The position numbers and the translations under genes are program-made. Of a stretch of 64,000 bases of DNA, positions 1 through 64,000 are shown in pieces. Positions within the stretch are counted from its first letter, which is position 1. The number at the start of each line of letters is the position of its first letter. Source of the stretch: an uncultured Candidatus Rokubacteria bacterium (lineage in GTDB: Bacteria; Methylomirabilota; Methylomirabilia; Rokubacteriales; DASRDR01); the NCBI GenBank assembly GCA_963805625.1, contig CAWDVE010000024.1, positions 96,001-160,000 on the forward strand, given 5' to 3'. The notes beneath the pieces were generated by a model. That model saw only the letters and a program-made list of their open reading frames with translations, was not told where the DNA came from and did not search any database.

Positions 1-450
1 CGGTGGACGTGATGCCCACCAGGAAGCTCAGAAGTGCCAGCTGCTCCATGCATGCGCCCGATGGGTCACCCGCAAACGAGCCGCTCTCGTTGTAGGGATA
101 GATCGAGGCAATCTTCCTCGGGATGATGACATGGTCGCTTACGCTAATAATCGCGAAACCCAACTCCTCGCCCTTGTGTGCCAATATCGCGAGGCTGTGC
201 GGTGTCGCCATCGGTCCGCGCGTTGGTAGTCCAAAGCCAAACTCCATTGTCGTTCCTCCTCCTGCCACCGGCACAGCGGAACGCCCTCGACCGGGTACGA
301 TTTCGTCGTGGGTACGCGCAGGCTGGGTTGAGCATACGTGAAGACTTGGCATCCAACGAGGAAGGCGTCAAGTACCTCGATCGGGAAGGGAGGGAGCACG
401 GGAAGTCGCGTGCGCGCGTGCGGTCCGGCTTCTTCTGCAGACCGGCTCCC

Positions 451-710
451 AACGATAACGCGCTGACCGAGACGGTGATCGGGCTGTTCCGACCGAGGAG
501 ATCCACCGACGCGGAGCCTGGAAGGGCCTTGAGGACGTGGAGTTCGCGACGCTCGAGCGGGTCGCGTGGTACAACAAGGGCCGCCTGCTCACCCCGCTCG
601 GCTACGTGCCGCAGGCCGAGTTCGAGCAGGCCTATCATGACCGTCAGACGGCTCCGGCCGAGTTGGCGGTCCTCACGTAACGAGCTCTCCGGAGAACCCG
701 GGGCGGTTCG
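451..710 (+). mobile_element. IS3-family transposase C-terminal remnant with right terminal inverted repeat
   Basis: Across a frameshift it reads DNALTETVIGLF / EEIHRRGAWKGLEDVEFATLERVAWYNKGRLLTPLGYVPQAEFEQAY...TAA, the typical IS3 OrfB end. It is followed by CTCTCCGGAGAACCCGGGGCGGTTCG (685-710), resembling an IS3 right IR whose terminal CA is altered. Confidence 0.8.
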
Positions 711-880
711 AGACGCACTCTGTGAAGGTCCGATCGCCGGCCTGACGAGGTCGCCACATTTTGCGCAAAGGGCAGCGTCCCGATAGCTGTGGAAAAGAGG
801 AATGGCGTATCTTCTCGGAGGTTGGGATTGGAGTCCACCATCCATGGCCTTGGCCGGGGCGCACCGAGAGGAGATACGCC

Positions 881-1145
881 GATGCCGACCTTGCCACAGA
901 AGGCAACCGCGTACAACCTAGCAGCCGTGGACTGGGCCGCCGCTCTCAGGCCGACATGCTGGAGGTTGGTCCGGCGGGCCATTGAGCACGTGGTCGAATC
1001 GGAGCTGGCCGTGGCGCTGGGCCCTCGTTACGCACGACAGGAGACGCGCGTCGGCCACCGCCACGGGACGAAGACGCGCACGATCACGAGCCTAGTCGGC
1101 ACCGTCACGCTGACGGTGCCACGCGTCCGCTTGCAAACGCCATCA
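881..1145 (+). mobile_element. IS256-family transposase N-terminal fragment
   Basis: VRRAIEHVVESELAVALG..RYAR...RVGHRHG...RTITSLVGTVTLTVPRVR matches the IS256/Mutator N-terminus; similarity stops abruptly. Confidence 0.7.
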
Positions 1146-1170
1146 CCTCGGGCTCTTCGAGCAGCGCGGG

Positions 1171-1443
1171 GTGCCATCGTCCGACGAGCGCGTGGCGCGG
1201 ATGCATCACTCCCCGTGGAAGGTGGGGGAGCCCACGGACCTCGTACGCGCGCGGCAGCGGCTGATCGAGACCGGGGCGCTGGTGGGCTCGTCGAACCACG
1301 GGGTGAGCCTGTCGCTCTACGCGAAGGATCCCGACGGGCTCGAGTTCGAGGTCTTCTGGACGGTCCCGGATGGCAAGCCCGTCGGCACCAGACCGCTCCA
1401 TCTCGAGGCCGAGCTGGCCCGGCGCGGCATCACGGTGTCGTAG
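1171..1443 (+). pseudogene. VOC/glyoxalase-family C-terminal fragment
   Basis: GSSNHGVSLSLYAKDPDGLEFEVFW motif; the N-terminal half is replaced by the IS fragment. Confidence 0.6.
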
Positions 1444-1477
1444 GGCGCTCCGGGGCCGCGCCTCGTTAGGGGCCCTG

Positions 1478-2551
1478 ATGGATTCCGGCGAGACCGACGC
1501 AGATCGAGGGCGCCTCGGGGGTCTGCAGGATGCCTTCGACCAGGCGTGGCGCGCTGCCGAGGCACGTCGCGAGTCGCACTACGTCTTGCTCGGTCGGCCC
1601 GTGCGCATCCGCATCGCCGGCGGCGCCCTAGCGGCCCACATTCATGAGGCCTTCGCGCACCTGAGCGCGGGCGCAACCGTGGACGCGCCCCGCCTCACGG
1701 TCGACCTCTGGGACGTGCGGGAGACGGGCGTGCCCGTTCCCGACGACGGGGTGCGCTGCGTGGGCGAGCAGACCTGGGGGCCGGCCGAGGACCGCTTTGC
1801 CGCCACTCACGATCGGCGCGTCGTCGGCACCCACCTGCCCGGCAGCGGCGCGTGGCTCGACCGGCGCGCCGGGCACGCGATCGGCTGGTTCGCGGACGGC
1901 GATGGCCTCACGACGCACGAGCGGAGCAAGCCGCTCTACGCGCTGCTCGCTGTCTGGGCCAGCGATCGCGGCGTCCACGGCGTTCACGCCGCGCTGGTCG
2001 GCCGCGATGGGAGCGGGGTGCTGGTCCCGGGCGGTAGCGGTGCGGGGAAATCGACGGTCGCCCTCGCCTGCCTCTGCGCAGGGCAGACCTACTTCGGCGA
2101 CGACTGGATCGGACTCGCCCGCGTCGGCGACGTCTTCGAGGGCTACGGGTTCTATGGCGCCGCACTCCTGGAGGCACGCCACGCCACGCGTTTCCCGCTG
2201 CTCCAGCCCCACATTGTTCGCCCTCCGGGCCCAGGCGAGGGGAAGGCGCTCCTGCCGCTCGCGAGCGCGTTTCCCGAGCGGCTCGGACATTCGACGCGCG
2301 TGCGCGCGCTGGCCCTGCCACGCATCGTCGCGAGGTCGGGGACGCGGGTTGGCCCCGCCTCGCCGCGCGAGGCGCTGCTGACGCTCATGCCCAGCTCGGT
2401 CTTCATGATGCGGCCCCGCGGTGGACGCGCCGGAATCGAGCGCCTGGCCCAGCTCGCCCGCGAGCTCCCAGCGTACTGGCTCGAGATCGGCAGCGACCTG
2501 GACGACATCCCCCGAGGCGTCGACGAGATCCTGGTGCGCGCGACGACGTGA
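1478..2551 (+). CDS. HPr kinase-related P-loop kinase
   Basis: VHAALV, Walker A GGSGAGKST, and YFGDDW (DD motif of HprK-like kinases). Start chosen at ATG 1478. Confidence 0.8.
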   Translation: MDSGETDADRGRLGGLQDAFDQAWRAAEARRESHYVLLGRPVRIRIAGGALAAHIHEAFAHLSAGATVDAPRLTVDLWDVRETGVPVPDDGVRCVGEQTWGPAEDRFAATHDRRVVGTHLPGSGAWLDRRAGHAIGWFADGDGLTTHERSKPLYALLAVWASDRGVHGVHAALVGRDGSGVLVPGGSGAGKSTVALACLCAGQTYFGDDWIGLARVGDVFEGYGFYGAALLEARHATRFPLLQPHIVRPPGPGEGKALLPLASAFPERLGHSTRVRALALPRIVARSGTRVGPASPREALLTLMPSSVFMMRPRGGRAGIERLAQLARELPAYWLEIGSDLDDIPRGVDEILVRATT

Positions 2552-3708
2552 ACCGCCCTTGGCCCGACGGCCTGTGTCTCCTGCTACCGACCTCGGAGGA
2601 GACTGATCTCCTGCGCGCCTGCTTGTGGTCGGGGCCGGGGGGACGCGAGGCCTGGGAGCGGTGGCAAGGGCGTGTGGGCGGGGTGCGCCGGGGGCTCGGC
2701 GACGAAGCCGTGAAGCCGTTGCTCCCGCTGCTCTATCACGCCGTGCGCCGGAACGAGCTCGCGGTCGAGCCCCGCGTGCGCACCACCCTCGGCGCGGCGG
2801 TGCTCGCGGAGACGCTCCGGAGCGCGACCTACCAGCGGATCTGCGCGCGGGCCTGTGCGGCCGTCGAGGGGGCCTCCGTTCCGTTCCTCGTGCTCACGGG
2901 CGCGGCGCTGGGGGACACCGTCTATCCCGCAGGGGCGCTCCGGCACTCGCACGACGTCGACCTGCTCGTCGAGGCGCGCGACCTGGACCGCGCCACCGAG
3001 GCCCTGCGGCGTGGCGGCTTCACGCTGGTTCCCGGCCGGTGCGCGGACCCCGAGCAACGGGAGCTGCGCGACGAGTCCGGCCTCCCGATCCAGCTTCACT
3101 CCCGCCTGTTTCCCGTGCGCTACTACGCCATTGCCCTGGACGGCATCCGGGCCCGGGCCCAGGTCTCTGCGATCGCGGGCCGGCGCGTGCCCACGCTTTC
3201 CGCGGCCGACCACCTCGTGCACGTCTGCGGGCTGGCTGCCTGCGCGGGCCGCGGTCGGTCGCTGAAGTGGGTGTTCGACGCCTGGTACCTCATCGCCCGG
3301 CACCCTGAGCTGGACGGCCAAGCCCTTCTCCGGATGGCGTCCGATGCCCGCGTCGTGCTGCCGCTGACCGTGCTCCTGGGCTACCTGGCCGATCAGCTCG
3401 AGGCCCGCCTGCCGAGCCAGCTGCTCGCCGGGCTGGCGGCCGCCGCCGCGAGGACCGATCGGACCGCGCGCGAAGTCGCCCTGTTCGGGGTGCGTGCCGG
3501 CGGCCGGGGGACGCTTCGCAACCTCTGGCGGGCCACGCGCAGCTGGCGCGACGGAGCGGATCTGGTCCGCTGGATGCTCGTGCCGACGCCCGCCAGCTTG
3601 CGATTCGGCTGGCGGTTCCATGATTCTCGGCCCGTGGCCGCCGGCTATGTCCTGCGGCCCCTGTCCTACCTTCTGCGCCGCCTCGGATCGTGGCGGGGCG
3701 CCGCCTAG
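2548..3708 (+). CDS. Nucleotidyltransferase family protein (NTP_transf_5-like)
   Basis: FLVLTGAALGDTVYPAGALRHSHDVDLLV matches the LKG...YP...R...DxDLL signature, with K replaced by T. GTGA overlap with the kinase gene. Confidence 0.8.
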   Translation: MNRPWPDGLCLLLPTSEETDLLRACLWSGPGGREAWERWQGRVGGVRRGLGDEAVKPLLPLLYHAVRRNELAVEPRVRTTLGAAVLAETLRSATYQRICARACAAVEGASVPFLVLTGAALGDTVYPAGALRHSHDVDLLVEARDLDRATEALRRGGFTLVPGRCADPEQRELRDESGLPIQLHSRLFPVRYYAIALDGIRARAQVSAIAGRRVPTLSAADHLVHVCGLAACAGRGRSLKWVFDAWYLIARHPELDGQALLRMASDARVVLPLTVLLGYLADQLEARLPSQLLAGLAAAAARTDRTAREVALFGVRAGGRGTLRNLWRATRSWRDGADLVRWMLVPTPASLRFGWRFHDSRPVAAGYVLRPLSYLLRRLGSWRGAA

Positions 3709-3838
3709 GCGCGGGCCATGGTGGCCGTCGCCGGCGGCTGACGGCGGCCGGGGACCCCGCCTGCCGGTGCCGTCCAAGGTGAATGAGGGAGGCTACGAAT
3801 CGCAGTATCATGCAGGTCGACGTGCACAGGAGGTGGCG

Positions 3839-4291
3839 ATGCTGACGAACGACACTCGCCTGCGTCCGAACGACGCCGAGGTCGCGGCCGAGGTGATGGA
3901 TGGTGAGGCGATTCTGATCAACCTCGCCACCGGCGCGTACTACTCCATGGACAAGGCCGGCGGGCTGGTCTGGCAGTCGATCCAGCAGCACTGCTCGCTG
4001 GAGGAGATCGCCCAGCGGCTCACCGGCAGCTACGCCGTCTCGATCGAGCAGGCGCGCGCCGACGTGACCCGGCTCGGGTCCGAGCTGCTGGAAGCGCACC
4101 TCGTCACGGTCTCGACGGATGCCGCCCCCAGCGGTGATGCGTACGTCCCCCCGCCCGAGCGGCTGCTCTACGAGTCACCCACGGTGTCGGCTTACAGCGA
4201 CCTGCGCAACCTGCTCGCCCTCGATCCCCCGATGCCGTCCCTGGAGACCCTCCAGATCGAGGATCCGAGACGGGGGCCGTCCACCGCATGA
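3839..4291 (+). CDS. PqqD/RRE-family protein with C-terminal YxxP leader-like extension
   Basis: AGGAGG RBS; RRE fold DGEAILINLATGAYYSMDKAGGLVW...IAQRLTGSYAVSIEQARADVTRLGSELLEAHLV; tail YESPTVSAYSDLRNLLALDPPMP...PSTA. Confidence 0.85.
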   Translation: MLTNDTRLRPNDAEVAAEVMDGEAILINLATGAYYSMDKAGGLVWQSIQQHCSLEEIAQRLTGSYAVSIEQARADVTRLGSELLEAHLVTVSTDAAPSGDAYVPPPERLLYESPTVSAYSDLRNLLALDPPMPSLETLQIEDPRRGPSTA

Positions 4292-4298
4292 TTGGCAC

Positions 4299-5045
4299 GT
4301 GACCGGCGCCCTGGTGAGCTGCGTCGTCCCCGTGTTTAACGGGGAGCGCTACCTGCGGGAAGCGCTCGACAGCATCCTGGCCCAGACCTATCGGCCGCTG
4401 GAGGTCGTCGTGGCGGACGACGGCTCGACCGACAGCACGGTGGAGATCGTGGCTGGCTACGCCGACGCCGTGCGCTACGTCCGACAGGACAACGCCGGTG
4501 CCCCGGCGGCCCGCAACCTCGGTCTCGATAACGGGCGAGGTGACTTCATCGCCTTCCTCGACGCCGACGACGTCTGGCACCCGGAGAAGCTGGCCCGGCA
4601 GATGGCGCGCTTCGACGCGCGCCCCGACCTCGATCTCTGCGTCACCCACCTGCAGGCGTTCTGGATCGCCGAGCTGAAGGAGGAGGCGGCGAGATTCCGC
4701 GATCACCCACTGTCGGGGCCGCTGCCCGGGTATTCCACGGTGACCCTGTTGGCGCGACGCGCGCTGTTCGAACGGGTCGGCCGCTTCAACGTCGCGCTGA
4801 GCGTCGGCGATCCCATGGAGTGGTTCCTTCGTGCCGCCCACGAGGGCGCGGTGATGGAGCTGCTGCCGGAAACCCTTGTGTACCGGCGCATGCACCAGCG
4901 GAACCTGTCGTGGGATGTCGACGAAACCCGGCGCATGACGACGGCGATGCAGGCCTCGGTTCTACGGGTGGTGAAGGAGTCGCTCGATCGCCGGCGCCGC
5001 GAGGGATCGGCGGTGCGCGCCTACGACATCCCGGGGCCTCGATGA
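4299..5045 (+). CDS. Glycosyltransferase family 2
   Basis: VSCVVPVFNGERYL, DDGSTD, ARNLG, FLDADD motifs; GTG start. Confidence 0.9.
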   Translation: MTGALVSCVVPVFNGERYLREALDSILAQTYRPLEVVVADDGSTDSTVEIVAGYADAVRYVRQDNAGAPAARNLGLDNGRGDFIAFLDADDVWHPEKLARQMARFDARPDLDLCVTHLQAFWIAELKEEAARFRDHPLSGPLPGYSTVTLLARRALFERVGRFNVALSVGDPMEWFLRAAHEGAVMELLPETLVYRRMHQRNLSWDVDETRRMTTAMQASVLRVVKESLDRRRREGSAVRAYDIPGPR

Positions 5046-5176
5046 GCCGGGCCCTGGTGAGCTGCGTCGTCCCCGTGTTCAACGGGGAGCGCTACCTGCG
5101 GGAAGCGCTCGACAGCATCCTGGCCCAGACGTATCGGCCGCTGGAGGTCGTCGTGGCGGACGACGGCTCGACCGAC
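4308..5176 (+). repeat. Near-identical ~125 bp direct repeat at the 5' ends of the two GT2 genes (4308-4433 and 5051-5176)
   Basis: GCCCTGGTGAGCTGCGTCGTCCCCGTGTT...GACGACGGCTCGACCGAC occurs twice, with only two synonymous mismatches seen. Confidence 0.9.
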
Positions 5177-5764
5177 GGCTCGGCGGCGGCGGTGGCCGCC
5201 TACGGTGACCGGGCGCGCTGGCTGAGCCAGCCCACGGCGGGGCCGGCCGCGACGCGCAACCTCGGCCTGCGGGCCGCCCGCGGGGAGTTCGTCGCGTTCC
5301 TCGACGCCGACGATCTCTGGCATCCGGAGAAGCTGTCGCGCCAGGTCGCGCGCTTTGCGGCGCTGCCGGAGCTCGGCGTCTCGGTGACCCATATTCAGAA
5401 CTTCTGGATCGCCGACCTGGTGGAGGAGGCCGCGCGGCTTCGCGACGATCCGCGCGCAGGCCCGCTTCCCGGATACGTCACGATGACGATGATGGTGCGC
5501 CGGACGCTGTTCGACTCGGTCGGGCCGTTCGATGAATCCCTGTGGCACACGGACGCCGCCGACTGGTTCGTGCGCGTCGCCGCCCAGGGCGTCGTGATAG
5601 AGATGCTGCCCGATGTTCTCGCCCACCATCGCATGCACCGCACCAACCTCAGCCGCCGGATGGGGCCTGGCTCGCGCCGGGAGTTCGTGGGCATGGTGAA
5701 GCGGTCGCTCGACTGGCGACGGCGCTTCGGTGAGCCGGCGCCTCCGTTCCTGGCCTTCGACTAG
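5042..5764 (+). CDS. Glycosyltransferase family 2 (paralogue of the preceding gene)
   Basis: Same GT2 motifs; ATGA overlap with the upstream stop. Confidence 0.9.
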   Translation: MSRALVSCVVPVFNGERYLREALDSILAQTYRPLEVVVADDGSTDGSAAAVAAYGDRARWLSQPTAGPAATRNLGLRAARGEFVAFLDADDLWHPEKLSRQVARFAALPELGVSVTHIQNFWIADLVEEAARLRDDPRAGPLPGYVTMTMMVRRTLFDSVGPFDESLWHTDAADWFVRVAAQGVVIEMLPDVLAHHRMHRTNLSRRMGPGSRREFVGMVKRSLDWRRRFGEPAPPFLAFD

Positions 5765-5787
5765 GGTGGCGCCGGGCGGGGGTCGAG

Positions 5788-6903
5788 GTGCGGGTCCTCG
5801 TGTGGCAGGAGCCCTTCGGCCCTGGGCGCGGCGGCGTGCACACGATGGCGGAAGCGCTGCTCCCGGCCCTGCGGGGACGCGGTCACGACCTCGCCGTCGT
5901 CTCCCGACAGGACGCGACCGACGGCCCGCAGCGGGGGATGTGGAAAGGGATTCCCGTCTACCGATTCCCGCTCTGGCAAGCCCTCGAGAGCGCTGATCCC
6001 GCAGCGATCATGCGATGGCGACGCGAGATCGAGCGGCTCGAGCGCGACTTCGCGCCGGAGCTGGTTCATCTCAACTCCTTTGGTCCGACGGCCCTCTATC
6101 ACCTGGAGGCGAGGCGGGCCGCCCCCCCGCCGCTCCTCGTCACCCTCCACTCGTCGAACGTCTTGGTCCCCGGCTCCGCGACCGTGCTGCGACGGACCCT
6201 GCGGGCCGCCAGCTGGACGACCGCATGCTCGCATGCGCTACTCGCGCAGGCCCGACGGGTGGCCCCGGAGATCGAGGCGCGGTCGTCCGTCATCCACAAC
6301 GGCGTCGATCCTCCGGTCGGCGCGCCCTCGCCGCTTCCGTTCGACGAGCCCCGGGTGCTCTGCCTGGGTCAGCTCGCCCCCCACAAGGGGTTCGACCTGG
6401 CCATCCGAGCCTGCGCGGTGGTCCGCGCCCGATTTCCACGGTTGCGGCTGATCGTCGCCGGGGAAGGTCCGGCGAGGCGCGACCTGGAGGCGCTGGTCGA
6501 GCGGGAAGGCCTCGGCGCCGCGGTCGACTTCGTCGGCCGCGTAGCGCACGCCGATGTGCCAGAGCTCCTCGACACCGTCACGCTGGTCGCGCTGCCGTCG
6601 CGGCGCGAGGCGTTCCCACTCGTCGCGCTCGAGGCCGCGGTAATGGGCCGCCCAGTCGTGGCCGCTCGCGTCGATGGGCTGCCCGAGGCCGTGGCCGACC
6701 GGGAGACTGGCCTGCTGGTGGACCCGGAGAGCCCGGTGGCGCTCGCCGCGGCGATCACGTTCCTCCTGACCCACCCCGACGCGGCCGTGGCCATGGGCGC
6801 GGCCGGGAGGCGCCGCGCCGCGCGGGAATTCGGGCTGGCGCGGCACGTGGACGCCTACGATAGGCTGTACCGGACGCTGCGGGAAGGGCCGGTGCCGGGA
6901 TGA
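5788..6903 (+). CDS. Glycosyltransferase family 4 (GT-B)
   Basis: GQLAPHKG and PSRREAFPLVALEAAVMGRPVVA (EX7E) motifs. Confidence 0.9.
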   Translation: MRVLVWQEPFGPGRGGVHTMAEALLPALRGRGHDLAVVSRQDATDGPQRGMWKGIPVYRFPLWQALESADPAAIMRWRREIERLERDFAPELVHLNSFGPTALYHLEARRAAPPPLLVTLHSSNVLVPGSATVLRRTLRAASWTTACSHALLAQARRVAPEIEARSSVIHNGVDPPVGAPSPLPFDEPRVLCLGQLAPHKGFDLAIRACAVVRARFPRLRLIVAGEGPARRDLEALVEREGLGAAVDFVGRVAHADVPELLDTVTLVALPSRREAFPLVALEAAVMGRPVVAARVDGLPEAVADRETGLLVDPESPVALAAAITFLLTHPDAAVAMGAAGRRRAAREFGLARHVDAYDRLYRTLREGPVPG

Positions 6904-7712
6904 AGACCATCGACAACCTCGAGATCCACCTCGTTCACAGTTGTAATCTGGCTTGCGAGGGCTGCTCGCACTATTCCAACCAGGGACACCGGGGGATGAT
7001 CTCGCTCGAGGAAGCGGACGCCTGGATGCGTCAGTGGAACCGGCGGGTGAGCCCGCGCACCTTTTCGCTGCTGGGGGGCGAGCCCACGATTCATCCGAAG
7101 CTCGTCGACTTCGTGTCCCTGAGCCGCCGGAACTGGCCCGAGGCGCGGCTCCAGCTGGTGACCAACGGCTTCCTGCTAGACCGGCATCCGGACCTGCCGG
7201 TCGTCCTCGGCAACGACCCGAATGCCTGCATCTCGCTCTCGATCCATCACGCCTCACCGCAGTATCGCGACCGGCTCCTGCCCGTCGTCCGGCTCCTCGT
7301 CGAGTGGACCCGCCGCCACGGTGTGCAGATCGACTTCCGGCCATCCCACGGAAGCTGGACTCGCCGGTACAAGGGGTTCGGGGCCTCGATGGAGCCCTTC
7401 GACGACGGCCGGCCGCGGGAGAGCTGGGAGCGCTGCCCGGCGAAGTACTGCAAGCAGCTGTTCCGGGGCGAGTTGTGGAAGTGCGCCCCGATCGCCTATC
7501 TGCCGATGCAGCACGCGAAGTACGGGCTCTCCGCAGCGTGGAAGCCCTATCTCAAGTACAAGTCGCTGGCGCCCGGCTGCACGGACGAGGAGCTCTCGGC
7601 GTTTCTTGCCCTAGAGGACGAGTCCTGCTGCCGGATGTGTCCGGCCGAGCCGGAGCGCTTCGAGATGCCGCTGCCCTTCCCGTCTCGCGCTTTCGTCCGC
7701 ACGCCCCGATAG
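6900..7712 (+). CDS. Radical SAM protein with Cys-rich C-terminus
   Basis: CNLACEGC (CxxxCxxC), GGEPT, TNG; C-terminal C..C..KC..CCRMC; ATGA overlap. Confidence 0.9.
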   Translation: MKTIDNLEIHLVHSCNLACEGCSHYSNQGHRGMISLEEADAWMRQWNRRVSPRTFSLLGGEPTIHPKLVDFVSLSRRNWPEARLQLVTNGFLLDRHPDLPVVLGNDPNACISLSIHHASPQYRDRLLPVVRLLVEWTRRHGVQIDFRPSHGSWTRRYKGFGASMEPFDDGRPRESWERCPAKYCKQLFRGELWKCAPIAYLPMQHAKYGLSAAWKPYLKYKSLAPGCTDEELSAFLALEDESCCRMCPAEPERFEMPLPFPSRAFVRTPR

Positions 7713-8020
7713 CGTCGGGTTTCCTCGGGCGCCACGGCCCTCCGGCCGGGCGAGGGTGACGGTGTCGTCCCGCTGGGCGCCGCCGACGCGTGGCCGCCCG
7801 GGCCGACCACCAGCGTCGACCCTCCTCGTTCATGGTCCGATGCGCTCTATTGACATCGGGCCCACGTTGGGTCGACGCGGATGATCCGAAAGCGCCGGGA
7901 CCGCCCGTCGGGAAGATCGAACATGCGTATCCGATTCTGGGGGACTCACTCATCCCCTCAACCCCTTGACGGCTTTCACCCCTCGGCCATAGCGTAGCTC
8001 TACCAGCGAAGGACAACCCT

Positions 8021-8203
8021 ATGAGCTGTCGAGTTACGCGAGCCCTGCCCCTCATCCTGCTCGGCACTACCGCCTGTGGCGATGCGACCATCACCGCCAC
8101 GTCACACTTCCCGAAGCGAGACGAGGACAACCGCGGCGCCACGGTTCGCGTCGTGGCTGAAGAGGCTCCGCAGAGGAGCGAGCCCGAGATCAGCCATCCA
8201 TGA
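8021..8203 (+). CDS. Possible small or truncated lipoprotein
   Basis: AAGGA upstream; hydrophobic stretch ending LLGTTAC-G; candidate promoter TTGACG-18-TAGCGT at 7966-7995. Confidence 0.25.
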   Translation: MSCRVTRALPLILLGTTACGDATITATSHFPKRDEDNRGATVRVVAEEAPQRSEPEISHP

Positions 8204-8279
8204 GAGTCGAGGCCCAAACCTGCCCTGCGCTGGCGCCGGCGCCGTGACTCGGTCGTCTGATTTCCTGGGGGCCTGTGGG

Positions 8280-9533
8280 GTGGCCCTGTGCCGTCTGGCG
8301 CATCCGCTGGTTCGCAAGATCCTGAAGAACCTCGCCCTGGTGGCCCTTGGCCTGGTTGTCGGGCTCCTGCTCGCCGAGCTCGCTCTTCGCGTGCTCGCCC
8401 GCTTCAACGCCCCGGTGAGGTACCTGGCGACGATTGGCGCCGCTCCTGAACGGCCGGTCTTCGCTAACCTCGAGGCCTACCTAGCCTCGCAACGCCCTCA
8501 GGTGGAGCCGCACCGTGACGTTCTCAACTTCTGGACCAACTCACTCGGACTGAACGACGTCGAATTCGTCGTGCCGAAGCCGCCGGGCCGCTTTCGAATC
8601 CTGGCGCTGGGCGACTCGTTCACGTACGGCTCCGTCCCCTACCCGGACGCTGTCATGACGCGGCTCGAGGAGGCCCTTCGGGCAAGCTGCCCACGGGTCA
8701 GCCTCGACCTGCTCAACTTCGGCATCGGCGGGGCGGGCGTCTGGGACTACAAGACACTCCTCGAACTGGCAACCGAAACATTCGACCCCGACCTCGTCCT
8801 CGTGAACTTCTACATGGGCAACGATGGTCCCGACCTATACGTCCGTCCGCGATCGTCCACGCGGCGGCGCCTGTCGATTCGGCGCTCCTATCTCGTCAGA
8901 TACGTGCGCAACGCGTTGGCGCTTGCGACGGGTCTCGAGCGGCAGCGTCGAGTTACAGGCCCAAGCCCACGCTCGCCTGGTTCGCCGGGCGCCCAGGGTG
9001 GCATGCTGGTGAATCCTGAGAGCTCCCTGCAACCGGACGATTCACGCCTGACGGGACCGAGCTTCACCGAGGAGAAGTTCCTTGAGATCATGAGTGTTGA
9101 GCTCCGCCGATTCTCGCGGCAGTTCGAGTCGGATGACCCGGAGCGTGCATGGCAGGCCACACTGACGATACTCGACCTCCTCCGGCACGAGATCACGGGA
9201 CGGGGCCATCGCCTAGTCATGACCCTCTACCCATCGGAACTCCAGGTCGACTCCAAGAAGGGATCCGAGCTCGTGGAGGAGCTTCGCCAGCAGTCGCGAT
9301 TGGCGAGCCTCTTGCCGGTACACATCGACCCGCAGATCCCCAACCGGATCTTGCTCGACCACTGCCGACGCGTCGGGATGGACTGCTACGATGTGACGCC
9401 CGACCTCATCGCCGCGAGCAGGGAGTCGGCCGAGCCGCTGTACAAGAAGCGCGACACGCATTGGACCGTTCGAGGCAACCGGGTGGTGGCCGAGGCTCAG
9501 GCGCGCTGGCTGCGCCGCATCGTGTGTCCCTAG
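8280..9533 (+). CDS. Membrane-anchored SGNH/GDSL hydrolase (AlgX/AlgJ-like acyltransferase/esterase)
   Basis: N-terminal TM helix, NSLG, ILALGDSFTYG (block I), GND, DTHW (DxH). Start codon uncertain. Confidence 0.8.
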   Translation: MALCRLAHPLVRKILKNLALVALGLVVGLLLAELALRVLARFNAPVRYLATIGAAPERPVFANLEAYLASQRPQVEPHRDVLNFWTNSLGLNDVEFVVPKPPGRFRILALGDSFTYGSVPYPDAVMTRLEEALRASCPRVSLDLLNFGIGGAGVWDYKTLLELATETFDPDLVLVNFYMGNDGPDLYVRPRSSTRRRLSIRRSYLVRYVRNALALATGLERQRRVTGPSPRSPGSPGAQGGMLVNPESSLQPDDSRLTGPSFTEEKFLEIMSVELRRFSRQFESDDPERAWQATLTILDLLRHEITGRGHRLVMTLYPSELQVDSKKGSELVEELRQQSRLASLLPVHIDPQIPNRILLDHCRRVGMDCYDVTPDLIAASRESAEPLYKKRDTHWTVRGNRVVAEAQARWLRRIVCP

Positions 9534-9663
9534 TCTATCCACCACCGTCACTCTCCCTGCTCGTCCAACTCCTCCACATCTCGGGCCAACCGCTGAAGGT
9601 GTGGGTTGTCCCGAATGAGGCGCAGGCCAGCACCTCGGTGGCCCCGTCCCGCGCCTCCGATCC

Positions 9664-12600
9664 CTAGCGCCGGTGGACGAGCGACACCGCCGCCACCGAC
9701 CCCTCTCCGTGGCACACTTCACAGGTCTCGATGTTCCCCAACGTGTTGATCGCCGCGTGCGTCGCCGCGATCACCGAGTCGTGGCACGTGAGGCACGCAT
9801 CCGTAATCGGCAGGATGCTGCCCGTCACCGTCTCGGTCGACGGCGGTGTCACCTGGCTCAGCCGAGTCGGTAGGAGGTTCGACGGGAGCGGCAGCAGCTG
9901 GCTGCCATTCACGTGGCACGTCGCGCAGTCCCTTCGGTCCCCCGGGAAGCGGATCTCGCTGAAGTCGTGCGCCGTGTAGTTCTGCGGGGCCGATCCGAAG
10001 CCGTACACGATGTACGGCTTGTTCTCGAGTTCCTCTCCGGTGTGAACCTTGTGGAGCAGGTGCTTCAGGTTGATGGGCTCATTCGCGAGGTCTGGGCTCG
10101 GGGTCCCGGCCTGAGTCTGGCCATAGGTGTAGGCATTCACGCGGCGCGTGAAGTCGCTCACGTTCGGGTTGTGGCAAATGACGCAGTGGTTCGTCTGGTT
10201 GCGTGAGCCTCCGTGCACGGCGAAGCCCTGCGAGAAGACCCCGTGGCACTGCTGGCAGTTGCCGATCGCCACCACCGTGCGCCGAGGCACCACGGGCGAG
10301 CCGTCCACGCTGAAGTCCCGCACCGGGTTCTGAGCGAACTCGGTGACGGTGGTGGGGCCGCCGACCAGGTTGACGTTGGCGACCGCGCGGCGGGCTTCAA
10401 GCCCGACGCGCCAGGTTCCGGTGGCATCTGCCGGCAGCTTGTTCGCGCCCGTCGTCGTGAACGTGAAGGCGTCGACGCCGTCGAACACGGCACCCGTCAC
10501 GTTCTGACTGAGCATGGGCGCGGAACTACCGCCGAAGTCGGTTGTGGGCCCGCTGGCCCTGAGGCTGATCGTGCCGATCGGAGCGGAAAGGCTGGTGATC
10601 GGGCTGTTATCATCGCCGTTCTTGAGACGGAATTTGACCGTGATGCCGTTCCCGGGGGTCCCCGACGCGTCCAGCAGCTCGGCGACGAGCCCCCGCAGCT
10701 GCAGCGACTGCTGGGGAATGGTATGGGCCCCGGTCACCGAGACGGTCGCCTCGTTGGCCACCGTCCCGTCTCCGGGCGTGTGGCAGCCGGCGCAGGCCGC
10801 CTCGGGCGCGGCGCCGCCGCCGTGGGGCTTGCCGTTGCTCTTGAACCCGGCCGGAATTGTCCCGAGGTTCGACTGGGGCGGTGTCACGATGTCCGCCGTG
10901 CTCGGGTTCACGTCGTCGTGGCATCCGGTGCAGGCGGGTGTCGACGGCAGGGTTCGGAACGTGTGCGCGGTGGCCCCGCCGGTGTGGCACTTGGTGCAGT
11001 TCCGGACGTCCTGCGGGAAGCCCACCCCCGTCACCGCCGTCCCGGTGCAGGTGCCGGTCCCGCAGTCGGGGTCACCGGTGCAGGGCGCGCCCTCCTTCGG
11101 GCCCAAGACGCAGACGTTGATCTTCTCGGAGAACACCGTGTTCCCGACGGCGAACTTGGTGCCCACCGGGCCGGCCACGACCGACGGAAGCTCCTTGCCG
11201 CGGTGGATCTTATGGATCATCACCCTGAAGTTGAGGCTGCCCGCGTCGGGATCGACGAGCTGTTCCGTATGGCAGAGCATGCAGAGGCGCACTTCGCGCC
11301 GGCCGCCCCCGTGGACCGCCAGAGGGTTGTGGCACTCGTTGCACGCCGCCGTGGACACCGGCTCGCGCTGAAGGGTCAGCGCGCTCCTCCCCGGATTGCA
11401 GGCCACCCAGACCCCGCCGGTGAAGGCGGGGTTATAGGCGAAGAAGGAGCCGATGGGTCCGGGGACCTCAAGGCCCGTCGCGCCGTCGAAGGCGCGGACG
11501 TGGGGGCCGCCGCCGGGCCCGGCGCCCGTCACCACGTCCAGGATTCCGTCGCCGGTTAAGTCGCACGCCGCGACCTGTACGCCCCCGGTAAACGTCGGGT
11601 CGTAGGCCCACAGTTCGAGACCGGCCGCCGTCCCGAGGCCGGTGAAGCCCCGGACGTGAGGGCCGCCGCCGGGCCCGGCGCCGGTGATGATCCGGGCCTC
11701 CGTCGAGCCCCGGAGGCTCCCGCATGCGACGAACACCCCGCCGGCGAATGCGGGGGCGTAGGCCAGGAAGGTCGACAGCTGCTGCGCCGGATTCTGTCCG
11801 TTGAACACCGTGACGCGCGGCTCTCCGCCGGGCCCGGCGGCCGTCACGATGTCGGCCCGCCCGTCGTTGTTCACGTCGCACGCCGCGACCCGCACGCCGC
11901 CGGTGAAGGCGGCGTCGAAGGCGAAGAACGACGCGACTTCGGCGCCGGTCTTGCCGTCGAACGCGCGGACATGGGGGCCGCCGCCCGCGTCGGCGGCGGC
12001 GATCACGTCCGGCGTGCCGTCCCCGGTGACATCGCCGCACGCCACGAATACGCCCCCGGTAAAGGCCACATCGAAGGCCATGAACGACCCGATCGGCCCG
12101 GGCAGCACCGCCCCGGTCACTCCGTCAAAGGCCCTGACGTGGGGCCCCCCGCCCGGGCCGGCGCCGGAAACTACATCGACGACGCCGTCACCGGTCAGGT
12201 CGCACACGGCCACGCGCGCGCCGCCGAGGAAGGCAGGGCTATAGGCGAAGAAGTCGCCCGGCGTCCCGGGGAGCGGCAGACCGAGGACGCTGTTGAAGCC
12301 GCGGATGTGAGGCCCGCCCCACGACCCGGCACCGGTCGTCGGGCGCCCGTCGGGCACGAAATCGAAGATCGGGTTTGCAGCGAGGCGCCCCCCGTCAAAG
12401 AACCGGTCGACCTGCCCTCCGATCGTGTGAACCAGGGCCGCGGACCCGGGAAAGGGCGCCGGCAGCGTCCTGCCGAAGGTGTATCGGTAGGTGCCCGTGC
12501 CCTGATCCTCGAGCAGGAAGCTCCCGCCCGTATCGAAGGTCGGCTCTCCGGACGCGTTGAGGAGGTAGTTCATGTAGCGCGTGAACTGGACGGTGCTGGC

Positions 12601-12900
12601 GCCGTCCGTCTGCTCGTTGACCTCCAGCCGCGCGATGGCGAAGCGGACCCGGGCCAGGACGGGGTCAGAGGCGGACGAGACCGCACTTGCGGTGGGCGTG
12701 AGGGGGACGCCGGCCGTGTCGGTGAGGGTGAACCTCACGCTCGCGATCCCGGTGTCGCTCACCGAGGCGGCCAGGATGGCCACCTCGAGGCCGGGTCCGG
12801 GGAGCGGCACCGGCGGCGCGCTCGCGCTCTGGAGAAAGCCGAGGATCAGGACCAGAAGAACGGAGGGAGTGACCGTCTGAACGCCCTTCGGACGCCGCAT
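9664..12900 (-). CDS. OmcA/MtrC-family decaheme c-type cytochrome with an inserted six-repeat FG-GAP-like domain
   Basis: Ten CxxCH motifs in two groups of five (CNECH, CMLCH, CTKCH, CTGCH, CAGCH / CQQCH, CVICH, CATCH, CLTCH, CEVCH); HGGxR and MIHKIH/LLHKVH motifs typical of MtrC; signal peptide ending ASA. Confidence 0.92.
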   Translation of the reverse strand: MRRPKGVQTVTPSVLLVLILGFLQSASAPPVPLPGPGLEVAILAASVSDTGIASVRFTLTDTAGVPLTPTASAVSSASDPVLARVRFAIARLEVNEQTDGASTVQFTRYMNYLLNASGEPTFDTGGSFLLEDQGTGTYRYTFGRTLPAPFPGSAALVHTIGGQVDRFFDGGRLAANPIFDFVPDGRPTTGAGSWGGPHIRGFNSVLGLPLPGTPGDFFAYSPAFLGGARVAVCDLTGDGVVDVVSGAGPGGGPHVRAFDGVTGAVLPGPIGSFMAFDVAFTGGVFVACGDVTGDGTPDVIAAADAGGGPHVRAFDGKTGAEVASFFAFDAAFTGGVRVAACDVNNDGRADIVTAAGPGGEPRVTVFNGQNPAQQLSTFLAYAPAFAGGVFVACGSLRGSTEARIITGAGPGGGPHVRGFTGLGTAAGLELWAYDPTFTGGVQVAACDLTGDGILDVVTGAGPGGGPHVRAFDGATGLEVPGPIGSFFAYNPAFTGGVWVACNPGRSALTLQREPVSTAACNECHNPLAVHGGGRREVRLCMLCHTEQLVDPDAGSLNFRVMIHKIHRGKELPSVVAGPVGTKFAVGNTVFSEKINVCVLGPKEGAPCTGDPDCGTGTCTGTAVTGVGFPQDVRNCTKCHTGGATAHTFRTLPSTPACTGCHDDVNPSTADIVTPPQSNLGTIPAGFKSNGKPHGGGAAPEAACAGCHTPGDGTVANEATVSVTGAHTIPQQSLQLRGLVAELLDASGTPGNGITVKFRLKNGDDNSPITSLSAPIGTISLRASGPTTDFGGSSAPMLSQNVTGAVFDGVDAFTFTTTGANKLPADATGTWRVGLEARRAVANVNLVGGPTTVTEFAQNPVRDFSVDGSPVVPRRTVVAIGNCQQCHGVFSQGFAVHGGSRNQTNHCVICHNPNVSDFTRRVNAYTYGQTQAGTPSPDLANEPINLKHLLHKVHTGEELENKPYIVYGFGSAPQNYTAHDFSEIRFPGDRRDCATCHVNGSQLLPLPSNLLPTRLSQVTPPSTETVTGSILPITDACLTCHDSVIAATHAAINTLGNIETCEVCHGEGSVAAVSLVHRR
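11390..12335 (-). repeat. Six intragenic FG-GAP/beta-propeller-like repeats
   Basis: Repeated GxGGGPHVRxF...F(F)A(Y/F)xxxFxGG(V)xVAxC(D)xxxDG units. Confidence 0.85.
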
Positions 12901-13008
12901 ATGCACCTCCACGCGACCGGCGAAGAAGTCAGCCCCAGCGTTCCCGGCGAGCCATGCGAGCGGACCTCCCTGCCGGATGCATCGCGATCCCGCGGCGCAG
13001 GCCAGGTT

Positions 13009-13065
13009 AGTGTCTTCCAGACTCTCGTACTCTGTCAATGGTGCGAACTAATGATGCGAACTAAT
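13009..13065 (-). promoter_or_regulatory. Candidate sigma70 promoter with an adjacent 11-bp direct repeat, upstream of the cytochrome gene
   Basis: Minus-strand TTGACA (13038-13033), 18 nt spacer, GACACT; TGCGAACTAAT repeated at 13042-13052 and 13055-13065. Confidence 0.5.
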
Positions 13066-13566
13066 CAGACGACCCCGAGTTCGAGCGTGCAACGGGGTCA
13101 CAAGCTCATGATCGGTCGTGGAACGGGGTGTGTCAGCGGTCCACGTCGAGGCGTACCTCAGTCAGCCTGCGCACCGTAGATAGGCAGCTCGTCCAGGAAG
13201 AGCACCCCCCAGGTGGGCCAGGCTGACCTCGCCGGGATGCGGCGGCCGGCCTCCCACCCACGAGTCCCGCGGCCGAGACCGTGTGGTGCGGGGTCCGGAA
13301 CGGTCGCCGCGTTCCGAGGCCTTTCGGGCACCGGCGTCTGCGGCTACTCGAACAGGCCGGCCTGCTCGGGTTGTCAGGGGTGGGGCGCTTCAACCTGGAG
13401 CTCCTGGGTCAACCTGGCGAGGCCTCGGGCGGTCAAGGTCGTGGGGCCCGGGCGCCGTGGGCTGTGAGAGGCGTGGCCGCCGAACTGAGAAAGCCCACGT
13501 TTCGAGATCGAACCAGGTGGTATTGGCCGGGTTTCGCCACGATGATCTCGGGGATTCGCTTGGAAT

Positions 13567-14364
13567 CTAGTGGCCCGCGCCCTTCGTCGGGAGGGCCTGC
13601 CGGTCAACGTCGCGCTCGAGGTCGGCAGCGGGTCCCCTCCGTAGGAAGACCTGGCGGAGGCCGAAGTAGGCGAAGGCGTCCTTGAGGTTGGAGGCGAGCC
13701 GCTTCACCGGGTGCATCGAGGGATCGGTCACGTACTCCAGCGTGAGGCTGACGCGCTCCTCGCCCACGCCAAGGGGCGTCACCGCGTGCCACAGCCGGTC
13801 GCCGTTGAACAGGATGAACGTGCCGGGGTGCGTCGCCAGCGCCAGTTCCACCGGCGCCCGCCCCGGGTCCTTCTTGTGGAGCTGGCAGACCAGGCGGCTG
13901 GACGAGCGCTCAAGCAGCCCCACCAGCACCGTGTAGCGGGCGCCGCGGTAGTAGGACGTGTCGAAGTGGAAGCCGATGTGGTCGCCCGGCTCCGTGTAGA
14001 AGTAGAGGGCGCAGGCGTGTGGGTCACAGGGTGGGCACGGCTGCAGGCGCGCGCCTGTCAGGGACTCCAGGAACGCGATGAAGGGGAGCGTACGGTAGAG
14101 CGCCAGGATCGTGGGCGCCCGCTCGACCAGGGTGTGGAAGCTGACGCTGCCGCCCTTCTTGTGGCGGGGGATATAGCTGCGGCTGATGGCCGGCCGCACC
14201 GACTCGATCTCGGCCACCATGCGTGCCACCACCGGGGCCGGCAGCCAGCGCTCGAGGTGGACAAACTCGCCCTGCTCCTGGTACGTGCGGCGGAGCGCGT
14301 CCACGTCCACGCGCGCAACGGCCTCGGCCACCGCCTCGGCCACCGACGTCGTCGCTTCGTTCAC
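13567..14364 (-). CDS. 2OG-Fe(II) oxygenase
   Basis: HIGFHFD (HxD), WHAVTP, distal R in ERVSL. Confidence 0.85.
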   Translation of the reverse strand: MNEATTSVAEAVAEAVARVDVDALRRTYQEQGEFVHLERWLPAPVVARMVAEIESVRPAISRSYIPRHKKGGSVSFHTLVERAPTILALYRTLPFIAFLESLTGARLQPCPPCDPHACALYFYTEPGDHIGFHFDTSYYRGARYTVLVGLLERSSSRLVCQLHKKDPGRAPVELALATHPGTFILFNGDRLWHAVTPLGVGEERVSLTLEYVTDPSMHPVKRLASNLKDAFAYFGLRQVFLRRGPAADLERDVDRQALPTKGAGH

Positions 14365-14593
14365 GCACGACCTCCCGTGCTGCGCGCGTGGCGCCCAGCA
14401 TACACCGGTGATCGAACCGTCGGGGTTCTTCTTCAGGGGAAGGATGTGCGGCGCCCACGCGACTTGGCGTGCTGCTGGTGTCGAGCCATCTGCTTTTGCT
14501 TGGGCTTGCTCATAGCTCCTGTCTAGACGCCGCGATGGCGGGCGGCCCGCGCTGAGCCGCCCGCCATGAAGGTCATCAAGTACCTTCGTGTGC

Positions 14594-16195
14594 CTACTTG
14601 CCCATCGCCGCCCGGGCCGCCTCGATCTTCGCTTTCACGGCATCGAGGTTGAAGCTCGCGCCCTTCTGCATCGGCGGGAACTCGACGGCGGTCATGGCGA
14701 GTTTCACCACCTCCTGCTGGACGAACACGAAGCGCCAGAACTCGTACTGGAACCACTGGAAGTAGTTCTGCGACCCGGCCTTGGTCCCGCTGTCGGGCCA
14801 GCCCGTGCGCTCGAAAGGATCGAGGCGCAGATTGGTCAGGTAGGGCACGTCAGCCTTGGTCTTGTCGCCCAGCCAGCCGCCGGGCTGGTCGATGAAGCGA
14901 TACTTGAAGTCGCCGATGCGAACGGCGCCAAGCTCGCTTTCCCCGAAGTACCAGATCTCTTGGCGGTTCGACGGCCCCTTGCCGGTGATCATGGCCGTCT
15001 GGTCGTACCCGTCCAGATGCACCTTGTAGGTCGTGCCGCCGAGCTGCTTGCCCTGCTTCAGCTCTGCCGCGATGTTCGGGTTGCCGGCTGCGGCCACCAG
15101 GGTCGGGAACCAGTCGAGCCCGGAGATGAGCCCGTTCTCGACCTTGCCCGCCGGCACCTTGCCCGGCCAGCGGATCATCGCCGGCGCGCGGAAGCCGCCT
15201 TCCATGACCGTGCCCTTGCTCTGCGCGAACGGCGTCTGTCCGCCGTCCGGCCAGGTGAAGACCTCGGTGCCGTTGTCGGTGGTGAACACGACGATGGTGT
15301 TATCGTCCACCCCCATGTCCTTGAGCTTCTGCATCACGAGCCCGATGTCGTCATCCATCTGCGCCATGCCGGCTTCATGGATGGACCAGCCATTCTTGGA
15401 GTTGCGCGTCGCCTGGTATTTCGGCGACAGGTGCGTGACGATGTGCATGCGGGTCGGATTGAGCCACAGGAAGAACGGCTTGTTGTCGGCCTTGGCCTTG
15501 TCGAGGAACTTGAGCGCGAGATCGCGGATCTCGTCGTCCACGGTTTCCATGCGCTTCGGGCACAGCTCCCCCGCATCCTCGATCTTCTGCTTGCCGACCT
15601 TGCCCCAGCGCGGATCCACGGTGGCGTCGTCGACGCTGGTCGCCCACGAGTGGACCATGTTCCGCGGGCCCACCTGCGACCTCAGGTCCTGCGGATAGTT
15701 CGGGTGGCAAGGATCTTCCATGGCGTCCAGGTGATAGAGATAGCCGAAGAACTCGTCGAACCCGTGCACCGTGGGCAAGAACTCGTTCTTGTCCCCCAGA
15801 TGGTTCTTGCCGAACTGGCCGGTGGCGTAACCCATCGACTTCAGCACCGTCGCAATGGTCGCGGCCTCCGCCGGCAGGCCGGTTGGCGCACCAGCCTGGC
15901 CGACCGTGGTCATGCCGGTGCGGATCGGCAGCTCGCCGGTGATGAAGTTCGCGCGGCCGGCCGTGCAGCTCGCCTCGGCGTAGTAATCGGTGAATAGCAT
16001 GCCCTCGGCGGCGATCTTGTCGAGGTTCGGCGTCCGGCCCGCCATCATGCCGCGGTGGTAGGCGCCGATGTTCCAGATGCCAATGTCGTCGCCCATGATG
16101 ACGACGATGTTAGGCTTTGGCTGCGCGGCCGCCGGGCCGGCGCCCCAGGCGAGCGCGGCCAGGACCGCGACCAACACCGCTACGCATCTCTGCAT
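14594..16195 (-). CDS. Secreted arylsulfatase (Cys-type, formylglycine-dependent)
   Basis: Signal peptide; PNIVVIMGDDIG; SCTAGRA (CxxxR); GKNHLG; TTDNG. Confidence 0.93.
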   Translation of the reverse strand: MQRCVAVLVAVLAALAWGAGPAAAQPKPNIVVIMGDDIGIWNIGAYHRGMMAGRTPNLDKIAAEGMLFTDYYAEASCTAGRANFITGELPIRTGMTTVGQAGAPTGLPAEAATIATVLKSMGYATGQFGKNHLGDKNEFLPTVHGFDEFFGYLYHLDAMEDPCHPNYPQDLRSQVGPRNMVHSWATSVDDATVDPRWGKVGKQKIEDAGELCPKRMETVDDEIRDLALKFLDKAKADNKPFFLWLNPTRMHIVTHLSPKYQATRNSKNGWSIHEAGMAQMDDDIGLVMQKLKDMGVDDNTIVVFTTDNGTEVFTWPDGGQTPFAQSKGTVMEGGFRAPAMIRWPGKVPAGKVENGLISGLDWFPTLVAAAGNPNIAAELKQGKQLGGTTYKVHLDGYDQTAMITGKGPSNRQEIWYFGESELGAVRIGDFKYRFIDQPGGWLGDKTKADVPYLTNLRLDPFERTGWPDSGTKAGSQNYFQWFQYEFWRFVFVQQEVVKLAMTAVEFPPMQKGASFNLDAVKAKIEAARAAMGK

Positions 16196-16679
16196 GAGGT
16201 CCTCCGTTCTAGGTATGGGTGTGTCTGCGTGAATCGGGCTGGCGGAGCCCGCACTCTGGGTGTGAGGGGGCACCAGTGGCCCGGACTCCCGCCAGCATCA
16301 GGAAGGCCCCCAGCAGACTCACGGCCGCCGCACGTCGAGCCATGGTCTCGCATTCTCCGTGGTCGATTCCCGACCGACTTCTGCTGAGGCCATCAGCCTC
16401 GCGGCGACTGTAGCCGCACACTCCCCGTGCGTGCTATGGGACTTTGGTCCCATGGCCGCGATAGCGTCGGCCACAGGCGATCTCGGCTCACGCCGGCCCG
16501 GGGCTGCGCCGCCGGACGGGATTTGCTGTTTGGCTCGCGAGTATCACACGGGGACTCTTCTCCACATCGAAGGCCTGGCGCTCTCGGAGCGCCTCGCGGA
16601 CGGACCCGCCGAGGCGGCGTCCCCCCCCGAAGCGGAGCATGGCAGCGACTGGGATACGTCTGGCGCGCAGCCCCGGTGC

Positions 16680-18080
16680 ATGTCGTACCCGGAGCTCACT
16701 TCGGGTACCTTTGGCCGCGTGGGACAGCAGGTCGCACCGCGTTTCGTCCTGTCCCTGTACGATCACCTGACGGGTGAGCGGGTGTGGCGAGGGTACGCCA
16801 GCATGCGCGACGCCCAATGGCGACCGGCAGCGGAGCTCGACGCGCGCGCTGCCGTGGCCCTGGGGCGCATCGTCGGTCACGCCGCGACGCACGTAGTCCA
16901 TTACCGCGACTTGCTGCGCGAGGTCGGCCTGCGTCCGGAGGACATCCGGAGCGTCGACGACCTGGCCCACGTGCCGGTCACGACCAAGGCCGCGCTGCGG
17001 AACGGGTTCCCGGACCGCGTCACGGAGCCCGATCTGGCGGAGCGGCGCGGCGAACTGGGAAGGACTTCGGGTTCAACGGGATTGCCGTTCGAATTCTACC
17101 TCGATCGAGGCGACACGGGCCTCCGGCGCGCGGGCTACCTGCTCTTCCGGGAATGGGCGGCGATACCCCTGCGGATGCCCATGCTCCGGCTCGTGGGCCT
17201 GAGGGAGCCCCCGCTGCCTGGCCTGCAGCGTTTCGGGCGGCGCCTCCTGCTGGGCGAGCGGCGCCTGTGGCTGGGCGCCATGACGGCGACACCCGCCCAA
17301 CTGGGCGAGGCGATCCGGCATCTCGGTGGCGGAGAGTACTTCATCTGGACCCATCCGTCGTACGGCGCGCGCCTCGCGCGGCGCCTCGTCGACGAGGGCA
17401 CTCGGCTCGACCGGTACCCATCGGCCGTGGTCACCTTCGGCGAGACTCTCAGTCCGATCGATGCCTCGATACTGGCCGAGGTGTTCCGGTGTCGCGTCGT
17501 GAATCACTACTCGACCTCGGAAATCCACGGCATCGCCCAAACGTGTCCGGACGAGCCCACCCTGCTCCACGTCAACAGCGAGCGCGTCGTCGTTCGTGTG
17601 GTGCGCCACGACGGCCGGGCGGCCGCGCCCGGCGAGCGCGGAAAGGTCCTCGTCACCGACCTGAGGAATCAGGTGATGCCCTTCCTGAACTACGACGTCG
17701 GCGACCAGGCCGTCGTGGGGCCGCCATGCCCGTGCGGCCGGGGCTTCCCGACCCTGCGTGCGATCGAGGGGCGAAGTGCCGAGTCGATCGAGACGCCGGA
17801 CGGCCGGACCCTGGGACCGTCGACCCTCGGCTTGCTCGTCGTGAGCACGGCCCCGGCGCTGTCCCACGTCTGGGAGTATCAAGCCGTGCAGACACGGCCG
17901 GAACGAGTGATCCTTCGCGTGGTGCCTTGCAGCGGCTTCTCGGCCGCGGTCGCGGAGCGCCTTCGGGCGCGTCTGCACGAGCATCTCGGGCCCCTGGTGC
18001 ACCTGACGGTCGAGGTGGTCGACGCGATCGAGCCAGAACCGTCAGGCAAGCGCCTGATGATCAAGCGGCTTGCGGAGTGA
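16680..18080 (+). CDS. Phenylacetate-CoA ligase/CapK-like adenylate-forming enzyme
   Basis: TSGSTG P-loop, YSTSE, TDLRNQVMPFLNYDVGD, CPCGR, IEGR, SGK. Confidence 0.85.
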   Translation: MSYPELTSGTFGRVGQQVAPRFVLSLYDHLTGERVWRGYASMRDAQWRPAAELDARAAVALGRIVGHAATHVVHYRDLLREVGLRPEDIRSVDDLAHVPVTTKAALRNGFPDRVTEPDLAERRGELGRTSGSTGLPFEFYLDRGDTGLRRAGYLLFREWAAIPLRMPMLRLVGLREPPLPGLQRFGRRLLLGERRLWLGAMTATPAQLGEAIRHLGGGEYFIWTHPSYGARLARRLVDEGTRLDRYPSAVVTFGETLSPIDASILAEVFRCRVVNHYSTSEIHGIAQTCPDEPTLLHVNSERVVVRVVRHDGRAAAPGERGKVLVTDLRNQVMPFLNYDVGDQAVVGPPCPCGRGFPTLRAIEGRSAESIETPDGRTLGPSTLGLLVVSTAPALSHVWEYQAVQTRPERVILRVVPCSGFSAAVAERLRARLHEHLGPLVHLTVEVVDAIEPEPSGKRLMIKRLAE

Positions 18081-18140
18081 CGCCGGGTGCGACCGACTGA
18101 CAGTGGCGACCCTCGGCGGCGATCGGATTCGCATGGCGTG

Positions 18141-18815
18141 CTAGCGGGAGTCCGCATCGTGTGTCTCGCACGCGAGGTGTCGTGTCAAGCGCACCTCATC
18201 CCCGACGCTGATCGTCCCCCCCTCAACCACCTGGGCATTCAGCGCGAGCTTTCCACCAAACCGCTTGACGATGTGGTTCAATACCGAGCGATCTTGCTCG
18301 AGCGTGTCGGGGTCGAACGTAGTCATGACGCAGCGACCGCGCAGATCCTGCACGTCGATGACGACATCTCCGATGCGGAGCCAGTGTCCGGGCCACGTGC
18401 GCTCGTCGAGACCATCGACATTATCGATCACGAGATTGGGTCTTAGGCGCCGGTGATCGTGTCCGAAGGCCCGGATCGCGCCGTCGGTCGCGACCAGCAG
18501 CGGGAGTACGTCAAACCGGTCGAGGCTGGCGTCGCGCACGAGCTTCGCGCCGGGCCCCACGATGGCGGCGACATCCGCTAGCACGCTCGGCTCGGTCCAC
18601 GGCCGACCGTCCACCAGTGGCTCTCCGGAGGCGCTCAGAGTCGCCTGATGTCCGAGCAATCGTGGGTGCGTTCGTGCCGTGATGACCCGGCCGGCAGCGT
18701 CCCGGACATGAACCACCCGATCTCCGACGATCCCCAGAGCATCGACGCCGGTCCGGTCGAGGCGTTCGCCCGCCATGGACTTTACCGGATATCGCCAGAT
18801 CTCCGAGACTCGCAT
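18141..18815 (-). CDS. MOSC domain protein
   Basis: IWRYPVKSMAGE, RLRPNL, RCVMTT, GGTISVGD. Confidence 0.9.
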   Translation of the reverse strand: MRVSEIWRYPVKSMAGERLDRTGVDALGIVGDRVVHVRDAAGRVITARTHPRLLGHQATLSASGEPLVDGRPWTEPSVLADVAAIVGPGAKLVRDASLDRFDVLPLLVATDGAIRAFGHDHRRLRPNLVIDNVDGLDERTWPGHWLRIGDVVIDVQDLRGRCVMTTFDPDTLEQDRSVLNHIVKRFGGKLALNAQVVEGGTISVGDEVRLTRHLACETHDADSR

Positions 18816-18855
18816 AATCTACTCCCCAGGATCGGTTCCCGCCTTGGGGTCCAGG

Positions 18856-19761
18856 CTAGGCGGTGATCCGGAGGGCGGATGGGCGGGACGTCGTAGCGGC
18901 CGGCGCGACCTTCTTGTCATAGAAGTTGCGGATCCCGGCCGCGATCTCCTCGAGGCAGTCCTCGATCGCAAAATGCCCGGAGTCCAGTCGATGCAGCTCC
19001 GCGCTCGGCAGGTCGCGCAGATAGGCCTCGCCGCCTTCCCGGGTGAAGAAGATGTCGTTCTGTCCCCAGAAGATGAGGGTCTTCGGTTGACGCTGGCGCA
19101 GGAACGCCCGCCAGGCGGGGTAGAGCGCGACGTTCGTCCGATAGTCGTAGAAGAGGTCGAGTTGCACGCGGCGCGCGTGCGGACGTTCCATGAACCGGAA
19201 GTCCATGTTCCAGTTGTCCGGGCTGATCAGCTCGGGGCGCTTGTGCCCATGGAGGTAGACCAGTTTGATCCCCTCCAGCTCCAGGAACGGCAGCAGTGGC
19301 GTCTCGGTCTCCGGGGCGCGTCTCTTCCAGAGCGCGTGACGGATGGCATCCCAGGCCGTGGTGAACCCCTCCTCATAGGCGTTCGTGTTCTGGAGGATCA
19401 GCCACTCCATCCACTCCGGGTGACGGCTCAGGATCCGGAAGCCGACGGGGCCGCCGTAGTCCTGCATGAACAGCCCGAACCGGGTGAAGCCGGTCTTGAG
19501 GAGGAGCCCCTCGACCACGTCAGACAGCCGGTCGAACGTGTAGGCGAAGGTGGCCGGGTCGGGCATGTCGGTGTTCCCGAATCCCGGGTAGTCGGGCGCG
19601 ATGATGTGAAAGCGGTCGGCCAGCGCCGGAATGAGATTCCGGAACTGGTGGGACGACGCTGGGAAGCCGCCGAGCAGGATCAGCTTCGGATTCCGTGGCT
19701 CACCGGCTTCGCGGTAGAAAACGGAGAGACCGTCAACGGTGGTGGTCTTGTGTCGGGTCAT
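18856..19761 (-). CDS. Alpha/beta hydrolase (epoxide hydrolase/dehalogenase-like)
   Basis: GFPASS, APDYPGFG, QDYGG nucleophile elbow, WGQND, SGHFA. Confidence 0.92.
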   Translation of the reverse strand: MTRHKTTTVDGLSVFYREAGEPRNPKLILLGGFPASSHQFRNLIPALADRFHIIAPDYPGFGNTDMPDPATFAYTFDRLSDVVEGLLLKTGFTRFGLFMQDYGGPVGFRILSRHPEWMEWLILQNTNAYEEGFTTAWDAIRHALWKRRAPETETPLLPFLELEGIKLVYLHGHKRPELISPDNWNMDFRFMERPHARRVQLDLFYDYRTNVALYPAWRAFLRQRQPKTLIFWGQNDIFFTREGGEAYLRDLPSAELHRLDSGHFAIEDCLEEIAAGIRNFYDKKVAPAATTSRPSALRITA

Positions 19762-19820
19762 GTGATGCCCTCCTCATTGATCTGGTTCGTGCTCTTAGGG
19801 GTCAGCACTCCTCGGTACGG

Positions 19821-19836
19821 AGCAAGAGCGACGCCA
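19821..19836 (-). promoter_or_regulatory. Sigma54 (-24/-12) promoter for the hydrolase-MOSC operon
   Basis: Minus strand TGGCGTCGCTCTTGCT (GG-N10-GC), 60 nt upstream of the start and divergent from a sigma54 activator. Confidence 0.8.
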
Positions 19837-19961
19837 GGACGCCTGGAAGGAACTAACTGACTGAAAACATTGGTTCTGAGGGGCTGAACGCCCGGCCCAA
19901 CCTGTCGTGAGAATTCACGGCGTCGCGAATCCTCGGCGCCGTCTCGCGACATCTAACGAGC

Positions 19962-21596
19962 ATGGATCTCCTGCCCGTGATTCTCGCCATGGCTCAGGCG
20001 GAAGGACCGACGTCGGTGCTGGGCCATGTGGTGGGGGCGGTGCTCGAGCACGACGAGATCGCGCTGGCACGCGTGTGGTTTCTCGATGACGAGGACTGCC
20101 CGGTCTGTCCCGTGCCCGGCGTCGAGCCCGAGGCCCCCGCTCTCCATCTCCGCGCCAGTGGCGGGAGTCCCGCTAGGCCGGTCATGGAGTCGAGTCGGAT
20201 CGAGGGGCCGTGTCATCGAGTGCCGATGCAGGCGCGGTCGAGGATCGCCGACTGTGCGGCGCAGCGGGAGCCGCTGCTGCTGTTCGAGCTCGATCAGGCT
20301 GGCGAGTGCGGCGTCGAGCCCGAGTTCGTGCGCCGAATGGCGCTTCGCGGGGGCGTGGCGTACCCGTTGCGCTTCAGAGACAAGGTCGTGGGCGTGCTCG
20401 CCGGCTATCTTCGAACACCCCCACAGGATGCGGGACAGCGCTGGCTGCCGACGTTGGCGGCTCATGCCGCGGTGGCCATCGGCAACTGCCGCGCGTTCCA
20501 GGAGATCAAGCGACTCCACCGGCGGCTCGAAATGGAGCGTGACTATCTACTCGAAGAACGCGGCCAGGCGGGCGCCTTCGAGGAGATCGTCGGCAAGAGC
20601 GAGGCGCTGGAAGGGTTGCTGCGCCAGGTGGAGCTGGTGGCGCCGACCGATGCGAATGTGCTCATCCAGGGTGAGTCGGGAACCGGGAAGGAACTCGTGG
20701 CGCGGGCGATTCACCAGCGAAGCCCCCGAGCCGCGCGAGCAATGGTCAAGGTCAATTGCGGGTCGATCCCCAAGGAGCTCTTCGAAAGCGAGTTCTTCGG
20801 GCATGTCAAGGGCGCGTTCACGGGAGCCATCCGCGATCGGGTCGGCCGCTTCCAGCTGGCCGACCGGGGCACGTTGTTCTTGGACGAGGTCGCCGAGATT
20901 CCGCTGGATCTGCAGGCCAAGCTCCTCCGCGTGCTCCAAGAGGGTGAGTTCGAACGCGTCGGGGAGGAGACCACTCACCGAGTCAGCACGCGCATCCTCG
21001 CCGCCACGAATCGAGACCTGCGCGCCGAGGTCGATGCCGGCCGGTTTCGGCTCGACCTATTCTACCGGCTGAGCGTGTTTCCGCTGCGGGTGCCGTCGCT
21101 GCGCGATCGACGGGAGGATATCCCGCTGCTGGTGGCCACGTTCGTGCATCAGGCCTGTCAGCGGCAGCACCGTCCGGTGCCGAGGGTGCCGCAACGAGAG
21201 CTCGACAAACTGATGGCGTACGACTGGCCCGGCAATATCCGCGAGCTGCAGCACGTCGTCGAGCGGGCCGTGATTCTCGCGTCTCGAGGGGTGCTGCAAT
21301 TCTTGGGGCTCGTGTCCGATGAGGCGCGGCGCGCTGAGCGAGCGCGCCCGGGCGCAGCCTCGAACCCCGAGTACTACACCGACAAGGAATGGCGACGGAT
21401 GGAGCGGGACAATCTGACAGCAGCGCTGCGGAAGGCTGGTGGGAGAGTGGCGGGTCCCGCGGGGGCGGCGGCGCTGCTGGGCATGAATGCGAACACGCTC
21501 GCCTCGCGGCTGCGTGCATTTGGACTTCGTCGAACCTACCGGAATGATCCGGCGATGCGTGCGGAGGGCGGATCAGACCGGGCTGGCGAGGATTAG
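19962..21596 (+). CDS. Sigma54-dependent activator (GAF, AAA+, HTH; FhlA-like)
   Basis: GESGTGKE, GAFTGA, LFLDEV, WPGNIREL; N-terminal GAF with a CPVC motif. Confidence 0.93.
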   Translation: MDLLPVILAMAQAEGPTSVLGHVVGAVLEHDEIALARVWFLDDEDCPVCPVPGVEPEAPALHLRASGGSPARPVMESSRIEGPCHRVPMQARSRIADCAAQREPLLLFELDQAGECGVEPEFVRRMALRGGVAYPLRFRDKVVGVLAGYLRTPPQDAGQRWLPTLAAHAAVAIGNCRAFQEIKRLHRRLEMERDYLLEERGQAGAFEEIVGKSEALEGLLRQVELVAPTDANVLIQGESGTGKELVARAIHQRSPRAARAMVKVNCGSIPKELFESEFFGHVKGAFTGAIRDRVGRFQLADRGTLFLDEVAEIPLDLQAKLLRVLQEGEFERVGEETTHRVSTRILAATNRDLRAEVDAGRFRLDLFYRLSVFPLRVPSLRDRREDIPLLVATFVHQACQRQHRPVPRVPQRELDKLMAYDWPGNIRELQHVVERAVILASRGVLQFLGLVSDEARRAERARPGAASNPEYYTDKEWRRMERDNLTAALRKAGGRVAGPAGAAALLGMNANTLASRLRAFGLRRTYRNDPAMRAEGGSDRAGED

Positions 21597-21714
21597 GCGA
21601 CGGTCGGGGTGCCCGTACTGCGTGGTCCCCGCCCAATCTGAGCTCCCGGCGCGATCCACAGAGCTGTTCCGCAGCTGACCGTGCTCCCCTGGGGCGGGAT
21701 CTGCCATCGTGCTG

Positions 21715-22439
21715 CTACCAGCCGGCACGTACCCAGGACATCCGGACGGGCTTGCACGCGGTCTCCATCCATGCCCGCAGCGTCTCGGACACGCTCCACG
21801 CTTGGGCGATGCACCCGCGCGGGCGGAAGGGGGGATCGCCCTCGAAGAGCTCGGCGATGCTGCCCACGCCGAAGTCGTCGAGGTGGTGCGCCAGCGGCTC
21901 GAGAAACGTCCGGGCCGCCGCCGGGTCGCCATAAACGCGCACGTGCGCCAGCACAAAGGGGCCGAGCAGCCACGCCCAGGCCGGCCCCTGACCAGCGTCT
22001 TGATCTCCACGTCCATCGGCCCGGCGGCTCGGATCAGCCGATATCGGACGTACGTCGTGTTGGCACCGGGCTCCATGAAGATGCGCTTCTCGAGTAGGGC
22101 GTCTGCACAGGCGTACGTCCAGACCGGGGTCGTCCCGTCGAGCCGGAACTCCTGGAGGTCCGCGTGGCCAGATGGTTCGACCGTGCCGTCAGCCCAGCGG
22201 TTGGCGAAGAGTGGGTGGGTGAGGCCGGCGTATTCGACCTGCTCGTCGACCTTGGCGACGAGCAGGGTGCGCCCGAGCGGTGGCTCGAGGGCGGCGACGA
22301 GGAGCCCGTGATAGCGTCGCGTGAGCACGCCCGGCACCGTGCCCGACGCGAAGCCGCCGATCCCGTTCGTGCAGAGCCACTCACGCGTTTCCGCCGTCGC
22401 CAGGTCGCCGCAGATCTCCCGCCCCCACGCGAGGTTCAT
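21715..22439 (-). pseudogene. Glycogen debranching enzyme (amylo-alpha-1,6-glucosidase), large internal deletion
   Basis: N-terminus REWLCTNGIGGFASGT..TRRYHGLL is joined near 21990 directly to the C-terminus QGPAWAWLLGPF..ELFEGDPPFRPRGCIAQAWSVSE in another frame. Confidence 0.85.
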
Positions 22440-23470
22440 GGCTGGACCACCTTCAGGGCATGTCCGTCGGGATCGCGGATCAGGACCCCCTTCGTGAAGC
22501 CGAGCTCCCGCTCGGGCGGCTCCGCGACGCTCGACGACAGGAGGGCGCAGGGGCCCCCGCGCACCGCGCGCGCCACGGCCTCCGCGTCGTCGCTGGCCAG
22601 GGTCGTCTGCCAGTGGACGAGGTCGTTGGATCGCGTATCGGCCGGGATCGGTCGCCCGTCTCGGGGTGTCACGTATTCGAGAAACTCGACGCTCGGGCCC
22701 GACGGCGCCCGCAGCGCCGTGATGCGAAGGTGGGCGCCGAACACGTTGTTCAGCCGCTCCTGCTCCGGGCCGTAGTTCTCGCTCTCGCCGGCGACCCGGA
22801 GCCCCAGGGTGTCCCGGTAGCACCTGAGGCTCACCTCGGTGTTGCCGACGACGATCGCCGTGTGGTCAATGCCGAGGAAGAGTCGATTGCTCGGCCGGTG
22901 CCACTTCGGATCGCCCTTGCCCGGTGGGAACCAGAGGACCTCGAGGGGGTGACCGTCCGGGTCCTTGAAGTAGAAGGCCCGGATCCCGCCCGCGTTCGGG
23001 TTCCAGTCCGGTAGGCGTTGAGGGACTGGCGAGGCGTGCTCCGCCCGGTGCTGCCGGAGCCACGCATAGGCGCGATCCATGTCGCTCACGATGATCGCGA
23101 TGTGCTGGAACCAGCGGTCGTGGCTCCGCGAGTCCACGGGGACCGGCCGCCCCCGGGGCGTCAGGTACTCCGTCAGCTCGATCGCCTCGTCGCCCAGCCG
23201 CATCCGCACGACACGCATCCGAAGCCCGAACACCCCCTCCAGCCGCTCATAGTTCTCGCCCCACACCTCGACATCCGAGACCGTCTCGAACCCCAGAACC
23301 TGGTGGTAGAAGGCGATCGATCGGTCCATATCGGAGACGGTCATCCCGACGGCATCGACCGCGCGGATGAGGCCCGCCGGTTGTGCGTCCGACGCACGCC
23401 CGGCCGGGAGCCCCAGCCCGGCAGCGAGGACGAGGAGTCCCAGCACCGCGATCCGCGATCGGGTGGTCAT
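22436..23470 (-). CDS. Secreted two-domain VOC/glyoxalase family protein
   Basis: Signal peptide; VGMTVSDMDRSIAFY, FQHIAIIVSD, FKDPDGHPLE, IDHTAI, RDPDGH. Confidence 0.88.
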   Translation of the reverse strand: MTTRSRIAVLGLLVLAAGLGLPAGRASDAQPAGLIRAVDAVGMTVSDMDRSIAFYHQVLGFETVSDVEVWGENYERLEGVFGLRMRVVRMRLGDEAIELTEYLTPRGRPVPVDSRSHDRWFQHIAIIVSDMDRAYAWLRQHRAEHASPVPQRLPDWNPNAGGIRAFYFKDPDGHPLEVLWFPPGKGDPKWHRPSNRLFLGIDHTAIVVGNTEVSLRCYRDTLGLRVAGESENYGPEQERLNNVFGAHLRITALRAPSGPSVEFLEYVTPRDGRPIPADTRSNDLVHWQTTLASDDAEAVARAVRGGPCALLSSSVAEPPERELGFTKGVLIRDPDGHALKVVQP

Positions 23471-23496
23471 GTCCGCTCTCCCTGGCGTCCGGGGCC

Positions 23497-25068
23497 TCAC
23501 CGGAGCCGCTCGAGCAGGTGGTCTCCCACCCGGAGGGCATTCGCCATGACGGTAAGGGCGGGGTTCACCGCGCCGCTCGACGGGAAGACGCTGGCGTCCA
23601 CGACGTAGAGGTTGCCCACCTCGTGGGCTCGGCAGTTCTGGTCCAACGCGGACGTCTTCGGGTCGCGACCGAACCGCACCGTCCCGTTCTGATGGGCGAC
23701 GCCCGCGAGCGGAATGCGTTGGCCGAGGTAGAGGCTCCGGGCGAAGAGCCCCTCGTGACACTCGTGGCCGTGGACCGTGCAGCGCGTCTGCTGCTTCATG
23801 AGGTGCTTCAGCTTGTCGATGAGCCGGGTATGCCCTTCCTCGTTGTTCGGCTGGTAGCTGAGCACGATGTTGCCGGCCCGATCGAGGGTCACCCGGTTGT
23901 TCGGATCCGGGAGATCCTCCGAGGTGAGCCAGAAGTCCAGCGAGTGCTTGGCCATCAGGTCGAGGGTCCAACCCGGGGCGACGGCGGGCGCCCCAGCCTT
24001 CAGCGTGTCCCCGTCGAGCTTGCCGACGAAGGAGATGTGCCCCATCGGGAACTCCCACTCGGACGAGCCGAAGTAGAAGTCGTTCACCGCGAGCGTCTTC
24101 TGGAAGACGGTCGGGTTCGGACACTTCGAGAGGGCCATCAGCACCGAGTTGACATGACCCATGTAGTGACGGCCCACGACGTCCGAGCCGTTGGCCAGCC
24201 CGTGCGGATGCTTGTCGGTGGCCGACCGGAGCAGGAGCGCCGCCGAGTTGATGGCGCCGCACGACACGACGACCACGTCGGCCGAGTAGACTTCCTTGGC
24301 CCCCTGGCGTTCGACGATCACGCGCGTCACCTCGCCGCCCGAGGGGCTGGTCTCCAGCCGGGAGACGTAGGCCCCGGTCCGGAGTGTGACGTTCGGGTGC
24401 TCGAGCGCAGGATCCACGCAGAGCACCTGGGCATCGGCCTTCGCGTAGACGAGGCACGGATGGCCATCGCAGGTGCCGCAGCGGATGCAGCGGCTCTTCC
24501 GGGGGTTCTGCTCGTCGAGCAGAACGCCGAGCGGCACGTGAAACGGTCGGAGCCCCAGGCGGGCGAAGTCGTCACTGAGCTGCTGCATACGAGGCTCGTG
24601 GCTGACCACCGGGTGGGGGTACGGCGTGCTGGCCGGGGGGTCGGTCGGGTCCTCCCCCCGCCGACCGTGCACGTGATAGAGCTGCTCGGCCTGCGTGTAG
24701 TAGGGCTCCAGGTCCTCGTAGTGAATGGGCCACGCGGGCGAGATTCCGCCCCAGTGTTTGAGCTCCCCGAAGTCCTCCCGGCGCAGCCGAAAGAGCGCGG
24801 CCCCGTAGAACTTGGTGTTGCCCCCGACCCAGTAGTTCGTGTGGGGATGGAGCGGCTCGCCGTCCGTGGTGCGCCAGACCTCCTTGGTGTTGTACTTCCC
24901 CTCGAGGTTGACGGCCCGCGTGCTCCAGTTGTCCTTCTCGCGCGGGACATAATCGCCCCGCTCGAGGAGCAGGATGCGCTTGCCCGAGGGAGCCAGACGA
25001 TGGGCCAGCGTGCCGCCGCCGGCCCCGGTTCCGATGATGATCACGTCGTAGCGGCTCGTCTCGTTCAT
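23497..25068 (-). CDS. GMC family oxidoreductase
   Basis: YDVIIIGTGAGGG, VGGNTKFYG, HQNGTVRFG, NLYVVDASVFP, NPALT. Confidence 0.95.
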   Translation of the reverse strand: MNETSRYDVIIIGTGAGGGTLAHRLAPSGKRILLLERGDYVPREKDNWSTRAVNLEGKYNTKEVWRTTDGEPLHPHTNYWVGGNTKFYGAALFRLRREDFGELKHWGGISPAWPIHYEDLEPYYTQAEQLYHVHGRRGEDPTDPPASTPYPHPVVSHEPRMQQLSDDFARLGLRPFHVPLGVLLDEQNPRKSRCIRCGTCDGHPCLVYAKADAQVLCVDPALEHPNVTLRTGAYVSRLETSPSGGEVTRVIVERQGAKEVYSADVVVVSCGAINSAALLLRSATDKHPHGLANGSDVVGRHYMGHVNSVLMALSKCPNPTVFQKTLAVNDFYFGSSEWEFPMGHISFVGKLDGDTLKAGAPAVAPGWTLDLMAKHSLDFWLTSEDLPDPNNRVTLDRAGNIVLSYQPNNEEGHTRLIDKLKHLMKQQTRCTVHGHECHEGLFARSLYLGQRIPLAGVAHQNGTVRFGRDPKTSALDQNCRAHEVGNLYVVDASVFPSSGAVNPALTVMANALRVGDHLLERLR

Positions 25069-25099
25069 GGACGCCTCCCTTGGAGTAGGCGGAGTTGAA

Positions 25100-26110
25100 T
25101 CAGCTTCGACGACCTAGGCGCTTAGATGCGAGCGCCCGGTGCCGAGGTTCCCGCGCGTCGTCCCGAGTGGTCAGCTCCCGACCGCCGCGCCCGTATTGAG
25201 CCGAACCCCCGCCCCCCGCCAGCCCAATCCCAGCCCGTAGAGCCCACGAAACCCGAGGGCCGTTCCGAAGAGGAACGGGCCGAGCACGTCCAGACCGAGA
25301 TGGCGGGCCAGGACGCCGGCGGCTCCCGGAAGGGCGGCGGTCCCCAGGTAGAACGCGGCAACCTGGAAGCCAATTGCGTGGGTGGCGCGGGTCGTCCCTA
25401 CCCGCTCGGGCGTAGTTGCGACCAGGAGCGGGAAGATCGGCGCCCCCGACTGCCAGTCCGGCGTAGACGAAGAAGAGGCCGACGTTCAGCCAGACCGCGG
25501 GTTGCCGGAGCGCTTCGCCGATCCCAGGGGCCATGCGAGCGAGCGGCGCCGGTCCTTTCTCCCCCGCCCAGCGACCCTCCGTCGGGACGAAGCCGATGGT
25601 CATGGTCGCCAGCACGACCCCGATCAGGCCATAGGCCATCCGCCACGATCCCGTGGCGCCGAGGACGGCGCCGGTCAGCAGGGTGGCCCCGATGCCTTAG
25701 CTCGCGTGCAGCCAGGTCGTCACGCGGGCCGAGAGGTGCGCGGCGGCGAAAGCGTTAATCCCGGCGTCGATTGCCCCGCGCCCAGGCCAGCCACGACGGC
25801 GCTCACGACGACGACCTCCCAGACGGGGGCCAGCGCTTAGGCGAGAGCGCTGGCCGCCGTGGGGGCGCTGCTCGCCGCCAGGACCCGGCCGAGGCCCATC
25901 CGCGCAACGAGGGCCTCGCTGGCGAAGCTCGATGCGAGGTAGCCGACCATGGCGGCAGTCAGGCGGCCGCCGAGCGGCTCATCGGCAACGCGAAGCTGCC
26001 TCGCATGGACGGCCACGCCACGCCGAGGACGCCGTCGGGCAGCCCGAGACTGAAAAATGCGAGTAGCGCGATCAGGCTCAGCGACCGGCCGGATCGGCTC
26101 GATGCGTCGC
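25100..26110 (-). pseudogene. MFS transporter, fragmented
   Basis: Pieces AFFSLGLPDGVLGVAWPSMR, IDAGINAFAA..WLHA, and [16 protein letters not shown] lie in different frames, with stops and deletions. Confidence 0.75.
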
Positions 26111-26113
26111 TCC

Positions 26114-27581
26114 TCACGGCTGGGTTCGCAGAGCCTGGCTGGGCGCTCTGCTGCGCGGCGAGTCGAGCAGGCGAAACAGGAGATTGTCGGTGAAGCCCAG
26201 ATCCTGGGTCAGGGCCAGATGGTCCGAGAAGAGGAAGGTTACGCTGCTCCACGCGATCGGGGACGCCAGCCCCGGCGTCCACGCCTGACCGACCCGCTCG
26301 TCCAGCACGGCACTAGTCCGGAGCACCGTCCCGTCCCCCGGTCCCTGCTCGCGAACGGCGAGCTGGCCGGAGGCGGGGTCCACGGCCAGCCGGGCCGCGG
26401 TCGGCTTCGCGTCGCCGGCGAAGAGGTGGACGTCGAGGCCCGTCGGCGGCGTCGCCAGGCGGTCGAGAGCCGCATGGAGCTGCTTCGCCCGAGCGAGCGC
26501 CTTGCGAAGATGATCCCGGGCGATTTGCTGACGGGCGGCGGGCTCGGAGACATCGGGCAGGAGCCACGCCAGTGCGGGGTCGCGCTCGGCCGCCAGTCCC
26601 CAGCCGAACCGCTCCCAGACGGCGGGGTCGAACACGTCGAGATCGCGGGCATCCGCTCCCTGGCCTTCGACGACGGCGCCATGTCGCATCCGCGGCAGGA
26701 GCCGGTAGATGGACGGCATGGGTGCCGAGCACGGCGGCCGGGTAGCGCGGCAAGATGGGGGCGAACCGTCGGCCCTCGACGAGCTGGATCAAGGCGTCGG
26801 CAGACCCGGCGTTCGGCGTCCCGATCAAGATCACGCGGTTCACGTACGCGGCGCCAGCCCAGGTTAGCGGCGGGAGGGAGCCGTCCGCCGGCAGGTCGAC
26901 GGGTCCATGGCGGAGGTAGTACCGGGTGAGCAGCCCCCCCATCGAGTGGGCGACGATGTCGAACTTGAGGTCGGGCCGATCGATCCCGTAGCGCCGCTTG
27001 AGCTCGGCGATCACGTAGGCTCGCTTCTCCAAGATGAATTCGTGGAGCCGTCGCGCGTTCTCCACGTTGTCCCGCCGCCAGTCATACGGGAACTGGAAGC
27101 AGGTGAAGTGCCCGGGGCCATAGTCGAGCTGGCCCATGCGGCCGAGGGTCTCGTCCCGATAGCCGCCAACGCCGAGCGTTCGCAGGATGTAAAGATAGGC
27201 CTGCGGCTCGATCGGCAGCCCGAGGAGGCTCACGCGCACGCGATCCAGCACGCCCGTCGGCTCCACGGTGTCACGGAGCTCGGCGAGGGGACGCCCCTCG
27301 GCCATCGGGAGCGCGACGAGCCGGGCGCCGTCCGGTCGGCTCGGGTTCGCGTAGGTGCCAGCGAACGCGCCCCACACCACCCGGCCGGTGCCCGGATCCA
27401 TGAGCTTCGAGCCGCCGATGCCGGGCACCACGATCACGGGGTTGCGAGTGGCGTCTCCGCCCTGGGCCGCGCGGTTGTAGAGGCCCCCAAGGTCTGGCGC
27501 CGGTGCGAGGCTGGCGGCGCAGCCCGCCATGAGCCCTGCGGCTACCAGCGCGCCGATCGCGGATCTGCGGATCCTCGGCAT
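26114..27581 (-). pseudogene. Lipoprotein lipase/acyltransferase (LCAT-like alpha/beta hydrolase), frameshifted near 26720
   Basis: Lipobox LMAGC, VIVVPGIGGS, YDWR, AHSMGG, GTPNAGS; continues as MPSIYRLLP..PGDGTV..DH in another frame. Could also be a sequencing error. Confidence 0.75.
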
Positions 27582-27646
27582 GACGCCCCTTTCCGAGCCA
27601 CGTGAGCGGCCCCGCTCGTGTGGCTTTCTCTCGTCAGACGCTCGGG

Positions 27647-28252
27647 CTAGACGAGCCAGCGTAGCCACCCCGCGCGCCGGTTGCCCCGTGCCGCCGCGCG
27701 ATCGAGCGGGGGCGCCAGGAACCCGTCGACGCCGAAGCTCCGCCCGGCGTCGGTCAGGAGGAAGAGCGCGGGGAACATGAGGAGCATCGTGTAGGTCCAG
27801 CCCCACTCGTTCGGGACATTCAGGATGCTGACCGTGATGTTGGCGGCCATGCCGATCGCCACGAGGGACCCCAGCCGGGCGCCGAGCCCGAGGATCAGCG
27901 TCACGGCGATGAAGGTTTCGGTGCAGAGCGTCATCCAGCCGAAGAAGGTCCAGTGGGGGATCACGACGTTGAGCTGGAAGTCCTTGTAGGCGTTCAGCGT
28001 CGGGTGCTGGATGCCCTGCTGGAACCAGTACCAGAGGCCGCCGCCGGACTTCCGGCCGAAGTCGTCGGAGGGTACCTTCCAGGCGGACTGTTGCCACCAG
28101 AGGTACCCGTAGAGGATTCGGGCTAGCCCGAGCGGCCACAGGGGGGCCGTGGCCCGGAGCCAGCCCGTGCGCGGACGATCCTCCGCCGGCGCCGCGTGGC
28201 CATTTCGTGCGGATCCCATCGTGACCGGCTCGGTCTGCAGTGTGGTTGGCAA
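27647..28252 (-). CDS. DoxD/TQO small subunit-like membrane protein (copy 1)
   Basis: LARILYGYLWWQQSAWKVP, E...LILGLGARLG, EWGWTY, AGRSFGVD. Confidence 0.8.
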   Translation of the reverse strand: MPTTLQTEPVTMGSARNGHAAPAEDRPRTGWLRATAPLWPLGLARILYGYLWWQQSAWKVPSDDFGRKSGGGLWYWFQQGIQHPTLNAYKDFQLNVVIPHWTFFGWMTLCTETFIAVTLILGLGARLGSLVAIGMAANITVSILNVPNEWGWTYTMLLMFPALFLLTDAGRSFGVDGFLAPPLDRAAARGNRRAGWLRWLV

Positions 28253-28276
28253 GGCGTTCCTTCCCCGCGCCGCCCG

Positions 28277-29170
28277 TCAGCGGGCGGGCGCGCCGTAGTT
28301 GCAGCGAAAGATGCAACGTTGTTCATTGTCATGGTGGAGCTTGGCGCACAGGACCGCGGGCAGGCCTCGGGTCGCGAGGTAGAGCTGGGCTGCGGCGAGC
28401 ATGCCTAGGAGCGGCGCGGTGAAGTACACCCAGAGCGCGGTCCACACGTGGGCGTGGACGGCCGAGCCCACGGTGCGCGCCGGATTCAGGCTCATCCCCG
28501 AGAGCGGCGCCTCGAGGACGATGTAACTGGCGACGAGCGCCCCGGCGAAGAATCCCGTGAAGCGGTTCAGGCCGGGCCGGTTGGTGACCGTCAGGATCAC
28601 TGTCATGAGCGCGAACGTCATGAGGAACTCCGCGCCGAACGCCACGCCGACGCCGCCCGCGCCGGGTACCGTGGCCGCGTAGTTCACGGCAGGGTGCGCG
28701 AGCCGCAGGCCGAGCGCGGCCGCGGCGACGGCGACTCCGATGATCCCGCCGACGAACTGCGCCGCGACGTAGAAGACCGCATCCCAGGCCTTCACCTTGC
28801 CCAGACGCCAGAAGGTCACCGTGAGTGCGGGGTTCAGATGGGCGCCCGACCGTTGCCCCCACCGCGAGTAAACGATGGTCACGGCAGTCAGTCCCATCGC
28901 GAACCCCATCGGGATCCGCCGCAGCATGGCGTTCATCACCGTCTGCCGGACCGGCGAGCTCGGGTACTCCAGCAGCGTGGCGAACAGGCAGGCTGACACC
29001 ATGAAGAAGCCCAGCCCGACCGCCTCGATCAGATACTCGGGCCAGTGCTGGCGGAGGGCACCCAGCGCGCCGTCGTCCGATCGAGGCAGGGCGGTCTGAG
29101 TTATCGCTTCGGGGCGATTGGCCGCACGTGGTTCGGCCTCAGCCCTCAGCGCGATGACATAATCGTTCAC
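28277..29170 (-). CDS. Aquaporin (MIP family)
   Basis: SGAHLNPA and SLNPART; GTGA overlap with the upstream gene. Confidence 0.93.
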   Translation of the reverse strand: MNDYVIALRAEAEPRAANRPEAITQTALPRSDDGALGALRQHWPEYLIEAVGLGFFMVSACLFATLLEYPSSPVRQTVMNAMLRRIPMGFAMGLTAVTIVYSRWGQRSGAHLNPALTVTFWRLGKVKAWDAVFYVAAQFVGGIIGVAVAAAALGLRLAHPAVNYAATVPGAGGVGVAFGAEFLMTFALMTVILTVTNRPGLNRFTGFFAGALVASYIVLEAPLSGMSLNPARTVGSAVHAHVWTALWVYFTAPLLGMLAAAQLYLATRGLPAVLCAKLHHDNEQRCIFRCNYGAPAR

Positions 29171-30507
29171 CCGCGGCTCCCCACAGATGCCGCTGACCGG
29201 GGCCCGGCCTCTGCCCGTGACATCGTCGGCGCGCGCTGCGTCCGAAACTGGACCAGATCCTTCGAGAAGACGATGTCGAGCAGCCAGTCGAGCGCGACGC
29301 GAACCTTCTTCTCGAGCCGGGGCAGCTTCGACAGGTAGATCGTCCGCCACAGCCACCACGCGACAAATCCCGAGAAATTGACGCCCAGGATCTGGGCGAC
29401 CCCGGTCCGCCGGCCGATCGACGCGAGGAGCCCGATCGTCTTGAACGCGAACGTCTTCTTCTGACCGCTACCGATCGTGGCCAGGATGTTCTCGGCCACC
29501 ACCCGACCCTGGCGCAGCGCGTGCTGCGCGGTGGGAGGATACGGTCGTCCCGTGGGATCCTGGATGACGGCACAGTCCCCGAGGGCCCACACGCCGGGCC
29601 AACCGGGGACTTCCATGAAGGCGTTGGCGACCAGCCGTCCCCGCTCCTTCTGGCAGGGCAGGGCCGCCAGCAGGGGATTCGGCGCGGTCCCGGCCGTCCA
29701 CACCAGCGTGTTCGCCGGGATCGCGGTGCCGTCGCCGAGTTTCACGCCGACCTCCGACATGCCCGCGATCTTCGTGTTCACTCGGATGTCGACCTTCCGC
29801 TCGGTGAGCTTGCGCTGGGCGTAGGTGCCGAGTCGCTCGCCGAGCTCGGGCAGGATGACCGGGCCGTCGTGCACCAGCACGACGCGCAGCTGGGCTTCGG
29901 TGAGGTTGGGATAGAATCGCAGCGCCTCTCGCACGAAGTCGTTCACGGCCGCTACCGTCTCGACCCCCGCGAAGCCGCCGCCGGCGACGACGAACGTGAG
30001 GAGCGGCACCTTGACGCGGCAGCACTCGGGGTCGGCCTCCTCCAGGCACTCGATCAGGCGGTTCCGCAGCGCGATGGCGTCGCCCAGCGACTTCATGGTG
30101 AGCGCGCGCTCCTCGACGCCCGGCAGGTTGTAGAAATTCGTGATGGCCCCCAGACCGATCACCAGATGGTCGTAGTCCAGTTCGTGGCCGTGCGCGTCAC
30201 CGCCGTGCGACACGGCCACCCGGCGCGCCTCGAGGTCGATCGCCTCCACCTCGCCCTGGACAAACTTCACGCGGCGGAGGAGCGTCCGGATCGGACTGAC
30301 GATGTCCGTGATGTCGAGGTCGCTGGCGGCGACCTCGTGGAGCATCGGTGTGAACAGGAAGAAGTTCTCACGGTTGACGAGAGTGACCTCGAGCGCCGCG
30401 CCCCGGGCGAGCGCCTTCTCGAGCCGGAGGGCGGCGTAGATGCCACCGAAGCCACCCCCGAGAATCACGACCCGTGTGCGCGCCCCGCCGTTCATGCGGG
30501 TCTCCAT
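29167..30507 (-). CDS. ndh: Type II NADH dehydrogenase-like FAD oxidoreductase
   Basis: VVILGGGFGG, LFTPML, second GGGFAGVE motif, WTAG, ALGD, TAQHA. Confidence 0.88.
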   Translation of the reverse strand: METRMNGGARTRVVILGGGFGGIYAALRLEKALARGAALEVTLVNRENFFLFTPMLHEVAASDLDITDIVSPIRTLLRRVKFVQGEVEAIDLEARRVAVSHGGDAHGHELDYDHLVIGLGAITNFYNLPGVEERALTMKSLGDAIALRNRLIECLEEADPECCRVKVPLLTFVVAGGGFAGVETVAAVNDFVREALRFYPNLTEAQLRVVLVHDGPVILPELGERLGTYAQRKLTERKVDIRVNTKIAGMSEVGVKLGDGTAIPANTLVWTAGTAPNPLLAALPCQKERGRLVANAFMEVPGWPGVWALGDCAVIQDPTGRPYPPTAQHALRQGRVVAENILATIGSGQKKTFAFKTIGLLASIGRRTGVAQILGVNFSGFVAWWLWRTIYLSKLPRLEKKVRVALDWLLDIVFSKDLVQFRTQRAPTMSRAEAGPRSAASVGSRG

Positions 30508-30517
30508 GGCCGTGGCC

Positions 30518-33163
<2,646 letters not shown>

Positions 33164-33184
33164 GGTTTGGTCCCCCCTAGCGCC

Positions 33185-34291
33185 TTACGCGAGGTCCGCG
33201 ACTTCACAGAACACCTTGATCGTGCCCTTGGCCGTGGTGAGCTTGTCGAGGAGGTCACGGTAGTTCTCGAGCCCCTTCACCGGATGCGTGAGGAGCCGTC
33301 CGAGCCAGCCGGCATACTCGGCCTCGGCCTGTGCCAAGTCGCGGACGCCCAGCTCGAAGTACTCGCGGTTCGCGTTGACCGTCCCGACCATGACCTTGTT
33401 GCCCAGGACGAACTCGAGGTTGAGCTTGTCCGCCGGCACTTCGACCCGGCGATCACCGCCGGTGACGCTCGAGAGGACGAGGACGCCGTTCTTGCCGAGC
33501 GCTTGCATGCTCTCGAACACGACCGGAGAGTAGCCGGTCGCCTCGAAGATGAGGTCGAAGGGCCCGAACTTCTTCCCTCCGTCGGGGATCGGCACGTCGA
33601 CCGTCGATTCATAGCGGGCGCCGAGCGCCTCGATCAGGTCGGAGTTGAGAAAGGGCTTGCGGGCGAGACCGAAGGTGGTGACCTCGAGGCCTCGGAGTCG
33701 TAGCACGAGGGTCGCGAGGAGGCCGATCGTCCCCGCGCCCATGACGGCCGCGCGCCGCGGTCGCCATACCCGCAGTCGCCGCTGGATCTCGTAGGCCTGG
33801 GCGATCCCCTTCTCGACGACGGTCATGGGCTCGAGGAGGACGCCGACCTCCCGGAGGCCCCGCGGCACCTTCACGATGAACTCGGCATCGTCCACGTAGT
33901 ACTCCGTCAGGAACCCGTGCCGCAGATTGATCCCACGCTCGAAATACGTGTCGTCCGTCGTCATGTCGTTCGTGCCGATCAGGTCATACAGGCTGGTTCC
34001 GGGGCGACGGACCGTGGCCACGACGTAATCGCCGGGCTTCACGGCCGTCACGTTCGGCCCCACCGCCTCGACCTGGCCGAACCCTTCGTGGCCGATCACG
34101 AGGAAGTCGTACCCGGCGGGCGCGGCACCGTACTCCGCCGCGTTGATCTCCTTGTCGGTCCCATCGACGCCGACCCGGAGGACCCTGACGAGGACGCCCT
34201 GACCGCCCGGCACGTCCGTGACGGCGGGCTTGGGCAGGTCGGCCAGGTGCACGCTGTTCGGCTTCCCGGGCAGGACGGCAATGGCTCTCAT
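33185..34291 (-). CDS. Zn-dependent glucose 1-dehydrogenase (MDR family)
   Basis: GVDGTD, GHE, VRRP, GAGTIG, GTVNAN. Confidence 0.87.
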
Positions 34292-34537
34292 TCGACACCC
34301 TCCGACGTGTGGGGGAGCTGACCTGCGCCATCGGTCTGGTCGTTGATCCGACGCGCCTCTCGCAACGAGTTAGACACGTGTCGACCGTGCAGTGGTTCGC
34401 CGGCCCCGATTCGCGCGTGATGCCTGGACGTGACCGCGCCCGCCAATACTTGGTGCCCGGGCCCGACAGATGTCAGATGCGTGACGAAACGCGGCCTGGG
34501 GAGGGGCCGCGAGGCGAGGGGAGAGCCTCGAACGGCG

Positions 34538-34849
34538 CTATGATCGCCTGGGGCCTAGTCGACCGAGGAGGAGGTCGCGGAGTCGATCCTTCAGTTCCTC
34601 CGGCATCTCGACCCGGCTCACGTCACCGACGAGCCGCCGGCTCCGGTCGTATGTCTTGAGGTAGGCTCGGCAGGGCGCGCAGTCCTGGAGGTGGCGCTCG
34701 AACGCGGCCACCGTGTCCGGATCCAGCGCCTCCTCCAGGTAGTCGAGGAGGAAACCGATGACGTCCCGACACGTCAATGGCGGAGTACCGGCCCCAGATG
34801 GCGTCGGAACCTCCGGCGATGGCTCAGAACGATGCTTAGGGAAACTCAC
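34538..34849 (-). CDS. zf-HC2 anti-sigma factor
   Basis: LTCRDV..LLDYLE..FERHLQDCAPC (C...HxxxCxxC). Start uncertain. Confidence 0.85.
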   Translation of the reverse strand: MSFPKHRSEPSPEVPTPSGAGTPPLTCRDVIGFLLDYLEEALDPDTVAAFERHLQDCAPCRAYLKTYDRSRRLVGDVSRVEMPEELKDRLRDLLLGRLGPRRS

Positions 34850-34865
34850 GTGCCGGACCCTCCTG

Positions 34866-35870
34866 TCAAACCGTTGCCGCCGTGGCAAGCCCACGCGGAG
34901 GGGTGACCTCTGCCCAGGGCGCGGGCATCGTCCCGCGGCGGGCCAGGACACGCTCGGGGTGGCCGAGATCTGACCACTCGACCCCCCGCACCGGGAGGAC
35001 TGCCAGGAGCGCGGGATTCGGGGCCAGCACGCCTCGGGAGAAGTCCGCGGACGGCAGCCGGTGATAGACGGCCTCCGCCACCGCGGCCTCCACGGGCGTC
35101 CCCAGGAACTGTCGGAGCGGGAGGAATGCCTGGGATAGGTCAGGGAGCGCGCGGTCGATCAGGCCAAGCAGACTGGCCACCCGGCCAACCATGACGAAAC
35201 TGTTCCACAGGCAGCCGTCCTCGAGCAGGGTCCGCGCGAGATCCGGGGCGGGCTTCTCCCAGAAGCGCCGGACCCGATACAGAGGCGACCCCGGCGACCC
35301 GGACACCGGGTTGGCGGGCTCGATCCACCCGTACTCCGTCTCGGGCCGATCGGGTGAGACACCGAGGAGTGCGATCAGGTCCGGCCGAGCGACCGCCAGG
35401 TCGAAGGCCCTTTCAACATGCGCCATGAACGCCTCGACGTCGGACACGTAGTGGTCCGAGGGGAAGATCGCGACGGAGTCATTCGGCGCGACCGCCGCGA
35501 CCCGCAGGAGCGCGTAGAGGATCGCCGGAGCAGTCCCGCGGTTCTTGGGTTGCGCTACGAGCTGTCGGGGCGAGACATCGGCCAGCAGCGGAGCATAGAA
35601 GCGCTCGTGGGCTGTGGTGACCGAGAAGACCGTCCGGGACGCCGGGACCCCAAGGGCGACTCGCCGTCGCGTCTCACCGAGGAGAGTCTCCTCGCCAAGG
35701 AGCGGGCAGAACTGCTTGGGTCGGTCGTCACCGGCGATCCGCCGGGTCAGGTCGCGCAGCCGCGTACCGTCACCGCCCGCCAGGATGATGGCCCAGCGCT
35801 CAGGCCGGGCCGGATGAGCCCGGAGGTCCCGCGGATTGTGCTGCCCGTCTCGTGTGGTGATGTCGGCCAT
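34866..35870 (-). CDS. Mannose-1-phosphate guanylyltransferase-like nucleotidyltransferase
   Basis: IILAGGDGTRL, PKQF, QPKNRGTA, FPSDH, EYGWI, FWEKP, WSDLG. Confidence 0.9.
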   Translation of the reverse strand: MADITTRDGQHNPRDLRAHPARPERWAIILAGGDGTRLRDLTRRIAGDDRPKQFCPLLGEETLLGETRRRVALGVPASRTVFSVTTAHERFYAPLLADVSPRQLVAQPKNRGTAPAILYALLRVAAVAPNDSVAIFPSDHYVSDVEAFMAHVERAFDLAVARPDLIALLGVSPDRPETEYGWIEPANPVSGSPGSPLYRVRRFWEKPAPDLARTLLEDGCLWNSFVMVGRVASLLGLIDRALPDLSQAFLPLRQFLGTPVEAAVAEAVYHRLPSADFSRGVLAPNPALLAVLPVRGVEWSDLGHPERVLARRGTMPAPWAEVTPPRGLATAATV

Positions 35871-36023
35871 CTTCCGCGCCCTCCTCGATCCCTTTGGCCG
35901 TTGGACACAGGATCCGACCTCGCGGGTTCGCCCGGGGTGACTCGACGGGCCCTGGCACGGGCGGCTCCCGGGTCGGCCGAACCTCGGGTCCCCTTCGTGT
36001 CGAGCCGGCTTCGTCCCGTTGCC

Positions 36024-36701
36024 TCAACAGCTCGGGACCGGGCGACCGTCTGGGACGCCTCCGAACGCGAGCGACCGCGTCACCTGCTCGCGGAGCGCCA
36101 TCCGGGCCCGATGGAGCCTGGACTTCACCGAGGCCACCGAATCGTGCAGGATTTCGGCCGTCTCCTCGTTGGAAAGCTCTTCCATGTCCCGCAGCAAGAG
36201 GACGACTCGGTAGTGGTCCGGTAAGCTCGCGATCATGTGGCGGACGGCACGTCGGGTCTCATTGGACAGAAGCTCCTCCTCAGGGGTCTCGGACCAGTCG
36301 GCCAGGAGCAAGGCCCGGTCCCCCTCGCGGTGCCCGTCCTCACGGAACGTCGGCAGGTGATCTTCGAGGAGCACCTCCAGCTCGACGCGCTTCCCTCGCC
36401 GCTTGATGAGCGCGGCGTTGACCGTGATCCGGTAGATCCACGTGCCCAGAGCCGCTCGGCCCTCGAACCCCTCGATCTTTCGGAAGAGGGTCAGGAACAC
36501 GTCCTGGACGACTTCCTCGGCGTCGGCCTCGTTCCGGGTGATGCCGTACGCTAGACGATGGACCCGGGGCCCGAACTGCTCCATGAGACCCTCGAGGGCG
36601 GCTGTGTCGCCGCCGCGCAGCTGGTCGATCAGGGTCGTTTCGGTCTCGGTCCGCATGGTCGCCCCCGAATTCATCCTGGAGTGTTCGGAACCGGTCAGCA
36701 T
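36024..36701 (-). CDS. ECF sigma-70 factor
   Basis: DAEEVVQDVF, TWIYRITVN, region 4 LSNEETAEIL..SVKSRLHRAR. Confidence 0.93.
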   Translation of the reverse strand: MLTGSEHSRMNSGATMRTETETTLIDQLRGGDTAALEGLMEQFGPRVHRLAYGITRNEADAEEVVQDVFLTLFRKIEGFEGRAALGTWIYRITVNAALIKRRGKRVELEVLLEDHLPTFREDGHREGDRALLLADWSETPEEELLSNETRRAVRHMIASLPDHYRVVLLLRDMEELSNEETAEILHDSVASVKSRLHRARMALREQVTRSLAFGGVPDGRPVPSC

Positions 36702-36964
36702 GGTAATAGCGCCTTGAGTTGCTCGGAGACGAACGCTGGACAATTCACAACCGTCACGCCGTCATCGACCAGGTCTTTTAGGAGCCTCACTCCGTCTCGC
36801 TCGAGGAACGCGACCTCGGCGAGATCGAGTGTCAGCGTGGCGCCAGTCGCCAAAATCCGCTCACACGACCGCCTGAGCTCGCTCACCCACGGGCCGATGA
36901 CCCGGCCCTCGAGGCTCAGTGTTGCGCCGTCCCCGGATTTCTCGAGCGCCACGATCCTAAGCAT
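36695..36964 (-). CDS. STAS-like domain protein
   Basis: TLSLEGRVIGPWVSEL..LDLAEVAFLERDGVRLL. Confidence 0.8.
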   Translation of the reverse strand: MLRIVALEKSGDGATLSLEGRVIGPWVSELRRSCERILATGATLTLDLAEVAFLERDGVRLLKDLVDDGVTVVNCPAFVSEQLKALLPC

Positions 36965-36990
36965 TCGGTGCCCCCCGCCCGCCAGCATGG

Positions 36991-37006
36991 GCAAGAGACG
37001 TGCCCA
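36991..37006 (-). promoter_or_regulatory. Sigma54 promoter upstream of the STAS-ECF operon
   Basis: Minus strand TGGGCACGTCTCTTGC (GG-N10-GC), directly downstream of a sigma54 activator gene. Confidence 0.75.
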
Positions 37007-37149
37007 GAGGTGTGGAAGAGACGTATTGCGCGTCAAACGTCGAGAATGGCTGGAGGTTTCCGGATCGGGCCGAGCGCCGGGAGAAAGAACTACGTCCTAC
37101 GGTATTTCGTGATGCCTGGAGACCTCGTAGTCACGAGGCGGCTACGGCT

Positions 37150-37163
37150 TACGACATGTCGTG
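37150..37163. promoter_or_regulatory. Palindrome, candidate enhancer (UAS) for the adjacent activator
   Basis: ACGACATGTCGT at 37151-37162, about 145 nt upstream of the -24/-12 site; further TCGTGA/TCACGA half-sites nearby. Confidence 0.45.
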
Positions 37164-37197
37164 ACATGTGGGGCCGGCGCGGCCGGCCCTTCCAAGA

Positions 37198-39903
37198 CTA
37201 CGAGGCTTCGTGACGGGCTCGCGGGACCGCAATCCCAAGCTTTTCCATGCGGCTCCGGAGCGTATTGGGATGGAGGGCGAGAATCCTGGCGGCACCCCGG
37301 GAACCGTGGATCACGCCTCCGGTTCGCTCCAGGGCGGCGAGGATATGCCGGCGCTCCGCCTCCTCCAGCGTGACGAGGTCTACCGGCGTTGAATCGCTCG
37401 CGGCCTGTGCTTCCCGTGAATCACGGACCGCCGGCCCCGGGCTCTCCGGTGAGACTTCGGGTTCACGGGCCGGCCCGTCCGCCCGTTTGCCAGGGGCGAG
37501 ATCCCGGCCCAGCTCCAGGATCGGCCCCTCGCAGAGCACGACCGCCCGCTCGATGATGTTCTGGAGCTCCCGGATGTTCCCCGGCCACGCGTAGGTTGCC
37601 AGGCGCTCCATGGTCTCCGGCGATACGGAGGCGATCCGCTTGCCGAACCTCTTAGCGAAGCGCGACAGGAAGAAGGTCACCAGCTGCGGGATGTCCGATC
37701 GCCGGTCACGCAGCGGCGAGACTTCGATCGGGAAAACGTTCAGCCGGTAGAAGAGGTCGCTTCGGAACCGGCCCGCACGGAGGGCTTCCTGGAGGTCCCG
37801 GTTCGTCGCGGCGATGACCCGCACGTCGACGCGGACGGTCCGGCTCGACCCCACCGGCTCGAACTCCTGCTCCTGAAGGACGCGGAGCAGCTTGACCTGC
37901 GTCTCGAGCGGGAGCTCGCCGATCTCATCGAGGAAGATTGTCCCGCCGTCGGCCAGCTCGAAGCGGCCCACGCGGCGCTCGAGGGCGCCAGTGAAGGCGC
38001 CCTTCACGTGCCCGAAGAGCTCGCTTTCAACCAAGCCCGCTGAGATGGCGCTACAGTTCACCTTCACCAGCGGCCGGTCGCGGCGGCCGCTACGGTTGTG
38101 GATCGCGCGGGCGATCAGCTCCTTGCCGGTCCCAGTCTCCCCGAGGACGAGCACGCTGGTATCGGTCGGCGCAACCTGCTCGACCTGCCGAAGGGTCGCG
38201 AGAAGCGCCGGACTCGACCCCACGAGCTCTTCGAAGGGATGCTCTCGACGAATCTCTTCCTGCAGATAGACGTTCTCGCGCGCCAACCGGTCGCGGAGGC
38301 TCTGGACCTCCTCGTAGGCTAAGCAGTGGTCCAGGGCGACCGCCACCGCGCCCGCCACCTGGTCGAGCAGGCTGCGACGTAGCTCGGTGTACGCTGCCTT
38401 CCTGGCCGCCATGAAGAACAGCACGCCGAGGCAGCGCTGGCCGCTTAGCAGCGGGATCGCGCAGAGGGACTCCATTTCCTCCCGTCGCATGACATCGAAG
38501 GTGACCGGAAAACGCGCCCGCAGCTCGTCCCGGGAGGATGCGACGAGCCACTGCTGGGTTTCCTCGGTCCAGCGACAGGCAGTGCCCGCTGCTGGCAGTT
38601 CCTCCACCTGCGCCGAAGCCCCGGCGGACCCGGGTGCGAACACGTGAGCCCTGAGCTTGCCCCCGTCGACAGGGAGCTCGATCCCGAAGCGGTCGGACGG
38701 CAGGATGTCGCGCAAGCACTGCGCCAAAGTGGCGAACAGCTCGTCCCGGTGCAGATGGAGGGCCACGGCCCGGTTGACCTCGAGGAGCGCCGCCAGCTCG
38801 TCCCGGAATTTGCCCAGCTCCTCGTAGGCCACGCAGTGGTCCACCGCCACCGCGACGGCGGCGGCGATCTGCTCGAGCAGGGCCGGGGGGACCGAACCCC
38901 AGGCGCCGGCCGGCTTCGCCATCAGGGCGAGCGTGCCCACGCAGCGCCCTTCGGCCAGGAGGGGCACGACGGCGATCGAGTCCATCCTCTCCTGCAGGAT
39001 CCGCTCGTAGCTAACTGGGAAGCTCTCCCGAACCTCTTCCGCGTGCGCAACGACAAACGGTCGGCCGTGCTCCACGACCCACCCCGCGATTGTCCCGGCC
39101 CGCGGAAGGGTCTCGCCCTCGAAGAACTGGATACCTGTCTTTCCGTAAGCCGCGTATACGGTCAACGTCGACGGGTCGCCGCCTGGCAGGAGCAGGACCA
39201 CGCGCTCCACTGGGACTACCCCGTGGAGCGCCTCCGCAACGGCCGTGAACAGCGTCCGGCGGTCGAGATGACCCGCGACGGCGTGCTGAATCTCCACGAG
39301 CGCGGCCAGCTGATCGCGGGCGAGCCTCAGGTCCCGCGCGGTCCGCTCCAGCCGGAACTCGAGATCGAGGCTGGCCTGTTCCAGCGCGGCCTCGGCGCGC
39401 AGCCGTTCGAGCTCGACGCGCGCGCGGTCGGCGAAGAGTTGGAACATGTCTTGGAACGTGCGGTCGCCGGTCATCGGCTTGGTGTCGATAACGGCCAGGT
39501 GCCCAAGCGTGTTCCCGCTGACGGACCGCAGCGGCACCCCGAGGTAGCTGCGCGCGGACATCTCGACAAGCGGGGTGTCCCGCGGGAACCGCTCCTGCAC
39601 GCCGTCCAGATGGAGGCAGAGAGCCCCTCGCAGCACCTCCTCGCATGGTGTGCCCTCGAGGTCGAACTCGACGTTGTCGAGCCACTCCCCGCGCCCCCAG
39701 AAGGCGATCGTCCGCACTCGCGTCGGCGAGCCGGCGAACTCCGCCACGAAACCGTAGGCCACGTCCAGCGCCAGGGCCAGATGCTTGACGAGATGGCGGA
39801 AGAACTCTTCTCCCGCCTTGTCGGCGGTCGCCTCCACGATCGAGCGGAAAGCGAGATCCTCCCGAATGGCCAGATCGTGCGAGCGAGGGGGCTCAGCGGG
39901 CAT
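37198..39903 (-). CDS. Sigma54-dependent activator with three GAF domains (FhlA-like)
   Basis: Three GAF repeats, GETGTGKE, GAFTGA, IFLDEIG, WPGNIREL, C-terminal HTH. Confidence 0.93.
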   Translation of the reverse strand: MPAEPPRSHDLAIREDLAFRSIVEATADKAGEEFFRHLVKHLALALDVAYGFVAEFAGSPTRVRTIAFWGRGEWLDNVEFDLEGTPCEEVLRGALCLHLDGVQERFPRDTPLVEMSARSYLGVPLRSVSGNTLGHLAVIDTKPMTGDRTFQDMFQLFADRARVELERLRAEAALEQASLDLEFRLERTARDLRLARDQLAALVEIQHAVAGHLDRRTLFTAVAEALHGVVPVERVVLLLPGGDPSTLTVYAAYGKTGIQFFEGETLPRAGTIAGWVVEHGRPFVVAHAEEVRESFPVSYERILQERMDSIAVVPLLAEGRCVGTLALMAKPAGAWGSVPPALLEQIAAAVAVAVDHCVAYEELGKFRDELAALLEVNRAVALHLHRDELFATLAQCLRDILPSDRFGIELPVDGGKLRAHVFAPGSAGASAQVEELPAAGTACRWTEETQQWLVASSRDELRARFPVTFDVMRREEMESLCAIPLLSGQRCLGVLFFMAARKAAYTELRRSLLDQVAGAVAVALDHCLAYEEVQSLRDRLARENVYLQEEIRREHPFEELVGSSPALLATLRQVEQVAPTDTSVLVLGETGTGKELIARAIHNRSGRRDRPLVKVNCSAISAGLVESELFGHVKGAFTGALERRVGRFELADGGTIFLDEIGELPLETQVKLLRVLQEQEFEPVGSSRTVRVDVRVIAATNRDLQEALRAGRFRSDLFYRLNVFPIEVSPLRDRRSDIPQLVTFFLSRFAKRFGKRIASVSPETMERLATYAWPGNIRELQNIIERAVVLCEGPILELGRDLAPGKRADGPAREPEVSPESPGPAVRDSREAQAASDSTPVDLVTLEEAERRHILAALERTGGVIHGSRGAARILALHPNTLRSRMEKLGIAVPRARHEAS

Positions 39904-39984
39904 AATGCCTAGATCATAGCGTACCGGAGAACCATCCGGCGGGTGGGTGGGGGTGGAAGCCTCCCGACTGCGGGGGGGCCGGCC

Positions 39985-40400
39985 CTACCGAAGGAGGTCG
40001 AGCGCGGCCAGCGACATGATCTGCACACCCATGGGCAGGGCGTCCTCGTCGATATCGAAGCCGGGGCGATGCCAGATCTCGGTGATGCCCTTCTCCGGGT
40101 TCGCGGTACCGAGTAGCATGAGGCAACCCGGCGCCGCGGCCATGAAGAGGCCAAGGTCGTCCGCGAATCGATGGCGCCAGTTCGTCAGGATGTTTGCCTG
40201 GCCAATGACCCGCTGCGCCGCCCGCTCGAGGGCGTCGGTGACGTCATCGTCATTGGCGGAGGCCAGGAGCGCGTAGTCGACCTCCTGGCTGAGCGTGCCG
40301 CCGGCCGCGGTGACGATGGCTCCGGCGACTTCCTCGATCCGGTTGAGCAGGCGGGCGCGCAGGGTGTTCTCATACAGCGCCAGGTTGAACTCGACGGCGG
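39985..40400 (-). pseudogene. M20 amidohydrolase C-terminal fragment
   Basis: ADDLGLFM..PGCLMLLG..WHRPGFDIDEDALPMG; N-terminal part absent. Confidence 0.7.
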
Positions 40401-40588
40401 CGCGACTGGGCTCGCCCCGGCCCAAGAGAACCCTCGATGGCCGCCTGACGAGGCTCACCGCGGCCGCATTGCTCGGCCTCGAGGGACCGCACCCGGAAGG
40501 TCACGGGTTCGGGTGATTGCCCCTCGCGCTCCACGAGGGCGTAGGTCATGTCCGTTCCGCTGTCCCCGTCCGCGGTCCCGCGACCGGC

Positions 40589-42223
40589 TCAGGGGCGGAT
40601 GCCGACAACGCTCAGCCGGATCCGGTAGAGCCCGGTTTGGGCCGCCAGATAAAGCGTGCGGCCGTCGTCGTCGCCCCAGGCCAGGTTGTGCGGGTGCTCG
40701 GGCCCCTTGAGCGTGCCGAGGTGCTTCCCTTCGGGCGAAAGGATCCAGAGGCCACCGGGCCCCGAGACGTAGAGGTTGCCGCGCTCGTCGACCTTGATCC
40801 CGTCCAGGGCGTCCTCGCCCGGCGAGCTGGTCATGTCGAAGAAGACCTGCCCGTTGACCAGGCTGCCATCGGGCCGAGCCTCGTACCGCATGACGATCTT
40901 CTTCTGGGGATCCCAGTTGCCCACGTAGAGATACCGCTCGTCGGGCGAGAACGCGAGGCCGTTGGGCCCGGCCAGGTCGGTGCCGACCAGCTTCAGCTCG
41001 CCGTTGATGAGGCAGAAGACCCCACTGAACGGCAGCTCCTTGCGCGGGTCGTCGGCGAACTTCGGCAGCCCGAACGGCGGGTCGGTGAAGTAGAGCGCGC
41101 CATCGGAGCGGTACACGAGATCGTTCGGGCTGTTCAAGCGCTTCCCCTGGTATCGATCCGCGAGGATCGTCAGGGCGCCAGTCTTTTCGAGGCGCACCAC
41201 GCGGCGATTCCCGTGCTCGTTGATCGTGAGCCGGCCCTCGCGGTCGAGGGTGAGCCCGTTCGAGCCCGGCTGGCCGTAGTCGCCGACGTCCACGCCGGCG
41301 TAGCCGCTCTTTGTCCGGAATACCGAGACCTGGCCGTCCGAGGACCAACGATAGATCGTGTTGGCGTTGGGATCGCTGAAGAGGAGATACCCCTCGGTGG
41401 TCGCGGTCCGGGGGATCCAGACGGGCCCCTCGGTGAAGAGGAAGTCGTCCGCCAGTTTCTCGATCTTTGCCGACCGCGGCACGATGGCATCGAGGGCCGC
41501 GGCCTGCCGGATGATCTCAGTGCGGACCTCCTGGGTGCGACCCGCTTGGCCGGGCTTGTAGAAATCGAGCGTGGCCGAGCGTACCCAGATGAAGTTCCCC
41601 GGCGGGTTCGACACGGGGCCGTTCATGCCGAACACAGCGAGCTGGAACTGCTGGCCCGGCCGTGCGTCGCGGCTGAGGACGACGCGATTGGGGGCGTTGA
41701 AGCCCTTCACCAGCGGGCCCCCGGTCTGCCCGAGCACGATTGGCAGGTTCCCGTCCACCCACACCTCGGCGTAGTCGTCGATGACGATCTCGAAGACGAC
41801 GGTCGAGCCGGTGGGGTCGAACGAGCCCACCCGGTCGGGGATCGTCACTTTGGTCCGGTACCAGTTGAAGCTCAGCCGCCCGTTACCCTTGCGCGCCTCC
41901 AGCTGTGAGGCAGGCAGGGGCGCCCACGCCGAGTCGTCGAAGTCAGCCGCCCCGGCGTGGGGGGTGATGTCGTAGGTCCGGTTCGCGAAGCCGGAGGGTC
42001 TGAGGTCCGGGCCGGGGGCTCGGTGCTCGACCTCGACAATCTTGACGTCGCTGTAGCGCCACTGCCCCTGGACGAGCCGGACACCCTCGTCAGTTGCGAG
42101 GTTGATGATCGCCGCGGGCCGCCCGGCCGGCGCATCCGCCGTGGTCTGCGCCGCTGCCCCGAACGGTGCGACGGCCAGGATGGCCATCATCATGACCGGA
42201 CCGAGTCGGACTCGCGCTCCCAT
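40589..42223 (-). CDS. Secreted SMP-30/gluconolactonase with an N-terminal sugar-binding-like domain
   Basis: Signal peptide; FTEGPVW, GSNGL, LNSPND, PNGLAFSPD, DGIKVD..GNLY. Confidence 0.9.
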   Translation of the reverse strand: MGARVRLGPVMMMAILAVAPFGAAAQTTADAPAGRPAAIINLATDEGVRLVQGQWRYSDVKIVEVEHRAPGPDLRPSGFANRTYDITPHAGAADFDDSAWAPLPASQLEARKGNGRLSFNWYRTKVTIPDRVGSFDPTGSTVVFEIVIDDYAEVWVDGNLPIVLGQTGGPLVKGFNAPNRVVLSRDARPGQQFQLAVFGMNGPVSNPPGNFIWVRSATLDFYKPGQAGRTQEVRTEIIRQAAALDAIVPRSAKIEKLADDFLFTEGPVWIPRTATTEGYLLFSDPNANTIYRWSSDGQVSVFRTKSGYAGVDVGDYGQPGSNGLTLDREGRLTINEHGNRRVVRLEKTGALTILADRYQGKRLNSPNDLVYRSDGALYFTDPPFGLPKFADDPRKELPFSGVFCLINGELKLVGTDLAGPNGLAFSPDERYLYVGNWDPQKKIVMRYEARPDGSLVNGQVFFDMTSSPGEDALDGIKVDERGNLYVSGPGGLWILSPEGKHLGTLKGPEHPHNLAWGDDDGRTLYLAAQTGLYRIRLSVVGIRP

Positions 42224-42258
42224 GGGATATCTCCTCTCGCGGCGCGCGTGTGCGCTCG

Positions 42259-43131
42259 TCAGCGGACCTTGACTACGTAGTAGTTCAGAGATCCTTGGAC
42301 GTTCGTGAACATATGCGGCACGCCGGCGGGGACTACGATCACGTCGCCCTTCACGATCCGCCGACTCTCCCCGCCGACGATGGCCGAGCCGCGGAGCTCG
42401 TTCGGCTCGATCGGCTTCGCGTCGGGGACGTTGCCGCCCGTGACGAACGTGGCTGAGCCCTCCAGCATGTAGATCAGATCGGTGTCCAGCGTGTGAATCT
42501 CGGCGATCCCGTCCATTTCGCGGTGGCTGGCATGGACCATGTAGTTGCCCATGTTGACCAGGACCGTGCCTTTCTCGAAGCCGGCGGTCACCATCTGCTG
42601 GTCAATGAAGGTGACCTTGCGGGAGGTCTCGGTCCCAGCCATCCCCAGCTTGAGCGTCTTCGCTGCCGCAGCGCCTGCGAGCGCGAGCTCCTCATCCTGC
42701 TGGGCCGTCGCCGCTCCACTCACCCCGATGCCGCCGACGACCTCTTCGCCGACGATGATCGGGATCCCACCCTGCAGCGGTGTGAAGTCCGACAGGGCCA
42801 CCATCGCTGTCCGGCCGTTCTTGATGATGTCCTCGAACGCCTTGGTGGGCCGCTTGAAGAGCGCCGCCGTACGCGCCTTGCCGATTGAGATGTTGGCGCC
42901 GGCGGCGAACGTGCCGTCCAGCCGCTCCAGCGCCATCAGGTTCCCGCCGTCGTCGACGACGGCGATGACCCCGCCTGGGGCCTTGACCCGTCGCGCCTCG
43001 CCGATGGTCGTCGCGATGATTTGCCGGGCACCCTCGAGGGTCAGCGCCTTCTTCTCCACCACCTGGGCTTGGCCTGGCCCGGCCCCCGCCACCATCACGG
43101 CTGCGGCCACGATGCTCGTGAGCCATTTCAT
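42259..43131 (-). CDS. Secreted GlcG/HbpS heme-binding protein fused to a cupin domain
   Basis: IAVVDDGGNL, GKARTAA, GGIPI..GGIGVSG; C-terminal AEIH..D..GDVIVVPAGVPH. Confidence 0.88.
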   Translation of the reverse strand: MKWLTSIVAAAVMVAGAGPGQAQVVEKKALTLEGARQIIATTIGEARRVKAPGGVIAVVDDGGNLMALERLDGTFAAGANISIGKARTAALFKRPTKAFEDIIKNGRTAMVALSDFTPLQGGIPIIVGEEVVGGIGVSGAATAQQDEELALAGAAAAKTLKLGMAGTETSRKVTFIDQQMVTAGFEKGTVLVNMGNYMVHASHREMDGIAEIHTLDTDLIYMLEGSATFVTGGNVPDAKPIEPNELRGSAIVGGESRRIVKGDVIVVPAGVPHMFTNVQGSLNYYVVKVR

Positions 43132-43247
43132 GACGAATTTCCTCCTGGAGTCCGTCAGTGTAGTCCACCTCCGGTCGCCGGCCGGCCGCGTCTCGGGCCC
43201 GGAGGACCCGGAAGGCGACCGACCGGCGCCGGCGACATGTGCGGCCG

Positions 43248-43646
43248 TTACTTCATTGCGATTGGCTGAGTGAACGACGCCTCGCCGAGCACGACCTCGG
43301 CCCACGCGCACCACATCTGGACCTTGGCGACGTCCGCGATGTGGGCCGGGAGCGTGATCGACCGGTTGACCTTGTCCTCCTTGAGCGTCAGCCGGTCCAG
43401 CAGGTACACGGTCCCCTTGCTGTCGACGACCTGCCAGTGAGGGTCGGGCGAGCCCGGCACCTTGAAGTCTGCGGAGACGGACAGCACGTGCTTCCCACCC
43501 TGGATCTCGTGTGTGACCGTGCCACCGTTCACGGCCTTACCGGCAAACGGCGTCGTCACGTCGGCCGCGAAGCCGGGAGTGGCGATCAGGCCGAAGACGA
43601 CGAGCGCCGCCAGGAGCACCACGCGGAACGGATGAAGACCAGTCAT
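43248..43646 (-). CDS. Small secreted DM13-like protein
   Basis: GGAGG RBS, signal peptide, PGSPDPHW, VQMWCAWAEVVLGEA. Confidence 0.7.
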   Translation of the reverse strand: MTGLHPFRVVLLAALVVFGLIATPGFAADVTTPFAGKAVNGGTVTHEIQGGKHVLSVSADFKVPGSPDPHWQVVDSKGTVYLLDRLTLKEDKVNRSITLPAHIADVAKVQMWCAWAEVVLGEASFTQPIAMK

Positions 43647-43988
43647 GGGACCTCCTCCTTGTGTAAGGTTTTTGAGCCGCGCCTCGGGACGGAGGGGATC
43701 TTCTCGTCCCCACTGCGTGCTGGTGTTCCCTGGCGCGACTGCTGCCGGTTGGACACCGCGCCCGGTCGGTGAGGTTCGACCGCTCCGAGATCTCCCGGGT
43801 CGGGGCGCTGGCGCTCCTGCCGGTGCCGGGCCCTCTGGACGGAGCCCCGCGCCCGAACCCGCGGGAGAGGTCCGTGTGTCTGACTGCTGAAGCCGCGACG
43901 AGACGGCTTCGCGCGTTTCGACCGGCTCGCTCAGCCGAGCCGATGGAGTCTCGAGATCGAGCCCGCGCACCTCTAGGAGGGAGGCGTC

Positions 43989-44450
43989 ATGAAGACCATC
44001 CGACCCGCTGTGTTTGGTCTGGCAGTGCTCCTGTCGATCCCGGCGAGCGCCAGCGCTCAGGCGCTGGACAAGAAGGTTCTGTCGTTTGCGGCAGCCGAGA
44101 AGATTCCGGCGGCGGCGGCCGATGCCGCGCGCGCCCGAGGCGTCGGCGTGGTCATCGCGGTCGTCGACGATGGGGGTCACCTGATCCTGCTCCACCGGCT
44201 CGACGATACTCAGGTGGCGAGCGTCAACGTCGGCATCGGCAAGGCGAGCACGGCGGCGATCTATCGACGGCCGAGCCGAGAGTTCGAGGAGCAGATTCGA
44301 GCGGGCCGGATCGCGGCCTTGGCCCTGGCCGACAGCACGCCGCTGCAAGGGGGAGTGCCGATCCGGCTGGATGGGAAGGTGATCGGGGCGATCGGGGTGA
44401 GTGGTGACACTCCTCAAGTCGACGAAGCGATCGCCATCTCACGATGGTGA
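43989..44450 (+). CDS. GlcG/HbpS family protein, probably C-terminally truncated
   Basis: Strong RBS, signal peptide, IAVVDDGGHL, GKASTAA, GAIGVSG; ends abruptly at DEAIAISRW. Confidence 0.75.
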   Translation: MKTIRPAVFGLAVLLSIPASASAQALDKKVLSFAAAEKIPAAAADAARARGVGVVIAVVDDGGHLILLHRLDDTQVASVNVGIGKASTAAIYRRPSREFEEQIRAGRIAALALADSTPLQGGVPIRLDGKVIGAIGVSGDTPQVDEAIAISRW

Positions 44451-44836
44451 TCGGCTCGACGTGCTGGAAGCCGACCTGTCCCTGCCGGGATGTGGACTTG
44501 CTGCATCACTGCGCAGAGCCGGGTACGGTGCTGAGCGAGGCGGTTCGAGTGACCCGAGGGCGATTCATTGTCATGGAGTCGGTGTCCCGCAACCCCTGGG
44601 AACGGTTCTGGCTTCATCTCCTGGGCGGGGGGCTGAACTTGCACCGGCACGACGGTGGGATGCCAGTGCCCCGGGCCTTCCGGAGCCCCGCCCAGTGGAG
44701 AACCTGGTTCGAGTCGCTCGGGCTTCGTTTGGCCCACGAGCGGTGGCTCGGATGGCGTTGGGAGCGGTTCGTGCACCACCCGTTGCTCTTCGTCCTCGAG
44801 AAGGATGAGGCGAGGCGTGGCCCCGGTCAGGGATGA
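44444..44836 (+). pseudogene. SAM-dependent methyltransferase C-terminal fragment
   Basis: LLHHCAEPGTVLSEAVRVTRGRFIVME; no SAM-binding motif I present. Confidence 0.55.
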
Positions 44837-45339
44837 CCCGCGGCACCCGTGATGGGTAGAAGTCACCTGTCATGGACCGACCTGATCGTGCCTCACCCCG
44901 GCCCGCACTGAGTATGGTTCAGTGGACTCCGGCCGTCCGCCCCTGGTGCCGGCGCCACGCAATGTTCACACATTCGTGACACTCGGGTCGGCAATCTGGG
45001 TTCGACTGCGGTCGAGCGAGGGGCTGCGGCCGGTGAGCTGGGACGAATCGCGAGCTCCGATGGGTGTGTCCAAGTCAGTAGCTCGCCGGTCCGCCCAGTC
45101 AACCGAAGCCCCAGCCCAGGGCTCAAGGCTGGCGGTTGGAGTGATACGGACTTGTGGCATGACCTCGGTGTGCTCGGGTCCCCGGTCGGTTACGGTTCGC
45201 GCCGGCCCGGCTTGTCTTCTGGCTCGACCCGTTGGGTTCCTGGCCTCCGCCTGCCCTGGTCCGTGCCCGAGCGTGCGGGCCACCGCTCGAGTTGTGTCCG
45301 CGAACCGCCCGGTCGGCCCGACGCGTCCAACGCTCTGGC

Positions 45340-46734
45340 ATGAACACCCTGGCCCCGCCCACAGTCGGGCCTACTCGCACCCCACCCAGATCGCCAGTTC
45401 CGATCGACGGGCGCGTGGCGCCGTTCGCCGGTCGGGTTTTCGCGCGCCGCTCGACGTCGCTCGCGCCTCGCATCGTGGTCCTGGGAGGTGGCTTTGCCGG
45501 CATCACCACGGCGCTCGAGCTGGCGAAGCGGTGTACCGGCGTCCTGCCCGTGGACATCACCCTCATCAGCGATCGGAACTTCTTTCTTTTCACGCCGATG
45601 CTGGCCGAGGCGGCGACCGGGGCGGTGGAGACGCGGCACGTCCTCCATCCGATCCGTCCCCTCTGCACCGCCGAGGGGATCGAGTTCGGCGAGATGCGGG
45701 TCGAGGCGGTCGACCTCGCCCGGCGCCGGGTGACGGTGCGCCATAGCCGATCGCGCGCCCACCAGGAGATCCGTTACGATCGGCTCGTGCTGGCCCTCGG
45801 CGCCGCCCCGAATGTCGGCATGGCACCGGGCGCGGCGGAGCATGCCCTCACCTTCAAGGGGGCCGGCGACGCGGTCCAGATCCGGAACCGGGTGATCGAT
45901 CTCTTCGAAGCCGCGGCTTTGGTGGACGACCCGTGGGCGCGGCGACGTCTGCTCACCTTCGTCGTGGTCGGGGCGGGCCACGCGGGCACGGAGCTGATGG
46001 CGGCCCTCGAGGAGCTCACTCGCGGGATCCTTCTGCGTCACTACCCCTCCATCCCGGCGGACGCCGTGCGCCTGGTCCTGGTCGGGGGCGCGATCCTGCC
46101 CCAGACGGCGACCAACCTTGCGGCCTACGCCAAGGAGCAACTGCTCGGGCGAGCCATCGAGCTCGAGACAGCCCGGGCCGCCAAGGTCTCGGCGGACGGA
46201 CTCGAACTCCAAGACGGCCGGCTGATCACGAGCCACTGTGTCATCTGGACGGCCGGGAACCGAGTGAACACCGTGGTGACGGCGCTTCCGGCCGCCAAGG
46301 CGAAGGACGGGCGGCTGCTCGTGAACGAGTTCTTCGAGGTGCAGGGGACTCCCGGGGTGTACGCACTGGGCGACAACGCGGCACAGCCCGACACCCATAC
46401 CGGGGAGCCCTATGTCGCCACCGCGCAGGTGGCCCTCCGGCAGGGTCGAGCCCTCGCGGCTCAGATCGAGGCAGACCTGACCGGACGGGCGCGCCGCCCG
46501 TTCCGCTTCAAGCTGCTCGGCGAGATGGTGCCGCTCAGCCGACGGACAGCCGTCGCCGACCTCATGGGATGGAAGCTCACCGGGTTTCCCGCGTGGTTCC
46601 TCTGGAAGACGGTCTACATGCTCAAGCTGCCGACTCTGGCGACGCGCGTGCGCGTGGTCTTGGACTGGACGGTGGAGCTGTTCTTCGAGCGCGATGTGTC
46701 CGAGCTGACCGTCGATGAGAAAGCAGGAGCCTGA
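45340..46734 (+). CDS. Type II NADH dehydrogenase-like FAD oxidoreductase (second paralogue)
   Basis: IVVLGGGFAG, LFTPML, GAGHAGTE, WTAG, ALGD, TAQVA. Confidence 0.88.
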   Translation: MNTLAPPTVGPTRTPPRSPVPIDGRVAPFAGRVFARRSTSLAPRIVVLGGGFAGITTALELAKRCTGVLPVDITLISDRNFFLFTPMLAEAATGAVETRHVLHPIRPLCTAEGIEFGEMRVEAVDLARRRVTVRHSRSRAHQEIRYDRLVLALGAAPNVGMAPGAAEHALTFKGAGDAVQIRNRVIDLFEAAALVDDPWARRRLLTFVVVGAGHAGTELMAALEELTRGILLRHYPSIPADAVRLVLVGGAILPQTATNLAAYAKEQLLGRAIELETARAAKVSADGLELQDGRLITSHCVIWTAGNRVNTVVTALPAAKAKDGRLLVNEFFEVQGTPGVYALGDNAAQPDTHTGEPYVATAQVALRQGRALAAQIEADLTGRARRPFRFKLLGEMVPLSRRTAVADLMGWKLTGFPAWFLWKTVYMLKLPTLATRVRVVLDWTVELFFERDVSELTVDEKAGA

Positions 46735-48151
46735 AATGATGGAGCGAGCAGGGGCGACGGCATCCCCGCGCGCGCGGCGGCTGCCCCTCTGGCGACGCCT
46801 TGGCTGGCGGCTTGGAGCCGCCTTCCTCGCCGTGACGGCGGTGGCGATCCTCGTCGGTGGCGGGCTCCAGTACCGCGCCCAGGCGGCTGGCATCCGTGAC
46901 TCGCTGGGGGCGCTCCTGCTCAACATCGCGCGGACCGGCGCCCTTCTGGTCGATCCCGCGCTCCACCTCGAGGTCCAGCTCACGCGAACGACGGACTCGG
47001 AGGCGTACCGGTACCTGCGCCGGATGCTGGCAGCCATCCAGGACGCCAACCAGGTGGAGACGCCGATCTACACGCTGAGCGACTACGAGCCGTCCGCGCG
47101 CCGCGCCCGCTTCGTCGTGACCAGCCGGGGTCCGGGCCTGCCCGGCGAGCCGTACCCGCTCGTGCCGGAACTGATCCCCGCCCTGGAGCGGACCTTCGGC
47201 GAAGGCGTGCCGAGCACGACGCCGATCTACCGCAACCAGAGCGGGACCTGGCTGACGGCCTTCGCGCCGGTGAAGGGCGCGGACGGCCAGACTATCGCCG
47301 TCCTGGAGGTGGACTACAAGGTGGACGTCTACCTGACCCAGCTGGCGGCGGCGCGCCGGCGTCTCCTCTGGCACCTTCTGGCGGGCGGCGGCCTCGCGGC
47401 GGTGGCCGGTGTCCTCGTTGCGAGGCGGATCACCGGGCCGGTGGGCCAGCTGTCGGCGCTTGCGCGGAGCGTCGTGGAGGGGGACCTGACCGCCCGGGCC
47501 CACGTACGCTCGCGCGACGAGGTCGGGATGCTGGGCAACGTGTTTCACCTGATGGTCGAGCGGCTTGCCGTCTCCAACCGCAGTATGGTGGATGTCCTGG
47601 TTCGCGCCCTCGACGCCCGCAGCGGCGAGCCCGGGGCGCTCGGACGCGTGTCCGCCGCCGCGCAGGAGCTGGCGGCGCCCCTCGGCCTTTCCGCCGCCCA
47701 GCGGGAAGCGCTCGAGCTCGGAGCCCTGCTCCACGACATCGGCGAGATCCGGACCCCCGAGGCGGTGCTGCGAAAGCTAGGTTCGCTCGACCCGGACGAG
47801 CGCCGAGTGGTCGAGCAGCATCCCGTGGCGGGGGTCGAAATCTTGGAGTCGGTCCCGCTCCTGACCCCCGCGCTCGACGTCGTCGGGGCGCACCACGAGC
47901 GGTGGGACGGGAGCGGGTACCCGCGGGGACTGCGCGAGGACGGAATTCCGCTCGCGGCGCGCATCTTCGCGGTAGTCGACGCACTCGACGCCATGACCCA
48001 CGTCCGGCCGCACCGGGACGCCCGCACGGTCGGGGAGGCGCTCATCGTCGTGCGTGAGGAGGCCGGGAAGCAGTTCGACCCCCGCATCGCTGAGCTGGCA
48101 CTGGCGATGCCCGCCACCCGGTGGGCGGAGCTCCTGGGCGCGGCCCCCTGA
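46715..48151 (+). CDS. Membrane sensor with HAMP and HD-GYP domains
   Basis: Two TM helices, HAMP (P..L..GDL..RDEVG.L..F..M), LLHDIG, HHERWDGSGYP, GKQFDP. Confidence 0.9.
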   Translation: MRKQEPEMMERAGATASPRARRLPLWRRLGWRLGAAFLAVTAVAILVGGGLQYRAQAAGIRDSLGALLLNIARTGALLVDPALHLEVQLTRTTDSEAYRYLRRMLAAIQDANQVETPIYTLSDYEPSARRARFVVTSRGPGLPGEPYPLVPELIPALERTFGEGVPSTTPIYRNQSGTWLTAFAPVKGADGQTIAVLEVDYKVDVYLTQLAAARRRLLWHLLAGGGLAAVAGVLVARRITGPVGQLSALARSVVEGDLTARAHVRSRDEVGMLGNVFHLMVERLAVSNRSMVDVLVRALDARSGEPGALGRVSAAAQELAAPLGLSAAQREALELGALLHDIGEIRTPEAVLRKLGSLDPDERRVVEQHPVAGVEILESVPLLTPALDVVGAHHERWDGSGYPRGLREDGIPLAARIFAVVDALDAMTHVRPHRDARTVGEALIVVREEAGKQFDPRIAELALAMPATRWAELLGAAP

Positions 48152-48529
48152 TCACGGGTCCGTCCACAGCCACATGGAGGTGACGCGGTGACCGACGAGA
48201 CGACGAGCAGACTCGACCAGCTCTGCGGTTGAACGAGGTGCTCCGCAAAGGGGCGAAGCCGTGGCCTGCGTTCTCCGGCGGTCTGGATCGCATCGACGTG
48301 GTCGATGGCCCGGCACTCCCCGGATCACACAGCGTCTCGGACCCTGTTTCCCCGGAGAACGGTGTACCTCGACCCTATTGGCTCAGCGGCTGCCCTCTCC
48401 GCGACGCGCTGGCCGCCAGGAAGGCCGCCCACGAATCCTCCGGGCCCTACGGGTGGCATGATCGGCAGCCTGCCAGATCGGTGTGGCGGCGATCGACGCG
48501 GCCGCGGCTGCGGCCTGGGAGACTCGTCG

Positions 48530-48922
48530 ATGATACGTAGGACGGCACTGCTCGTGTGTGTGTTCCTGGCGGGGATCAGCGTTGGACGCGCCGCCGGCCA
48601 GGGCAGCTCGGCTCCACGCCCGCCTCGCATGTGGGCTGATCGGATCCTGGACATTGCGACCGAGGAGATCCCGCGGCGGGCCCGGGTGTGGACGAGCTCT
48701 GATCATTGGGATCCCGGCGCCGAGACGGGGCGCCACACGCACCCCGGGCCCACGGTCTTCGTCCTGCTGGAAGGTGAGCTGGAGGAGACCCTCGCCGACG
48801 GGCGGACCCGGACGCTGAAGGCGGGGCAGGGGTACTGGAAACCGGCGCGCACGGAGCACAACGTGCGCAACCTTGGCGACAAGCCCGCCCACGCGCTGGC
48901 GGTCCACCTGGACCCCCGGTGA
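48530..48922 (+). CDS. Secreted cupin domain protein
   Basis: Signal peptide; HTHPG..LEGEL..H(NVRN). Confidence 0.85.
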   Translation: MIRRTALLVCVFLAGISVGRAAGQGSSAPRPPRMWADRILDIATEEIPRRARVWTSSDHWDPGAETGRHTHPGPTVFVLLEGELEETLADGRTRTLKAGQGYWKPARTEHNVRNLGDKPAHALAVHLDPR

Positions 48923-49017
48923 TCGTGCGCCGGGCGGCCCGACCGTGAGCCGGCCAGGATACAATCGGGGGCCGGACCGGCTTCAGGCCGACCCCGGGAC
49001 CCCCACGTGAGGAGACC

Positions 49018-49701
49018 GTGCAAGACGGCGGCGTCGCCCTGATCATCCCGGCGCTCGACGAGGAGGCCGCGATCCCGGCCGTCCTGCGCGCGGTGCCGCC
49101 GGGTCTCGTGGACGATCTCGTGGTCGTGGACAATGGATCCACCGACCGCACGGCGGCCGTTGCCCGCGCGGCCGGGGCACGGGTCGTCGCGGAGCCGCGT
49201 CGGGGCTACGGCGCGGCGTGCTGGGCTGGTGTCGAGGCGCTCGCCCCGGGAATCGCGGTAGTCGCATTCCTGGACGGTGACGGGAGCCAGGACCCGGGCG
49301 AGTTGCCGCGGCTCCTGTCGCCGCTTCGGGCGCGGAGCGCCGACCTGGTGCTCGGCGCCCGTACGTTCCCGCGCGGGTCGGGGCATCCCTGGCATGCCAT
49401 CCTGGGCACGCGCGCCGTGGCCCTGGTGCTCCGCTGGCGGTTCGGGGTGCGTCTCCGCGACCTCGGACCGTTCCGCGCCATCCGGCGCGACGCCCTGCTC
49501 GCGCTCGAGTTGCGCGATCGCGGCTCCGGCTGGCCCGTCGAGATGGTGGCCCGCGCCGCCCGCCGGGGCCTCCGCATCGCCGAGGTCGAGGTGACGCAGC
49601 GCCCGCGGCTGGCCGGGCGTTCGAAGGTCGCCGGCAGGCTGGGTGCCAGCCTGCACGCCGGGTGGCGATTCATGCGCGTGGCCTTGCGCGAGGGCCGATG
49701 A
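49018..49701 (+). CDS. Glycosyltransferase family 2 (DPM-synthase-like)
   Basis: IIPALDEE, VDNGSTD, GYGAAC, FLDGDGS, DLGPFRAI, GWPVEM. Confidence 0.9.
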   Translation: MQDGGVALIIPALDEEAAIPAVLRAVPPGLVDDLVVVDNGSTDRTAAVARAAGARVVAEPRRGYGAACWAGVEALAPGIAVVAFLDGDGSQDPGELPRLLSPLRARSADLVLGARTFPRGSGHPWHAILGTRAVALVLRWRFGVRLRDLGPFRAIRRDALLALELRDRGSGWPVEMVARAARRGLRIAEVEVTQRPRLAGRSKVAGRLGASLHAGWRFMRVALREGR

Positions 49702-50375
49702 GGATCCCGGTCGCGGTCATGGCGAAGGTGCCGGCAGCCGGGGAGGTCAAGACACGCCTCTGTCCGCCCCTCACGCCGGCCCAGGCGGCTGGCCTCGCGC
49801 GCTGCTTCCTCCAGGACCGGATCGCACAGCTCCGTGAGATCCCGACGGTCGCGCCCGTCGTGGCCTTCACGCCCCCGGAGCGCGAGCCGGAGCTTCGCGC
49901 GCTCCTGCCCGACGGCGTGCGGCTGATCCCGCAGCAGGGCGCCGATCTGGGGGCGCGGCTCGACCGGCTCCTGACGGATCTCATCGCCGAAGGCGCCGTC
50001 GGAGCCATCGCCGTGGACGCCGACAGCCCGACGCTCCCCACCGCGTTCGTCCGCCGGGCGGGCGTGCACCTCGCCGAGCGCGAGGCCGACGTGGTGCTTG
50101 GCCCCTGCGACGACGGCGGCTACTACCTGATCGGCCTCCGGCAGGCCGCCCCGGAACTCTTCCGGGAGATGCCGTGGAGCACGCCCGCCGTGCTCGACGA
50201 GACGGTGGCCCGCGTCCGTCGGGTGGGCCTCCGCCTCGCGCTCCTCCCACCGTGGTTCGACGTCGACCGTGGCGCGGACCTGGAGCGCCTCCGCGCGAGC
50301 GCGCACGGGCCTGGCGCCCACCAGCCCGCCCGAACGCTCGCGTTCCTTGCGCGAGAGCTCGCATGGGCCCTTTGA
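49698..50375 (+). CDS. DUF2064/TIGR04282-type CofC-like transferase
   Basis: [51 protein letters not shown]. Confidence 0.88.
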   Translation: MRIPVAVMAKVPAAGEVKTRLCPPLTPAQAAGLARCFLQDRIAQLREIPTVAPVVAFTPPEREPELRALLPDGVRLIPQQGADLGARLDRLLTDLIAEGAVGAIAVDADSPTLPTAFVRRAGVHLAEREADVVLGPCDDGGYYLIGLRQAAPELFREMPWSTPAVLDETVARVRRVGLRLALLPPWFDVDRGADLERLRASAHGPGAHQPARTLAFLARELAWAL

Positions 50376-51652
50376 TCCTGGCCGGCACCACGCTGGCCGC
50401 GGCGTTCGGTGGAATGCTCTGGCTCGGCGACCTCTTCCACGCCGTCGGATGGTTCGTCGTCCTGTTCGGGCTGGCGAGCGTGGCCTATGCCGTGGCCGTC
50501 GGCTGGGTGCTCCACCGGCCTCCCGCGAGCCTCCAGGCGTTGGGCGTGATTCTAGGTGCCGCCGTCCTCTTCCGCCTGCTGCTGCTGGCGAGCGCTCCGA
50601 CGCTCTCGACGGACCTCTATCGCTATCTCTGGGACGGCAGGCTGGCGATCGCCGGCGTGAGCCCGTACCGTCACCCGGCGAACGCGCCCGAGGTAGCCGG
50701 GTTCCGTGACGCGCTCGTGTATCCACGCTTGAACCACGTCGAGTGGCGCACGATCTATCCTCCCGGCGCGCAGCTCGTCTTCGCTGCGGTCGTGGGGTTT
50801 TGGCCCTCGAGCGTGATCGGGATGAAGCTCGTGATTCTCGTGGTCGATCTCCTGACCATCGGCCTGCTCCTCGGCTGGCTCCGGGCGCTTGGCCGTCCGG
50901 CGGCGTGGGTACTCGTCTACGCCTGGCATCCGTTGGTCGTCGTCGAGTTCGCGGGAAGCGGCCATCTCGACGCGCTCGTGCTAGCTACGACGATCGGGGC
51001 GCTTTGGGCTGCCGCACGGGGGCGTCTGCTCGCGGCAGGTGCGCTCGTTGGCGTCGGCGCCCTCGTGAAACTGTATCCGCTGCTCCTGCTTCCCGCCATC
51101 TGGGGGAGACAGCGGACGCGCGTGCTGGCGGTGGGGCTCGGCGTCGTGGCCGCGGGTTACGCACTCTACTGGCGCGAGGGCGTTGCGGTCTTCGGGTCGC
51201 TCGGGCGATACGTGGCCGAGGAGGAGTTCAACGGCACCCTGCGCGCGATGCTCGAGCTCGGGCTCGCACCCCTGGGGGGGGCCGGCCTTATGGTGGCGCG
51301 TCTTCTCCCTCTGCTCGGGCTCGCCGGACTGGCGCTCGCGGTCGGCTGCGGGACGGCGCCGGCGGAGCGGCGCGCCCGCTGGCTGGTGGGTGGCTACCTT
51401 CTGACCACACCGAACCTCTTTCCGTGGTACGCGCTGTGGATGGTGCCGCTTCAGGCCGCCGCGCCGGCGTGGCCCTGGCTCTACTTGACCTGTGCGGTCG
51501 CCCTGACCTATCTCTCGTTCGCTCAGCCGATCTGGCATATTCCAGTCTGGGTCATCGCCGTGCAGTGGGTTCCCTTTGCGCTCGGGCTGGCTTGGGCGGC
51601 CCGGCCCCGCGATACCGCGCCGAGCGACGTCCTCTGGAGGCCATCCTCGTGA
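50363..51652 (+). CDS. GT87/DUF2029-like polytopic membrane glycosyltransferase (GT-C)
   Basis: STDLYRYLWDG, TIYPP, YAWHPLVVVEFAGSGHLD, PWYALW. Confidence 0.85.
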   Translation: MGPLILAGTTLAAAFGGMLWLGDLFHAVGWFVVLFGLASVAYAVAVGWVLHRPPASLQALGVILGAAVLFRLLLLASAPTLSTDLYRYLWDGRLAIAGVSPYRHPANAPEVAGFRDALVYPRLNHVEWRTIYPPGAQLVFAAVVGFWPSSVIGMKLVILVVDLLTIGLLLGWLRALGRPAAWVLVYAWHPLVVVEFAGSGHLDALVLATTIGALWAAARGRLLAAGALVGVGALVKLYPLLLLPAIWGRQRTRVLAVGLGVVAAGYALYWREGVAVFGSLGRYVAEEEFNGTLRAMLELGLAPLGGAGLMVARLLPLLGLAGLALAVGCGTAPAERRARWLVGGYLLTTPNLFPWYALWMVPLQAAAPAWPWLYLTCAVALTYLSFAQPIWHIPVWVIAVQWVPFALGLAWAARPRDTAPSDVLWRPSS

Positions 51653-52194
51653 GTCTGGCCGACGTGCCCTGGCAGACGCGCTCGAGTCGCGTGGTCTACC
51701 AGAACCCCTGGATCCAAGTCGACGAAAACCAGGTCGAGCTGCCGGATGGGCGCACGACGGTGTATGGCGTCGTCCGGTGCGGCGAGTGCGTCGGCGTGCT
51801 TCCGTTTCTCGACGCGGAGACCGTAGTCCTGATCCGCCAGTATCGGTATGTCGCGCGCGGCGTCTACTGGGAGATGCCGACCGGTGGAGTCCATCCAGGT
51901 GAGAGTCTCGAGGTCGCCGCCCAGCGGGAGCTCGGCGAGGAGATCGGGTATCAGGCGGCCCGCCTCACGCCGCTCGTGTCCTACCATACGTCCAAGAGCG
52001 TGGTCGACGAGGTCGCACACCTCTTCTACGGCGAGGCGCTCACGCCGGTTGTCACTCCGGGTGATTCGACCGAGTTCATCGAGGTACGGCCCGTGCCGTT
52101 CGCGGAGGCGCTCCGGCTGGTGGAGTCGGGAGAGATCATGGACAGCATGACGGTCATCGCGGTCCTGCACGCAGCCAGGCGGCTTGGGCGGTGA
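51649..52194 (+). CDS. NUDIX hydrolase (ADP-ribose pyrophosphatase-like)
   Basis: Nudix box GGVHPGESLEVAAQRELGEEIG; RQYRY; GTGA overlaps on both sides. Confidence 0.92.
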   Translation: MSLADVPWQTRSSRVVYQNPWIQVDENQVELPDGRTTVYGVVRCGECVGVLPFLDAETVVLIRQYRYVARGVYWEMPTGGVHPGESLEVAAQRELGEEIGYQAARLTPLVSYHTSKSVVDEVAHLFYGEALTPVVTPGDSTEFIEVRPVPFAEALRLVESGEIMDSMTVIAVLHAARRLGR

Positions 52195-53195
52195 GCGACC
52201 CGGGACCGGCCGCGCCCCCACCGCTCCCTCGGTCGCTCTACGTCGAGACGACGAGCCGGTGCAACTCGCTCTGCGAGACGTGCATCCTGACCTTCGGCGG
52301 TCGGGAGGCGCCGAAGGATCTCGGCTACCCGGAGTTCCGTCGGATCGTGGACCAGTTCCCGGTGCTCGAGCGGGTCGTCCTCCACGGGATCGGCGAACCC
52401 CTCCTCAACCGCGAGCTGCCCGCGATGATCGAGCACGCGAAGGCGCGCGGCGCGCAGGTCCTGTTCAACACGAACGCCATCACGCTGAATGGCCGGTGGC
52501 CCGCCGCGCTCGTGAACGCGGGACTCGACGAGATCCGCGTCTCCCTCGATGGCTCGACCGCCGAGACATACCGCCGGGTCCGCGGCGTCGACGCGTTCGA
52601 CAAGGTCCTCGACAACCTCGAGGCGTTTGCCGCATATCGGCGGGCGCGCGGTGTGACACACCCGCAGGTGTCACTCTGGTTCACCGGCATGCAGGACACC
52701 CTCCACGAGCTGCCCGGGCTCGTCCCGATCGCCGTGCGGGCGGGTGCGGCCGGGATCCATCTTCAGCGGCTGGTCTACTACGGGCAGGGTCTGGCCGTGA
52801 AGCCGCAGGCGCTGTTCGGCCGGGCCACGGTGGAGCATGAGCGCGTGATACGCGAGACGGGAGTCGCCGCCGCGGCCGCCGGCGTGGCCTTCTCCGCCTC
52901 CGGCGCCACCGCGCCCGAGGTCAGCCTGACGCCACACGGCGTCTCGACTCGCCCCTGGAGCCACTGCCGACGACCCTGGACGCTGGTCTACGTGACCGTG
53001 CACGGGAACGTGCTGCCGTGCTGCATCTCTCCGTTCGTGGCCGATCCGTACGAGGGCATCGTCCTCGGGAATCTCTTCGAGCAGACCCTGGAGGCGATTT
53101 GGGGGGGGGACGGCTATGCGGCCTTCCGGGGGGCGCTCCTGACGGAATCACCGCCCCAGCCGTGCCGTGGGTGCGGCGTATTCTGGAGCCTCTAG
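52191..53195 (+). CDS. Radical SAM protein with SPASM/twitch domain
   Basis: CNSLCETC, GIGEP, C-terminal CRRPW..G.VLPCC..GNL..CRGC. Confidence 0.92.
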   Translation: MSDPGPAAPPPLPRSLYVETTSRCNSLCETCILTFGGREAPKDLGYPEFRRIVDQFPVLERVVLHGIGEPLLNRELPAMIEHAKARGAQVLFNTNAITLNGRWPAALVNAGLDEIRVSLDGSTAETYRRVRGVDAFDKVLDNLEAFAAYRRARGVTHPQVSLWFTGMQDTLHELPGLVPIAVRAGAAGIHLQRLVYYGQGLAVKPQALFGRATVEHERVIRETGVAAAAAGVAFSASGATAPEVSLTPHGVSTRPWSHCRRPWTLVYVTVHGNVLPCCISPFVADPYEGIVLGNLFEQTLEAIWGGDGYAAFRGALLTESPPQPCRGCGVFWSL

Positions 53196-53202
53196 TGGCC
53201 GA

Positions 53203-54207
53203 CTACCGAGCCGAGACGACGGTCGTGCATGCGCTCCCGAGCTTCGGGAGGTCGGCGCCCGCCGCGGGCTCCCAGTCGATGACGAGACGGTCGCCGCGAG
53301 CGAACGGACAGTAGGGGTCAGGCTCCCCCAGGCGGCCGAGCACCGCGCGACGGCCTGCGCACCCGCCTTGACAGGGGCAGCCGGCGCAGGCGGCCGGCCG
53401 TTCGGTCGCCTGCCGGAACTCCGGAGCGCTCGTGATGTCGTCGCCGAGCGCATCCAGGTCCGCGAGCGTGAGCCGGCTCGCCGGCCAGTAGGTGCAGGGG
53501 AGGATCCGACCGTCCGGCGCGAGCCGGATCGTCGAGCGCCCGCAGCCCGGACCCGTGAAGCCCGGGACGCCCAGGACCCCGGCCAGGACCGGCTCGGTGG
53601 TGGCGACCAGACGCGTCGCCCCGAGCAGGCGCCGGAATCCCTCCCAGAACTCGGTGTAGCTGAGCGAGAAGCGGTCGGTCTTCGAGGGCTGGTAGATGTT
53701 GACGCGCAGGTTGGCGCCCCGTCCGGCGGCCACGCGTGCGAGTGCGGGCAGGTGGTCGACGTTGATCTTCATCATGACCGCCGTCACGGTCACGGGCACG
53801 CCGAGCCCCGCGCAGCGCTCCATCGCGGTCTCGACCGTGCGCCAGTTGCCGGCCCCCCGGAAGGCGTCGTGCTCGCGCTCCGTGGGGAAGTCGAGCGAGA
53901 ACTCGACGCCGTGGAACCGCTTGACGGCGGCGTCGGGGAGGGCCTGGATGCTGAGGCCGTTGGAGGTGATGCTCGTCTTGATCCCGTGCGCCCACACGAG
54001 CTCCAGGATCGCCTCGTAGTCCGGATGCAGGCCGTTTTCGCCGACCCCCAGATTCAACGATCGGATCGGGATGCGCTCCACCACACGCCGGACGTCCGCC
54101 AGGGTCAGGCGGGCGATGACCGCGTCCGGCCGGTAGCAGTGTGCGCAGCGCAGGTCGCACTCGTTGGTGAGGCCGATGCCCACCGAGAAGGCCATGTGTG
54201 CCCTCAC
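53203..54207 (-). CDS. Radical SAM protein with SPASM domain
   Basis: CDLRCAHC; C-terminal GCG..DG.ILPC..CAGCPCQGGC..YC. Confidence 0.92.
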   Translation of the reverse strand: MRAHMAFSVGIGLTNECDLRCAHCYRPDAVIARLTLADVRRVVERIPIRSLNLGVGENGLHPDYEAILELVWAHGIKTSITSNGLSIQALPDAAVKRFHGVEFSLDFPTEREHDAFRGAGNWRTVETAMERCAGLGVPVTVTAVMMKINVDHLPALARVAAGRGANLRVNIYQPSKTDRFSLSYTEFWEGFRRLLGATRLVATTEPVLAGVLGVPGFTGPGCGRSTIRLAPDGRILPCTYWPASRLTLADLDALGDDITSAPEFRQATERPAACAGCPCQGGCAGRRAVLGRLGEPDPYCPFARGDRLVIDWEPAAGADLPKLGSACTTVVSAR

Positions 54208-54259
54208 CCGATCTCGCCGAGGGGCCGTCGGGACGCCGGTGGTCGGGCGTCAGTCAAGC

Positions 54260-54862
54260 TCAGACGAGCCAGCGGACGATCCGGGCGAGTGGATGGCCCT
54301 GGGCTGCCGCACGGTCGAGCGGGGGCGCCAGGAACGCGTCGACGCCGAAGCTCCGCCCGGCGTCGGTCAGGAGGAAGAGCACGGGGAACATGATGAGCAT
54401 CGTGTAGGTCCAGCCCCACTCGTTCGGGACGTTCAAGATGCTGACCGTGATGTTGGTCGCCATGCCGATCGCCACGAGGGACCCCAGCCGGGTGCCGAGC
54501 CCGAGAATCAGCGTGACGGCGATGAAGGTCTCGGTGATCAGCGTCATCCAGCCGAAGAAGGTCCAGTGGGGGATCACGACGTGGAGCTGGAAGTCCTTGT
54601 AGGCGGTGAGGGTGGGGTGCTGGATCCCCTGCTGGAACCAGTACCAGAGGCCGCCGCCGGACTTCCGGCCGAAGTCGTCGGAGGGCACCTTCCAGGCGGA
54701 CTGCTGCCACCAGAGGTAGCCGTAGAGGATCCGCGCCAGCCCGAGCGGCCAGAGCGGGGCTGTCGCCCGGAGCCAGCCCACTCGGGCCAAGCTCTCGGCT
54801 CTGACCCCTGCATCACGATCGGTCATCGCGGCAACCTCGCGCACCACCCCTTCCACAGCCAT
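54260..54862 (-). CDS. DoxD/TQO small subunit-like membrane protein (copy 2)
   Basis: GGAGGAG RBS; core nearly identical to 27647-28252. Confidence 0.8.
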   Translation of the reverse strand: MAVEGVVREVAAMTDRDAGVRAESLARVGWLRATAPLWPLGLARILYGYLWWQQSAWKVPSDDFGRKSGGGLWYWFQQGIQHPTLTAYKDFQLHVVIPHWTFFGWMTLITETFIAVTLILGLGTRLGSLVAIGMATNITVSILNVPNEWGWTYTMLIMFPVLFLLTDAGRSFGVDAFLAPPLDRAAAQGHPLARIVRWLV

Positions 54863-55220
54863 CGCTACTCCTCCCCTCGCCACGCCGGGACCGCTCGTTG
54901 GACCCGCGTCCCCCAGTTTGACACGAGCCGGCCGCCGAGCGGTTCGCTTGGCGAACAGGGGCCGCCGGCGTTGCCGCCGGGGGCTCAGGCGTACTTGGCC
55001 GGCGCGAAGCGATCTGCGGTGATCAGCGCGTTCGCGAGCGTCTCCGGCATCGAGCCCCGTGGGGTCCGCGCGAGACTCTATCCGTGACGGTCCCCGATGG
55101 CGATCCGCCGGAGCGGCCGGCCGACTCGATGGGCCGCCCGGCGGGCGAGACCGGACACCGGGCATGCCCGGTCCTGTGGCACGCCCTGACCGATTGTTGC
55201 GCGCTCGGCGTGGATCGGGC

Positions 55221-55727
55221 CTACTCGGGACCGGGATCTCCCCCGGCCAGATGGACCGTCTCGTCGCCAACCCGCACCACCGCATCCCATGTGACCTCGA
55301 TGGCCCCCTTGACGCTCTGGTGCGCGGGGCACCCCTGGGGATGGAGCGTCAGGGCGCGCTCCGTCGCCTCGCGCGTCCCGAGCGGTACGGCGACGTCGTA
55401 GTGGACGTGGATGGATCGAATCCGAATGGTCTTGCCGATGCCGGCGATGCGACCTTTCACGGTGGCCCTGAACGACTCCCGATCGAAGGCAACCTGGCGC
55501 CCTGCCAGGGCGCCACGCAGGGTGCCGTACATTCAGCCGGCCACGGCGGCCACGATGTGGTCCAGCGTCGACGCGATGGGCGGTCCCTCGCTGACCCCAT
55601 AGTATTGGCGGAGCTTTCCCTGCACGCCGTAGACGATCGGTTCCGGGACGTCGCCGAGCCATGCGTGGCGGTAGCCATTGCGGTATTCGATCCGAGCCGA
55701 GGAGATGTACTCGAAGTCGTCGCTCAT
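55221..55727 (-). CDS. OsmC/Ohr-like protein with in-frame UGA (probable selenocysteine)
   Basis: ORFs 55533-55817 and 55221-55532 are in frame: ...DHIVAAVAG-TGA-MYGTL...GCPAHQSV. The UGA sits at the first OsmC catalytic Cys. AAAGGAG RBS before MSDDF. Confidence 0.85.
55495..55515 (-). promoter_or_regulatory. Candidate bacterial SECIS hairpin (OsmC-like gene)
   Basis: mRNA UGGCGCCCU-GGC-AGGGCGCCA, a perfect 9-bp stem starting 18 nt after the UGA, with a G-first loop. Confidence 0.6.
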
Positions 55728-56010
55728 GGCGAACGCTCCTTTCATGGAGGTGGCGTGTGGATCACTAGGCGGTCGATCTCGGTGGCCTCGATGGGCGGAA
55801 CCCTCCGGACGGCCCAAGGGTATTCGACACGGTCGGGGCGGGGCGCGATTCGCGGTCCTGCAGATGGCGCGGCCCTGGCGTCAGCGAATCGCCCAGCGTC
55901 CGGCGAGCGTCAGAAGGTCAAGTGACGGGAGACCGTCGGACGGCCGAGAGCGCGTTAGCGTCACCGCGGCGCGCCAGCGGGCCAACGGCGCTTGTGAACG
56001 GGAGACATCG

Positions 56011-57021
56011 ATGCCGCTTCCACCGAGGGACTTCAGCAAGATCGGACCCAACGAGGGCGAGCCGTTCCCGGACGTGTGCCTGCCGGACCAGACGGGGACG
56101 ACCATCGACCTCCACCACGCGCGGGCGACCGGGAAGGCGATCGTGGTGGTCCACCGCAGCGCGGAGTGGTGACCCTACTGCAAGACGCAGCTGGTCCAGC
56201 TGCAACAGGTGCTTCCGGCGCTCGAACGCAACGGCATCAGCCTTTTCGCCATCAGCTACGATTCGGTGGCGATCCTCGCCGCGTTTGCCGCGAAGCACGG
56301 GATCCGCTATCCGCTGTTGTCGGACGAGGGGAGCCATACCCTGCGCCGCCTGGGTCTGATCAACGAGCGCGTCCACGAAGACCACGCCGCCTACGGGATT
56401 CAGCCCAATCCCCGGCACGTGGGCGTGCCGTACCCTGGGGTGTTCGTCCTCAACGAGCTGGGCGTCGTCGCCCGGAAGCGCTTCCACGAGAGTTATCGCG
56501 AGCGCGACACCGGCGCGGGTCTGCTCGCCCAGTCCCTCGGCATCTTCGATACCCCGCGCGGGACTGAGACGACGGCCAGCGGGCCTACCGTGCGCGTGCG
56601 AGCCTGGCTCGATTCACCGACGTACAGCGTGTTCCAGCGTCTGCACCTGTCCGTAGAACTCACAATTGCGCCCGGGCTGCACGTGTACGGCGCCCCGGCT
56701 CCCAACGGGGCCACCCCACTGTCGCTGGACGTGAGTCCGATCGATGGTCTCGAGCTCCGGCCGATGAGCTGGCCCGAGCCCCGACGTCTCCGGATGGCCG
56801 GACTCGATGAGGAGCTCTGGGTGCATGAGGGGACCATCCGTGGCGCGCTGCCTGTCGCGTTTACGGCTCCAGCCGGTGGCGGCGATCACCGCCTGACGGT
56901 TGTCGTAAGCTACCAGGCCTGCAGCAACGCGGTGTGCTACCCGCCCGATGCGGTGCGGCTGGAGCTGTCGGTGAAAGAGATCGCGCTCGTGGACCGGACT
57001 CTTCCTAACGCGAAATCCTGA
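56011..57021 (+). CDS. AhpC/TSA peroxiredoxin-like domain with UxxC motif (probable selenoprotein) fused to a DsbD-N-like domain
   Basis: GEPFPDVCLPDQTG..HRSAEW-TGA-PYCKTQLVQL..AISYD..LLSD..PYPGVFVL; TGA at 56170-56172 is in frame; C-terminal LHVY..YQACSNAVCYPP. Confidence 0.9.
56187..56203 (+). promoter_or_regulatory. Candidate bacterial SECIS hairpin (peroxiredoxin-like gene)
   Basis: GCAGCTG-GTC-CAGCTGC, a 7-bp stem with loop GU at +22/+23 from the UGA, similar to the E. coli fdhF SECIS geometry. Confidence 0.7.
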
Positions 57022-57084
57022 CGCCCGAGGGGCGAGGCGGCTGACCCCCATCTGATCGACCTCGCGGAGGCGGCGTCTCCGGCT

Positions 57085-57143
57085 GGGTAGCCGCTCAGCT
57101 TGAGCACACAGCTCTCGGGCGCGAGATTGCCCTTGAGCACGCT
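57085..57143 (-). pseudogene. Short IlvD/Edd dehydratase-like fragment
   Basis: VLKGNLAPESCVLKLSG resembles the LxGNLAPxGxVxK motif. Confidence 0.45.
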
Positions 57144-57149
57144 GATGTG

Positions 57150-57455
57150 TGGATGTCGCGCTCGAGCGACAGATCGAGCAAAAAGCTCGTCTCCTCCAGC
57201 GTGTTGGTGCCTTGTGTCACCACGACGCCGTCGGCATCGAGAGTACGAATTCGAGCCGCCAGCTCGTAGATTTGGTCGATCGACAGCGAGTGGCTACCGA
57301 CGCGCGATACTGTCTCGGTTCGGATGGCGGCTAGTCTGGCCAGCGTCAGCACGGCGGCACCCAGATCGTCGGCACCCAACCCCATCTGCATGGCACCCGA
57401 CGCATCCGGGCGCGTGGCGATCGTGCCGCCGAGCGCCAGGACGTGGACGCGCAGC
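57150..57455 (-). pseudogene. L-asparaginase N-terminal fragment
   Basis: VLALGGTIA and GVVVTQGTNTLEETSFLL. Confidence 0.75.
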
Positions 57456-57694
57456 AAGCCCGTCACTTCAGTCCGAGGGACTCGACGGGGCGGGCCATCG
57501 GGGCGTCGCATCGGGTTGGCCAGATTGCGCAAAGCCGGCGGCTAGAGAAGCCTGGTTCCTCTCGAAGAGCTTCCACTTGATGCCAACTGGTCGCCTCAAT
57601 GGCCCGACACAGCGTGTGTGACCGGCGATCACTAGTCGACCTCGTGACTCCCCTAAGATTCGGCCACTCCGGCTGAGAGTTCGTTTCGCCCGGT

Positions 57695-58378
57695 TCAGGT
57701 TGAGTTTCCGTGGAGCGACTCCAACACCGCATCCGTCTTCTCCAGCCAGAAGCCCATGCCCATCTCGCGGTACATCGTCGTCGCGATCGCGAGATGCTCA
57801 CGGGCCTGCTCCCGCTGGCCCGTTCGCCGGTGGAGCTTGCCGAGCCCGAGATGGCAGTGGGCGACGAGGGGGCGCATGCCGAGTTCGGAAGCCAGCGTCA
57901 TGGCGGCGCCGTAGTGCGCCTCGGCCGTTGCCACGTCAGGATCGTCGTGATACGAGGCGACCTCGCCGAGAAGGCGGAGGGCCCATGCCTCGTGACCCCG
58001 CTCACCGCGCTCGCGGGCGAGCCTCACGGCGCGGTCGGCAGAGGCGCGGAGGTCCTCGACCCGGTCCGCCAGGAGCTCCATGGAGCCCTTGAGGTCAGCG
58101 AACAGGACCGTGACCAGCTTCCGCTCCCCTTCGAGCGCGGCCTTCGAGGTGAGGATCCGCTCGGCGAGATGCTTGGGTGTATAGGACTGGGGGGCCGCGA
58201 AGCGTGTCGCCGCCGAGGCGGTGGGAACAGTCACTCGCGCCCCACACTTTCGGCAAAAGTTGTCGTCTGGGGCGGTTGCCGCGCCGCATTGCGGGCACCC
58301 GACGTGGAGCTTCGCCCCGCACTTCGGGCAGAAGGCCGCGTCCGAGGGCGTTTCCTGCTCGCATCGCGGACAGTTCAT
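57695..58378 (-). pseudogene. Double zinc ribbon / class III cyclase / TPR family gene with in-frame deletion of the centre
   Basis: Four CxxC pairs, YTPKHLAERIL, ERKLVTVLFADLKGS fused directly to the terminal TPR (GMRPLVAHCHLGLG..MYREMGMGFW). Confidence 0.8.
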
Positions 58379-58391
58379 ACAGGCTCTCGGC

Positions 58392-61050
58392 CTACGTCGA
58401 CTCGTTTAGCTGGGTCTCCGCCTGCGCCAGCCAGAAGCCCATGCCCATCTCGCGGTACATCGTCGTCGCGGTCGCCAGATGCTCCCGGGCCCGCTCCCGC
58501 TTGCCCGTTCGCCGGTAGAGCTTGCCGAGGCCCAGGTGGCAGTGGGCGGCCAGCGGGCGCATGCCGAGTTCGTCGGCTCGCGCGAGGGCCTGGCGGTAGT
58601 GCTCCTCGGCGGTCTTGACGTCGGGAGGGTCGGCCTGTGCGGCGATCTCGCCGAGGAGGCGGAGGACCCAGGCCTCGTTGCCGCGCTCCTTCTGCCGGTG
58701 CGCGAGGTCTAGCGCGCGTTGCGCGATCGCGAGCGCGTCGTCTCGGCGACGGGCGAGAAGGTGCCCCTCACCGAGGTAGGCCAGGAGAAGCGGATGGAAA
58801 GCGGTGCCCGTCGACTCGGGGTCCGCGAGCGCCTCCTCCATGAGGCTCACGCCCTCCGCGAGGCGACCCGACAGCGCATACGCGTAGCCGAGATGCGCGG
58901 CCGTGATGTCGAAGAGGACCGGCGCGGCGACCCGGCACAGCTCCACGGCACGCTCGAGCGGCGGAATGGCCTCGGCGATCGCACCCCGGCGGAGGAAAAC
59001 GAAGCCCAGGCTCCGGCATGAGAAGGCGAGGGGGGAGAGTTGATTGACTTCGCTAGCGATCCGGAGAGCCTCCTCGGCGTGCGCCATCGCCTCCGCGAAC
59101 TCACCCAGCTCGGCGAGGCACCAGACGAGCCGTCCTCGTGAGATGACCGATCCGACGACGGTGACGGTCACACCCCCCGACGAGACCAAGCCATCGTACC
59201 GCCGACCGGCAGGATCTATGTCCTACAGAGTCTCGCCCAGCCGGCTGAATGCCTCCACGCTCTCTCGATAGTTCCCCGTGGACTGCCCGATCGCAGCCAG
59301 CGTGTAGTTCACGGATGCCTGGAGCAAGACGTCACCGAGGCCGCTGGCGAGGGCCAGAGCCCGCCGGGCCAGCTCGAGCCCGCGATCCGTCTCACCCCAG
59401 TTCCAGGCTTGGGTCCCGAGGAGCAGGAGGGCCCGCCCCAGCCGCCGATCGTCGCCCACCGCTTCCGCGAGAGCCTCGGCTCGTCGGGCGTGCGCGACGC
59501 TCTTCGCCCGCTCCCCCACCGTCGTCAGGCCGCGGCCGGCGTCGAAATGGAGGTCGATCGCCCGCTCCCGCCACTCCGTCTCTTGCGGGAGATGCGCGAG
59601 CGCCTCGAGCGCCTGCTCGAAGCAGGTCACCGCCTCCCGGTAGGCCGAGCGCTCCGTCGCCTTCCCGCCGGCCTGACGGAGGTAGGTCACCGCCTGTTCC
59701 CATACCTCCCCCCGGAGCGCGTGGTGGGCCAGGCGCTCGATGTGCTCCGAGAGCCGCTCTGGGTAGCACCGCTCGATGGCCTCGACCGCCCGGGCGTGGA
59801 GGGCGCGCCGGCGATCCTGCAGGAGGCTCCCGTAGGCGACCTCGTGGGTCAGCGCGTGCTTGAAGCTGTACTCAACGTCGGGGAACAGACTCGTCTCGTA
59901 CAGGAACTCGGCGGCCTGGAGCCGGCCGAGGCCCTCGGCCAGCGCGTCCGCCGGTTCTCCCGCGACACCCGCGAGCACGGCCAGCGGGACGTTGGTGCCG
60001 ATCACCGAGGCCGTCTGGAGGAGGTCCTTGTCCTCTGTCGGCAACCGGTCAATGCGCGCCGCCAGGATCGCGTGCACCGTCGTCGGCACGTGGATGGCCT
60101 TCGTAGCCTTCAGGAGCCGATACGCACCGCGCGCGCCGGCTAGCACTCCCTCGTCCACGAGGCTCCGCACGCTCTCTTCGAATCGGGTGAGCCCCTGCGC
60201 GGCCGCCGCGGAGAGCCGCGAGCGCCGGGGCCCCGCGCCCGTGAGCTCGTAGTTCTCCACCGGGGCCGGCAGCCCCTTGATCGGCATCGCGCCGAGCGGC
60301 TTGATCTCGACGTACCCTTCCACTAAGCGGAGGGTGTCGGCCGTCAGAAACGTCGTGCCCGGGCTGGCCAGTTGCTCCATGCGGGCGGCCAGGTGCGTCG
60401 TCTAGCCTATCGCGCTGTAGTCCATGCGGAGGTCGCTCCCGATGGTGCGCACCACGACTTCGCCGGAGTTCAGACCCACCCGGACCTCGACGGTCACGCC
60501 GTGCGCGCGCCGGAGGTCCTCGGTCAGCCGCCGCATCGCCCGCTGGAGATCGATCGCGGCGTAGCACGCCCGTACCGCGTGGTCCTCGTGAGCGACGGGC
60601 GCACCGAAGAGCGCCATAATCCCGTCGCCCATCACCTGGTTCACGATGCCCTCGTAGCGGTGGACGGCCTCCATCATCCGCTGGAGGACGGGATCGAGGA
60701 GCTTCCGAGCCTCCTCGGGATCCCGGTCAACCAGGAGCTCCGTCGAGCCTTTCACGTCGGCGAAGAGGACCGTGACCTGTTTGCGCTCGCCCTCGAGGGG
60801 CGCTCTTCGAAGTGAGGATCTTCTCGGCGAGATGCTTCGGGGTAAACGACTGCGGTGAGGTAAAGGCCGGGGAGCCTCCCAGCGACGGTGTAGGGGTTTC
60901 GGTCACGCGCGTACCGCACTTGCCGCAGAAGGCGAATCCCTCGGAGTTCGCGTAGCCGCAGGACGGGCACTGTGTCGCCAGCCTCACTCCACAGCGCCCG
61001 CAGAACGCCATCGCGGGCGGATTCTCGAAGGTGCATCGCGGACAGATCAT
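58392..61050 (-). pseudogene. Double zinc ribbon / adenylate-guanylate cyclase / TPR protein, degraded
   Basis: Frameshift near 60800; in-frame TAG at 60402 and 59223; cyclase motifs GDGIMALFGAP and RVGLNSGEV; the P-loop ATPase region is missing at the GLTRF/EESVRSL junction. Confidence 0.85.
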
Positions 61051-61580
61051 GCTCCGCGGTCCCTCATCTCTGGCTCCGCCTGCTCCAGCCAGAAGGTCAT
61101 GCCCATCTCGCGGTACATCGTGGCAGCGGTCGTCAGGTGCTCTTGCGCCCTTGCGGCGTCACCCGTCCTCCGGTGGAGCGTGCCGAGCCCGAGGTGGCAG
61201 TGCGCAACGAGCGGGCGCATGCCGAGCTCGCCGGCGAGGGCCAGCGCCTCACCGTAGTAGCCGGGAGTGTCCTCGGCGCCGCCGCCGGCCGACGCGACAT
61301 CACCGGCGAGACAGAGGGCGTGCGCCTCGCTGGCCCGAGCCCCTAGCCGGCGGCTGAGCGCCAGCGCCTCTCGCGCGTGGTCGGCGGCCTCGTCGAGCCG
61401 CCCGGCCGAGAGGGAGGTCATCCTCGCGCACAGCAGAATGAGGGCCGGCCGGTTGTGAGACGGGCGGCTGCGGAACTCCTCGAGGGCGCCTGCCACCAAC
61501 GGGCGCGCCTCGTCAGCCCGGCCGGCGAGGGCGTAGGCGGCGCCGAGAGTCGCGGCGACGATCGGTGTCCAGAAGACCTG
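61047..61580 (-). pseudogene. C-terminal TPR fragment of a third cyclase-TPR paralogue
   Basis: LGAAYALAGR..GMRPLVAHCHLGLG..MYREMGMTFW; its stop overlaps the ATG of the next copy. Confidence 0.75.
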
Positions 61581-61589
61581 CTGCCAGGT

Positions 61590-61750
61590 TCGGACACGAT
61601 GACGTGGCCATGCCGGGCGGCGTAGTTCCACACGGCGTCGTCCGTGGCCCCCGACAGGCCGACGTCGCGAACGTGCGTCGATCCCGGGAAGAGGTCGGCC
61701 AGGGCTCGAACCAACCGGGGCGGGAGGTTCTGGTCGAGCAGGAGCCTCAC
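61590..61750 (-). pseudogene. DUF5615 (PIN-like, VapC45-type) toxin, truncated
   Basis: MRLLLDQNLPPRL..HVRDVGL..ATDDAVWNYA..IVS, cut before the expected KD.DF motif. Confidence 0.8.
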
Positions 61751-61974
61751 GCGGGCGGAAGCGCCATCAGGCGGCGCTCACGCTCAGCCGCGAACGCCAG
61801 GCACGCCCGGATGTCCTCCGGCGTGAGGTCCGGGAAGTCGCGGAGGATCTCCTCTTGGGACATCCCCGACGCCAGGTAGTCGAGGACATCGTAGACGGTG
61901 ATCCGAAGCCCCCGGATGCACGGCTTACCGCCGAGCTTGTCCGGTTCGATCGTGATGCGCTCCCGATAGTCCAT
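61747..61974 (-). CDS. DUF433 antitoxin
   Basis: RITIEPDKLGGKPCIRGLRITVYDVL..GMSQEEILRDFPDLTPEDIRACL. Confidence 0.93.
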   Translation of the reverse strand: MDYRERITIEPDKLGGKPCIRGLRITVYDVLDYLASGMSQEEILRDFPDLTPEDIRACLAFAAERERRLMALPPA

Positions 61975-63048
61975 GCGCCGAGAATACGGGTGGGGTTCAG
62001 TCAGGTCAACCTTGGCCACCCGATCTGTGAGGGAGGCGCGGTAGCGAGCCGGGCCGAAGAAGGGAGAGAGGATGGACGGCAAGATAAAGGTGTACGCGGG
62101 ACGTCGGCCAAGTGCTTGTTGACACTAACCATTCTGTAGGAGGGCCGTGCGAACCCTGGTTCGTGACAGCCCTCTCGGAGGGCCGTGCGGGCTACATTGG
62201 CGGGGAGGAGGACCCGGCCGCGGGTTCACGACGTCGGAGGAGGCGCGTCAGGCGGGCTCGCAGGCCGCCAGGGGTCGCGACCGCAACCTGGCTTGATGAT
62301 CCGGCAGGAGCGTCTCGACGCTTCCCTCGGCCTTCAACTCGCGTCCGGCCGGGCCGGTCGGCGGCCTCGAGATTCTCGGTGGTGTCGCCTGCCAGTGGCA
62401 TCGGTGACACCGGCTGGCGGCTTCCTCCGCGTCGGGCAGCGGCCAGGGCACGGACCGACCGGAGGCGGTGAGCATGCGCGTCACCGCACGACGCCAGTGC
62501 GCAAACCGTCGCTCGCCACTCATGAGCGCCCGGGCCTGGGCCGCCGGAGGCACCTCCAGCGTACAACACAGGAACGGGCTACTCCCCTTGTACTGCCGCC
62601 GACGCATTTGGCCACGGGAGACAGGATGGGCGCCTCCGAAGGGCCTCTTGGCGAGGCGGTTCGTCTCCGGAGTAGATGCGGCACTTCGCAGCGCGAACCG
62701 TGCGTTTTGCAGCGAGTCCGCTCAGCCCACCTGTGGCGTTCTCTTCGGCGGCTCACCCACCCGTCCGCTCGATTCGGTGCGGACTTGCAGCACCTATGAC
62801 GGTGGTCCAGTGCGCCTGGCATGCCGATTGGACGGCTCACACCCAACACGATCGGTGCCAACGCATGCCGGGAGAGGTCGGCACGTTCCGCAGAAGGTGG
62901 GCGGGTGATCGTCGATGTTGCCGGGCCAGGTGAATGAGGCCGCTTCGACGAGCCGCGATGGACACCACCACCCGCTCGCACAGTTTCAGGGTAGAGAGAC
63001 CGAATAAGGGCCGAGCGCAAGGAGAAGGCCGATGGATCAACTCTTGAG

Positions 63049-63207
63049 ATGCCGATGCCCGGCGGCTGGACGATGTCGATGACGTGGATGCGGATGCCCG
63101 GACAGACCTGGGCCGGCGCCGCGACGACGTTCCTCGGCATATGGGTCGTGATGATGGTGGCGATGATGATGCCATCCCTGGTCCGTGCCGCTCCGCCAGA
63201 CCTGTGA
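63049..63207 (+). pseudogene. DUF2182-like Met-rich membrane protein fragment
   Basis: Translated by hand: MPMPGGWTMSMTWMRMPGQTW..FLGIWVVMMVAMMMPSL. Confidence 0.65.
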
Positions 63208-63399
63208 GGAGTGTCCCTCGCACCGGGACCCGGCTCCGCCTCGCCTCGCCGCCCGCTCCTTGACTGGGCGCCCCACGCCGGCGCAGGATCGCGGGGGTGA
63301 GCCGGCGCTCGGGGTCGCCCCCGGGGGCTGGGGCCGGCCGACGGGGAGGCAGGAGGAGGCTGGACCTCAGCTCCGCCCGCAGAGGTGGCGCTAATCGTT

Positions 63400-63581
63400 C
63401 CTGCGCACAACACCGCGGCCACGAGCCGAGCCATGGCCGCCACGGACGCCAGCAGTCCGCGACCCAGATGCAGAGCGTCGGCCATGAAGGGGAAGAGCAC
63501 GCCGAAGGCGACGGTCAGGACACCGTACGAGAGAAGATGCGAGACGAAGGCGCCGCCGACAACGACCCACCCGTAGAACAC
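63400..63581 (-). pseudogene. MFS transporter N-terminal fragment
   Basis: FYGWVVVGGAFVSHLLSYG..AFGVLFPFMADAL; similarity is lost after two helices. Confidence 0.6.
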
Positions 63582-63697
63582 CGCGCGATCGTAGCATCGG
63601 ACACGAACTTCCTCGCGACGACGCCGTAATCGGCCGATGATACAATGGGTGATGAACCGCACCACCTGACCCCGCACCACACAACGTAGAGGGGAAA

Positions 63698-64000
63698 ATC
63701 AACGCGAACTGGCCTCGGCGCCGCCTCGTCCAACTGACCGGCCTTGTTGCCCTCGGGGTCGCCCTGGCGTCGCCCGTATGGGCCGAGTCGTCGCTGGATG
63801 CCATCCGGGCTCGAGGCGTGCTCCGCGTCGGCGTCAAGTCCGACGCGCCCCCGTTCGGCTCGCTCGACGCGCGCGGGAGACCGGTTGGCTTCGAGATCGA
63901 CCTGGCCCGATTCTTCGCGCGGGTCGTTTTCGACGACGACAAACGCGTCGAGTTCGTGCCCGTCACCACGGCGACGCGGTTCGGGACGTTACAGGCGGGA
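63698..64000 (+). CDS. Amino-acid ABC transporter substrate-binding protein (family 3), running off the window end
   Basis: Translated by hand: signal peptide, then SLDAIRARGVLRVGVKSDAPPFG..GFEIDLAR..VEFVPVTTATRF. Not in the ORF track. Confidence 0.85.
   Translation, partial: MNANWPRRRLVQLTGLVALGVALASPVWAESSLDAIRARGVLRVGVKSDAPPFGSLDARGRPVGFEIDLARFFARVVFDDDKRVEFVPVTTATRFGTLQAG

Follow-up and report, generated by a model that had tools for sequence, protein, structure and literature searches.

The operon described here, from an uncultured Candidatus Rokubacteria bacterium, carries a gene cassette whose conserved unit consists of four families: an RRE protein with a fused tail, an HprK-like kinase, an NTP_transf_5 nucleotidyltransferase-fold protein (NTase) and a GT2 glycosyltransferase. 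It lies in a window of 64,000 nucleotides, the whole stretch of contig CAWDVE010000024.1 that was analyzed, and carriers of the cassette span at least 13 phyla. The original prediction of a conserved, cyclase-independent kinase, NTase and glycosyltransferase system organized around an RRE with a fused leader-like tail is upheld. The tail is a lasso-type leader (YxxPxL) that an AlphaFold2 model and covariation predict to sit in the cleft of its own RRE in cis. The best reading is one first offered as an alternative, that the RRE protein acts as a carrier or primer; we favor, tentatively and at a little under an even chance, a tail that is a permanent acceptor, activated at the Asp of a Leu-Asp-Pro motif and glycosylated by the neighboring kinase, NTase and glycosyltransferases.

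Operon organization

Seven co-oriented genes occupy positions 1478-7712 of the window on the + strand, with a GC3 of 0.87-0.90 in all of them. Their named families are borne out by gene calls and domain matches. They had been described as mostly overlapping, and 4-nt overlaps are present at three of the six junctions, but the remaining three are gaps of 130, 7 and 23 nt. The features are as follows.

1478..2551, + strand: HprK-like kinase gene (357 aa), core gene; Hpr_kinase_C match at E 2e-5, below the cut-off
2548..3708, + strand: gene of the NTP_transf_5 (PF14907) nucleotidyltransferase-fold protein (386 aa), core gene; E 1e-32
3828..3834, + strand: Shine-Dalgarno AGGAGGT, full consensus by sequence, upstream of the RRE gene within the 130-nt gap
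3839-4291, + strand: PqqD/RRE gene with fused tail of about 60 aa; PqqD match at E 2e-14 over residues 23-89
3839..4114, + strand: RRE (PqqD-like) domain, residues 1-92, from domain and structure comparison
4169..4237, + strand: leader-like fused tail, residues 111-133, consensus YxxPxLxxYxDMxDLLALDPPxP
4223..4228, + strand: near-invariant Asp129-Pro130 (positions 19-20 from the leader Tyr); putative site of modification or mimic of phosphoserine
To 4288, + strand: variable, disordered end of the RRE protein, after the leader-like tail
4299..5045, + strand: GT2 glycosyltransferase a (248 aa), DXD motif intact; core family
5042..5764, + strand: GT2 glycosyltransferase b (240 aa), 60% identity to GT2a
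5788..6903, + strand: GT4 glycosyltransferase (371 aa), frequent in relatives, not universal
6900..7712, + strand: radical SAM gene (270 aa), Cys-rich C-terminus; local accessory, outside the conserved unit
8076-9533: open reading frame of the SGNH gene, starting at least 363 nt past the radical SAM stop

Of the six downstream gene starts, only that of the RRE gene has a full match, the AGGAGGT, with a putative effect on expression. A promoter scan gives no sites, and one terminator-like site is seen where 2.3 are expected by chance. All seven genes are covered piecewise by 97-99% alike contigs of an independent soil metagenome (run X1), and the operon is therefore not an assembly artefact, although the junction of the GT4 and radical SAM genes is bridged by none of these contigs. 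In one soil RNA run, the RRE, GT2 and radical SAM genes are matched at 95-99% by short contigs, which are uninformative on transcription or its level.

Conservation of the cassette

A genome scan with an alignment as query yields 122 relatives; the best 80 were retained and correspond to 78 loci. The single RRE-tail protein as query yields none. Because its patterns were of the LLALDPP form, the alignment scan under-samples the DPI subtype. Among 40 well-flanked relatives, GT2 genes are present in 40, an NTase in 38 (the window's own subfamily in 36), a kinase in 37, a GT4 gene in 26 and an MsbA-like exporter in 12. Several genomes hold the cassette twice, and it is also found on a plasmid of the cyanobacterium Crinalium PCC 9333; viral contigs contain no relative.

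The radical SAM gene, originally counted in the operon, and the SGNH gene, originally noted as following it, are local additions. Among the 78 loci from the best 80 of 122 relatives, blastp finds the radical SAM protein in none and the SGNH protein in one, weakly; the radical SAM gene is present in just one of 151 genomes of the class, the source genome itself. The accessory genes that do accompany the cassette are of the sugar-tailoring kind (Azf-like dehydrogenase, lactonase, AGE epimerase, sulfotransferase, deacetylase). In the same 78 loci Wzx occurs in four and ABC2 in five, and there is one MraY/WecA-type gene (L041). No peptidase, priming phosphoglycosyl transferase or polymerase recurs among the clustered neighbors and 148 of 195 further neighbors, and those 148 include no S24/S26 peptidase at E<=1e-12. 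The window operon has no priming phosphoglycosyl transferase, flippase or polymerase of the kind expected in a lipid-linked surface polysaccharide locus, although such proteins could be supplied in trans. It also has no MsbA-like exporter, and an ABC and NTase gene pair is located on contig C12.

The RRE domain and its tail

The RRE-tail protein is 150 aa long. Its AlphaFold2 model has residues 1-120 at pLDDT 92-98, including a strand at 117-119, and the top fold matches of the model are lasso B1-leader complexes; the best PDB matches of the RRE are PbaB1 and TbiB1, of the lasso B1 type. Asp75 of the RRE aligns with Asp70 of LppB, the residue that binds the leader Tyr. The YxxPxL motif and the B1-type pocket are both conserved, joined in a single chain. 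The tail Tyr co-occurs with Asp75 in 334 of 342 domains and a tail Phe occurs without Asp75 in 38 of 41, making this the strongest RRE-tail coupling, although it reflects one well-supported independent change (four in total) and the sign test is not significant. The MI coupling list mostly reflects the split of two tail subtypes, and structural precedent exists only for Asp75-Tyr111.

Residue counts in the tail are taken from alignment columns of 377 distinct domains, which supersede earlier regex counts that partly presuppose the Asp-Pro motif. The conserved columns are Tyr/Phe1 (371), Pro4 (368), Asp11 (367), Met12 (359) and Pro20 (374), and position 19 is Asp in 371, Glu in four, Asn in one, Arg in one and Ser in none. 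The original prediction had a peptide that is phosphorylated; ordinary phosphorylation of a tail Ser is not supported as a family-wide step, with the highest Ser+Thr count in any column being 126 of 377. Ser36 of the RRE (Ser/Thr in 85%) was considered as a family-wide acceptor and rejected, since 23 of the 377 domains have Ile there and 18 have Ala. Columns past position 25 are variable, with no lasso-type core bearing an Asp/Glu acceptor at 7-9.

Several natural variants rearrange these parts. Where RREs occur in tandem within a protein, the inner repeats retain the strand alone and the last repeat retains the Asp-Pro motif, whereas L023 has three identical full tails. P0258 fuses three RREs to a kinase, with the whole tail internal, and L010 fuses a GT2 glycosyltransferase to a kinase; such joining of the kinase to an RRE or to a GT2 suggests a single complex. 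Metagenome contigs L133-L135, in which a tail is seen without an RRE, were rejected as a source of free precursor: an opposite-strand ABC-like reading frame abuts the tail, indicating a disrupted gene.

Kinase, nucleotidyltransferase and a proposed pathway

The window kinase retains the catalytic His170, the Walker-A Lys191 and Asp208-Asp209. In a quick kinase tree, built without the duplicated loci L108, L110, L114, L115, L128, L134 and L135, the DPP and DPI/V tail subtypes are separated by one branch with support 98. The window NTase has both Asp residues of its DxD (Asp136/Asp138), preceded by a family-specific His-x-His, but the first of them is missing in about 16 of 58 parsed members of its subfamily, so this protein may not be catalytic everywhere. 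Its core fold matches MenT1, a toxin nucleotidyltransferase (Z 16.2, rmsd 2.8, 177 aligned), ANT(2''), an antibiotic nucleotidyltransferase (Z 13.7, rmsd 3.9, 166 aligned), and FKRP, of the FKRP/fukutin-type NDP-sugar-alcohol phosphate transferases (Z 10.0, rmsd 3.5, 147 aligned), all at 11-16% identity, and a shared fold is no proof of function. FKRP is a mere analogy for a logic of kinase, phosphotransfer and glycosyltransferase. Nucleotidylation, predicted as the NTase product, is disfavored by PsmN, the sole characterized relative, which is described as required for hexose addition (PMC6993621).

A plausible scenario is that the product is a phosphate-linked sugar decoration built on the RRE-tail protein, most likely from the invariant Asp. 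The RRE would offer the DMxxLLxLDP segment to the kinase, by analogy with BsfB1 and LppB and their precursors, and the kinase would phosphorylate the Asp carboxylate, possibly repeatedly. The NTase could then cap the phosphate or pass it on with a sugar, by analogy with the requirement for PsmN on phosphoserine; GT2 and GT4 enzymes would elongate the sugar, to be tailored by a varying set of accessory enzymes. With no cut by a dedicated peptidase, the outcome would be a decorated protein or a released glycan, the latter perhaps exported by the MsbA-like transporter of some loci. A further step, which we consider unlikely though not far-fetched, is that the fused RRE-leader is a reusable carrier, in which the HprK-type kinase converts the Asp to an acyl phosphate, the NTase-fold enzyme loads a sugar on it and the GT2/GT4 glycan is released or exported. 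This would amount to protein-primed glycan synthesis with RiPP machinery as its origin.

The position of the Asp is suggestive, since the phosphorylated Ser of LPP is 19 residues from the leader Tyr (Y-16, S3; PMC13381572) and that of BsfA is at 20 (PMC10368454). However, this match is one of residue count and is one off for Bsf, and P0181 has Asn at position 19 in an otherwise intact tail. Moreover, a hydroxyl is the target of every characterized kinase of this kind in the accounts drawn on here; BsfK acts on Ser/Thr (PMC10368454) and LppK, as described in PMC13381572, does not accept even Thr or Tyr. An exporter, present in 12 of the 40 loci, implies that the product leaves the cell, and this is hard to reconcile with a folded RRE protein and no peptidase. 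Acyl phosphates are also labile.

The main rival is a different role, a serious possibility that we nonetheless rate as somewhat improbable, in which the RRE-tail protein is never modified and is a scaffold or activator of a kinase/NTase/GT complex, with the Asp mimicking phosphoserine. The acceptor would then lie elsewhere, in a sugar, glycan, lipid or unrelated protein. The whole DMxxLLxLDP stretch is near-invariant without Ser/Thr, and a near-invariant run of 13 residues could as readily be a docking surface as a substrate. The burial of a complete tail inside P0258, the single complex suggested by the fusions, the glycan-type accessory genes (with Wzx, ABC2, sulfotransferase and amidotransferase in a few loci) and the stimulation of its kinase by BsfB1 (PMC10368454) fit such a role. 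Against it, the kinase would more plausibly be blocked than activated by a phosphoserine mimic where its target should be, no gene for an alternative acceptor recurs, the extra RRE repeats drop the Asp-Pro motif while a single copy keeps it, and the three tails of L023 fit stoichiometric use.

If the Asp is the acceptor, HprK-type kinases would have a chemistry new to them, and peptide tailoring would connect to carrier-borne glycan assembly; the scaffold would be a natural 'constitutively loaded' RRE. Because the glycosyltransferases are core and the presumed substrate is tethered to the RRE, the cassette is a closed, testable system in which three or four enzymes accompany one small soluble protein.

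Relationship to known systems

The nearest system is LPP (LppA/K/B/S/D/N, Bacillota; PMC13381572), which shares with the cassette the lack of a cyclase, an HprK-like kinase, an NTP transferase, a discrete-type RRE binding YxxP, glycosyltransferase surroundings and a target residue, here a candidate one, 19 from the leader Tyr; the MsbA-like exporter of LPP has a counterpart in 12 of the 40 well-flanked relatives. As described there, LPP has a free precursor, a conserved Ser acceptor at +3 and a signal-peptidase-like (SpI-like) leader peptidase, whereas the cassette joins leader and RRE in one protein, has Asp at position 19, shows no recurring peptidase and counts a dedicated GT2 family among its core genes; none of the 78 loci (best 80 of 122 relatives) is titled Bacillota. 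LppN is reported as inactive heterologously, with partners outside the core cluster presumed necessary (PMC13381572). The cassette bears on the role of LPPs and paeninodins and on the function of NTP_transf_5 enzymes. It also accounts for some of the long PF05402-only proteins that PMC12710340 singles out as lacking an explanation. No description of a fused RRE tail was found in the searched literature and the supplements of two papers, a search outside subscription journals, figures and bioRxiv supplements.

The likeness to LPP, in which an RRE, HprK kinase, NTase and ABC transporter without a cyclase give linear phosphopeptides (PMC13381572), raises the idea that the tail is a placeholder displaced by a free precursor encoded elsewhere, which is phosphorylated on Ser and glycosylated. 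Short genes are easily overlooked, but we regard this as improbable: no YxxP-type short reading frame recurs among 131 motif candidates from related loci, a tail-profile search of the source genome recovers two fused genes only, a low-sensitivity word search for proteins of 30-81 aa sharing three words with the tail finds none, and the 25 features of the Crinalium plasmid cluster include neither a precursor nor a peptidase by annotation.

It is less probable still that the tail is modified at its second Tyr or at variable distal Ser/Thr residues, or is freed as a glycopeptide by spontaneous cleavage at Asp-Pro, a bond known to be labile. Tyr occupies position 9 in 326 of 377 domains, but Phe is there in 43 and His in seven, and by regex-based counts some Ser/Thr is present in 183 of 200 distal tails but none after the strand in seven, with the C-terminal residue unconserved (Ser in 29 of 200).

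Paeninodin, pseudomycoidin (PsmK/PsmN, PMC6993621) and Bsf (PMC10368454) represent phosphorylated or phosphoglycosylated lasso clusters, which share with the cassette a His-Lys-Asp-Asp kinase (PMC9266682), an NTase-fold partner and a lasso B1-type RRE. The cassette differs in its tethered leader and in having no cyclase, B2, Thr(-2) or conserved C-terminal or ring Ser. Likeness to the HPr-rel-A/HprK-related NCBIfam families (TIGR04352, TIGR04355, TIGR04353) and SynChlorMet is remote and lies in the kinase P-loop region and PqqD domain; the window kinase scores 32 bits (TIGR04352) and 25 bits against cut-offs of 200, and the window RRE is not among the listed matches of TIGR04353.

The operon itself contains no lasso cyclase, B2 peptidase or free precursor, as first noted, but a complete lasso cluster stands apart from it on contig C16 of the source genome, with its own RRE and kinase, a true cyclase (NF033535, 626 bits, cut-off 525), the only B2 of the genome and precursor-like reading frames; two same-genus carriers have likewise. 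A lasso cyclase and precursor elsewhere that serve the operon had been named as grounds for refutation; this applies in part, but the C16 cluster has an RRE and a kinase to itself and most of the carriers surveyed lack such genes. That the operon is a tailoring annex of the C16 cluster is the least credible explanation and is largely refuted by the distribution among carriers, in that the cyclase model exceeds its cut-off in only two of 50 carrier genomes (those of 50 of the 78 loci, all drafts of unstated completeness), on contigs other than that of the cassette, and 25 of these drafts give no B2 match, while the C16 kinase is far from the cassette kinases in the tree and tail position 16 is Leu (307), Phe (32) or Ile (32) of 377 rather than the lasso Thr(-2). 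Among the 78 loci (best 80 of 122 relatives), Asn-synthetase-like genes are seen in three and a B2-like reading frame in one (L064). The source genome is among those with two cassettes, the second being located on contig C17.

The operon in the window

Seven plus-strand genes occupy window 1478-7712 with a GC3 of 0.87-0.90 throughout, and the seven-gene operon of the original prediction is confirmed by the ORF list, the sequence, Pfam and NCBIfam. The two profile libraries bear out the labels HprK-like kinase, NTP_transf_5 nucleotidyltransferase (NTase), PqqD, GT2, GT2, GT4 and radical SAM, with the kinase scoring under all of their cut-offs. The genes had been described as mostly overlapping; three of the six junctions overlap, by 4 nt, and the other three do not. 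A gap of 130 nt precedes the RRE gene, whose start has a full Shine-Dalgarno sequence. Other metagenomes, from soil and sediment, contain near-identical DNA that covers the operon genes piecewise. Upstream, window 144-1443 contains mobile-element debris and a gene fragment, as would fit a cassette that was inserted as an island:

Window about 144-845, transposase-like remnant (by eye)
Window 789-1469, Mutator/IS256-like piece
Window 1171-1443, glyoxalase-like fragment, 90 aa

Elsewhere in this region, an 861-aa AAA-ATPase-like protein (L082:8176-10761, 5' of the window) carries near-identical repeats, about seven in number and each roughly 39 aa long, together with C-terminal ankyrin-like repeats, all labeled by eye. 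Downstream on the minus strand are a 1124-aa OmcA/MtrC-family multiheme cytochrome with an inserted FG-GAP repeat block (window 9664-13038; TIGR03507, over cut-off) and a 2OG-Fe(II) oxygenase (window 13567-14364) whose similarity to HalD/BesD halogenases is weak and under cut-offs.

A family of RRE domains with fused tails

The 150-aa RRE-tail protein, a PqqD/RRE domain fused to a leader-like tail, has 456 homologues of similar length, and its profile matches 205 clusters of a 50%-identity library at E<=1e-30. The layout is a variable linker, the segment YxxPxLxxYxDMxDLLALDPPxP and a short variable end; a second subtype, found on contig C17 of the same genome and on a Crinalium plasmid, ends in ...L(L/Q)(L/M)DPIH...GWP. 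Tail columns were counted across the 377 distinct aligned domains, of 399, in which the tail is filled. The residue at position 19, counting from the leader Tyr (window Asp129), is Asp in 371, Glu in four, Asn in one and Arg in one; the single Arg comes from a truncated inner repeat. At position 20, 374/377 domains have Pro. No tail Ser or Thr is conserved (the best column has Ser or Thr in 126/377 domains), nor is the C-terminal residue. Tandem proteins have a YxxPxL-like strand after every unit and the Asp-Pro motif once per chain:

P0258, P0158, P0169, P0143, P0145, P0146, P0149 and P0230, tandem RRE proteins of two or three units, one of them kinase-fused

Structural modeling points to probable binding of the tail, in cis, by the RRE of the same protein. 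The AlphaFold2 model of the window protein has pLDDT values of 92-98 up to residue 120, with residues 117-119 forming a strand, 122-126 a helix, and the chain beyond 130 disordered; the top matches by fold and sequence are lasso B1-leader complexes. Asp75 of the RRE aligns with LppB Asp70, which hydrogen bonds to the leader Tyr according to PMC13381572. Tail Tyr occurs together with Asp75 in 334/342 domains and tail Phe without it in 38/41, a covariation that is mostly confined to one clade (one well-supported independent change, four in total) and is not significant.

A conserved RRE, kinase, NTase and GT2 unit

RRE-tail genes were recovered at 78 genome loci, which represent the best 80 of 122 relatives, in at least 13 phyla as named in the record titles, and neighbors were mapped by blastp and clustering. 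Where both flanks extend for at least 6 kb (40 loci), GT2 is always present (40/40), an NTase is found in 38 (the window's subfamily in 36, a second, canonical subfamily in 22), an unfused kinase in 36 and a GT2-kinase fusion in one further locus, GT4 in 26, an ABC exporter in 12 and an Azf-like dehydrogenase in eight. Gene order is variable between loci. The original interpretation is supported in part: the RRE/kinase/NTase/GT2 unit is conserved, but two further genes are not supported as members. The window radical SAM has matches in 0/78 loci and 1/151 class genomes, with other radical SAM families in five and two of the 78 loci, and the SGNH gene has one weak match in 78. Of the 195 further neighbors within 5.5 kb, the 148 scanned are for the most part unrelated housekeeping genes with scattered sugar-tailoring enzymes; no peptidase, priming transferase or polymerase recurs among them. 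Eight of the 151 class genomes have full-length RRE-tail matches, six of these with two apiece, and the cassette is therefore patchy.

Natural fusions join three RREs to a kinase (P0258) and GT2 to a kinase (locus L010); others pair two NTases or two GT2s. In a quick tree, a single branch (support 98) separates the kinases according to tail subtype, which shows joint inheritance and is not evidence of co-evolution.

Several loci differ in organization. L023:5310-13780 has three RRE-tail copies with identical tails, interspersed with GT2, GT4, dehydrogenase, epimerase and radical SAM genes. A second cassette, of the DPI subtype, lies on contig C17 of this genome 3' of the hrcA-grpE-dnaJ operon (L079:8763-16234), and comprises GT2, a transglycosylase-domain gene, RRE-tail, kinase, two NTases (one with a weak CHAP-like extension) and GT2. 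Crinalium PCC 9333, a named strain, carries a self-contained cluster on plasmid pCRI9333.04 (L084:5896-17248) with RRE-tail, NTase, kinase, FkbM methyltransferase, two GT2, dehydrogenase, lactonase, a TPR protein, a second NTase and an ABC exporter.

Enzyme motifs and the possible role of the tail aspartate

The window kinase retains His170, Lys191 and Asp208-Asp209, a quartet reported as essential in lasso kinases (PMC9266682), and both GT2s retain DXD. By fold, the NTase is of the Pol-beta type; MenT1, ANT(2'') and LnuA are its nearest matches, and FKRP matches at Z 10.0. Its subfamily has His-x-His ahead of DxD and lacks the first Asp in about 16 of 58 parsed members; both Asp residues are present in the window copy, and DxD is retained in 36/38 of the second subfamily. 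In PsmN of the pseudomycoidin cluster, DxD is required for hexose addition to phosphoserine (PMC6993621). Canonical NTP_transf_5 genes at L081:6450-9729 (contig C12) and L119:8848-10023 (contig C13), one adjoining an ABC exporter, might serve the window operon in trans.

Among described systems, the closest is that of the linear polyphosphorylated peptides (LPP), which is cyclase-less with an RRE, HprK-like kinase, NTP transferase and exporter, and in which Ser3 is phosphorylated and the leader is cut by a signal-peptidase-like enzyme (PMC13381572). LPP Ser3 is position 19 counted from leader Tyr(-16), where the RRE-tail family has Asp; BsfA Ser3, from a lasso-type cluster, is position 20 (PMC10368454). 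The cassette would work like LPP and pseudomycoidin tailoring, yet it belongs to neither, nor to HPr-rel-A. The simplest history would be that a precursor was fused to its own RRE, the peptidase was lost and Ser was replaced by Asp.

There is close to an even chance that this Asp is a new acceptor, which the kinase would convert to an acyl phosphate that would then be capped or exchanged for a sugar, with the sugar subsequently extended. The intact kinase motifs, the lack of another recurring acceptor or priming transferase, and the single Asp-Pro motif per chain point to this reading. It is conceivable, if on balance somewhat improbable, that the Asp instead imitates phosphoserine, with the RRE-tail protein serving as a loaded scaffold for enzymes that act elsewhere. 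In favor of this second reading, hydroxyls are the sole acceptors of known kinases of this kind, the invariant Asp-Pro motif resembles a docking site and the exporters imply a released product.

The fused tail is not described in the literature searched, which includes RRE-Finder (PMC7470986), a daptide preprint and PMC12710340; it might still be mentioned in figures, subscription papers or closed supplements.

Lasso machinery elsewhere

A lasso cyclase, B2 and precursor serving the operon from elsewhere would run against a non-lasso pathway. Such genes are present on contig C16, but in a self-contained cluster:

L080:5483-10327 (contig C16, about 411.5-416.3 kb), minus strand, complete lasso cluster with RRE, B2, cyclase over the NCBIfam cut-off and HprK-like kinase

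The cyclase scores 626 bits (cut-off 525), and the kinase is distant from the cassette kinases in the kinase tree. Among 50 carrier genomes drawn from the 78 loci, a cyclase over cut-off occurs in two, and B2 has no match in 25 (drafts). No free tail peptide was found. A B2-like ORF is present at one locus of 78, L064, where it and a second, lasso-like kinase lie directly 3' of the cassette (L064:6088-7777).

Two ORFs of the C16 cluster, of 198 and 177 aa, are precursor-like, with a YxxPxL leader and Thr at -2, and with a Peptidase_S74 intramolecular-chaperone domain and coiled-coil-like end in place of a short core. Such a joining of a lasso leader to a self-cleaving chaperone domain is unusual. 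Cyclases similar to that of C16 are present in two genomes of the same genus.

Follow-up and report, generated by a model that had tools for sequence, protein, structure and literature searches.

The described systems closest to the cassette reported here are the clusters for linear polyphosphorylated peptides (LPPs) in Bacillota (Popov et al. 2026, PMC13381572) and those for phosphorylated or phosphoglycosylated lasso peptides, namely the pseudomycoidin (PMC6993621) and Bsf (PMC10368454) clusters, as set out in the accessible text of those reports. LPP precursors carry the motif YxxPxVLxHQxIxFETxxS, in which LppK phosphorylates the Ser at Tyr+18, and in the LppB crystal structure Asp70 hydrogen-bonds the leader Tyr (PMC13381572). 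BsfK is assisted by an RRE and acts near the end of the leader, at Tyr+19 (PMC10368454). The characterised kinases of the LppK/BsfK type use Ser/Thr hydroxyls and reject Tyr variants, and the characterised pairs of an RRE and an HprK-like kinase modify a peptide bound to the RRE (PMC13381572, PMC10368454). In the pseudomycoidin pathway, PsmN is needed for addition of a hexose onto the phosphate (PMC6993621).

Here we examine a gene, in a 64,000-nucleotide stretch of DNA (the window) from an uncultured Candidatus Rokubacteria bacterium, that encodes an RRE and a leader-like tail in a single protein. This gene and its relatives resemble the LPP clusters, as these are described in the accessible text, in a lasso-type RRE with a putative Tyr-binding Asp, a YxxPx[LV] leader, an HprK-like kinase, an NTP transferase (uncharacterised in LPP), the lack of a cyclase, glycosyltransferase-rich surroundings and a candidate acceptor register of Tyr+18 (PMC13381572). 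An MsbA-like ABC exporter, frequent in LPP clusters, has a possible counterpart in the ABC ATPase-type matches near some of the genes. With the pseudomycoidin PsmK/PsmN and Bsf BsfK/BsfB1 systems they share the RRE, the kinase catalytic motif and the PF14907 enzyme (PMC6993621, PMC10368454).

The RRE-tail gene and its neighborhood

An earlier note on this DNA had described an RRE, a linker and a YxxP tail within one ORF at 3839-4291, and this observation is confirmed. The gene, its parts and the genes around it are listed with the evidence for each.

1478-2551, plus strand: HprK-like kinase with the His, Walker A and DD motif; start by inspection, open frame from 1370
2548-3708, plus strand: NTP_transf_5 nucleotidyltransferase (PF14907, PsmN-like); DxD kept, LTG instead of the commoner LKG
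3828-3834, plus strand: ribosome-binding site AGGAGGT, 4 bases before the ATG (sequence)
3839-4291, plus strand: RRE-tail fusion gene, 150 aa (ORF, Pfam, homologue alignment)
3857-4111, plus strand: PqqD/RRE domain of lasso B1 type, residues 7-91 (Pfam PF05402, Foldseek, profile matches)
4061-4063, plus strand: Asp75 codon; aligned to LppB Asp70, covaries with tail position 111
4112-4168, plus strand: variable linker, residues 92-110 (alignment)
4169-4219, plus strand: leader-like segment Y111-A127, YxxPxLxxYxDMxxLLA (conservation, AlphaFold)
4220-4288, plus strand: core-like segment L128-A150, conserved LDPPxP, then variable (conservation)
4223-4225, plus strand: Asp129, candidate acceptor (conservation)
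4299-5045, plus strand: small soluble GT2 glycosyltransferase (family scan)
5042-5764, plus strand: second small GT2 glycosyltransferase (family scan)
5788-6903, plus strand: GT4 glycosyltransferase (family scan)
6900-7712, plus strand: radical SAM protein, accessory (family scan)

The ORF ends in a stop codon at 4289-4291. Pfam PqqD covers residues 23-89 (E 2e-14; 54 bits against a cut-off of 23.4), and the linker (residues 92-110) reads STDAAPSGDAYVPPPERLL, with YESPTV beginning exactly at 4169. Linker length varies from 18 to 24 residues and is 19-20 in 108 of 121 aligned proteins. The best Foldseek matches of the modelled protein are lasso B1-leader complexes (TbiB1/TfuB1), the closest being TbiB1 5v1v/5v1u and 6jx3 (E 4e-5 to 1e-3), and profile matches of the RRE domain are 9x90, 5v1u and 9x8z.

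In an AlphaFold2 model built from 121 sequences, with pLDDT and secondary structure taken as evidence, residues 1-90 (pLDDT 94-98) are predicted to adopt the winged-helix RRE fold. Confidence is again high over residues 111-120 (93), drops to 63 at 121-130, and falls to 54 and 45 in later blocks. The tail is modelled with a strand at 117-119 and a helix at 122-126. Because 111-120 is an ordered stretch flanked on both sides by poorly ordered sequence (the linker and the end of the protein), we infer contact with the groove: residues 111-120 are predicted to lie in the RRE groove, leaving 121-133 free for enzymes. A paralogue of the DPIH subtype (see below) yields the same strand, with pLDDT 90 at 111-120, 58-70 in the linker and 53-55 at the tail end. 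The earlier note had expected YESPTV to form an extra strand on the RRE; such a strand is predicted, but it is placed at 117-119, just past YESPTV. Asp75, invariant in the 121 proteins, aligns with LppB Asp70, and D38 aligns with LppB N33, so that by alignment both pocket residues of a YxxP-binding RRE appear to be present. With docking predicted by AlphaFold and covariation between the tail and the Tyr-binding Asp (described below), the tail very probably binds the RRE of the same gene product, as had been claimed. The covariation and the monomer model fit binding in cis and a swapped dimer alike.

Upstream of the RRE-tail gene in the window lie the kinase, which keeps H170, G185, K191 and a DD pair (D208/D209) at BsfK spacing, and the PF14907 gene; two GT2 genes, the GT4 gene and the radical SAM gene lie downstream. 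We fetched 78 related loci from GTDB genomes and counted neighbors within 6 kb in the 50 with 5 kb or more of flanking sequence to either side. GT2 enzymes were found in all 50, the kinase in 45, PF14907 in 43, GT4 in 31, ABC ATPase-type matches in 11, Asn-synthase-like proteins in three and lasso B2 in none. In the DPIH subtype, where 33 loci were examined and 19 were well covered, those 19 had the kinase and GT2 throughout, PF14907 in 15, ABC ATPase-type matches in eight and GT4 in six. The scanned genes of the window operon include no such ABC match of the MsbA-like exporter kind, and no homologue of the radical SAM protein was found in the 78 GTDB loci. The other recurring neighbors are of glycan type: an epimerase, an ABC-2 permease, a flippase, a sulfotransferase and a GT-D-like protein.

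Genes for peptide release or cyclization are scarce in this company. No peptidase family was found in the 22 of 26 recurring neighbor clusters that were scanned, five of which matched no family at all, and the window operon has no SipW-like (SpI) leader peptidase. A tblastn search for the B2 peptidase (PF13471), with a single query of limited reach, gave 0/78 and 0/33 loci, and the single PF13471 match of the bacterium's own genome is on contig C16. An Asn-synthase-like cyclase is absent from the contig of the window gene (C24) and from the 19 DPIH loci. No separate precursor recurred in 61 loci, where small YxxP ORFs amounted to 67 non-recurring sequences, more of them on the opposite than on the coding strand. 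The other YxxP precursors of the genome lie on other contigs, beside RREs of their own.

Conservation, distribution and covariation of the tail

The bare motif YxxPx[LV] does not exceed chance, since shuffling the last 60 residues 100,000 times produced these six residues in 8.7% of cases. Its conservation among relatives, by contrast, is beyond chance. In an alignment of 121 proteins (the window protein and the best 120 of 456 homologues of similar length), the tail has the near-invariant consensus YxxPxLxxYxDMxxLLALDPPxP, which retains the pattern YxxP..Y.D...LL.LDP picked out from the single sequence. Y111, D121, L126, A127, L128, D129, P130, P131 and P133 are invariant in 121/121, and P114, L116, Y119, M122 and L125 are conserved in at least 90%. 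The mean frequency of the most common residue is 0.69 in the RRE, 0.39 in the linker, 0.78 over residues 111-127, 0.94 over 128-133 and 0.27 over the last nine residues. An unconserved tail with no predicted binding had been named as the outcome that would sink the idea; the tail is conserved in the 121 proteins and residues 111-120 are ordered by AlphaFold.

At E values up to 0.001, a 33-position profile of the tail, built from 93 tails of both subtypes, matches 2,991 clusters at 50% identity; 687 are still matched at 1e-10 or below. Among the best 150 matches, 109 have a full RRE and 19 a partial one. Most of the remaining 22, in which no RRE was detectable, start in the last strand or the linker; they include one spurious 3,353-aa repeat protein and one protein with an unrelated N-terminus. 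Where at least 85 residues are available upstream, an RRE is present in all but one of 333 motif-bearing segments. Candidate stand-alone tail peptides were rejected: the seven short matches all lie on contigs of 0.6-1.1 kb, and a 64-aa frame in the relative G001 is immediately preceded by RRE-coding sequence interrupted by frameshifts. Scans of 93 tails against Pfam and NCBIfam found no model covering them, giving one weak PqqA match (E 0.03) and one unrelated match, and a search of the ESM Atlas returned nothing beyond unnamed PqqD-family clusters.

The MAGs behind the GTDB loci carry the labels Methylomirabilis, Rokubacteria, Gemmatimonadota, Deltaproteobacteria, Gammaproteobacteria, Acidobacteriota, Bacteroidetes, Planctomycetes, Chloroflexota and others. 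Among relatives the gene is patchy, with 9/41 and 8/151 searched genomes carrying it, the bacterium's own included. One of these genomes has up to five copies, each with its own kinase nearby (three fetched in addition to two). A degenerate DNA scan of metagenomes found at least 120 loci of the DPIH subtype. This sample was chosen by a pattern fixing Y119, D121, D129, P130 and H132, so these residues are no evidence within the subtype; Tyr/Phe at position 111 and Asp75 were absent from the pattern. A near-invariant D-P is common to both subtypes, as DPPxP and as DP[IV]H[DE]V.

The identity of tail position 111 covaries with that of RRE position 75. In a set of 331 RRE-tail proteins, less 17 rows (9 without Pro at +3 and 8 with neither Tyr nor Phe), Asp75 accompanies Tyr111 in 204/219 tails and Phe in 2/95. 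Within the DPIH subtype alone the counts are 14/24 with Tyr versus 1/90 with Phe (Fisher 8.5e-11), making Asp75 the strongest of 90 RRE columns, with the next (2.6e-5) five orders of magnitude weaker. The tests within the subtype and on the tree omit four rows with a gap at position 75. The tree, built with FastTree from 114 rows after removal of both trait columns, requires at least 16 changes of one trait and 13 of the other. In a Pagel-type fit, dependent evolution of the two is preferred over independent evolution (LR 35.9, df 4), with some rates at their boundaries, and 0/2,316 simulations under independence attained the phi of 0.69 seen in the data; a strict test of independent pairs, underpowered with four or five supported pairs, was not significant. 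The covariation of Asp75 with Tyr/Phe111 survives two of these three tree-based tests. The pairing of Tyr with Asp, and of Phe with a small residue, extends the known recognition code of RREs.

Acceptor, mechanism and alternative explanations

The genome also encodes two lasso-type precursors whose leaders align with residues 111-127, and Asp129 falls at leader Tyr +18, the register of the LPP phospho-Ser3, at a fixed spacing from the Tyr. The tail would accordingly read, by its sequence, as a whole leader plus a short core in which a carboxylate, at the expected register, is the only reactive group to be conserved. The earlier note had envisaged a core containing Ser, Thr or Asp and a C-terminal Ser read by a lasso-type kinase. 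Only the Asp part of this holds up: position 129 is Asp or Glu in all 79 correctly parsed GTDB tails (Asp 76, Glu 3), and no tail column keeps a hydroxyl residue. A C-terminal Ser/Thr is found in just 26/121 relatives and the GPSTA end is not conserved, ruling out that acceptor; two of the 121 have no Ser, Thr or Tyr at all after Asp129. Tyr119 was likewise rejected as a universal acceptor, as position 119 in the 79 tails is Tyr in 64, Phe in 13 and His in two. Because no hydroxyl residue is conserved, the Asp/Glu129 carboxylate is the likeliest acceptor, by analogy, and its phosphorylation would give an acyl phosphate. No other step of the mechanism proposed below is as uncertain. The site is also ambiguous, since Asp121 is as conserved as Asp129 (likewise Asp 76, Glu 3). 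We know of no precedent for an HprK-like enzyme that forms an acyl phosphate.

The best reading of the gene, towards which we lean slightly and which agrees with the earlier proposal of a fused precursor, is a fusion of RRE and precursor whose conserved, covarying and predicted-docked leader-like tail the neighboring enzymes would phosphorylate and glycosylate. The leader segment would dock in the groove of its own RRE, the HprK-like kinase would phosphorylate a residue shortly after the end of the leader, the PF14907 enzyme would put a sugar (a hexose) on that phosphate, and the GT2 and GT4 enzymes would extend the sugar. These catalytic steps are modelled on LppK/BsfK and PsmK/PsmN. No peptide would be released, as a dedicated peptidase is lacking; the pathway would instead yield a small modified protein or a carrier of glycans. 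Natural-product precursors seldom have an invariant core, and such invariance would suit a docking motif equally well. A more specific version, speculative and as a whole rather unlikely, is a protein-primed glycoconjugate pathway with an RRE-presented tail, an Asp acyl phosphate, a PsmN-like sugar cap and a GT2/GT4 glycan. If this were true, thousands of sequence clusters in many phyla would contain a glycosyl-carrier protein derived from the leader and RRE of a lasso system.

It is also possible, with clearly less likelihood than modification of the tail, that the fused leader fills and stabilizes the RRE, and that DMxxLLxLDP is an unmodified docking motif recruiting or activating the kinase, the nucleotidyltransferase and the glycosyltransferases, which would act on a sugar, a lipid or another protein to make a glycoconjugate. 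The lack of a conserved hydroxyl acceptor in the tail would be expected in that case, as would recurring neighbors that supply glycan genes and no peptidase. Because LppB is insoluble without leader, according to the accessible text, a fused leader could also aid folding (PMC13381572), and PsmN may make the substrate of a host transferase instead of acting on the peptide (PMC6993621). Less easily accommodated are the fixed spacing from the Tyr to an invariant Asp, which matches the LPP acceptor register, and the habit of known RRE and HprK-like kinase pairs of modifying the peptide that the RRE binds.

An auto-inhibitory pseudo-leader, as also suggested in the earlier note, would block the groove until displaced by a precursor encoded elsewhere. 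The tail does hold a complete leader motif, predicted to sit in the groove, and the genome has YxxP precursors on other contigs; however, these adjoin their own RREs, the 61 loci yielded no recurring separate precursor, and the strongest conservation (128-133, 0.94) falls outside the predicted bound segment, leaving the suggestion weak and improbable. More improbable still is a cut at D129-P130 without a dedicated peptidase, by analogy with the eukaryotic GDPH/DPH motifs, with the new C-terminal Asp joined to a glycan: a D-P near-invariant in both subtypes and the lack of a conserved peptidase would agree with it, but E-P replaces D-P in 3/79 tails and the kinase would be left unexplained. That the tail is a chance or vestigial sequence, as the frequency of the six-residue motif in shuffles might suggest, is refuted by a tail more conserved than the RRE, its covariation with the pocket, and its occurrence in 2,991 clusters.

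Relation to described clusters and related loci

By sequence, the combination of RRE, HprK-like kinase and NTP transferase without a cyclase that marks LPP clusters is present, and the cassette may work in a similar way, yet it does not belong among them. Leader and core are here fused to the RRE, whereas the LPP clusters, in the accessible text of their report, have a discrete RRE and a separate precursor; Asp/Glu replaces Ser at Tyr+18, the short core is conserved and not variable, and no SipW-like peptidase is among the recurring neighbors scanned (PMC13381572). GT2 is in every well-covered locus, and the distribution covers many phyla and not just Bacillota (PMC13381572). Membership of the fused tails in the LPP class was rejected on the fusion, the D/E at +18 and the lack of a SipW-like peptidase. 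Unlike the pseudomycoidin and Bsf clusters as the accessible text describes them, the loci have no macrolactam cyclase, B2 peptidase or separate precursor (PMC6993621, PMC10368454), and they have Leu/Ile/Phe at the penultimate-Thr (Thr(-2)) position and no conserved Ser. Membership in the lasso class was likewise rejected, with the cyclase in just 3/50 and 0/19 loci, the B2 peptidase in 0/78 and 0/33, no separate precursor and no Thr(-2). Models of other PqqD and HprK-like kinase pairs, SynChlorMet (TIGR04248/04249) and HPr-rel-A/B (TIGR04352/04355), match weakly and far under their curated cut-offs (kinase 31.8 vs 200, RRE 16.9 vs 100).

In borosin alpha-N-methyltransferases and plant BURP domains, too, a substrate and the protein acting on it are encoded as one; there the fused domain is an enzyme, whereas in the RRE-tail protein it is a non-catalytic recognition element. 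In the literature searched, including the accessible text of the RRE surveys PMC7470986 and PMC12710340, no RRE-precursor fusion or tail motif is described; supplements (also that of PMC13381572) may list such proteins, and the search mostly covered papers outside subscription. The cassette of RRE-tail, kinase, PF14907 enzyme and glycosyltransferases appears to be widespread and undescribed. Genome mining guided by RREs looks for a precursor encoded by a small gene of its own, and clusters without one are passed over. If the missing precursor is the tail of the RRE itself, this would explain many orphan PqqD-kinase-nucleotidyltransferase-glycosyltransferase operons (2,991 clusters). The tail also suggests an HprK-like kinase that acts without a Ser/Thr acceptor, and the RRE-tail protein offers the PF14907 family, whose function is poorly understood, a candidate substrate that can be tested directly. 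A test is practical, since a plasmid of Crinalium epipsammum PCC 9333, a cyanobacterium in culture, bears a copy (WP_232229449.1; CRI9333_RS23855-23875).

The bacterium's own genome has a second RRE-tail gene, at G000:C17:258387-258833 (L080:6387-6833, +), of the DPIH type, with a related tail ending in DPIHDFDETGWP. It combines a Phe leader with Ala at the Asp75 position, and downstream of it lie a kinase, a pair of PF14907-like genes, of which one has a degenerate motif, and GT2s. In the relative G009, L206:4878-5726 (-) encodes a tandem RRE-tail-RRE-tail protein in which W..EP replaces YxxP and the second tail ends GDPIHDV..GWP; a similar variant occurs in L209. L023 has three RRE-tail copies with identical tails (5310-5756, 10751-11197 and 13337-13783), possibly an assembly repeat, and near 7071 (+) in L067 a second RRE without a tail accompanies an RRE-tail gene.

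Elsewhere in the genome, at about 411.4-416.2 kb of G000:C16 (L079:3483-8200, minus), there is a lasso-type cluster with an RRE, a B2 peptidase, an Asn-synthase-like cyclase and an HprK-like kinase. Its two precursor-like ORFs (L079:4427-4960 and 5092-5688) have a YxxPxLxxHG...T leader and a core of ~8-10 residues, and both end in a Peptidase_S74 intramolecular-chaperone domain (Pfam E 1-2e-9), an unusual architecture. Near 73.3 kb of G000:C12, a 48-aa precursor-like ORF (L081:7321-7467, +) directly follows a discrete RRE and has a YxxPxI leader and a Cys- and Trp-rich C-terminus. Within the window itself, the 1,124-aa ORF at 9664-13038 (-), with repeated GGGPHVRAFDG units and several CxxCH motifs, resembles by its sequence a multiheme cytochrome with an inserted repeat propeller. 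At positions 1-900, integrase/transposase-like fragments (345-700 region) interrupt, on inspection, a luciferase-like oxidoreductase gene.

Follow-up and report, generated by a model that had tools for sequence, protein, structure and literature searches.

The window analysed here, a 64,000-nucleotide stretch from an uncultured Candidatus Rokubacteria bacterium, encodes an OmcA/MtrC-family decaheme cytochrome (P0001) whose core is intact and into which a module predicted to fold as a beta-propeller has been grafted, a rare but natural arrangement. The gene is an orphan without mtrA or mtrB partners and, because its product lacks both the usual lipid anchor and MtrAB, the propeller likely holds the cytochrome, which is probably secreted, at the cell surface.

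The propeller-bearing protein retains a complete decaheme core

Consistent with the sequence-only reading of this DNA, which had placed the protein in the MtrC/OmcA decaheme family, P0001 scores 366.1 bits against the TIGR03507 profile (curated cut-off 209.3), with the match falling in two pieces that flank the insert (model positions 3-151 and 146-672). The features of the gene and its upstream region are as follows:

9664..12900, minus strand: decaheme cytochrome gene with propeller insert (P0001), OmcA/MtrC family, 1078 aa (ORF, TIGR03507 profile, fold model)
9667..10290, minus strand: domain IV, hemes 6-10, CXXCH at 882, 906, 992, 1036 and 1060 (sequence, 89-row alignment)
10291..10710, minus strand: domain III beta-barrel, residues 731-870, no Cys (Cys list)
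10711..11385, minus strand: domain II, hemes 1-5, CXXCH at 520, 540, 635, 657 and 703 (sequence, 89-row alignment)
11047..11112, minus strand: four-Cys mini-insert in domain II (C597, C607, C613, C618), common to the Binatia-type clade
11386..12348, minus strand: inserted six-repeat FG-GAP module, residues 185-505 (sister alignment, Pfam, predicted model)
12352..12792, minus strand: domain I beta-barrel, residues 37-183 (TIGR03507 positions 3-151; strands in predicted model)
12817..12900, minus strand: predicted Sec signal peptide, residues 1-28, ending S-A-S-A (sequence, hydropathy; inferred cleavage site)
12906..12910, minus strand: GGAGG, Shine-Dalgarno-like, 5 nt upstream of the ATG at 12900 (sequence)
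13183..13327, minus strand: comM/yifB-like gene remnant, 145 bp, frameshifted, upstream of the P0001 gene

The ten CXXCH motifs, arranged in two pentaheme domains (5+5), and the ten conserved distal His are kept in 85-89 of 89 aligned family rows. The full-length predicted model (pLDDT 87.3) has a barrel-heme-barrel-heme four-domain fold, its Foldseek ranks 1-15 are all OmcA, UndA, MtrC or MtrF, and its alignment to OmcA/MtrC spans the insert (TM by target 0.61-0.65 for 4lmh). P0001 resembles Shewanella MtrC, OmcA, MtrF and UndA (TIGR03507; 4lmh, 6qyc, 3pmq, 3ucp) in its four-domain layout, 5+5 CXXCH motifs and ten distal His, and the predicted fold match to these proteins likewise extends across the insert. 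Unlike them, it has a predicted propeller of 320 aa between domains I and II, lacks the lipoprotein Cys of the MtrC, MtrF, OmcA and UndA clades, and comes from a genome without the MtrAB of the Shewanella MtrCAB system. It differs further in its domain II four-Cys mini-insert; this feature occurs in 50 of the 89 aligned rows, and 45 of those 50 also carry a Cys-rich N-terminal domain. Finally, residues 707-881 contain no Cys, so domain III has no CX8-15C flavin-control disulfide, a motif described in the available part of PMC4486940.

The insert is predicted to close as a six-bladed propeller

The insert adds 320 net residues, slightly more than the roughly 315 first estimated; the six in-frame FG-GAP-like repeats were read correctly, as was their position between an N-terminal beta-domain and first heme domain that are normally adjacent. 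The linker between these domains measures 15-16 residues in 67 of 69 family proteins compared, and sister protein P0003 reads FVPD-A-SALT across the insertion site. Each repeat spans 52-56 aa, with FG-GAP and FG-GAP_3 matches over the Pfam cut-off, and has the single Cys originally noted (C233, C288, C341, C393, C446 and C501). Several calcium-binding-like DxxxDG loops had also been reported; four loops fit DxxxDGxxD, only one (D342) fits the strict Dx[DN]xDG form, three have Thr at position 3, and two of the six blades have no DxxxDGxxD loop. Calcium may stabilise the predicted propeller. In its predicted model, the insert (pLDDT 88.6, pTM 0.90) forms the beta-propeller that had been suspected, closed and six-bladed with 24 main strand positions. 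Because the predicted ring closes with its ends side by side, the four-domain core can rejoin.

The six cysteines are predicted to pair between blades, as 233-288, 341-393 and 446-501. In other carriers of the module, an xCD blade is followed by a CG blade in 24 of 24 cases, as against 1 of 473 other pairs, and in a second carrier set the figures are 8/8 and 3/468; this covariation supports three inter-blade disulfides. The nearest Foldseek matches of the insert include integrin heads and glycan-binding propellers (UmbA4, PAL/PVL), with less than 22% identity to the closest folds, while the best global geometry is that of nidogen, Kelch and NHL propellers (Z 21-23). FG-GAP calcium-blade propellers such as the integrin alpha head, Psathyrella lectins, UmbA4 and rhamnogalacturonan lyase, all among these nearest matches, share its FG-GAP repeats and DxxxDGxxD loops but have seven or eight repeats (seven blades in the integrin-alpha/PVL-type lectin propeller), whereas the insert has six and paired inter-blade Cys.

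P0001 groups with non-lipoprotein relatives but lacks their MtrAB partners

The first Cys of P0001 is residue 233 and the protein therefore has no lipobox. This absence had been singled out in the sequence-only reading; it is real but not special, as a sequence pattern finds a lipobox in just 24 of 89 aligned family rows, 45 others having a Cys-rich N-terminal domain instead, and it is ordinary in the clade of P0001. According to the available text of PMC8415449, the lipid plays no structural part in Shewanella, where it may serve just to hold secreted MtrC on the surface. In our tree, P0001 nests among Binatia-labelled MtrCs that often adjoin MtrA and a porin. These Binatia-type non-lipoprotein MtrCs (P0012 from Candidatus Binatia; loci L039-L051) are about 50-55% identical to P0001, belong to the same clade (SH-aLRT 100), and share its domain II mini-insert and lack of a lipobox. 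However, they have an eight-Cys N-terminal domain where P0001 has the propeller, and their loci have a porin-like gene nearby in 8 of 9 cases and a DmsE/MtrA-like gene in 7 of 9, whereas P0001 has neither. The suspicion that mtrA and mtrB are missing extends to the whole host genome, which is 99.91% complete and gave no profile match to MtrB_PioB (PF11854), none over cut-off to DmsE/MtrA (TIGR03508), and no tblastn match at E<=0.01 to seven porin queries from relatives.

A portable module may hold the cytochrome on the cell envelope

The insert is a portable module. In the host genome, which has 8 matches to it, it is also carried by four further proteins of secreted type (a GDSL esterase, an S8 peptidase, a pectinesterase-like and an InlB-repeat protein); the module is found in 7 of 183 genomes of the order, all from the host's family, and 22 of the 120 short homologues listed join it to M23, YkuD, amidase or polysaccharide deacetylase domains. 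Because the carriers are secreted-type host proteins and peptidoglycan-acting enzymes, envelope tethering fits better than the mineral- or ligand-binding role initially proposed, and none of our tests supports mineral binding. The insert is at best 54% identical to host modules and 61% and 59% identical to others, so it is not clearly closer to the former and a host origin is not shown. Since carriers include both monoderms and diderms, there is no obvious envelope ligand common to all of them.

The explanation we prefer, although we would put it at only about an even call, is that P0001 is an acquired orphan decaheme whose inserted propeller holds the secreted cytochrome on the envelope or matrix, where it acts as an OmcA-like accessory reductase. 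A Rokubacteria lineage would likely have acquired the decaheme gene from a Binatia-type donor without mtrA and porin partners, and the portable FG-GAP module would have entered its domain I/II linker. The protein would be exported by Sec, receive its hemes through Ccm and leave by type II secretion. If the protein is secreted, as is probable, the propeller would then likely retain it on the matrix or the cell envelope, perhaps standing in for the lipid anchor by binding a glycan or protein of the envelope, and electrons could arrive from a non-Mtr multiheme/NHL/putative beta-barrel cluster of the host (contig C13), these last two being the weakest steps. Once held there, P0001 would pass electrons to outside acceptors. 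The host encodes Omp85 proteins, GspD over cut-off and a CcmF/NrfE-like protein below cut-off. The C13 cluster comprises multihemes, two NHL proteins and a cytochrome b, and resembles the D. ferrophilus clusters reported in the available part of PMC5815863. Its 714-aa protein, which lies on a different contig from the P0001 gene and turns up in just 1 of 20 relatives, matches nothing in Pfam or NCBIfam and is a putative barrel from its sequence alone; its partnership with P0001 is pure inference. With such a cluster and type II secretion in the host, P0001 need not work alone. We also put forward, tentatively and as rather improbable, a more specific version in which a non-covalent, calcium- and disulfide-stabilised tether frees an MtrC-type wire from both lipid anchor and MtrAB, such that the acquired cytochrome plugs into a foreign porin-cytochrome conduit. 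If the tether reading is true, Rokubacteria gain a route of extracellular electron transfer.

Alternatively, the propeller could bind acceptors, fixing the cytochrome, once secreted, to oxides of Fe or Mn, to humic particles or to partner cells. Its acidic DxxxDG loops and its integrin-head and glycan-binding structural neighbours are compatible with such a function, and OmcA is thought to help adherence to solids (PMC8805035, available part); however, the same module sits on esterases, peptidases and cell-wall enzymes, none with a mineral substrate, and calcium-blade propellers have no broad molecular function in common according to the portion of PMC3123361 available, and we regard this alternative as unlikely.

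The fusion is rare, conserved and absent from a close sister

A second full-length fusion, P0002, is 79% identical to P0001. Identity is 256/316 in the insert and 120/147, 176/221, 109/138 and 163/202 in the core segments, indicating that the insert is about as conserved as the core, and all six insert Cys are kept. Sister P0003, about 80% identical, has no propeller, lipobox or Cys-rich domain, yet it nests within the insert-bearing pair (98/95), with an AU p of 0.024 against a P0001+P0002 clade, a test that was run under LG+G4, can over-reject, and concerned a group named after the tree was seen. At least one lineage thus manages without the propeller.

These comparisons bear on whether the propeller is a tolerated passenger, that is, a mobile module in a permissive linker with no cytochrome-specific role. 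Its rarity (2 of 69 family proteins, 0 of 109 loci), its loss or absence in P0003 and the multiplication of the module in the host's family are what such a passenger would leave behind, but across about 20% divergence the insert has changed no more quickly than the heme core, retains its six Cys and even a degenerate fourth blade, and recurs in near-identical fused forms in several studies, making this account quite improbable. We give similarly little credence to a periplasmic role, in which orphan P0001 stays inside the outer membrane as an electron carrier or store and its propeller docks to periplasmic partners or peptidoglycan. The lack of a lipobox and of MtrAB and the frequent joining of the module to peptidoglycan enzymes would suit this, but in Shewanella the members that have been characterised reach the cell surface by type II secretion (PMC8415449, available part), a system that the host has, and the nearest kin adjoin MtrA and a porin, yet also lack a lipobox.

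The view that the architecture is unusual held up in searches for further fusions. A short-protein search with residues 60-260 listed 120 matches, all FG-GAP modules and none with domain I; a long-protein search with P0003 gave one weak match, a 1392-aa decaheme without FG-GAP motifs (weak evidence). Among the best 150 of 14009 phmmer matches, both parts occurred in P0002 only, plus a two-CXXCH protein (P0492), and a metagenome scan brought up just 31 loci, all of them distant. The literature searched yielded no MtrC and FG-GAP fusion, although supplements or subscription journals may mention one, no decaheme/OmcA-beta-propeller fusion (separate NHL proteins being nearest), and no MtrC report from Methylomirabilota or Rokubacteria. 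The available part of the FeGenie paper has no such Rokubacteria protein, and a preprint on modular evolution of multiheme cytochromes contains neither 'propeller' nor 'VCBS'. According to the parts available, two large Mtr surveys left out any protein with additional domains as well as genomes lacking a full mtrCAB set (PMC8805035, PMC12133095), which is partly why the family is viewed as fixed in architecture. The fusion is rare, P0003 manages without the insert and the role of the propeller is putative; nonetheless, the domain I/II linker can hold a 320-residue folded domain in nature, making it a ready-made site to display binding modules on an electron wire, with P0003 available as a natural insert-less control.

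Junctions, host and genomic setting

The N-side junction is bridged by contigs of runs X1, X2, X3 and X18 and the C-side junction by contigs of X1, X2, X18 and X8; X1 may be the source sample of the genome, and the other four represent four further studies. Among the matches listed for eight runs there was no joint skipping the whole insert, an absence that is weak. Genome contamination of 6.26% and a repetitive insert could raise the prospect of a chimeric assembly or contaminant contig, but the bridging contigs, for which a check had been proposed at the outset, and the independent fusion P0002 refute chimerism, and GroEL on the contig (98% identity to a same-genus genome), the adjoining sulfatase gene (about 90% DNA-level match to the same genus) and a tetranucleotide correlation of 0.996 leave contamination with next to no probability. 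The host is a member of Methylomirabilota/Rokubacteria, a soil and sediment phylum; of 251 genomes searched from it, only this one yielded an OmcA/MtrC-family gene.

P0001 and P0003 share the same start Met. A scan of the P0001 gene gave a single weak promoter site and no downstream terminator. Contigs from RNA libraries X16-X19 match the gene at 94-99%, but because these runs were chosen with the gene itself and may include DNA, we do not claim transcription. The upstream remnant is 80% identical to an intact comM/yifB-like copy on contig C17 and, comM being a gene used as an integration site, is a possible integration scar.

The fusion of a cytochrome with a predicted propeller is real and rare

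The gene encoding the fused protein P0001 lies within the window as follows.

9664-12900, minus strand: OmcA/MtrC-family decaheme gene with insert (ORF, 1078 aa)

In a profile search, P0001 scored 366 bits on TIGR03507 (cut-off 209), with the match split into two segments (positions 3-151 and 146-672) that flank the insert, and it belongs to the broad OmcA/MtrC family. The insert, which spans residues 185-505 (320 residues net), scores above FG-GAP cut-offs and comprises six repeats of 52-56 aa with one Cys apiece; the sequence-only reading had placed six FG-GAP-like repeats, likewise with one Cys each, between the N-terminal beta-domain and the first heme domain. Across the 69 stored family proteins whose domain I end is recognisable, the distance from that end to the first heme is 15-16 residues in 67, the sole exceptions being P0001 (336 residues) and P0002 (331 residues), a full-length fusion from another collection that shares 79% identity with P0001 (81% in the insert, 79-82% in the core). 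Assembled contigs run across the junction near 12348 in sequencing runs X1, X2, X3 and X18 and across the one near 11386 in X1, X2, X18 and X8; X1 may be the source sample, and the remaining runs represent four further studies. GroEL, the genes next to the fusion and the base composition place the window's contig in the host genus. An assembly artefact, for which the earlier reading had proposed checking the junctions near 11390 and 12335, is thus exceedingly improbable, since both are bridged in other studies and the P0002 fusion exists independently. The fusion is real.

A search for the same domain architecture recovered no further fusions in 109 loci or among the best 150 matches of an exhaustive search. 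The literature searched likewise yielded no description of this architecture, which the sequence-only reading had not recognised among characterised MtrCs; two Mtr surveys excluded proteins with additional domains (PMC8805035, PMC12133095). The fused architecture is genuine and rare, comes with a natural control, and is apparently undescribed so far.

Predicted structure of the core and the insert

P0001 contains ten CXXCH motifs, and ten additional His residues are kept in 85-89 of the 89 family rows aligned, which suggests intact heme ligation. The absence of a lipobox noted previously stands but loses its standing as a special trait: by the pattern used, which overlooked at least two, only 24 of 89 family rows carry one, and its absence is ordinary among these sequences. 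P0001 falls outside the Shewanella lipoprotein clades, having neither a lipobox nor the CX8-15C motif given as a feature of those clades in the accessible text of PMC4486940.

Modelled alone from a five-row alignment, the insert reached a pLDDT of 88.6 and a pTM of 0.90. Its nearest neighbours by Foldseek were UmbA4, integrin heads and Psathyrella lectins, and a whole-fold aligner ranked nidogen, Kelch and NHL propellers, which we take to be six-bladed, on top (Z 21-23). In the model, the module appears to start at the second strand of one blade and end with that blade's first strand, so the cytochrome chain would enter and exit at the site of this blade's calcium loop, a meeting of chain ends that would make the graft tolerable. 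The full P0001 model (pLDDT 87.3, low confidence confined to the signal and linkers) aligns to OmcA and MtrC through the insert. The six Cys of the insert occupy two positions in alternation. In other carriers, which are not independent, a blade with the first kind of Cys is followed by one with the second in 24/24 pairs versus 1/473 other pairs, and in a second, likewise non-independent set in 8/8 versus 3/468; this pairing supports predicted disulfides 233-288, 341-393 and 446-501. P0112, another carrier, begins with a six-blade module of the same fully alternating six-Cys pattern, and in P0492 the Cys-paired module ends a two-CXXCH CCP/MauG-like protein. Among the calcium-binding-like loops noted earlier, four match DxxxDGxxD and one of them fits the strict Dx[DN]xDG calcium-blade motif (PMC3123361).

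Distribution and ancestry

The host's RpoB and EF-Tu fall into 90% clusters with proteins labelled Methylomirabilota and Candidatus Rokuibacteriota. The decaheme family exceeded its cut-off in 1 of 183 genomes of the order, and a query with P0003, a close sister without the insert, matched in one of the 251 genomes of the phylum (at most four candidates per genome were scored). In a midpoint-rooted core tree with the insert removed (89 of 92 alignment rows, three propeller-only rows being omitted), P0001-P0003 form one clade within a 50-row group of non-lipoprotein MtrCs that contains a Binatia-named protein and shares, in all 50 rows, a four-Cys mini-insert in domain II. We infer that the gene was gained horizontally from a Binatia-type donor. 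P0003 groups with P0002 and leaves P0001 outside (98/95; AU p 0.024; 20 rows); a single gain followed by clean loss is the simplest reading of the insert's history, and recombination may be another.

Loci with the Cys-rich N-terminal domain of the 50-row group encode a porin-like protein in 8/9 cases and an MtrA-like protein in 7/9 within the fetched flank, the ninth genome having its porin on its own contig C14 (116-118 kb), apparently slightly past that flank. Binatia-type operons (L039, L040, L043, L044, L047, L048, L051) encode a non-lipoprotein MtrC whose N-terminal domain has eight Cys, together with a cytochrome of 11-12 hemes, DmsE/MtrA and a porin-like protein of 650-690 aa that falls under the MtrB_PioB cut-off; Mtr surveys have likely overlooked them. 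Sister-clade lipoprotein MtrCs (L041, L042, most of L050-L069, L072, L074, L075) are followed, in place of MtrAB, by a conserved 440-aa protein that matches neither Pfam nor NCBIfam, and then by cytochromes with 7, 4 and 6 hemes.

Gene neighbourhood and candidate electron-transfer partners

The fusion gene is an orphan: its neighbours are an SGNH gene and a 2OG-Fe(II) oxygenase gene, and a disrupted comM-like remnant lies 280 bp upstream. At 13040-13070, minus strand, the direct repeat TTAGTTCGCA occurs twice immediately upstream of a TTGACA hexamer and is a possible regulator site; one X3 contig is 13 bases shorter here. The lack of nearby mtrA/mtrB genes extends to the whole host genome, where profile searches for MtrA and MtrB found no match above cut-off and relatives' porins used as queries no match, and P0001 is not a component of an MtrCAB system. 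The host does encode Omp85 proteins, a type II secretin and a CcmF-like gene, together with the following loci.

G000:C13:317549-337110: two facing clusters (L147, L148)

The first encodes multiheme cytochromes, a cytochrome b and an EB_dh-type heme protein; the second encodes 4-, 6- and 11-heme cytochromes, a pair of NHL proteins and a putative beta-barrel of 714 aa, which is barrel-like in appearance with a C-terminal Phe, has no family match and was found in 1/20 relatives of the host's family. These clusters are a candidate non-Mtr porin-cytochrome conduit, and the multiheme/NHL cluster resembles those of D. ferrophilus as far as the accessible part of PMC5815863 describes them.

A putative tether and its alternatives

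The same six-repeat unit occurs at the ends of four other secreted-type host proteins, with three partial copies besides. Module-bearing secreted-type proteins lie at C12:29926-33186, C12:49479-51161, C21:322213-335559 and C17:294412-296502 of the host genome, the C17 copies being disrupted across frames. At no more than 12 scored candidates per genome, the module turned up in 6 of 20 further genomes from the host's family and in 0 of the 162 remaining genomes of the order, and it is widespread elsewhere; within the family it has multiplied to as many as 15 matches (genome G177). Among 154 carriers it is C-terminal in 52, the whole piece in 46, N-terminal in 38 and internal in 18, and M23, YkuD, amidase or polysaccharide deacetylase domains lie beside it in 22 of the 120 short matches listed. 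From these positions and cell-wall partners, the module seems to behave as a portable envelope-binding or docking unit that is not mineral-specific.

Our leading reading, which we hold at nearly even chances, is that P0001 is an exported, OmcA-like accessory reductase that the propeller, as a putative tether, would hold on the envelope or matrix. By analogy, the propeller would take the retaining role that the available text of PMC8415449 proposes for the lipid in Shewanella. That the propeller instead binds the acceptor seems unlikely: the module's partners and positions fit portable envelope docking, which argues against the mineral-binding role first suggested. What speaks most against the propeller being vital is the insert-less P0003; we give somewhat less credence still to the propeller being a passenger, and equally little to P0001 being a periplasmic carrier.

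Other features of the window and genome

A cluster at 1370-7712 contains HPr-kinase-like, NTP_transf_5 nucleotidyltransferase, PqqD-like, glycosyltransferase-like and radical SAM genes, a content reminiscent of RiPP-associated neighbourhoods. An IS256-like transposase fragment lies at 789-1100 (weak NCBIfam match), and a membrane-protein gene, presumably TQO small subunit/DoxD-like, is present in two near-identical copies (27647-28252 and about 54700-55285). GroEL has six full-length matches in the host genome, and the copy on contig C24 shares 91-100% identity with five of these.

Follow-up and report, generated by a model that had tools for sequence, protein, structure and literature searches.

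Two in-frame UGAs almost certainly read as selenocysteine in an OsmC-like gene and a Prx-like UxxC/nDsbD-like fusion gene whose products may form a cytoplasmic redox module

Two adjacent genes in the window (the whole 64,000-nt stretch of DNA analyzed here) are each interrupted by one in-frame TGA at a Cys-equivalent column. This raises the question of whether the two codons are stops or selenocysteine (Sec) codons, and of what the products would do. Our main reading is that both UGAs encode Sec and that the products work together as a cytoplasmic redox module, the fusion protein re-reducing the Sec-containing OsmC-like peroxidase. We give this combined reading a probability of about 0.45. The two genes and their elements are as follows.

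55221..55727, minus strand: OsmC-like selenoprotein gene (P0001, 168 aa with TGA read as U; Pfam OsmC)
55533..55535, minus strand: Sec codon U65, at the place of the first catalytic Cys in OsmC (TGA in 109/109 loci)
55495..55515, minus strand: SECIS-like hairpin of osmC (9-bp stem, loop GGC, -16.9 kcal/mol)
55329..55331, minus strand: C133, resolving Cys in GCPAH (Cys codon in 108/109 loci; invariant in alignment A1)
55728..56010, no strand: divergent intergenic region of 283 nt with Shine-Dalgarno-like sites before both ATGs
56011..57021, plus strand: Prx-like UxxC/nDsbD-like fusion selenoprotein gene (P0002, 336 aa; Pfam and model)
56026..56028, plus strand: rare AGG Arg codon 6, whose AG completes the osmC TAG stop in tandem relatives
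56170..56181, plus strand: active site U54-P-Y-C57 in RSAEW-U54-PYC57 (TGA at 56170-56172; TGA and Cys57 each in 88/88 loci)
56187..56203, plus strand: SECIS-like hairpin of the fusion gene (7-bp stem, loop GUC, -9.8 kcal/mol)
56560..56976, plus strand: nDsbD/ScsB-alpha-like Ig domain with C304-x4-C309 (56920, 56935; Pfam DsbD_N 43 bits)

As the preliminary description had proposed, each gene has one in-frame TGA at a column occupied by Cys in homologues. All 109 of the 110 examined OsmC loci that cover the column have TGA, as do all 88 of the 92 examined fusion loci that cover it, both sets including the window itself and some duplicated loci. The named records among these loci are mostly Methylomirabilota/Rokubacteria and Chloroflexota, which suggests that the window comes from a member of the Methylomirabilota. 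The OsmC-like frame contains this single TGA, in the context AAVAG-U65-MYGT, and the partner motifs reported earlier, CPAH and W-U-PYC, are present as GC133PAH and W-U54-PY-C57. Relaxed selection after the UGA would have spoken against recoding; conservation is similar on the two sides, with a mean identity before and after U of 0.62 and 0.56 in OsmC and 0.66 and 0.59 in the fusion. The competing explanation, that the TGAs are true stops of pseudogenes or split genes or are decoded as Trp or Cys, appears very improbable to us. A few database proteins do have W, S or R at the column, an ATG stands directly after the osmC UGA, and selB is frameshifted in the assembly. Against this, the TGA is invariant in the Methylomirabilota and Chloroflexota records and the two halves are equally conserved, and ordinary genes in the genome, the fusion gene included, also terminate with TGA.

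A hairpin with a G-first loop 22-27 nt past each UGA had also been claimed, and the loops begin 27 nt (osmC) and 22 nt (fusion) past it, both within 16-37 nt of the UGA. Both hairpins are perfect, have a G-first triloop and agree with the consensus bacterial SECIS constraints quoted in an excerpt of PMC13188914. The shuffle z over 76 nt is -1.25 for osmC and 0.08 for the fusion, and a lenient SECIS model accepts 63/80 (osmC) and 58/80 (fusion) synonymous-resampled controls, compared with 93/101 and 59/59 real sequences, so that the hairpins alone are not beyond chance in a genome of 69% GC. It is the conservation, rather than the presence, of the hairpins that exceeds chance expectation. In the osmC stem, the synonymous codon GCA at +10 has a frequency of 92% against a background of 4%, GGG at +11 is at 100% against 12%, and the stem pair 24-32 is C-G in 56 and G-C in 11 of 81 sequences, indicating compensatory change. 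In the fusion stem, ACG and CTG are each found in 59/59 sequences against backgrounds of 51% and 30%, with a closing pair, again compensatory, of G-C in 28, C-G in 24 and G-G in 7 of 59. Over the SECIS window, 74/81 osmC and 59/59 fusion sequences fold better than their synonymously resampled versions, whereas downstream control windows do so in 105/243 and 110/177 cases, all these counts being drawn from related, non-independent sequences.

Outside the window, the genome (G000) contains the Sec machinery that the preliminary description had suggested searching for. selA scores above its cut-off and is adjoined by selB, selD carries an in-frame TGA of its own, and a tRNA-Sec with a UCA anticodon is present. 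A frameshift at a C7G5 run (G000:C21:224982-224988; L003:1485) breaks selB into two frames offset by one base. In a contig of 417 nt from run X1 that shows no other difference, this stretch is one base longer; it is a single contig of depth 4.2 and possibly not independent of the assembly's sample. The selB of relatives reads through the frameshift spot uninterrupted, and the selB cut-off is passed by 35/40 relatives (14/14 in the genus; two as partial matches). The frameshift is thus most likely an assembly error as judged from these sequences, which further weakens the true-stop reading. A real loss of selB was rejected in view of the extra base in the near-identical contig and the intact selB of relatives. 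Sec use is routine in this genome, since 14 of its 27 AhpC-TSA matches have TGA at a Cys motif. The motifs at these 14 loci are of the TxxU, UxxC, WUGC and PTU types, and a SECIS-like hairpin accompanies most of them; two of the loci are adjacent on C4 (167991-168919). Given the invariant TGA at a Cys-equivalent column, the conserved SECIS stems, the conservation on both sides of the UGA and the Sec machinery, both internal UGAs are almost certainly decoded as Sec, as the preliminary description had held. From what is known of these families, we are highly confident that SelB and tRNA-Sec would read both of them.

Standard annotation does not miss the two proteins, as had been suggested, but truncates them. 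Of the best 120 OsmC matches among annotated database proteins, 111 start at the post-UGA Met, and 116 of the best 120 fusion matches do not include the UxxC region. An ATG directly follows the osmC UGA (55530-55532, minus strand) in 81/81 close-clade sequences, which were selected on MYG/MFG. Gene callers therefore begin a 103-aa ORF after the UGA. Database matches number 2264 for OsmC and 1079 for the fusion, the top ones being mostly post-UGA fragments. Reading through the UGAs would correct two large, routinely truncated gene families of soil Methylomirabilota/Rokubacteria and Chloroflexota.

The OsmC-like protein matches Pfam OsmC (PF02566) with 40 bits (cut-off 27.5), and its predicted model (pLDDT 85) has the OsmC/Ohr fold and matches OsmC/Ohr structures. 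U65 is aligned with the catalytic Cys of PDB 1ukk and 1qwi. U65 and C133 correspond to the Cys pair, about 60 residues apart, that together with the fold defines the OsmC/Ohr superfamily. Arg20, Arg77 and Arg124 are conserved. Leu55 occupies the column of the usual catalytic Glu, which we presume from residue numbering to be this column, and the adjacent Asp56 is invariant. Because Leu55 stands at the Glu column, OsmC peroxidase activity is not assured, although Asp56 is invariant beside it. According to an excerpt of PMC5384416, characterized Ohr/OsmC proteins require Arg and Glu and are reduced by lipoyl groups, and "Ohr-like" proteins without the catalytic Arg/Glu residues are also described there.

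P0001 resembles the OsmC-like selenoproteins of Zhang, Fomenko and Gladyshev (2005; accessible part of PMC1088965; PF02566; NF041052) in its OsmC fold, in having Sec at the first catalytic Cys with a SECIS downstream, and in a second Cys 68 residues after U. The family motif in that source is UxxT, whereas U65..T69 of P0001 gives UxxxT and departs from the strict spacing; G68 is kept across the MYG, MTG and LTG OsmC clades. P0001 scores 18.6 bits against NCBIfam NF041052 (OsmC_like_Se), far under the cut-off of 95, and thus represents an uncurated subfamily. Its best E-value among 23 NF041052 members is 3e-8.

The predicted model of the fusion protein (pLDDT 91, pTM 0.87) is that of a soluble protein. 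The preliminary description called it a peroxiredoxin-DsbD-N fusion. The Prx fold, the UxxC motif and the DsbD_N domain stand, but a true peroxiredoxin it is not. P0002 matches PF00578 (AhpC-TSA) with 87 bits, and its fold neighbors are AhpE (Z 20.5) and BcpB (Z 20.1); for the whole fusion, Foldseek gave solely Prx-fold structures among the matches listed. The Prx motif PxxxT/SxxC(U) is absent from P0002 (RSAEWUPYC), and U54 is aligned with the Thr that opens the TxxC motif of BCP (TPGC). The position of the Prx catalytic Arg falls on Y141/P142, the BCP segment "SRE-TF" being aligned with "PYPGVF", and P142 is invariant. The contrast at this position is between the catalytic Arg of Prx and a putative cis-Pro. 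P0002 has no catalytic Arg ahead of the last strands, and the label "peroxiredoxin" was ruled out for it by the missing PxxxT/SxxC motif, the missing Arg and the U at the Thr position. True peroxiredoxins (BCP/PrxQ and AhpE; Sec form TxxU) have the closest fold to P0002 but a different motif. Since U54 is at the BCP Thr and the Arg position lies inside an invariant P-Y-P stretch, P0002 is classified by its sequence as a "Prx-like 1" oxidoreductase, with a Prx fold and a UxxC site of the thioredoxin type.

"Prx-like 1" selenoproteins combine a PF00578 domain with UxxC, as P0002 does, in the accessible part of the GOS study of 2008 (PMC2398784), and the motif is shared with entries of its Dataset S1. 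Several GOS Prx-like 1 members and many database homologues have a signal-peptide-like start, whereas the P0002 clade has none, and the coupling to Sec-osmC is a feature of the P0002 clade, unlike the GOS proteins in that part of the source. Many wider fusion homologues have a signal peptide and C at the Sec column. Among 32 fusion representatives examined, 21 are full-length and match the motif, and 19 of these 21 have C at this column in the protein sequence. P0244, a database protein of 616 aa, is matched twice by the fusion profile and may be a duplication. The closest fusion homologue (L139:289, 87% identical) has ATA at the start position and may be decaying or carry a sequencing error.

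The C-terminal domain of P0002 matches the N-domain of ScsB (6c29) with Z 13.0, rmsd 2.3 and 124 aligned residues, and its Cys loop aligns weakly with E. coli nDsbD (E 0.26). The domain has the Ig fold and the Cys pair in a YQxC-x4/5-CYPP loop that mark nDsbD/ScsB-alpha. A thioredoxin-fold dithiol and an Ig-fold Cys pair are likewise combined in the DsbD/ScsB relay (ScsB-TlpA-PprX of Caulobacter; excerpt of PMC3322552), and by this analogy the P0002 dithiol and Ig-fold Cys pair could plausibly feed a peroxidase. Compared with the relay described there, P0002 is without the transmembrane domain and export of a DsbD/ScsB transporter, has the reversed domain order, is predicted to be cytoplasmic and bears Sec. 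No signal peptide was evident in a crude scan of P0002 (N-terminal hydropathy maximum 0.3). Both Cys of the nDsbD domain are found in 75/86 loci, and the pair is incomplete, and hence dispensable unlike in the relay of that excerpt, in 11/86, seven of them tandem.

The preliminary description emphasized divergent transcription, which holds in the window with its 283-nt spacer. It is not the typical layout. In 92 fusion rows, osmC is directly upstream on the same strand in 61 and downstream in 5; 2 rows are the window itself, and 24 are without osmC, 15 of those extending less than 600 nt upstream. The idea that divergence is conserved was rejected. Among the 70 metagenome fusion loci that reach at least 150 nt upstream of the gene, 53 have osmC directly before it. 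In 61/61 tandem loci (43 distinct junctions), the stop codon of osmC is 17 nt into the fusion gene. In 43/43 distinct junctions this stop is TAG, its T being the last base of codon 5 and its AG the first two bases of codon 6, which is AGA or AGG. AGA/AGG accounts for 17/309 comparable Arg codons elsewhere in these genes, and is also retained at codon 6 in 14/23 non-tandem fusion rows. In the fusion gene here AGG is still present while the T of TAG is gone, and the similarity of the osmC tail to those of tandem loci ends at the old ATG. From these three points we infer a break at the old osmC/fusion junction. The AGG codon 6 would be a relic of the overlapping TAG. The divergent layout would have arisen by local rearrangement from an overlapping pair with both genes in one direction, the fusion gene having apparently been inverted relative to osmC-doxX-rSAM in this genome. 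The spacer is covered piecewise by short contigs from X1, X3 and X4, runs of three studies; no single contig spans it, and a scan of it found no sigma-70 consensus promoter or terminator. In the L139 locus, doxX is back-to-back with the fusion gene and osmC is absent.

The pairing of osmC and the fusion is spread over several OsmC subclades in a quick tree, used unrooted, of near-full-length rows with E<1e-45. The fusion partner is optional for Sec-osmC, and the link is not obligatory. The fusion is present in 6 of the 77 genome loci of osmC that extend 600 nt or more downstream, and 151 genomes of the phylum contain the fusion in 7 and a close-type osmC in 51. In family f2, the fusion was found in 4/50 genomes carrying close-type osmC, with 14 candidates per genome scored, and is in tandem in all 4. 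Two other genomes of the window's own family that have the fusion lack close-type osmC in this survey, the same-genus genomes G003, G009 and G014 have the fusion and no close-type osmC, and close-type osmC was found in G000 only among 13 own-family genomes searched. This distribution hints that G000 may have acquired its close-type osmC. In 9/80 genome loci (L020, L025, L030, L033, L036, L037, L039, L040 and L049), Sec-osmC is immediately preceded by a Sec Prx-like gene of a second type (FYRGRW-U-PYC), its TGA confirmed at 8 of the 9; 8 of the 9 loci fall in one OsmC clade.

We propose that OsmC acts as a dimer in which U65 would attack an organic hydroperoxide and then form a Se-S bond with C133, a step that we consider probable. 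The fusion would work as a soluble, reversed cDsbD-nDsbD pair, whose thioredoxin-type U54/C57 site could reduce the OsmC Se-S bond directly or through C304/C309; for this step our confidence falls somewhat short of even. nDsbD/ScsB-alpha domains reduce partner oxidoreductases in an excerpt of PMC3322552, and by analogy with ScsB-alpha feeding TlpA/PprX a reductase-peroxidase module is the best reading of the pairing. It is favored by the 17-nt overlap, by the frequent position of osmC upstream of the fusion and by the spread of the pairing across OsmC subclades. That a different UxxC Prx-like gene also lies upstream of Sec-osmC points the same way. The optional partner, the incomplete nDsbD Cys pairs, the lipoyl reductant of Ohr/OsmC (excerpt of PMC5384416) and Leu55 at the Glu column disfavor it. 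A close rival is that both selenoproteins are real but independent, with lipoyl recycling OsmC, the fusion reducing other substrates and the operon reflecting only shared regulation among selenium-using stress genes. We regard this as possible, if rather less than an even bet. It agrees with the known lipoyl reductant (PMC5384416, in the part cited), with either gene often being found without the other, and with the operon being broken in this genome and osmC lost from the L139 locus. It does not account well for an overlap kept at exactly 17 nt in every tandem locus, nor for osmC being paired with two different UxxC Prx-like partners. A more specific form of the redox module is a dedicated, lipoyl-independent Sec-to-Sec relay, in which the cytoplasmic DsbD-like fusion would recycle Sec-OsmC. 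Through the overlap, translation of the reductase would depend on Sec having been read through in osmC, so that selenium would gate the operon. We consider this form doubtful. If the relay is true, an OsmC-type enzyme would have a protein as its reductant in place of lipoyl groups, and an nDsbD domain would be shown to work in the cytoplasm.

The genes beside osmC suggest another possible role for the pair. Four of them recur near it.

49662..50375, plus strand: TIGR04282-family glycosyltransferase, recurrent neighbor (171.5 bits, cut-off 134)
52191..53195, plus strand: radical SAM/SPASM gene, recurrent neighbor
53203..54207, minus strand: radical SAM gene, recurrent neighbor
54260..54862, minus strand, start approximate: DoxX/DoxD-like membrane gene, following the pair in L151 and L153

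The cluster at 49030-54862 comprises a GT2, the TIGR04282 glycosyltransferase, a membrane protein, which we take to be GT87-like, a Nudix gene, radical SAM/SPASM, radical SAM and DoxX. The pair might serve a specialized biosynthetic or metalloid pathway of the radical SAM-SPASM-TIGR04282-Nudix-DoxX neighbors, rather than general peroxide defense. We find this unlikely, and a weaker rival than independent function. At least one cluster neighbor lies near the fusion in 25/80 metagenome loci, many of them short, and TIGR04282 is near osmC in 10/80 genome loci in several arrangements; the TIGR04282 neighbor is above its curated cut-off, and the family name refers to arsenosugar biosynthesis. Against this, the neighbors are missing from most loci and their order varies. 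Neither radical SAM passes any curated family cut-off, and the 25 best families for each of them do not include TIGR04167, the ArsS type. When the neighbors were scanned for the arsenosugar set (ArsS, TIGR04282 and TIGR04283), TIGR04282 was above cut-off, whereas the GT2 neighbor scored 34 bits against TIGR04283, far under the cut-off of 182.

Both genes are real selenoprotein genes of already published families, and what is new, namely the cytoplasmic clade of the fusion and the overlap that couples it to Sec-osmC, is modest. OsmC-like and Prx-like UxxC selenoproteins have been in print since the Sargasso study of 2005 (accessible part of PMC1088965) and are also in inventories of 2022 and 2026. 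The 2026 review (PMC13188914, excerpt) cites a Methylomirabilota MAG with 63 predicted selenoproteins. Dataset S1 of the GOS study (PMC2398784) lists 13 RSADWU sequences under "Prx-like 1", one of which extends to an nDsbD-type YQAC..C end and is this fusion. The term "DsbD" is absent from that paper's text, and the passages and tables covered do not name the fusion. No description of the operon or the fusion was found in the literature searched, nor in PMC12013277 or PMC13326102 with its supplement. The overlapping pair is likewise undescribed in the literature searched, though Haft and Tolstoy (2025) or Deng et al. (2026) could already have it.

Just downstream of the fusion gene, a truncated N-terminal asparaginase fragment (Pfam PF00710) lies at 57095-57532 on the minus strand. 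It is followed at 57695-61631, minus strand, by several fragmented gene copies with zinc-ribbon starts and near-identical repeated ends, presumably of adenylate cyclase/AAA/TPR-type genes. At 61418-62082, also on the minus strand, is a small toxin-antitoxin-type pair, which we take to be DUF433/DUF5615-like, with its second gene apparently disrupted.
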